From Octopus sinensis (lineage: Eukaryota), in the NCBI RefSeq assembly GCF_006345805.1, contig NW_021832879.1, forward strand, positions 1-30,041: DNA of 30,041 bases, given 5' to 3'. The position numbers were made by a program, and so were the translations under genes. Each line of letters starts with the position of its first letter. Within the stretch, counting starts at the first letter, position 1. Shown one piece after another: positions 1 through 30,041 of the stretch. The notes below the pieces were generated by a model, which was given only the letters and a program-made list of their open reading frames with translations, was not told the origin of the DNA and did not search any database.

Positions 1-170
1 GTGTGTGGCTTGTTCAAACTCATTGGGCATAAAAACACATCAGTGAAACTTCGAAATCAACGTCAATGAAATTACAATGGACGTCAGACTCCTTCACTGT
101 ATTGAGTGCGTTATTCTATGTTTGCCGGTTTTGTATGAATAAAAACACCCCCATTGTAATAATAATACTT

Positions 171-251
171 GATATGTATGTATGTGTGTATGTTATATAT
201 ATATATATATATTATATATATATATGTATATATATATATAACTATATAGAT

Positions 252-297
<46 letters not shown>

Positions 298-430
298 TAT
301 ATATATATATATATGTAATATATATATACATATTATGTGTATATATATATATATATATATACATTATATATATATTATATATATATATAATATATATATA
401 TATAATAAATATATATATATATCTACACAT

Positions 431-466
<36 letters not shown>

Positions 467-595
467 CATACATATATATATATATACATATATATATATA
501 CATACATTCATACATACATACATACATACATACATACATACATACATACATACATACACATATATGTGTGTGTGCGCGCGCCTGTGTGTGTGTGT
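171..595. repeat. compound microsatellite (TA)n-(TACA)n-(TG)n
   Basis: Directly visible; accounts for the YI/HTYI-repeat ORFs at 66-698, 242-559 and 335-676. Confidence 0.97.
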
Positions 596-823
596 ACAAT
601 TCTGTGTATGTGTATTTGTAATCGATTTAACTGTTGTATTTTATTGGCTTTTATTTTGTCAGCCAGGAAGAGATGAAAAGCAAGGCCAACCCCAATAGAA
701 TTTAACTTGAAAACGTTGATGCATCGAGGTAAATAGCGTAAAGTATTTACTATCGCTCACTATACTAACGTCATTGTAAGTTCATTAATGGATATGCTAC
801 CTATATTAGACGTACGTATGTAT

Positions 824-929
824 GTAGGTAGATGGGTAGGTAAGTAGGTAGGTAGGTAGGCAGGTAGGTAGGTAGGTAGGTAGGTAGGTAGGTAGGTAGT
901 TAGGTAGATAGGTATGAATATGTTGTGCG

Positions 930-990
<61 letters not shown>
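824..990. repeat. (AGGT)n followed by (TA)n/(TG)n microsatellite
   Basis: Directly visible tandem tetranucleotide and dinucleotide runs. Confidence 0.95.
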
Positions 991-993
<3 letters not shown>

Positions 994-1095
994 TGTCGCG
1001 TATACAAAAGAAATAAGTGTCTAAGTGAGTGTATATGTGTGTCTGTTGATTCTGTACCATTATAAAATATATCGATCCTCTGCCGTTTGTTCGTT

Positions 1096-1305
1096 TCTCT
1101 CTTTCTCTCGCTCCCTCTAACAAGCTCTCTCTTCCTCTCTCTCTTCTCTCTCTCTCTCTCTTAGCCCTCTTTTTCTCTGCTTCTATCTCTTTCTCTCATA
1201 CCCACACTATATGTATGTACTTGAACTTAAATTGGAATAAATGCTTGTTTATCGATATCATGCATGCGACCGTGAGTGAGTGATCGAGTGTGTGTGTGTG
1301 TGGTG

Positions 1306-1336
<31 letters not shown>

Positions 1337-1341
1337 TGTGT
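1096..1341. repeat. (CT)n-rich tract (1096-1197) and (TG)n (1288-1341)
   Basis: Directly visible. Confidence 0.9.
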
Positions 1342-1559
1342 TTTGCGACTGTGGAATCTATTTTGTTTAGATTTTCCAATATCATATCGTCTGTCTTCGC
1401 AAATATCACATAAATGAACTGTCAGCTTCACTTGGAACGTTTTAAAAAATGTTACACTTTCAGTCTGCACAATGCAGTAACCAATAATAATTTCCTGCCA
1501 AGATAGACTGCATCATACCCGTCAAAACTCGCTGCTTGGTGGTGTCACATTGTCGATGA

Positions 1560-1930
1560 AGTAGTTGCTATTTCCAGCCACCAGGATATCGTAACTGTTT
1601 CCTTAATACTCCAAGAAGTAAATTGCTTATTTGTTACCATTATTCAATACGGTGCTTAATTTAGCTAAAATTGCTTTTTTTTAATTTGGCATTATGACTC
1701 TGTATTAAACTAATGGTTAGCATTCTCCCTAGCAATGTTCCCAACTCGCCTAGAGAAGGTAGAACATTCCTATTCTCGCTGATGAATACAATGTCATCAA
1801 TACAAGAATATTTAGGAAAATGGGAATTATTTTAGGCTGTATCCCGCAAGTCCATGACAATTCACGTTTCCCTTTTCTCTGCCACCAATCTAAGTCCTAG
1901 TTCCTGTATGTATCACGCAACTGCAACTGT
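1560..1930 (-). mobile_element. possible heavily decayed LINE reverse-transcriptase fragment
   Basis: Manual minus-strand translation gives IQELGLRL, then IIPIF/CIDDIVFISENRNVL (resembles the YADDIVL..E RT motif), and later RYPGGW (resembles KYLG-W), with many stops and frameshifts. Confidence 0.3.
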
Positions 1931-3253
1931 TTATTTAATCGGCCATACTCTCCCTAAAAGTTTATGTGCACGCACCTTTGTTATAAACGGTCAGATGCAA
2001 TAACAGGCAAGAAAACAACTTTTTAAATTATTAGAATTTTAAGCAAATCTGCATGATACAGTTGAGATCTTTCTCTTCGACATCATATGTCAAAGGGAAA
2101 ACCGTATATCTTATCTTTTTTTTAAATTTTACTGCAGAGAACATTCCATTTATGTATATGTTAGCAGAAATTTTGCGATAAATATTTGTTTTTGTTTTGT
2201 CATCATTTTGTTGTCATTTCACGTGACAATCTGTGACATTACTTCAACTCTTTCCACCTTCACTGAGGCCACTGCTGCCGTTATTGGTGAGGCTTGTGAC
2301 GCACTTGTAAATGTCAAATTTGTTGTTGGTATTATTCTTGTTCTTCGAATGTTGCCTAACGATGTGCTTTTCTACAAACTTGATTCCTTATTTTTCATTG
2401 CTTACCCACAAATCAAATATTACAACACACAGAAATACAACCGCTGTAAAAAACAAATAGTAGCGGGACAACGCCAGTAAATCGAAAGCAAAATTCTAGA
2501 AATACTTACTAGAGTCGTTCTTTCTCTTAGCTTAAATATCTGATCAATTATTTCTAGAGCAAGAGATAATCTTCCAATGAGCCAACTCAGGAAGCCGTTT
2601 TCTAATTCCTATTTGAAGCAACGCTTATAATATCCTAGGGATGAAAGATATGCACATCTATAATTCTGATGCCTTACGGCTATAATTAACAGCGAAAGTA
2701 CGGTGATATGTTTATATATAATTCACAGATTGTGGTAGAATTATGTTTATATATTGTAAAGACAAAATCGATAAATGGCTAAAACCATATCTTGAGCTGG
2801 AGATATGGCTTCATATACTTAACTGTCTTTTCTTATGTAACTTTAATCAAGACACTATATTGTGTGGTCAAACTAAGCAAAGGGAACCGATATCAGAACG
2901 TGCAGGAATGTTATCTGCGATAAACCAGTGCTACTCATCCGGTTATCAGTAAATAAAACGAAGCTAAGCATCCTTTATGAGTAATAGTAGGTTGTAGACA
3001 TTTTATTCGTCAAGGTGATTTTTTTGTCTGTCTCTGGTAAACGAGAACAGCGACCCAGGTTTCGAATTTCAGATGGAGTCATTTGACACTATTTACACCA
3101 CTACTACCTTCCAAAACTCATGAATATAGTAACCATGAGGTAGTATACTACTATCACAAGGTTACTAATCGACTAACTCATTTTCTCAATATTGCTGGCC
3201 TTGTGCCAAAATTTGAAACCAATATTACATACGAGATGAGTGCAGTAGTTGTA

Positions 3254-3855
3254 TTAGGTCGTTCTGAAAATAATGGCCGATTTCAGAAAGAATTTTATTC
3301 TGGAATAATTAACAATAGAAATGTTTTGATTTGTCAAAGTATGAGCCGTGAACTTCTATGCATCTCTGCCATCGATCAATGAGATTATTTATGCCTCGTT
3401 GATAAAAACTTATTGGTTTTGATGCTAAGAAATCTTTGAAAGCTGATTCCACTTAAGGTTTGGACCTGAAAGTTTTATCACTTAAAACTGTGTTTAAATG
3501 CTTTAAAAAAATAGCAGTCAGTGGGTGGAAGATCAGGAGAATATGGAGGATGTGGTAAGGTCTCGTATTCCAAGTCTGTGAGTTTATGCAGCGTCATTCT
3601 TGCAACAAGTGGCTTTGCATTATCGTGGAGCAGAATTGGGCCACGCAGATTCATCAATGCAGGTCTCATTTTTCGCAAGTGAGCATACATTTTACCGAGT
3701 TGATTGCAGTAAACTTATGCTGTAATGCTCTGATTGGCTTCAGAAAGCTGTAATGGACAAGACCAATTGCAGACCACCAGACAGTCACCATAATCCTTTG
3801 CTGATACAACTTGAACTTTGGGAAATGTTTGGGGGACTCATCACGATTAAGCTAT
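3254..3855 (-). mobile_element. mariner (DD34D) transposon relic, 3' half with terminal inverted repeat (TIR)
   Basis: Minus strand reads MVTVWWSAIGLVHYSF...ITA*VYCNQL...LLHDNAKP...LPHPPYSPDLPPTD (34 aa between the 2nd and 3rd D)...RWQRCIEVHGSYFD. The end TA+TTAGGTCGTTCTGAAAATAATGGCCGATTT at 3252-3283 resembles mariner TIRs. Contains stops and frameshifts; the 5' half is missing. Confidence 0.92.
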
Positions 3856-3868
3856 TGATATATATATA

Positions 3869-4090
3869 AAGTTAATCCAAACAAGAAAACACAAAAAAAC
3901 AAAAAAACACAACAATGCGAGGACGTGGAACATATAAAGTATTATTGGACGCTCGGGAAAGAAGGGAAGAAGGAGGGTTTAACGTTTCGAGCGGAGCTCT
4001 TCGTCGGAAACATAGGAGAAGGAAAGATCCCGAGAAGGGAAGACAGAGGAAAAAAAATCGCCAGTGGTACTCACGAGGTCACATATTGAA
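3869..4090 (-). mobile_element. short Penelope-like/non-autonomous repeat carrying a hammerhead-like motif, between (TA)n runs
   Basis: Flanked by (TA)n on both sides. Minus strand 4011-3977 reads GTTT-CCGACGA-A-GAGC-TCC-GCTC-GAAA-CG-TT-AAAC. Shares downstream TTCCYGAGCG..AATA with 23120-23278. Confidence 0.55.
3977..4011 (-). ncRNA. minimal type I hammerhead-like ribozyme motif (U4C core variant)
   Basis: Stem I GUUU/AAAC, core CCGACGA, stem II GAGC/GCUC, GAAA, palindromic ACGU stem III, GUU cleavage triplet. Confidence 0.55.

Positions 4091-4160
<70 letters not shown>
4091..4160. repeat. (TA)n(TG)n microsatellite
   Basis: Directly visible. Confidence 0.95.
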
Positions 4161-4329
4161 AACATATCTTACGTTGCTTAACATCGATCGAATGAGAAAG
4201 GTGTATTCATTACATGCCGTAGACAGTATGGTTCTTTTTAAATTAAACCTGAAGCTGAGTGTTTGTTTGCGACTCGAGTTTCTCCTCACTTTACGTTCAA
4301 TATTCAGACCTCAAGATGCAGCGTCTTTA

Positions 4330-4481
4330 CCGGACTTCCGCATTTCCTCTGTAACAAACTAGGCCCACAAGACATTTGTCAACTCGGAGCTACAATTGAA
4401 GACACTTACCCAAGATGCGATTGATCTCAGAACCAAGTGTTTGTGGTAGCTACTTCTTAACCATACGAACTTGCCTGTACT
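4330..4481 (-). mobile_element. degenerate SINE family A head
   Basis: GAAGACACTTACCCAAGATGC...CTTAACCATAC...CCTG matches the reverse complement of the family A head at 29520-29680. Confidence 0.65.
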
Positions 4482-5408
4482 TATGATATACAGACAATAA
4501 AATATATAAACTGCATTACTGTTTTCTCTTAATTAAGGAAAAAAAAAGGCGAATTCAGTTACAAGAAGAATTAGAACACCAGTTGTAAGTGAAGGTATTC
4601 ATAATAGCCATGCGATCAAAAGGTAATGTTCTTAGCCTTCTTGGCATAAATTGTTTCCCCGCAACAATCGTAATATAAAGGAAAATTTTAAAAAGTGATA
4701 AAAAAAAATGAAATAAAATATTAATGTTTCTGTGAAAATAAAGCTTGATGAGAACGACTGAATAAATAAAAAAGATAAAGAAGTGAGACTATCTCTGTTC
4801 ATTTCCCAACATCTACCAATTATTTGTCTCATCTATTTATCTATTCTTTTTGATCTCACTACATAGTTTTCGGGATATAGATACGGTTCTACTTCTAAGG
4901 AACGGTGCGTCTTTATTGCATTTCAGTGTCCTTTCACGTATATGTGACAGCAGTTATCATAAATTGCATGATTTTTAGTAGTTTTTCTTCTATGCTTTGA
5001 TATTTTCCGTTTTATAATATATTTTTTTATAAGTGATCTACGATCTACATCTTATTTCGTAGTCTTTCGCTGTTGCTGATTTTTTTCTTAGCTTGTTCTA
5101 TATTTGGTAGAGAAGTATGTCTTGGAAATGTGTTTGTGAAGTAGACAGGTGAAGAATTTCAAAATATTTCTATTCTGTCTAGTAAATGTCTAGTCTACCT
5201 TGGAACTACCATTAAGAAACATTCCATCAAATGATTACAGTGATTTACCTTCTGTAAAGTCATAAATATATAAAACGGAATATACAAGTAAACAGCGTTT
5301 TCTTTATTGCTAAAAAATATATATATGTGTTTTGTGTTTCATCTGTGGTTCTATGTAGCTATTAACATATATATCTTATGCACATTTTGGTTTTTGTTTT
5401 TTTTCTTC

Positions 5409-5565
5409 AGGCATCGCGGTGTAGTTAAGAAGCTCGCTTTACAACCTCGTATTTAGGTTTCGATCCCAACGCTTTGCGCATCACTTTAGGCAAGTCCTCT
5501 TTTACGATACTCTCAACACGACGACTACTTTGTGACTGGAATGTGCTGCGTGGAAACTGAGCAGA
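5409..5565 (+). mobile_element. degenerate SINE family A head
   Basis: A-box-like GGTGTAGTTAAG, B-box-like GGTTTCGATCCC, CTTTAGGCAAGT and GGAAACTGA occur in family A order. Confidence 0.6.
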
Positions 5566-5711
5566 AATTATATCTCGAACCCACAAGAGTAAACAAGAGA
5601 GACAGAGATAGGCAGAAACAAGGAAAATGCCACTTGTATTTGAATATTATGCAAATATTCTTTTAAAAAACTTTTTATTTAATTTTTCCAAAATTTAATT
5701 GTTTTCCATAC

Positions 5712-5753
5712 TTATAGTTGAAAAAGTCTCAATGACTGAAACCGGTACTGAAA
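5712..5753 (+). ncRNA. degenerate minimal hammerhead-like motif (Penelope pLTR type)
   Basis: TTATAG-TTGAAAA-AGTC-TCAAT-GACT-GAAA-CCGG-TA-CTGAAA: 4-bp stem II, GAAA, palindromic ACCGGT and a GUA triplet. The 5' core deviates from CUGANGA at two positions. Confidence 0.4.
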
Positions 5754-5808
5754 TTTTTTTTATAAAATTATTTCAGCATTTTCTACTTTGACTTTTTTTC
5801 CATATATA

Positions 5809-6247
5809 TCACCTCGTGTGTTCCAAGCATTTGTCTTATGAAGAAAGGCTGAAGACGCTCGACCTTTATTCTCTAGAAAAACGACGACGCCGTGGTGATC
5901 TCATTCTTGCTCACAACATCATAAGCGGAAAGTGTAACCTCTCGAAAGAGCTGTTCTTCACTCCTACTCCAGAGCGTCGGCTGCGAGGTCACTCCGAAAA
6001 GCTCTATCTGCGACGATTTCATCTCAATCGAAGGAAAGGGACTTTCTCCGCCCGGGTTGCGGATCCGTGGAATAAGCTGCCGGATGAGATAGTGAAGATG
6101 CCGACGACCGCTCGGTTCAAAGTCTCCCTTGACCACAAGTGGCCTGAACTCTTTACATGAACACCACCCTGTACATAACTCCATGTCCCCCTATATGGCC
6201 TTGCTTTTTGCTTTTTGAGCCAAAAAATTAACTAACTAACTAACTAA
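5809..6247 (+). mobile_element. 5'-truncated CR1-clade LINE (ORF2 C-terminus, 3'UTR, (CTAA)n tail)
   Basis: ORF 5816-6160 LSYEERL..LDLYSLEKRRRRGDLI...RGHSEKL...FSARV..WNKLP...FKVSLD is the typical CR1 ORF2 C-terminus and is uninterrupted. Ends in (CTAA)n; TSD CATATATA at 5801-5808 and 6248-6255. Confidence 0.92.
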
Positions 6248-6478
6248 CATATATAAATATGGAAATTACATACATTTAGAAATTTCGAGAGAACGTAAAA
6301 TAATTGTCTTTATTTTTTCTTTTCGAACGGTGAAACTCGAATCAGATACAACTATGAATAATAATTTGGATTAAAATTAAAAATGGACTTTGCATAGAAA
6401 AAGTCTACTCGAGTTTCACCACTGTTCCAAATATCATTGTTGATCAATTTCTCTTTCTCTATAATATATATATATATA

Positions 6479-6639
6479 GCCGCAGGTCTGGTTATGTGGT
6501 AAGAAGTTTCCTTCACAAATACATAGTTCAGAGAGTTCAGTGTTACTGCTTGACACCTTGAGCAAGTGTCTTGTACTACTGCTTCGGGCCAAGCAAAGCC
6601 TTGTGATTGGATTCGGTAGACGGAAACTGAAAGAAGCCC

Positions 6640-6678
<39 letters not shown>

Positions 6679-7100
6679 TGATTATTTAATTTAGTGATTT
6701 TTACAATGATATTTATTATAATATATTAAAATTCTTGCTATATGATTTAATATAGATAATATCTTTCACTAGTAATTGAATTACTTAATAGAGGTTTTGT
6801 CTCTTATTATTTACATATATGTGTGTGTGTATGTATGTATGTATGTATGTATGTATGTATGTATGTATGTATGTATGTATATGTATGCATGTGTGCGTGT
6901 GTGTGTGTCCTTATACTTGTCCTCCACCGCCGCTTGACAACAGGTGTTGGCGTGTTTAGCGGTTTAGTAAAGGATTTTTCTTTCCTGATTTTATTCTCTT
7001 AAAAAAAAAAATAAGGATTGATTCATTCGACTAAAGATTTTTCAAGGCGGTACACCAGAATGGCCGCTGTCTAATGACTGAAACACGTAACAGATAAAAG
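6479..7100 (+). mobile_element. older SINE family A copy with expanded/interrupted central microsatellite
   Basis: Head 6479-6645 (CCTTGAGCAAGTGTC...GGTAGACGGAAACTGAAAGAAGCCC) and tail ~6915-7100 (GCTTGACAAC...CGACTAAA...AAGGCGGT...ATGACTGAAAC). Confidence 0.8.
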
Positions 7101-7469
7101 TTATATAACTTTTTCTGGGTTTCACAGTTCAATACCAAAACAAACAAATAAAATTAACGTTTCTTAGTCCGATTACTCATATCCTAATTTGGATTTCTTG
7201 GTGCCGGAAGAAAATTAAATAAATAAACTTTACTCTCACATCGGCATACTTGGAGATTTTATCACTCAGTTCTATTTTAGAAAGAGGAGTCTATATATAG
7301 AAAGATTGCTATTCTTTTGAAGGCAGTTTTCCATAGAAATTCTAGTGCCAATCCTATGTGTTTTCCTCATAGGTAAATAGGAGCAAGTCAAACTAATTAC
7401 TATATAGAGACATCAAAAGTAATAATACACTTGACGAATTTCTTTTTTTAATTTCATCAAATGAGTGAG

Positions 7470-7765
7470 CCTCTGTGTGGTAACTCGGCCTGTCAGAAAT
7501 AGTAGCTAAGTTTCAGTCGAATCACATCATTCCGTCTTAAGGGTGTGATTTACCTGAAACGTCTGTGGCCGTTCGCCAGCTCCGTCTGGCACCTGTGCGG
7601 GTGGCACGTAAAAAGCACCCACTACACTCACGGAGTGGTTGGCGTTAGGAAGGGCATCCAGCCGTAGAAACACTGCCAGATCAGACTGGGCCTGATGCAG
7701 CCTTCTGGCTTCACAGACCCCAGTTGAACCGTCCAACCCATGCTAGCATGGAAAACGGACGCTAA

Positions 7766-7797
<32 letters not shown>

Positions 7798-7920
7798 AAT
7801 GGATAAGTTAGCCCTTGATATACTACGATTGGAAATAAAACAGGAATGTCACGACTGGAATGCTTTTTTATTGTAAGTCTACTGACTCAGATCTATTCTT
7901 GAGCTAAACAACAGAAATAA
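7470..7920 (+). mobile_element. decayed short interspersed repeat (family E) hosting the 7553-7797 insertion
   Basis: AGAAATAGTAGC..AATCACA..CCGTCTT at the start and CTGGAATGC...GCTAAACAACA at the end; similar decayed blocks at 18800-18972 (+) and 16795-16965 (-). Confidence 0.45.
7553..7797 (+). mobile_element. 5'-truncated retroposon (SINE/RTE-related, family D) with (GAT)n tail
   Basis: GC-rich block with GGTTGGCGTTAGGAAGGGCATCCAGCCGTAGAAAC, a motif I recall from RTE-associated SINE bodies, ending CCAACCCATGCTAGCATGGAAAACGGACGCTAAAT(GAT)n. Confidence 0.75.
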
Positions 7921-8321
7921 TCAGTGGAGCAGAATCGACAGAGCACTGGACAAAAAGATAGTATATACGTCCCGAAAAAGCAAACGTGGAGTTTTCTTTC
8001 CACCCTCCTGCCCCAAGAGTTGATAAAAAAAAATTGGTAGTAATAATAATATACTTAGTTGGCTAAATTTACTAAACTCACTTCCCAACATCAGCAACAA
8101 ATCAATCATCTCGGTGGCATTTAAAGCCAGAACGTAAGGAGCCGAAAGAAAAACCGCATTTTTTGCCGACGATGAACTGTCCTGCCAAATCGCCGTCCTA
8201 ATAACAGGGGAACAACAATGATTGAATAACTAAACGCCTGTAAAACAACATCAACTAATGAAGCATATGGTGCTATTCCACTCGACCATTTCACTTATTT
8301 CTGTTTCGTTTCTTACAATAC

Positions 8322-8596
8322 CTGATGCGTATTCGAAACGGTTTCCCAGTCGTTCAACCGTATCAACAGCAGCGGGACTCGATTCGACGGACGGCACTTG
8401 ATGGGACGTTGATGAGACGGGACGATACGTGACGGCAACAGGGCGACTGAATGTGTAAAGTAAAGCGTGTGAATATTCTAATCTCTGGCAGCGATGGATA
8501 ACGAGAGTAATTTATCAAGCCTTAACATTTATTGCTTCTAACTTGCGCTGTGCTTAAAGTTTAACGGGCGCAGCTAATCCAGGCAGTGCCGAGTAA
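8322..8596 (-). other. candidate spliced exon (non-coding as 275 nt, or 125 nt from an internal acceptor at 8446)
   Basis: CpG-rich sequence not matching other repeats in the window. Minus-strand acceptor ATTTCTCCTCCACAG|8596, alternative acceptor TTTACTTTACACATTCAG|8446, donor CAG|GTATTG at 8322. Confidence 0.3.
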
Positions 8597-8642
8597 CTGT
8601 GGAGGAGAAATGATAATAATAGGATTGATTATAAGAATTGTA

Positions 8643-8820
8643 TACACACACACACACACACACACACACCGACACACATACACGCACACGCACACACACA
8701 ACACACACACACACACACACACATACACACACACACAAACACACACACACACACACACAAACACGCACACGCACACACACAAACACACACACACACAAAC
8801 ACACACGCACGCACACACAC

Positions 8821-8851
<31 letters not shown>

Positions 8852-8882
8852 AACATACACACACACAAACACACACACGCAC

Positions 8883-8915
<33 letters not shown>

Positions 8916-8946
8916 AACACACACACACACAACACGCACGCACACA

Positions 8947-8977
<31 letters not shown>

Positions 8978-9136
8978 CGTACACGCACATACACACACAT
9001 ACACACAAACACACACACACACAAACACACACGCAACACACACAAACACACACTCACGCAACACACATTTATATACACGCATACACACATACCCACATGT
9101 ATGTATGTATGTGTATGTATGTATGTATGTATGCAT
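8643..9136. repeat. long imperfect (CA)n microsatellite followed by (TATG)n
   Basis: Directly visible; explains the five overlapping HT/CV ORFs. Confidence 0.97.
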
Positions 9137-10117
9137 GTTAGAGGCCCTAATGTTTAAGATAAAATATGGAATAGATACTACTACTACTACTGCTGCTGCT
9201 GCTATATGTGACTTTCTCGGGCATCCCGCAAATGGTTGGTTGCATACTGAAGTGACTACAGATGGATACTTGACTAAATTAACAAAGGTAACTCGCCATC
9301 TATTATGAGATTTTAACTCCTCTTTACTTTATACACGCACACACACTTCTACACATACAGGCGTCTATGACATACATGCGTGTACCTGTAAGTATACATA
9401 TGACTACGTTTATCTATACACACACAGACACATACATGTATATATATCTAAACACTTATACATATACGTATGCATGCACGTATGTTTGTTTGTACGTATG
9501 AATGCATACGTCCCAAAACACTTCATACACAATATGCGTACATATGTGTGTATGTATGTTTGTTCATATTATTAACCTTGCGCTTATAATACAAACAATA
9601 TTATTACTAATGTTTGTCAGTAATGAATTAGTTGTATTTAATTGCGTCCCTTACCTTTCAATTCCCCCACACCCCATCTCTTGCGTTGATAATAGAAAAG
9701 TGATAATAACGTAAGGGAAGTTGATTAGATTAACCACTCCCACCGTATTCTTCCTATCTTTGAAACCATTATTAATATTAACACTGGCATAAAGCCACTG
9801 GGTTAGGAGGGAATGCATTCGATTAAACCAACCTTGGTACTTACTTGACTGTTACGTTATTTTATCGATCTTGTTCAGATTTGAATACAGAGCAGAAAGA
9901 TCGGTAAATAGAAATTACGAAGTATATTGTCCAATGCTCTGTTGATTCTGCTAATTGTACAGTGTTAGGTGTTGGTAGAGCGTCGGGTATCGTACTGGGC
10001 AATATGTAGTTTTGTCACTTTACGTTCTGATTCTGATTTCAAACACTCCCGGAGTGGATTTTGCATTTCATGTTTATAATCCACATCAGTTGCCTTTGAA
10101 CATTGTAGCCTTAACAG

Positions 10118-10580
10118 TGGGGAAATTGTTTGAGCGCTTGGAAAGAAAATGACTTGCGGCATTTGCTCCGGCTCTATATGTCCTTAGTTCAAATCCTGCC
10201 GAGGTCATCTTTGTCTTTCATCCGGGAGCCATGAAAATAGGTACTAGTTAAGTATTGAGGTAAATGGTATCAACTTCTAGAAGGCGGCGAGCTGGCAGAA
10301 ACGTTAGCGCGCCATGCGAAATGCTTAGCGGTATTTCGTCTGTCGCAACGTTCTGAGTTCAAATTCCGCCGAGGTCAACTTTGCCTTTCGTCCCTTTGGG
10401 GTCGATAAATTAAGTACCAGTTACGCACTGGGGTCAATGTAATCGACTTAATACCTATGTCTGTCCTTGTTTGTCTCCTCTGTGTTTAGCCCCTTGTGGG
10501 TAATAAAGAAATAGGTATCAACTTCTACCCTCCCCTCAGAATTACTGGCCTAGTGCTTAAAATCAGAAACCATTGTTGTT
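10118..10580 (+). mobile_element. old SINE family B' copy interrupted by a younger family B copy
   Basis: GCGGCATTTGCTCCG...GTTCAAATCCTGCCGAGGTC...TTTCATCC before the insertion; CCCTCCCCTCAGAATTACTGGCCTAGTGC..AAAATCAGAAACC after it. Confidence 0.75.
10280..10513 (+). mobile_element. full-length tRNA-derived SINE family B with 14-bp TSD
   Basis: GGCGGCGAGCTGGCAGAAACGTTAGC (A box)...GAGTTCAAATTCC (B box). TSD GGTATCAACTTCTA at 10266-10279 and 10514-10527. Near-identical copy at 27131. Confidence 0.93.
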
Positions 10581-10594
10581 GCTGTTGTTGTTGT

Positions 10595-10950
10595 GAGTTA
10601 CCATTGGCTGGATTTTGATCCATCCAACGACACTACTCAGAAGCTGGGATGCATCCTGTTACTTATATGATTCGGGAGTATCAGCCCAGACAGTTTGGCC
10701 ATGTTGCTTGATTTTTCGAGCTAGGCCCTGCTTATTGTGATCTCTTCACTGAGTATCCGGCTAGGTTGAGAATTTGTGTTTGTCAACCACATGCCACATG
10801 GTCATGGCAGATGAGGAAGTGTCTCATGGAGATGGGGAATGACTGGGACTCTGCTCAATTGGTCACCAGAAGTCCTCGGAAACATCTCGACAAATGGTGC
10901 ATGCAGCAATGTACTGCAATGGTGCGTGCCCCCACATCTGACCTGACCTG
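10595..10950 (+). mobile_element. decayed RTE-clade LINE 3' end
   Basis: Translates YHWLDF.../EAGMHPVTYMIREYQPRQFGHVA*FFELGPAY...QPHATWSWQM...EMG, resembling the RTE C-terminal IRERQLR.FGHVAR...GRPR.TW; ends in (GACCT)2. Confidence 0.75.
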
Positions 10951-11047
10951 GTACAGAGCTGCGAGGATAAGAATATAGATGGGTACAAATATTTTAAAGG
11001 TTCTTGTAAACTAGAGAATGAAATGCGTTCGCTGTGCAATAATATAT

Positions 11048-11126
11048 GCATGCATGTATGTATGTATGTATGTATGTATGTATGTATGTATGTATGTATG
11101 TATGTATGTATGTATGTATGTGTATG
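11048..11126. repeat. (TATG)n microsatellite
   Basis: Directly visible. Confidence 0.95.
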
Positions 11127-11681
11127 TCAGGTCACTTTCGAGTGCTACTGGTAACATGTAACCCAGTACTACCTGTTGCATGGTCGGGTCGTCGGCGACT
11201 AAACCGACAACCCCACCAAGCTCGCTTGGTGAGGAGGGTGTTTATTGGTCACTCTGCGGGATGAAAAACAAAACCCGTCAAAGGGCGGGGGAACTCTTGA
11301 GAGTCAACGGCCATCCAATAAATGTCTTAAGGCTGTATCATGCGCTGGGACATAGAAATAATCGGACTGAATACCCAATCGCGCGGTTAAACCATTGGGA
11401 GTGAAGGACTCGTAGCCTTTGTTAGGGCATCCTTCTAGGAGAAGATAACTCAGGTAACTGGGATAACTCCGACATAAAACCTGCGGCTCAGTGGTTACCA
11501 ATGATGTTGACTTGTTCTTCTTTTCGGATTATGGCTGCTGTTGCTTAGTGAGTGGGATTGATTCAGTGCACAGCCTTTCCTCACTTTAAAAAAAATCTTC
11601 TTGCACAGGCATTGCACGATAACAACATTGATTAAGCTTCGTGCAATGGCCATACTTGATAACGAGGGGGCAGCCACCACC
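11127..11681 (+). mobile_element. non-coding interspersed element inserted in (TATG)n, probably an RTE-derived non-autonomous retroposon
   Basis: Sharp GC-rich block between two (TATG)n runs. ACAACCCCACC, GTCAACGGC and GGGCATCCTTCTAGGAGAAGATAACTC resemble RTE 5'UTR motifs. Several hairpins; no credible ORF. Confidence 0.5.
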
Positions 11682-11714
<33 letters not shown>

Positions 11715-11728
11715 TGTATCTATCTATG

Positions 11729-11767
<39 letters not shown>

Positions 11768-11823
11768 GTATCTATGTAATACATACATATACATACATAT
11801 ACATACATATATGTATGTGTGTG
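11682..11823. repeat. (TATG)n(TATC)n(TACA)n microsatellite
   Basis: Directly visible. Confidence 0.95.
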
Positions 11824-11835
11824 TAAAGATATATA

Positions 11836-12583
11836 CGCGGTCTGATCAATAAGTATCCGGACTAATGCTAAAGTAACGAAGCTAAAGCACGCAGAGTGAA
11901 GCTGCTTCGCACAGATTGACCTTGAACTCTGCTGTTTTAACGTTCTTGCTCACTTTTGCTACTTACAGCAATGCTTGGAAGTAACATGTGTAGCGTGTGA
12001 TCGTCACATTGATCATGACAGAAAGTTGAGAAGAGAATCTGCATCAAATTTTGCGAAAAGCCCGGCGATTCCTGCTCAGAAGCCTACGCAAAGTTTTCAA
12101 AAAGTTTTCATCGTCCTCGATACAATCAAAGAAATCTTGTGCAACTGAAGCCCGAGCGTCTTTCCGGTCAGCCGAAAACAGTTTTGGACAAACTTGGCAG
12201 ACATGCGTCTCATACCAAAATCTTAAGTGATAAGGGACTGAACTGAACCGTAACTAATCTGTACATCCTCTGATAACTCACAGATGAACCATTCCTACAC
12301 TTATGTGCGGCTCACAGAGTCTTCTCCATACACTTTCTGCAACTTTGCGAAGGCCTCTGAGCAGGTATCGCCATAACTTTTTCTGTTATGGTCAATGTGA
12401 CGATCACACGCTACACACCTTCCTTCCAAGCACTGCTGTAAACAGGAAAAGTGAGCTAGACCGTTAAAACTTAGTTTACTTGCACAGCAGAGGCCAAAGT
12501 CAATCTGTGTCAAGCGGCTTTACTCTGCGTGCTTTTGCTTCGTTACTATGGCAACAGTTCGGATACTTATTGATCAGACCTAG
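11836..12583. mobile_element. mariner-derived non-autonomous element made of two inverted 5' ends
   Basis: TA TSD (11834-35, 12584-85); TIR C..GGTCTGATCAATAAGTATCCG.ACT at both ends; arms are complementary over ~250 bp. Both arms carry the transposase N-terminus: + strand RICIKFCEKPGDSCSEAYAK; - strand GDTCSEAFAKLQKVYGEDSVSRT...ISYGSVQSLIT*DFGMRRMSAKFV. Confidence 0.9.
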
Positions 12584-12658
12584 TATTATATATATATTAT
12601 CATATTTATTAACGTGTGCTTATGCATGCGTTTGTAAATATATGTATACATACATACG

Positions 12659-12703
<45 letters not shown>

Positions 12704-13126
12704 ACGCTCATATTAATAAATATGGTACGCTACCATAAAAATATGGAGTGATCCATCAATTATTTAATACTCGTATGTTTTTATATATAACTTCATAAAA
12801 GCATATGCATACACACAAGCGCACACACACACACAACACACACACACACATATACATCCTGAGTTTACTTGTGTCATGCAATTAGGATGTTTAGAATGAA
12901 GAATTCAGGAAATCCATTAAAAGATATTGTTTTGTAAAATGCTTTTTTTTTGTATATTTTTTAGTACTCCATGAATTCTTTATGATAAGCGGCCTAACCA
13001 AATAACACAGGTAACCTCGCGATTTATGTATTTGTTTATGTATATGTATGTGTGTACCGACATACACAAATACGCACATACGCGCACACACACACACACC
13101 ACACACACATACCACACTCACACATG

Positions 13127-13164
<38 letters not shown>

Positions 13165-13167
13165 ACA

Positions 13168-14718
13168 CAGGGTGTTAATAGTATTTTAGGGTATATTTGG
13201 AAATTTAATAAATCATCTAGCAAAATCCGACTATATTTTGATCGAAATTTGTGTACATGTCATAAGTTTATAAGATTCTTTTATAAATCGGCCTTCAGCT
13301 TTGATGATTGCTTCAATATATCACCAGATTCGTTGACGTACCTACACTAAATGGTTGTCATTCATTTTGGACAATGGAGGCCTTCATTGACGCTGTAGTA
13401 TTGAGAGGATGTCGATTATTCTCCCTTTCAACACAGCTCGAGGCATAGTAGTCCATGGTATCTAAATCTGGGAAGTTTGAAGGCCACAAATCTGGTGTTA
13501 CATGGCCGTGAAGATTATCTGACATCTGTCCTTGTGTTACGTTGGCTTTATGATAAGGTATTGAGTCTCTTTTAATCACATATTGTCTTCCACTATGTAG
13601 TTCATCCTTCTAGGGCTAAATAACTGTCTCCATTACTTCAACGTATCCAGCAGCATTAATTATAACATTATATGGGAAGATGTGAAGTGGTACACCTCAC
13701 TAAAGACCATCACATTTGCTGGAAACTTAGTGGTCATCAGTTTAGGAACATCTGATGGATCTGCACATAACCATTTGTCATTTCTGCTGTTAGACATTTG
13801 ATCTGGGTCGAGGTTTTCCTCATCAGAAAAGAACCAGTGCATACCGTGCTCGTAAGAGTTTTTAAGCTTGTAATTTGTTAAATAACTGCTAGGCGTAAAT
13901 CAAATGGTTTACAAACATGAATTGGCCTTTCCTCAGTGCATACGACTTGTACCGAATATCTTCGTGCACCAAAGTTCTGATAGTCGGCTCCGAGACCTGA
14001 AGTTTTTTGGCGATGCCCGTCACTCATTTTCTGGGTCACTCACTTTCTGGAACCTGTCGGATAAAGCGCGCTGTAGTTGAAGAATCATATCGTTTAGAAT
14101 ATTTTCTTTGATACAGTTCAAACCTTCCCGCTTGAGGCTTCCAATTGCATCCGAGCATTGCGTACAAAAGCTCTTGCAACTTTCAGAAATCGATGTGTTC
14201 CGTTGATATGGTAAAAATGACTGTATGTCTTCCTTTTCTTGAGATAACAATCTGCTATGGTGGACAAGAATGAAATAATTTGTTTAATGAGAGTAATATA
14301 CTGATGATGTGGAGGCGCAATGGCCCAGTGGTTAGAGCAGCGGACTCGCGGTCATAAGATCGCGGTTTCGATTCCCAGACCGGGCGTTGTGAGTGTTTAT
14401 TGAGCGAAAACACCTAAAGCTCCACGAGGCTCCGGCAGGGGATGGTGGTGATCCCTGCTGTACTCTTTCACCACAACTTTCTCTCACTCTTACTTCCTGT
14501 TTCTGTTGTACCTGTACTTCAAGGGGGCCGGCCTTGTCACTCTCTGTGTCACGCTGAATCTCCCCGAGAACTACGTTAAGGGTACACGTGTCTGTGGAGT
14601 GCTCAGCCACTTACACGTTAATTTCACGAGCAGGCTGTTCCGTTGATTCGGATCAACCGGAACCCTCGTCGTCGTAACCGACGGAGTGCTTCCATACTGA
14701 TGATACCCGTTGCACTCT
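13168..14718 (-). mobile_element. Tc1/mariner-superfamily DD37D (maT-like) transposon relic
   Basis: Minus strand WFFSDEE...NDKWL...VP...KFPANVMVF...INAAGY...RDSIPYHKANVTQ...LWPSNFPDLDTMDY, with 37 aa between the 2nd and 3rd D. Ends CAGGGTG (13168) and CACTCTG (to ~14718) are diverged TIRs. SINE C sits in the right TIR. Confidence 0.85.
14309..14693 (+). mobile_element. full-length tRNA-derived SINE family C with 11-bp TSD
   Basis: tRNA-like head GGCGCAATGGCCCAGTGGTTAGAGCAGCGGACTCGCGGTC...GGTTTCGATTCCC. TSD ATACTGATGAT at 14298-14308 and 14694-14704. Inverted near-identical copy at 26565-26958. Confidence 0.95.
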
Positions 14719-14851
14719 GTATATATATGTGTGTGCGTGTGTGTGTGTGTGTGTGCGCGTGTGTGTGTCTGTGTGTGGGAGGTGCATATGTGTTTGTGTA
14801 TGTGTGTACGTTTGTGTGACGTATGTATATATGTATGCACACACATACACA

Positions 14852-14957
14852 TTCTTTTATTCTTTTGCTTGTTTTAGTCATTTTACTGTGGCCATGATGG
14901 AGCACCGCCTTAAAGGGATTTTAGTCGAAGAAGTCTACCCTATGACTTATTCTTTGT
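14852..14957 (-). mobile_element. SINE family A 3' tail fragment
   Basis: TTGTTTTAGTCATTTTACTGTGGCCATGATGGAGCACCGCCTT...TTAGTCGA...GACTTATTCTTTGT matches 28365-28450. Confidence 0.8.
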
Positions 14958-15329
14958 ACGTGTGTGTGTGTGTGTGTGTAACAAAAGTATGTATACATTT
15001 TTTCAATAAAATTATTTATTTTTTTACAGTTACTGTGAATAATGGTAAATAATTTGAGTCAAAAACAAAGAAAGTGGTTTCTAAAGCAGTATCGGAAGAC
15101 TGAAAATGCCGAGTAGGTGCGTACAGTATGGAGAGAAGCATTTGGAACTTCTCCACCAATACGACTGATAATTTATACGACTGATAATTTATCGAATAAG
15201 AGATAAACTTGTCAGTGAGTGAAGAAAATGAGATAAGAGTCACTTTAACATTTGTGAACAGTCCCAAAAAGTCCACACGCCGTACATCTCAGGAGCTGTC
15301 CATACCGAGAACGTCTTTGCGAAGCTTAA

Positions 15330-15522
15330 CCCATATATGCCCATAAAAATGAAGTCTTCAAATTTCACTGTATTTAGATTAAACGTTATGGTAGAGGACA
15401 GTATGCAACTATTAGCTACGGGTTTCGACTAGCTACTGAACATTTCATATGCTCGGTCAGATGGTCCAAACAAGTGGGAGCAGGTTTTGCGTTGCAAAAA
15501 CGCAACCAGGGGTATATATGGG
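15330..15522. mobile_element. piggyBac-type MITE (193 bp)
   Basis: TTAA TSD at 15326-29 and 15523-26; 13-bp TIR CCCATATATGCCC / GGGTATATATGGG (12/13). Removing it restores the host transposase frame (RS-LMHILK). Confidence 0.9.
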
Positions 15523-15704
15523 TTAATGCATATATTGAAACTGAAACCGTATCGTCTACGACCGGTACATGGTCTTCTGCGACTCATATCATCGATTGCA
15601 ATTCTGTGAGATGATGCGTGAACAAATCACTAATAAACAATCAGATATTTTTGATAAAATCCTCTGGTCAGATGAGGTTTGTTTCAAGTTGTCAGGCCAC
15701 GTAA

Positions 15705-15762
<58 letters not shown>

Positions 15763-15885
15763 TATATATACGTGCGTGTGCGCACACACACACACACACA
15801 TACATACATACATACATACATACATACATACATACATACATACATACATACATACATACATACATACATACATACATACATACAT
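15705..15885. repeat. (CA)n(TA)n(CA)n(TACA)n microsatellite inside the transposase relic
   Basis: Lies between the codons for HVN and HNSV. Confidence 0.95.
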
Positions 15886-16115
15886 AACTCTGTGTAATGG
15901 CCAGGTGAAAATTCTCATTTGACTGTCACATCTCAACTGTCACGATGTGGGGTGCACTGTCCAGCGAAGGTGTTGTAGGACCAATTTCCTTTGATGGAAC
16001 TGTGAATAGTAACAATTATTTAAACATGGTTCGTGACGTAATCGTGGCACAATTTGTAACCAAAGATAATTCTTCTTTGAAGGAATCGATATCAAATGAA
16101 GCATTGGTATTAACA

Positions 16116-16794
16116 TTGTTGTTATTGGCACTTCATGATCGATTTAGTTGTTGTTATTGGCACTTCATGATCGATTTAGTTGTTGTTATTGGCACTTCAT
16201 GATCGATTTAGTTGTTGTTATTGGCACTTCATGATCGATTTAGTTGTTGTTATTGGCACTTCATGATCGATTTAGTTGTTGTTATTGGCACTTCATGATC
16301 GATTTAGTTGTTGTTATTGGCACTTCATGATCGATTTAGTTGTTGTTATTGGCACTTCATGATCGATTTAGTTGTTGTTATTGGCACTTCATGATCGATT
16401 TAGTTGTTGTTATTGGCACTTCATGATCGATTTGTTGTTGTTATTGGCACTTCATGATCGATTAGTTGTTGTTATTGGCACTTCATTCATGATCGATTAG
16501 TTGTTGTTATTGGCACTTCTGATCGATTTAGTTGTTGTTATTGGCACTTCATGATCGATTTAGTTGTTGTTATGGCACTTCATGATCGATTTAGTTGTTG
16601 TTATTGGCACTTCATGATCGATTTAGTTTTGTTATTGGCACTTCATGATCGATTTAGTTGTTGTTATTGGCACTTCATGATCGATTTAGTTGTTGTTATT
16701 GGCACTTCATGATCGATTTAGTTGTTGTTATTGGCACTTCATGATCGATTTAGTTGTTGTTATTGGCACTTCATGATCGATTTAGTTGTTGTTA
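16116..16794. repeat. 32-bp minisatellite, ~21 copies (TTGTTGTTATTGGCACTTCATGATCGATTTAG)
   Basis: Period of 32 read directly (GATTTAG at 16141, 16173, ...). Units are contiguous with no spacers. Confidence 0.97.
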
Positions 16795-17829
16795 ATGCGC
16801 ATTTCAGCCCGATGATCAAAGCGTTATAGATGTGACTACCTTCATCTTTTATTCAGGTGTAGAGTACTTAAGACTTTCTTATCTAATGTGACATTTTTTA
16901 AAGAAACTTGTGTATCATCTTGTCGTGGAATTCGACTGCTATTTCTAACAAGTCAAGTAACAACTTAAGTTTTCCTTTCAATACTTTCTCCGGTATGGTA
17001 GTCTTTTTAGTAACACTCAACGTCTCCCCATCTCTCATTGGTAACAGTGGGGTACTAATACTAATTTATAATTTTGGGATGACCCTTTAGAGCTCTTTCA
17101 ATTTTTGATATTGCTTGCGAGAAGAGTAAATGAATAACCATCTGCATCACTTTGGACTGATGGAGTCTTCTCTCTTTAACACAAAGGATTTTCGATTTTC
17201 TGACAGAGAAGTTTGATAAGATCAAGGCTACATGCACGCATACTCACATATACATTAACACAAGCATGTACACACATACTCAGCATATACACACATACAC
17301 ACATATATATATAGACATATACATTCAAACCCAACGATATCTTTTAAAACTTTTTTATATATAATCTTAAATACCCATCGGCACAGACTTTAATTGGCAT
17401 GCAACCATTTCTAGAATATTCGTGATAAGCTCATCGCGTTTTTTAAGGATTGTATCATATATTATACGTTACTATAAATTATGCATACCTTTAAATATGC
17501 GTATGTAAGAGAGAGGGAGAGAGAGAGAGAAAGAAAATGTGCACATTATTACTGCTTGGAAGACATATTTAATTTCCAATTATGCTTCTTATATTCGTAA
17601 ACGCACAGCCTGTAAAAATTCATGGGGTAAGATAAAGAAAAAGAAAGCTGTAAGCAACGTAGAAAAGTCTAAACTTTTCACAAGAAGATCTACGATTTGG
17701 TTTCCATTTTCTGCTGCCTCTATACAGGTCTCTTCTGTTGTGCTTTCTCGTGGGAGAAGCATTAGCCATAAAACTTCCTACTGCAGAAAAATATAAAATC
17801 TTAAAATAATAGATTATAGCATGGATCTA

Positions 17830-18714
17830 CGAGGTGGTAGCAAAAAGTTCCCGAACTAGTTCTGTAGCGAGCCAAAAGATGACAGCACATGGTTGCGTGC
17901 GCAGAGGGAGCTAGCAGTGACCTTCATGAGGGAGTGTGCCGAGTGAAATCGCTGTGTTTATTTCGCAAGTTGTGAAATTTGTGTTTTTGTGATCACGTGT
18001 ATGCTGTAGTCTGCGATTTCTGTCATGAACAGGAAGTTGGATCAGAGAGCCAACGTAAAATTTGCGTTAAACTTGAGAAATTTGCCACAGCGACATTGAG
18101 CAAGCTTCGACAATCTTATGGCGACGAAGCAATGGGTTGTATGCAATGTTTAGAGTGGTACGGGCGCTTCAAAAACGGAAGAACATCCCTGGAAGACCTG
18201 CCACGAGTGTCACTTCCGGATATGTGAAGAAAATTCGTCAGCTTGTGGATGAGGATAGCCGGAGGAGAATCAACGAGGTTTTGAAGCGTTTGAGGGAGAA
18301 TAAATGGTGAAAGCGACCGGTTCTGTGGAGCGCGGATAATTGAATTCTTTACGACGATAATGCAGACTGTCATCCAGCTCTCCTCACTCGTGAGTTTCTC
18401 GCCAAAACCAACATGGTATCGCTTCTGCACCCGCCCTATCCGCCAGATTTAGCACCTACGGGATTCCATCTCTTCGCCAAAATGGAAATGCAGTTCAAAA
18501 AGTCGTCGTTTTAACACCGTTGTCGAGAACCAGTGTGAATCGCAGAAAGTCCTTGAATCGCTTACGGAAAACGACTTCCAGTCCGGATTCCAGGAACACT
18601 GGAACTGGTGAATTGCTGCGCATGGTGACTGTTTCGAAGATGATGTTGAAATTTAGGTAAATAAGTTATTTTTCATTAAACATATCTCATCCAGGGATTT
18701 TTGATACCTCCTCG
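17830..18714 (+). mobile_element. internally deleted mariner element with both TIRs
   Basis: TA TSD (17828-29, 18715-16); TIR CGAGG.GGTA.CAAAAA. Translates DQRANVKF/CVKLEKFATATLSKLRQSYGDEAM...EWYGRFKNGRTSLED...[deletion]...EVLKRLRE...ILYDDNA...LLHPPYPPDLAPTGFHLF. Confidence 0.92.
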
Positions 18715-19075
18715 TAGTTATTTAAGGACTGGAACATACAATTTCCTGTAAGACAGACTGCCTCATGGTCCCAGCAAACAAAATGGGGAGAAAAATATAT
18801 ATTACAGCAGTCAAATTTCTCTCATATCACAAACCCCGACCACGCTGTCTTTTAAATTAGAAGAGCACAAAGAACAATTTAGTATACAAAAGAAAATGAA
18901 ATAGTCATATATAGACAGCCTTTGACTTCTGGTTCAAGGTTGAGACGGAGGTAAACAACAGTAACAAAAACAATTAATTAGAAAAAGTCTGAAAAATAAT
19001 GCTTGTGTATATGTACGCGCGCGTGCGTGAGTGCGTGCGCGCACACGTATTTATATGTGTGTGTATGTACACACA

Positions 19076-19874
19076 TACTTACATGCATACATGCATGCTT
19101 ACATACATACATACATGCATACATACATATATACATAAAATACATACATACGTACGTACGTACGTATGTACATACATACATACATACATACATACATACG
19201 TACGTACATACATACATACATACGTACATACATACATACGTACATACATACATACATACATACATACATGCATACATACATACATACATACATACATGCA
19301 TACATACATACATACATACATACATACATACATACGTACGTACATACATACATACATACATACGTACATACATACATACATACATACATACATACGTACA
19401 TACATACATACGTACATACATACATACATACATACATACTGCATGCATGCATACATACATACATACTACATACATACATAACATACATACATACATGCAT
19501 ACATACATACATACATACATACATAATACATACATACATGCATACATACATACAACATACATACATACATACATACATACCATACATACATACATACATA
19601 CGTACGTACATACATACATACATACATACGTCCATACATACATACATACATACATACATACGTACATACATACATACTACATACATACATACATACATAC
19701 ATACATTACATACATACATACTACATACATACATACATACCTACATACATACATACATACATACATGCATACATACATACATACATACATACATACATAC
19801 ATACATACATGCATGCATGCATACATACATACATACATACATACATACATACATACATACATACATACATACAT
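19076..19874. repeat. ~800-bp (TACA)n array with TACG/TGCA variants
   Basis: Directly visible; source of the 451-aa and other HTYI/MYVC ORFs. Confidence 0.98.
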
Positions 19875-19875
19875 A

Positions 19876-19992
19876 GGTGCAGGCATAGATGTGTTGTCCA
19901 ATCACATGATTCTGAGTTCAATCCTACTCCGTGGCATCTTGGGCGTCTTCGACTATAGCCTCGGGCTGACCAAAGCCTTACGAGTGGACTTG
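19876..19992 (+). mobile_element. SINE family A head fragment
   Basis: GGTGCAGG...GAGTTCAATCCTACTCCGTGGCATCTTGGGC...CTATAGCCTCGGGCTGACCAAAGCCTT. Confidence 0.85.
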
Positions 19993-20221
19993 CATGTATG
20001 TATGTATGTATGTATGCATGTATGTATGTATGTATGTATGTATGTATGTTTGCATGTATGTATGTATGTATGTATGTTTGCATGTATGTGTGTATGTATG
20101 TATGTATGTATGAATGTATGTATGTATGTATGTATGTATGTAGTATGTATGTATGTATGTATGTATGCATGTATGTATGTATGTATGTATGTATGTATGT
20201 ATGTATGTATGTATGTATGTA
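19993..20221. repeat. (TATG)n array
   Basis: Directly visible; opposite orientation to 19076-19874. Confidence 0.97.
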
Positions 20222-20222
20222 T

Positions 20223-20395
20223 AGACGTGAGCATGGCTTTATTTTTTTCTTTCTTTAGTCTAAGGAATTCGCTTCGCATCCATGCGGGTCAATCTCACAG
20301 TGCTGTAGCTTGGGCAAATATCTTTTGCTATAGTCCCAAACCGAACAATTCCTTCTAAGTGGTTTTTGGTAGACGGAAACTGTGAAAAAATTCAT
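20223..20395 (+). mobile_element. degenerate SINE family A head
   Basis: CTTGGGCAAATATCTT..CTATAG...GTGG.TTTTGGTAGACGGAAACTG followed by (TG)n. Confidence 0.7.
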
Positions 20396-20416
20396 TGTGT
20401 GTGTGTGTGTGTGTGT

Positions 20417-20449
<33 letters not shown>

Positions 20450-20956
20450 ATGAGTGTGTGTGATCCATACGTGTATGATATGTAACACTATATCCAATTT
20501 GTTATGTTTCTGGCGGTGGATTGTATCTTATAAAATAAAGAAGTGACTAGGCTCCTGATCTATTCAAACTCTCTCAGTCTTGGGATATTAATGCGACTGA
20601 TGTCCAACCTGAACATCTGCAGTTCAATATTTGCAGGAAAAACGTGAGCGGTGACATAAGCGAGTACACGATTTGAACGCATGTAACACAAAAAATTCTA
20701 CTCACGTCACCATAGGCTTAAACAAAGCTGTTAAATCGGGCAGATTTTTACATCTAACATTTTCATTTCATATATATATACGTACTATCGATTTAGTCAT
20801 ATTTATTAAATTATTGAGCCATAAAAGACCGAATTTCAATATATGTACCACATAACTGCAAATGGAAATAAATTCATTTTTTTTTCTCTCTATTGTGTTC
20901 CGATTTCCAATTCTTTTATAAACATATGTAAAATCAATTGTTAATAAAAAGAACTT

Positions 20957-21016
<60 letters not shown>

Positions 21017-21191
21017 TAGATTAGATAGATAGATAAAAACATACATACATACATACATACATACATACATACATACATACATACATACATGGATAAACAA
21101 CATGAAAAGCGCAACGAGCAGAAATACTACGCATACACATACATATATAAAGGTATGCATGTGTGTGTAAATATATATGCATGTGTATGTG

Positions 21192-21222
<31 letters not shown>

Positions 21223-21400
21223 ACACACATGCATGTGTATATAATATATACGTATATGTATACATACATATGCGTATGTATATATATATATATATATATA
21301 TGCCCATACGTTACATTTATACACACACATATATATATACATACACGTGTGTGTGTGGTGTATGTATGTGTGTGTGTACATACATATGCGTATGTGTACG
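20957..21400. repeat. (GATA)n, (TACA)n and mixed TA/CA/TG microsatellites
   Basis: Directly visible. Confidence 0.93.
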
Positions 21401-21775
21401 TACGCTTATTTCTATGTATATGTTACATGAAGTAATTTTCCACGTTTTAAATAATTCTTTTTTTGTATCACGTTCCGCTGAGAATATAAATATTAATATA
21501 AAATAAAATTCTATTCACCCTGGCATTCATGTAATGAATAACTTTATTTTAATAAGGCACCAAAGTTATATATTTTTATAAAGCACATCCGCTGTAGTCT
21601 CATCTTAATAGTGAATATTTCGGTATCAACATATAGCCAACATATTTATCGGCAGATAAAATGACATAGTGCTATCATACAGTTGTCAAGTTGTGATTCA
21701 TGTTTGATAAAAATATTATAGCTGAATGTTCGTGGAAATTGGATCATTCCCCTCCTCTCTCTTATTCCCTTCTTC

Positions 21776-21847
<72 letters not shown>
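21776..21847. repeat. (CT)n microsatellite
   Basis: Directly visible; explains the ER-repeat ORFs. Confidence 0.97.
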
Positions 21848-21849
<2 letters not shown>

Positions 21850-22081
21850 ATTGTCTTCTAGCATTTTGACCGCCGCTGCAGATGGGAAATTTTCGTCTGT
21901 TCCTGATGTAGTTACATTTTTTTATAGACAATACGTCCATAAGAGATAGTGTTTCCGGATGAATGCCGCAGTTAATTTTTTTTTGTGTGTGATGTATTTG
22001 CATTAAGTATGATACGCAGGTGACTATTTTTTATCTCAAACTACTTCATTTGTACATAACGGTTATATGTACGTGAGTAGT

Positions 22082-22351
<270 letters not shown>

Positions 22352-22438
22352 TCATCTATATAATAAATACCAAAACGAATTTCTGTATGTCAATGTGTCA
22401 CACTTTGACCCCCTCTCTCACTATTCAATTACATTCTA

Positions 22439-22482
22439 CTATTCCTCATGATGGAGTGAGATTTGCTCGAAATGTGGAATAG
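22439..22482 (+). ncRNA. degenerate minimal hammerhead-like motif
   Basis: CTATTC-CTCATGA-TG-GAGTGA-GAT-TTGCTC-GAAA-TG-TG-GAATAG: perfect 6-bp stem I, 6-bp stem II with G-U pairs, GAAA. The core has G5C and the triplet would be GUG (non-cleavable). Confidence 0.45.
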
Positions 22483-22641
22483 ATAAACAGCCGACAACTA
22501 ATGAAGGGTCGTTCTTTGTGTTACTTGTCTTGTTTTCCATGTTTCTCTCGCTGTTCGCATACCAAGGTTTGCTTTCGTTTTTCATGTTGTTTTCGTATTT
22601 CATGTTCTTTGTAACGTCCTGTACCCATATATGCGCAACAT

Positions 22642-22642
<1 letters not shown>

Positions 22643-22718
<76 letters not shown>

Positions 22719-22737
22719 TATATATGTAAGTATGTAC

Positions 22738-22793
<56 letters not shown>

Positions 22794-22839
22794 GTGTGTT
22801 GTGTGTGTGTGTGTGGTGTGTGTGTGTGTGTGTGTGTGT
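22643..22839. repeat. (CA)n-(TA)n-(TG)n quasi-palindromic microsatellite
   Basis: Directly visible. Confidence 0.95.
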
Positions 22840-22997
22840 AATATTTAGTTAAATCTATGACCAATGAGCCGTGTATAGCGCTAAGCCCTTTGTGGACGCG
22901 AAACCATTAGTCACTTTATGACCGGACATAGACTTCACTACATATGAATACATTGCTGCTCTACGCTTTAGAGTGTGGATATAACATTTTTAACCGA

Positions 22998-23099
22998 CAG
23001 AAGTTACAAAGTAACTCAGGCCTGAGAGTTTCGTGCACGACACTTAACAAACTGTTTGTGAACGAAACTCTCATTTGTTGAGTCACTTTGTAACTACTG
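22998..23099. other. ~100-nt imperfect hairpin / inverted repeat
   Basis: AGTTACAAAGTAACTCA (23002-18) pairs with TGAGTCACTTTGTAACT (23079-95) at 16/17; TGAGAGTTTCGT (23023-34) pairs with ACGAAACTCTCA (23062-73) at 12/12. Confidence 0.85.
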
Positions 23100-23119
23100 C
23101 TGATTATATATATATATAT

Positions 23120-23278
23120 CGCCATGTTGAATCGCTAGCTTCTGTACGCATTTTTTTTCTCTCCTTGTTTCTCTCCGTATTTCTTTTCTGTGTATCTTTC
23201 TGTTGAAGAGCGTAGGCTCGAAACGTAAAAGACTTGTTTTATTTCTATTCCTGAGCGCCATACTAATACAATTGCTTG
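23120..23278 (+). mobile_element. short Penelope-like/non-autonomous repeat carrying a hammerhead-like motif, between (TA)n runs
   Basis: Flanked by (TA)n. Same layout as 3869-4090: pyrimidine tract, ribozyme-like motif, TTCCTGAGCG..TAATAC. Confidence 0.55.
23195..23232 (+). ncRNA. minimal type I hammerhead-like ribozyme motif (A6U core variant)
   Basis: TCTTT-CTGTTGA-A-GAGC-GTAG-GCTC-GAAA-CG-TA-AAAGA: 5-bp stem I, 4-bp stem II, palindromic ACGU, GUA triplet. Confidence 0.55.
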
Positions 23279-23284
23279 TATATA

Positions 23285-23324
<40 letters not shown>

Positions 23325-23407
23325 GTGCGCACGCACACACACACGCACACATGCACACACACACCACCCACACACCATATATATATATATATATATATAC
23401 ATACATA

Positions 23408-23485
<78 letters not shown>
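23279..23485. repeat. (TA)n/(CA)n/(TA)n and (GATA)n microsatellites
   Basis: Directly visible. Confidence 0.95.
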
Positions 23486-23512
23486 TCTTTTTTATTAATA
23501 TTTAGCAGAAGT

Positions 23513-23691
23513 GCAAAATGTTTAGCGGCATTTCTTCCGTCTTAACTTTCTAAGATCAAATTCCGCCGATGTCGACTTGGCTTTTCATCCTTTTGGAGTA
23601 GACAAAATAAGTACCAACGAAACACGTGGGTCGATGTAATCGACTTTGTATCTCCCTCAAAATTGCTGACCTAGTGCCAAAATTTGCAATC
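23513..23691 (+). mobile_element. 5'-truncated SINE family B' with 16-bp TSD
   Basis: Matches the family B body (TTAGCGGCATTTC...CAAATTCCGCCGA.GTCGACTT...). TSD AATATTTAGCAGAAGT at 23497-23512 and 23692-23707. Confidence 0.88.
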
Positions 23692-23774
23692 AATATTTAG
23701 CAGAAGTAGTAGAGTGACTTATATACATATATATTCTGCGGCCAAAATAGGACACCGTTTTGAAGAGTCTTATG

Positions 23775-23992
23775 CTTTATTCTTTTGCTGAACCGTTTGC
23801 TTATGTGTCTAGTGGTGTGGAATCGAACATAAATTCACACATTCATCAAACGGTTTTCGTCTAAGGAATTCACGCAAAAGGCATTGTTTGGCACGGGGTT
23901 GTAGTAAGAGACGTTTATCCAAGATGCCACAGAACTGATCCCGCTGCTACAGGGTTTGTGAAGCAAAATTCTTAACCGCACAATCATGTCTA
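23775..23992 (-). mobile_element. highly degenerate SINE family A copy
   Basis: TTTTGCTGAACCG...TTTCGTCTA...CCAAGATGCCAC...CTTAACCGCACA in reverse family A order. Confidence 0.55.
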
Positions 23993-24064
23993 TATGTACA
24001 GAGTAGACCAAACGTCACGCACCATAAGATTTAATATTTTACTATTATAATTATTATTATTATT

Positions 24065-24599
24065 GAGAGAGCAGTGCATACCATCAAAGTGACACTAGGG
24101 TAAAATATACGAAGCCCAGTATACCCATCATGACTACCCATCTGATAAGGGTTCACCAAGCACATGCATCACAACCATATGCCTGCGACATGGTGATCTC
24201 ATATCAAGATAAACAGCCCATGACCTTGCAGGTGGAGCCCAGTTAGAATTGTCTTCTGGTCGAGTAGCCCATCGCGCTCAAAAGGTCCCTGAATAAGGAT
24301 TGTTTAAGGATGTTGAACGAAACACCCATGTTTCCAGAGGTGAATTATTCAAACCCCAAAGAATCCCTCTCAACACATGGCTATGATGCTCCCCCACTAC
24401 TTCTGCTCGTGATCAGAGATGCACATATCGTCAGCCACTAAGGGACATGCTCAACTGGTTAAGGTCAAACAACTGGCAAGCAAATTTGTGGTATTGAGCA
24501 GAATATTTGCTGTACCTAGACAAAACAATGTACATGATAACACTTCCAATCAGTTAAGATCAAAAGCCACGAGAGCCACTGCCTGGTACTGCATCAGGG

Positions 24600-24600
<1 letters not shown>
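24065..24600. mobile_element. 536-bp non-coding element inserted within (ATT)n
   Basis: Sharp-edged higher-GC block with (ATT)n immediately on both sides; no TIR, tRNA head or credible ORF. Confidence 0.6.
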
Positions 24601-24636
<36 letters not shown>

Positions 24637-24787
24637 GTTATTATCATGTATTTTGTTCATCATGTACGAGTGCATGTGTATTCATCGTTATTTTGGTTAT
24701 TCTATTGAATTTTAGAAAAATTGAAACATGTCTTTGATGATTTCGGAGCGTATTGAACCTATTTTGAGCCTGACTTTTGACCCACAC

Positions 24788-25276
24788 TGTATGTGTATGT
24801 GTGTGCGTATGCATATGTACGTGCATATATGCATGTATGTATGTATGTATGCATAAGTACATACATAAGTACATACATACATACATACATACATACATAC
24901 ATACATACATACATACATACATACATGCATACATACATAAGTACATACATACATACATACATACATACATACATACATACATAAGTACATACATACATAC
25001 ATACATACATAAGTACATACATACATACATACATACATACATACATACATGCATACATACATAAGTACATACATACATACATACATACATACATACATAC
25101 ATACATACATACATACATAACCCAAAGTGCATACATAAGTACATACATACATACATACATACATACATACATACATACATACATACATACATACATGCAT
25201 ACATAAGTACATACATACATACATACATACATACATACATACATACATACATACATACATACATACATACATACAC
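24788..25276. repeat. (TATG)n then (TACA)n array with recurrent TAAG variant units
   Basis: Directly visible. Confidence 0.97.
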
Positions 25277-25354
25277 AACCTGCCTGATCGATCGAGATAA
25301 CTTTTCACATTTCTCCTGTTATTAAGTTATATTACTAATAAATACATTTCAAGC

Positions 25355-25525
25355 AACATTGGCACAAGACCCCCAACTTCTAGGGAGAAAAAGAATCGAT
25401 TATACCAATTCTAGTACATGAATAGTACATATTTCACTGATTCGTGAAAATTTGAAAAGAAAAGTTAACTTCAGAAGGAATTAAACGTTGAAAGTACCGA
25501 ACAGAAACTAAACACTGCAAAGATT
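25355..25525 (-). mobile_element. degenerate SINE family B' copy
   Basis: TTGGCACAAGAC...ATCGATTATA...AGTAC...GAAAAG.AAAGTTAACTTC parallels 26290-26410. Confidence 0.5.
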
Positions 25526-25736
25526 CTTATCATTTGCATTCATGCTTCACCTAGTCTAAACAATCATTTTCTGTGAGAAAAATATGTTGTACACTTGTTA
25601 AAAAGACGTCTTGGATTTTAATACTTATGTTTTGGGGGCATGAATTAGGACGATATGTGTCTATATGGGTACGTATTGATGATGTTTTTATCATTTCTTC
25701 GTAATGGTTAAATAACTATCAGTAAAAGCCAAGAAT

Positions 25737-25998
25737 GTGCAGGAGTGGCTGTGTGGTAAGTAGCTTGCTAACCAACCACATGGTTCTGGGTTCAGTCCCA
25801 CTGCGTGGCACCTTGGGAGAGTGTCCTCTCCTCAAGCCTCGGGCCAACCAAAGCTTTGTGAGTGGATTTGGTTGAAGGAAACTGAAAGAAGCCCGCCGTA
25901 TATATATAATGTGTGTTGTGTGTGTATGTGTGTGTGCGTGTGTGTTTTGTGTGTGTGTGTGTGCGTGCGTGTGTGTGTGTGCGTGTGTGTGTGTGTGC
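25737..25998 (+). mobile_element. SINE family A head plus its (TA)/(TG) linker, tail missing
   Basis: Near-identical to 29520-29680. Confidence 0.9.
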
Positions 25999-26064
25999 GA
26001 ATCTTGAGATTACCGCTTTAAGGGGAAATAGCAAGGCCACTTAGAGTAGATAAATCCTTTTTAA

Positions 26065-26272
26065 CTTTCTCACAAAGCCACGAATTTCGAGGGCAGCGGC
26101 AAGTCGATTGCAGTGACCTCAGTAGTTGACTGGTATTTTATTTCATCGACCCTGAAAGGATGGAAGACAAAGCCGACTGCAGCGAAATTTGAACCCAGAA
26201 TATAAAAAGTCGGAAGAAATGCTGTCAAACAATTCGGCAGACGCGCCAACGACTCTGTCAGCTCGATGCCTT
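26065..26272 (-). mobile_element. SINE family B' copy
   Basis: Reverse complement of family B, ending ...GACTCTGTCAGCTCGATGCCTT. Confidence 0.8.
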
Positions 26273-26282
26273 ACTCATTAAT

Positions 26283-26487
26283 AATGATTTCAAATTTTAG
26301 CACAAGGCCAGCAATTTCGGAGAAGTGAATAAGTCGATTAGATCAACCCCAAGTTTCAACTGATTATTTTATGGACCCTAAAAGGATGAAAGGTAAAGTC
26401 GACCTCGACGAAATGTGAACTCAGAACGTAAAGACGGACAAAATACCGCAAATTATTTTTTTTGTCCGGCGTGCTAACGATTCTGAA
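26283..26487 (-). mobile_element. SINE family B' copy, tandem with 26065-26272
   Basis: TTTCAAATTTTAGCACAAGGCCAGCAATTT...AAAGGATGAAAGGTAAAGTCGACCTCG...GAACTCAGAACGT...GTCCGGCGTGCTAACGATTCTG. Confidence 0.85.
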
Positions 26488-26564
26488 TGATAAGTGAGTC
26501 CTGCAAAATATGGACTGTTGTACTAAAATGTGTGTATGTGTGTTTATATTTTCCCCAGTTAACT

Positions 26565-26958
26565 GGAAGCACTCCGTCGGTTACGACGACGAGGGTTCCG
26601 GTTGATCCGATCAACGGAACAGCCTGCTCTCGAATGAAATTAACGTGTAAGTGGCTGAAACACTCCACAGACACGTGTACCCTTAACGTAGTTCTCGGGG
26701 ATATTCAGCGTGACACAGAGAGAGTGACAAGGCCGGCCCTTTGAAATACAGGGACACAACAGAAACAGGAAGTAAGAGTGAGAGAAAGTGTGGGTGAAAG
26801 AGTACAGCAGGGATCACCACCATCCCCTGCCGGAGCCTCGTGGAGCTTTAGGTGTTTTCGCTCAATAAACACTCACAACGCCCGGTCTGGGAATCGAAAC
26901 CGCGATCCTATGACCGCGAGTCCGCTGCCCTAACCACTGGGCCATTGCGCCCCCCCCC
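26565..26958 (-). mobile_element. full-length SINE family C with 12-bp TSD
   Basis: Reverse complement of 14309-14693; TSD CCCCAGTTAACT at 26553-26564 and 26959-26970. Confidence 0.95.
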
Positions 26959-27130
26959 CCCCAGTTAACTAACGGTTCGACAAACAGATATACATGGTCA
27001 CAGTTCAATAACTGCATAAATACGGGACGAAATTTGCTTTGGGGGTTCAAACCCAGGTCAAAAAACTTTTACAAACAACGTCAATTTTATTTCAATCTTA
27101 ATATCAAAACAAACACAGGTATAATAATCA

Positions 27131-27317
27131 GGCGGCGAGCTGGCAGAAACGTTAGCACGCCGGACGAAATGCTTAGCAGTATTTCGTCTGTCGTTACGTT
27201 CCGAGTTCAAATTCCACCGAGGTCGACTTTGCCTTTCATCTTTTCGAGGTCGATAAATTAAGTACCAGTTACGCACTGGAGTTGATCTAATCGACTTAAT
27301 CCGTTTGTCTGTCCTTA
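27131..27317 (+). mobile_element. SINE family B, 3'-truncated
   Basis: Near-identical to 10283-10468. Confidence 0.92.
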
Positions 27318-27562
27318 TTAATGGAAAAGTAATGTTTTCTAATCAGTTTAAAAACGTTTCTACGCTCATTCGTTTTGACGAAGTTGTTCAAAGCGTTTGT
27401 ATTTCCCCACCAACACCACCACAACCAGATTTCAGTGGTACTCTTGCACCCGCTGTACTCTCTGTTCACGAGCCTAGGAATGGCTAGAACTAGTAAAAGA
27501 AGTATGAAATAAAAAATAAAACAAAAAGAGTAAAGTAAGTAACTGATCGGTGAAGATACATA

Positions 27563-27968
27563 GTCGCAGGAGTGGCTGTGTGGTAAGTAGCTTGTTTACA
27601 ACCACCATGATTCCGGGTTCAGTCCCACTGCATGGCACCTTGGGAAGTGTTCTTCTACTATAGCCTCGGGCCGACCAAAGCCTTGTGAGTGGATTTGGTA
27701 GACGGGAACTGAAAGAAGCCCGTTGTATATACGTATGTTTATATATATATAAGTATATATATATATATATGCGTGTGTATGTTTGTGTGTCTGTGTTTGT
27801 AACCCAGCATTGCTGGTGTGTTTACTCCCCGTCACTTAGCGGTTCGGCAAAAAGAGACCGATAGAATAAGTTACGGGCTTACAAAGAATAAGTCCCGGGG
27901 TCGATTTCCTCGACTAAAGGCGGTGCTCCAGCACGGCCGCAGTCAAATGACTGAAACAAGTAAAAGAG
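27563..27968 (+). mobile_element. full-length SINE family A (tRNA head, CORE-like CCTTGGG.AAGT, internal microsatellite, AAAAGAG tail)
   Basis: A box TGGCTGTGTGG, B box GGTTCAGTCCC; matches 29520-29933. Confidence 0.95.
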
Positions 27969-28287
27969 ATCGTTGAAGATACTGGGCTTTCTTATGGTCA
28001 ATACATCTATAAAGCAGGGGACACAACTCTTTCATTTTTTTTTAATGCTCGATCCTTTCAAGAAGAAAATAAACAAAATAAAAAAAAGATTTGATGCGAA
28101 ATTCATTCCAGCTTTACGTAAATGACCAGAACCTCATGCGACTGAGAACCAAAATCTAAGCATGAAGTCAGCTCTCAGAGATTAATGGTGTTCTACATCG
28201 ATCGACGTTTATAGTTATTTAGTTTCGTATATTTAAGAGAACGAGTCGAGGAGGACGACCGCTACGTTGACGGGCGACGGTGGCGAC

Positions 28288-28318
28288 AATGATGATGATG
28301 ATGATGATGATGATGATG
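28288..28318. repeat. (GAT)n microsatellite
   Basis: Directly visible; explains the poly-Asp ORF. Confidence 0.95.
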
Positions 28319-28343
28319 TATGTAGGTGGCGTAGTGATCGTCA

Positions 28344-28760
28344 TACTCTTACTCCTTTACTCTTTTACTTGTTTCAGTCATTTGACTGCGGCCATGCTGG
28401 AGCACCGCCTTTAGTCGAGCAAATCGACCCAGGGACTTATTCTTTTTGTAAGCCCAGTACTTATTCTATCGGTCTCTTTTGCCGAACCGCTAAGGACGGG
28501 GACGTAAACACACCAGCATCTGTTGTCAAGCAATGCTAGGGGGACAAACACAGACACACAAAAACACATACACACACATATATATATATACATATATACG
28601 ACAGGATTCTTTCAGTTTCCGTTTACCAAATCCACTCACAAGGCATTGGTCGGCCCGGGGCTATAGCAGAAAACACATGCCCAAGATGCCACGCAGTGGG
28701 ACTGAACCCGGAACCATGTGGTTGGTTAGCAAGCTACTTACCACACAGCCACTCCTGCGC
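28344..28760 (-). mobile_element. full-length SINE family A
   Basis: Reverse complement of 27563-27968 and 29520-29933. Confidence 0.95.
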
Positions 28761-29321
28761 TTGAAGATGATTTAGTTTCTTTTATTATTGCGAAATAATA
28801 ATAAGTATTTAATTTGTTTTTAAGCTTAAAAAAGGCTTTTAGTTTACCATGTCTTTTTGCAAACTGCACTCATAAATAAAGCGTCCACGATGAATGGTAA
28901 ACACTGTCAAATTGTATTCCTAAATTCAGATATTTTTTTTTTTTACTGTACTATATTAAAAAACTAAAATTATTTGTTTGTAAGCTTAAAATAAGTTTTT
29001 TATTAACCATGTATTATTGAGAATGCATTCATAAATAAAGTACAGAACAGAATGGTTGTTATCGGTTTAGCCTACTGACAAGTAAATTCGACCTAGCCTA
29101 GAGGTAAGTTAATTCGACTTAAGTGGGTTTTTTCGACTAAAGTCGTGTCTCCTGGAACCAATGAACGACGTAGGCTGAGGTATGCCTAATATATATAGTA
29201 TATATATAGATATAATATATATATATATATATATATCTATATATACTATATATATCATATATATATATATATATATATAATATAATTGACACACACACAC
29301 TCACTCACATGCATGAACATG

Positions 29322-29498
29322 CATCAACCGATGTTGATGTGTTTACATCCCCGTAGCCAAACGGTTCGGCAAAATTACCCGATAGAATAAGTACTAGGCT
29401 TATAAAGAATAAGACCTGGGGTCGATTTGCTTGACTAAAGGCGGTGCTCCAGCGTGGCCGCAGTCAAGTTGCTGAAACAAATAAAAGAGTAAAAGAAT
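29322..29498 (+). mobile_element. SINE family A tail half
   Basis: CAACCGATGTTG...CGGTTCGGCAAAA...GGCGGTGCTCCAGC...TAAAAGAGTAAAAG. Confidence 0.9.
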
Positions 29499-29519
29499 AT
29501 ATATACATACATACATATA

Positions 29520-29933
29520 GGCGCAGGAGTGGCTGTGTGGTAAATAGTTTGTTAACCAACCACATGGTTCCGAGATCAGTCCCACTGCGTGGCACCTTGG
29601 GCAAGTGTCTTCTACTATAGCCTCGGGCCGACCAAAGCCTTGTGAGTGGATTTAGTAGACGGAAACTGAAAGAAGCCCGTCGTATATATGTATATATATA
29701 TATACAGTTATAGTTATATATGTGTGTGTGTATGTTTGTGTGTCTATGTTTGTCCCCCTAGCATTGCTTGACAACCGATGCTAGTGAGTTTATGTCCCCG
29801 TCACTTAGCGATTCGGCAAAAGAGACCGATAGAATAAGTACTGGGTTTACACAGAATAAGTCTCGGGGTCGAGTTGCTCGATTAAAGGCGGTGCTCCAAA
29901 TGACTGAAACAAGTAAAAGAATAAAAGAGTAAA
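29520..29933 (+). mobile_element. full-length SINE family A (short internal deletion in tail)
   Basis: GGCGCAGGAGTGGCTGTGTGG...CCTTGGGCAAGTGTCTTC...TGACTGAAACAAGTAAAAGA. Confidence 0.95.
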
Positions 29934-30041
29934 AATGTATACATACATACATACATACGTATATATATATATGAACATATATGCAAATATACGTTATGCA
30001 CACGGGCATACATACATATACATTGGCATATATGAAGTGTC

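What the first reader, a model, noticed from the sequence alone, without database searches (positions are those of the whole stretch)
23195..23232. Second minimal hammerhead showing compensatory stem changes relative to 3977-4011
Seen: same layout as the 3977-4011 motif with identical stem II arms (GAGC/GCTC), extra A and GAAACGT. It differs in the stem II loop (GTAG vs TCC), the still-paired stem I (TCTTT/AAAGA vs GTTT/AAAC), the triplet (GUA vs GUU) and the core deviation (CTGTTGA vs CCGACGA). Both are followed ~20 nt later by TTCCYGAGCG..AATA. Pairing kept while sequence changes suggests selection on RNA structure. Inference: a family of microsatellite-embedded, ribozyme-bearing non-autonomous retroelements with variant cores. 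The conserved downstream GAGCG could alternatively pair with the GCTC arm and switch the fold.
Basis: partly seen in the sequence, partly recalled or inferred. Interest (0 to 1): 0.75.

Follow-up and report, generated by a model that had tools for sequence, protein, structure and literature searches.

The report
Penelope hammerhead with fixed core change
The motif is the small hammerhead RNA carried in the end repeat of a very abundant Penelope-type jumping gene, a known arrangement, but this lineage has a U in place of a normally fixed core A and has kept the rest of the fold almost unchanged, so it is likely a slowed rather than discarded ribozyme; cutting is untested.

Summary
The motif is real. 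It lies in a 159-bp fragment (23120-23278) of the pseudo-LTR of a Neptune-type Penelope-like retrotransposon. Full elements carry it at both ends of an RT plus GIY-YIG ORF (4 of 5 fetched). The 3977-4011 motif belongs to a sister family (RT 67-69% identical). The stem II/GAAACGT pattern has 36,242 genomic matches against 17 for the control. Between the two window copies only one stem I pair is compensatory; a metagenomic outgroup adds two and shows that A6 is ancestral. The finding's lineage has fixed A6U (13,318 versus 474 copies). Position 7 takes all four bases, while the rest of the block survives dS about 0.7, so selection continued after the change. Insertion ends do not pile up at the cut site, and the proposed GAGCG switch is unsupported. 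Best reading: a slow, probably protein-assisted dimer ribozyme; a dead but conserved signal is the main rival. Hammerheads in Penelope repeats are published. I found no paper with A6U, but could not read Lünse 2017. This scan noted A6U before, in shark-like genomes, and a fixed core change elsewhere in this genome.

The parts
23120..23278 (+). Solo pLTR fragment of Neptune-type Penelope-like element, family B; starts at the family's preferred 5' end (100 nt before G12) and lacks about the last 50 nt of the usual 3' end
   Evidence: 95% identical over 161 nt to the 3' end of ORF-bearing element L092
23195..23199 (+). Hammerhead stem I, 5' arm (TCTTT)
23200..23207 (+). Core box C3 U4 G5 U6 U7 G8 A9 plus extra A; U6 at 23203 replaces the canonical A6
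23208..23219 (+). Stem II GAGC/GCTC with GTAG loop
23220..23227 (+). G12 A13 A14, palindromic ACGU (stem III can close only in a dimer), H17 = A; predicted cut after 23227
   Evidence: sequence; layout as in the PMC4209133 consensus
23228..23232 (+). Stem I, 3' arm (AAAGA)
23248..23269 (+). Downstream block TTCCTGAGCG...AATAC shared with family A; function not determined
23105..23119 (.). (TA)n at the 5' junction
23279..23323 (.). (TA)n at the 3' junction, likely the insertion target
3868..4090 (-). Solo pLTR of sister family A; 5' end 102 nt before G12
3977..4011 (-). Family A minimal hammerhead with U4C core (CCGACGA), TCC loop, GUU triplet

Best explanation
23195-23232 is the minimal type I hammerhead motif in the pseudo-LTR of a Neptune-type Penelope-like retrotransposon whose lineage has fixed an A6-to-U core change, and it likely works as a slow, probably protein-assisted ribozyme that would cut only when two copies pair through their palindromic ACGU. 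Shown: the parent elements (pLTR-ORF-pLTR, RT + CxxxxCxxC linker + GIY-YIG), the fixed head-to-tail junction, A6 as the ancestral state, fixation of U6, and continued purifying selection with a hammerhead-shaped pattern. Inferred: the RT primes at the TATATA about 105 nt after the cut site, using genomic (TA)n as target. Short copies such as the window's likely come from RNA that starts about 100 nt before G12 (putative start site). Long copies come from more-than-unit templates, either uncut multimers or circles made by cleavage and religation. Cleavage would touch only a minority of transcripts. The window copy itself is a single inert fragment with no same-strand partner in the window.
For: Parent ORFs. 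HHR at both ends in 4 of 5 elements fetched. HHR upstream of the ORF start in 13 of 30 loci, fixed junction in 18 of 30. Pattern counts 36,242 versus 17; U6 13,318 versus non-U6 474. Position-ordered chromosome-1 sample, family B (49 of 51 rows, two dropped as truncated or indel): U6 49/49; N7 = T17, A13, C11, G8; H17 = A37, U11, G1. 0 of 18 non-anchor core or stem columns carry a shared alternative allele, against 75 of 146 flank columns (Fisher p 7e-6). Young versus old B elements: dS 0.67-0.70, dN/dS 0.26-0.28, yet at most 2 differences in the 27-nt block (binomial p 3e-5). A versus B: dS about 1.9, 2 differences in 29 positions. Outgroup contig (RT 62-63% identical) has a canonical A6/U4 core, G-C and C-G in place of two U-A pairs and a G-U in stem II. 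In 11 hand-picked rows, 97.7% of cells pair and 3 of 4 stem I pairs change on both sides. Published: natural A6C and U4C cores keep low activity (PMC3088659, PMC7151607). A Poseidon HHR cleaves only with the element's protein (PMC11167929).
Against: No cleavage was measured. Changes at position 6 strongly lower activity (PMC3088659 section 8; PMC7151607), and canonical min-HHRs are already weak (PMC4209133). 5' junctions on (TA)n show no dominant peak at the cut: 5 of 32 loci at +1 in B, as many as at the loop TA, and 4 of 25 in A. Only 2 of 52 3' junctions end there. Nearest-neighbour energies favour an inactive monomer hairpin (-10.2 each) over the double hammerhead (-14.7 for two); monomer z-score -1.64. 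Stem I pair 4 is broken in 14 of 49 B copies. A family-A subfamily (6 of 42 copies) has a U-U mismatch in stem I, and loop II is also conserved, so conservation is not limited to catalytic needs. Two of the three double changes rest on one outgroup sequence. The samples were anchored on YTCGAAACGT and partly chosen by eye, and low-complexity flank alignments inflate the flank count. HHR mutants did not affect insertion in vitro for Poseidon (PMC11167929).
Confidence: 0.55

Rival explanations
1. The motif descends from a hammerhead but no longer cuts. It is kept as a binding or dimerisation signal for the element's RT-endonuclease, or as part of the pLTR promoter DNA.
For: A6U in family B and U4C in family A arose separately and did not stop amplification. 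No end pile-up at the cut site. Loop II and the downstream GAGCG block are also conserved. HHR cleavage was dispensable in vitro in PMC11167929, and Naiads spread without canonical HHRs (PMC8557442).
Against: The positions free to vary are those that catalysis leaves free: N7 in all four states, H17 as A, U or C but not G at subfamily level. C3, G5, G8 and A9 stay fixed. A DNA motif would not need the pair changes seen against the outgroup.
Confidence: 0.33
2. The short repeats are a self-propagating non-autonomous (retrozyme- or SINE-like) family, with the downstream GAGCG as a conformational switch.
For: Of sampled copies that reach 85 nt before G12, 18 of 31 (B) and 24 of 31 (A) begin within 85-113 nt, giving a unit of about 210 nt. 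Occasional TA-separated tandems occur (L027). A preprint derives animal retrozymes from pLTRs.
Against: Short copies match the pLTR of ORF-bearing elements subfamily by subfamily. No diagnostic short-only family was seen, and most copies are single. The motif lacks a closing stem III. Switch pairing probability is 0.04-0.07, with no covariation.
Confidence: 0.08
3. The core is decaying neutrally in a ribozyme that the element no longer needs.
For: Core deviations in both window copies; weak stem I conservation.
Against: At most 2 changes in 27 nt over dS about 0.7 after U6 was fixed. The non-U6 copies look like post-insertion noise: 68 C, 23 A and 9 G in the first 100 of 474, counted by hand, with A spread over all N7 backgrounds.
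Confidence: 0.04

Closest known systems
Minimal type I hammerheads (min-HHR) in pLTRs of metazoan Penelope-like elements (Cervera and de la Peña 2014, PMC4209133; seen: main text parts 1-2 of 4, supplement file 2 part 2 of 3; supplement file 1 not searchable)
   Same: Type I, extra nucleotide between 9 and 10.1, G10.1-C11.1, palindromic 15.2-16.2 without loop III, short stem I, U-rich 5' flank, both pLTRs, mostly solo copies
   Different: U at position 6 (family B) and C at position 4 (part of family A). Every row of the alignment part I saw has A6 and U4; their descriptor fixed the core, so it would miss these variants.
Neptune clade of endonuclease-positive PLEs (Craig et al. 2021, PMC8557442; seen: passages and supplement rows)
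   Same: RT followed by CX2-5CxxC linker and C-terminal GIY-YIG with CCHH-type residues, partial tandems, (TA)n preference; 59 of 95 residues identical to Neptune1_Ap in one RT block (counted by eye)
   Different: Long low-complexity 3' UTR (about 1 kb in B, about 3 kb in A); I found no description of these two families
Natural core variants A6C (phage Bcep176) and U4C (viroid) (PMC3088659: passages and section 8; PMC7151607: part 1 of 4)
   Same: Single change at the same core positions, with low but detectable activity
   Different: Here U rather than C, fixed in more than 13,000 copies, in a ribozyme without known tertiary contacts
Poseidon (Anolis) HHR (Frangieh et al. 2024, PMC11167929; seen: parts 1-2 of 4)
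   Same: pLTR hammerhead, internal RT start downstream of it, AT-rich targets, no RNA or insertion ends at the cut site
   Different: Canonical core overlapping the ORF start; there priming is without homology, here copies end at TATATA matching the target
Small dimer-cleaving hammerhead variants of PLEs (Lünse et al. 2017; not held, only the title seen in a reference list)
   Same: By title and citing passages: short stem III, dimer cleavage, PLE association
   Different: Cannot tell whether A6U is among its variants
Non-LTR retrozymes (PMC7229834: passages; bioRxiv 2026.07.22.740005: part 1 of 5)
   Same: Short non-coding type I HHR repeats related to pLTRs
   Different: Those are tandem arrays, with canonical HHRs in PMC7229834; here mostly solo pLTR pieces with a minimal motif

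Membership tests
PLE minimal hammerhead | Core consensus CUGANGA-H / GAAA / UH | tested here: not met
   U6 in 13,318 of 13,792 pattern matches; all other core positions met
PLE minimal hammerhead | Extra nucleotide 9/10.1, G10.1-C11.1, palindromic 15.2-16.2 | tested here: met
PLE minimal hammerhead | Stems I and II supported by covariation | tested here: inconclusive
   1 double change within the genome, 2 more from one outgroup; stem II has only a one-sided change
PLE minimal hammerhead | Located in pLTRs flanking an RT-EN ORF | tested here: met
PLE minimal hammerhead | Self-cleavage as dimer | not testable with these tools
   indirect end tests show no peak
Neptune-clade PLE | Single ORF, RT then C-terminal GIY-YIG | tested here: met
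   L242 has RT to EN in one stop-free frame; Pfam RVT_1 E 2e-08. GIY-YIG reaches only E 0.013, below cut-off, in L186 and is not hit in L242, so it rests mainly on motifs.
Neptune-clade PLE | CX2-5CxxC linker finger | tested here: met
   CSRPRCRTC in L242, CSRSRCNTC in L186; shared with Nematis and Naiad per PMC8557442
Neptune-clade PLE | Phylogenetic placement among reference PLE RTs | not tested
   no reference set on hand; only a by-eye block comparison with Neptune1_Ap
Neptune-clade PLE | Partial tandem pLTRs and (TA)n targets | tested here: met
Non-LTR retrozyme | Tandem arrays of non-coding units with an HHR in each | tested here: not met
   no same-strand second copy among 30 position-ordered 3-kb loci; rare TA-separated pairs; units are pLTRs of coding elements
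Non-LTR retrozyme | Abundant small circular RNA | not testable with these tools
   only contigs of guessed-RNA runs were available

The most novel reading that the evidence does not exclude
The U6 hammerhead is an active, deliberately tuned-down ribozyme, rescued by the element's own protein, that cuts and religates Neptune RNA into unit-length circles. Circles give the long insertions with 5' repeats of any length, while linear RNA from the pLTR start site gives the tens of thousands of roughly 210-nt solo copies. Hint: 0 of 13 long copies whose 5' repeat reaches 85 nt before G12 stop at the preferred 5' end, against 18 of 31 sampled B copies (p 4e-4). Read-through of tandem masters explains this equally well.
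Probability: 0.25. Interest if true: 0.68.

Novelty: new variant of a known kind. Interest (0 to 1): 0.42.

Why it matters
What hammerheads do for Penelope-like elements is an open question. Here two sister families, each with many thousands of copies, fixed different core changes (A6U, U4C) yet kept the fold. That gives a natural allelic series (canonical, C4, U6) in one sequence background for testing whether cleavage is needed, attenuated or protein-rescued. It also shows that descriptor searches fixed on CUGANGA miss more than 13,000 motifs in this genome. The single window copy has no special role.

Tried and rejected
Rfam, whole window: the listed 150 of 311 rows were microsatellite matches, mostly to miRNA models; local scan gave no hammerhead. 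Cut-site footprints at 5' ends and 3' ends: no dominant peak. These tests see only TA-flanked junctions and the first 100 rows of 161, 159 and 108, and TA microhomology at the cut confounds them. GAGCG switch: low predicted pairing. Expression: no RNA holder listed on record; guessed-RNA contigs cover the stretch but cannot show strand, level or ends, so they are not used as evidence. Contigs of four runs under four organism labels show variation at N7 (23204) and no variant of 4% or more at 23203; weak, because divergent families may not lay. Flank-only tree and RT tree had poor internal support and were not used for branching order. PDB sequence search: 0 hits. The bacterial promoter scan is not informative here. 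Paper searches for A6U and for cephalopod or Neptune hammerheads listed no paper that, from titles, abstracts or the passages read, reports an A6U hammerhead; one search listed 20 of 884 unspecific hits. Lünse 2017 is not held, and supplement file 1 of PMC4209133 could not be searched; either may hold this variant.

Full report
Observation. The motif is present as described. Only it and 3977-4011 pass a relaxed minimal-hammerhead scan of the window; shuffles give 0.03 hits per window. Rfam does not recognise it. Between the two window copies just one pair (stem I pair 4, C-G versus G-C) is compensatory, and stem II is identical.

Context. The window is a gene-free, microsatellite-rich contig of a 2.7-Gb animal genome; that it is a cephalopod is my guess and comes from no call. 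The motif sits in a 159-bp repeat fragment, 23120-23278, between (TA)n runs. Its 40 best genomic matches are 97-100% identical. Relatives end about 102 nt after the cut site at a fixed TTCCCGT followed by TA repeats (24 of 29 at 101-102 nt); the window copy stops about 50 nt earlier. A pattern covering stem II and GAAACGT of both families has 36,242 matches against 17 for the reversed control.

Parent elements. Walking upstream reached an ORF with RT (Pfam RVT_1), a CxxxxCxxC linker and a GIY-YIG motif (Pfam E 0.013 only). Of 30 loci picked by the ORF start, 13 carry the exact motif about 700 nt upstream and 18 share one fixed head-to-tail junction. Four of five fetched elements have the U6 motif at both ends, 4.3-4.5 kb apart, and one has RT to endonuclease in a single stop-free frame. 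The 3977-4011 family traces to a sister ORF, 67-69% identical to the best B protein. One RT block is 59 of 95 identical to Neptune1_Ap by eye. So both motifs are pLTR hammerheads of Neptune-type Penelope-like elements, the arrangement published in PMC4209133.

The core change. I sampled 93 copies from the first 8.5 Mb of contig C1: 30 loci and 60 regions chosen by eye from the 100 rows, leaving out other families and 5'-truncated rows. Family A (42 copies) has A6 throughout and U4 or C4 (20 and 22). Family B (49 after dropping two rows) has U6 throughout, N7 in all four states, and H17 = A or U. Genome-wide, U6 has 13,318 matches and other bases 474; the latter are mostly transitions, and A6 is scattered, so no A6 subfamily was seen. 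A metagenomic contig with a related RT (62-63% identical) carries, inverted upstream of its ORF, a canonical A6/U4 motif with two further stem I pair swaps and a G-U in stem II; a second contig has a decayed copy about 540 nt downstream of its RT match. A6 and U4 are therefore ancestral. In 11 hand-picked rows 3 of 4 stem I pairs change on both sides, but two of these rest on that one outgroup, and the tool's shuffle ignores relatedness.

Selection. In family B none of 18 non-anchor core and stem columns has a shared alternative allele, against 75 of 146 flank columns; in A it is 4 of 18 against 75 of 164 (p 0.046). Young and old B elements differ by dS about 0.7 in the ORF (dN/dS 0.26-0.28) but at most at 2 of 27 motif positions; A and B differ by dS about 1.9 but at 2 of 29. 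The old-B comparison rests on one copy (L191). Against a purely catalytic reading: loop II is also conserved, stem I pair 4 is broken in 14 of 49 B copies, and one A subfamily has a U-U mismatch in stem I.

Does it cut? Not shown. Changes at position 6 give low activity, with Mn preference for A6C (PMC3088659, PMC7151607). Folding energies favour an inactive monomer in which the core pairs with the ACG. Insertion junctions do not pile up at the cut (5 of 32, 4 of 25 and 2 of 52 loci, counted by hand), and more than 13,000 copies run intact from the core through GAAACGT. This matches the Poseidon study, where the hammerhead cut only with protein and was dispensable for insertion in vitro (PMC11167929).

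Two classes of copy. 5' ends of short copies cluster 85-113 nt before G12 in both families (18 of 31 and 24 of 31 copies that reach that far); both window copies start there. For old subfamilies part of this may be the limit of alignment. I read the cluster as the start site of an internal pLTR promoter, as reported for Penelope (PMC2377424, abstract only); this is inference. Long copies ignore the cluster (0 of 13), so they come from more-than-unit templates, either tandem read-through or circles; many of the 13 look like one young subfamily.

The switch idea. Pairing of GCTC with the downstream GAGC has probability 0.04-0.07, shows no covariation and is missing downstream of the outgroup motif. 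The block is conserved between A and B, so it probably has some role, which I did not determine.

Verdict. A known system (Penelope pLTR minimal hammerhead) with a core variant that fails the strict consensus but is held by selection. I found no paper reporting A6U, with Lünse 2017 unread. Earlier unreviewed notes of this scan report A6U and U4C in shark-like genomes and a fixed core change in this genome; I did not check them, and they are leads only. New variant of a known kind; interest 0.42.

Noticed in passing
window 22463-22630: Fragment of another repeat in which a GAAAYGU box precedes a CU(A)AUGA box, the reverse of the normal hammerhead order; it resembles the scrambled hammerheads noted by earlier scan reports in this genome. 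One more copy in L102.
   Followed up: partly
G000:C1:843192, 932591, 2753851, 5164255 and others: A further abundant repeat with CTTCGAAACGT flanked by two crossing helices (GTTTCAT/ATGAAAC and TCGCCTT/AAGGCGA); probably the same scrambled-hammerhead class.
   Followed up: no
L218:about 560-940 (G000:C14:22332448-22335731): A family A solo pLTR lies head-to-tail, directly in front of a family B pLTR-ORF; A-B same-strand neighbours also occur at C1:6208220/6208461. The invariant ACGU could allow heterodimers.
   Followed up: no
L187 (G000:C1:11745800-11753000): A family B-like RT/EN fragment lies upstream of a family A 3' end, a possible chimera or nested insertion.
   Followed up: no
L111 and L050: Another minimal hammerhead family with canonical core and a longer stem II (GGCTG...CAGCC).
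   Followed up: no
5' UTR of L199, L207, L214-L225: Conserved GATACTTACC and related ACTCTTACC motifs in the 5' UTR read as 5' splice-site-like GGTAAGT on the opposite strand (consensus recalled).
   Followed up: no
window 16116-16806: 32-bp minisatellite, 21.6 copies, 96% matches.
   Followed up: no
window 14297-14696 and 26561-26949; 25733-25908, 27554-27969, 28339-28775, 29324-29937: Several copies of other dispersed short repeats, some in inverted pairs; they look like SINEs.
   Followed up: no
L091:3-930 in element orientation: A second, more distant RT fragment with a GLYRDD motif, probably another Penelope-like clade.
   Followed up: no
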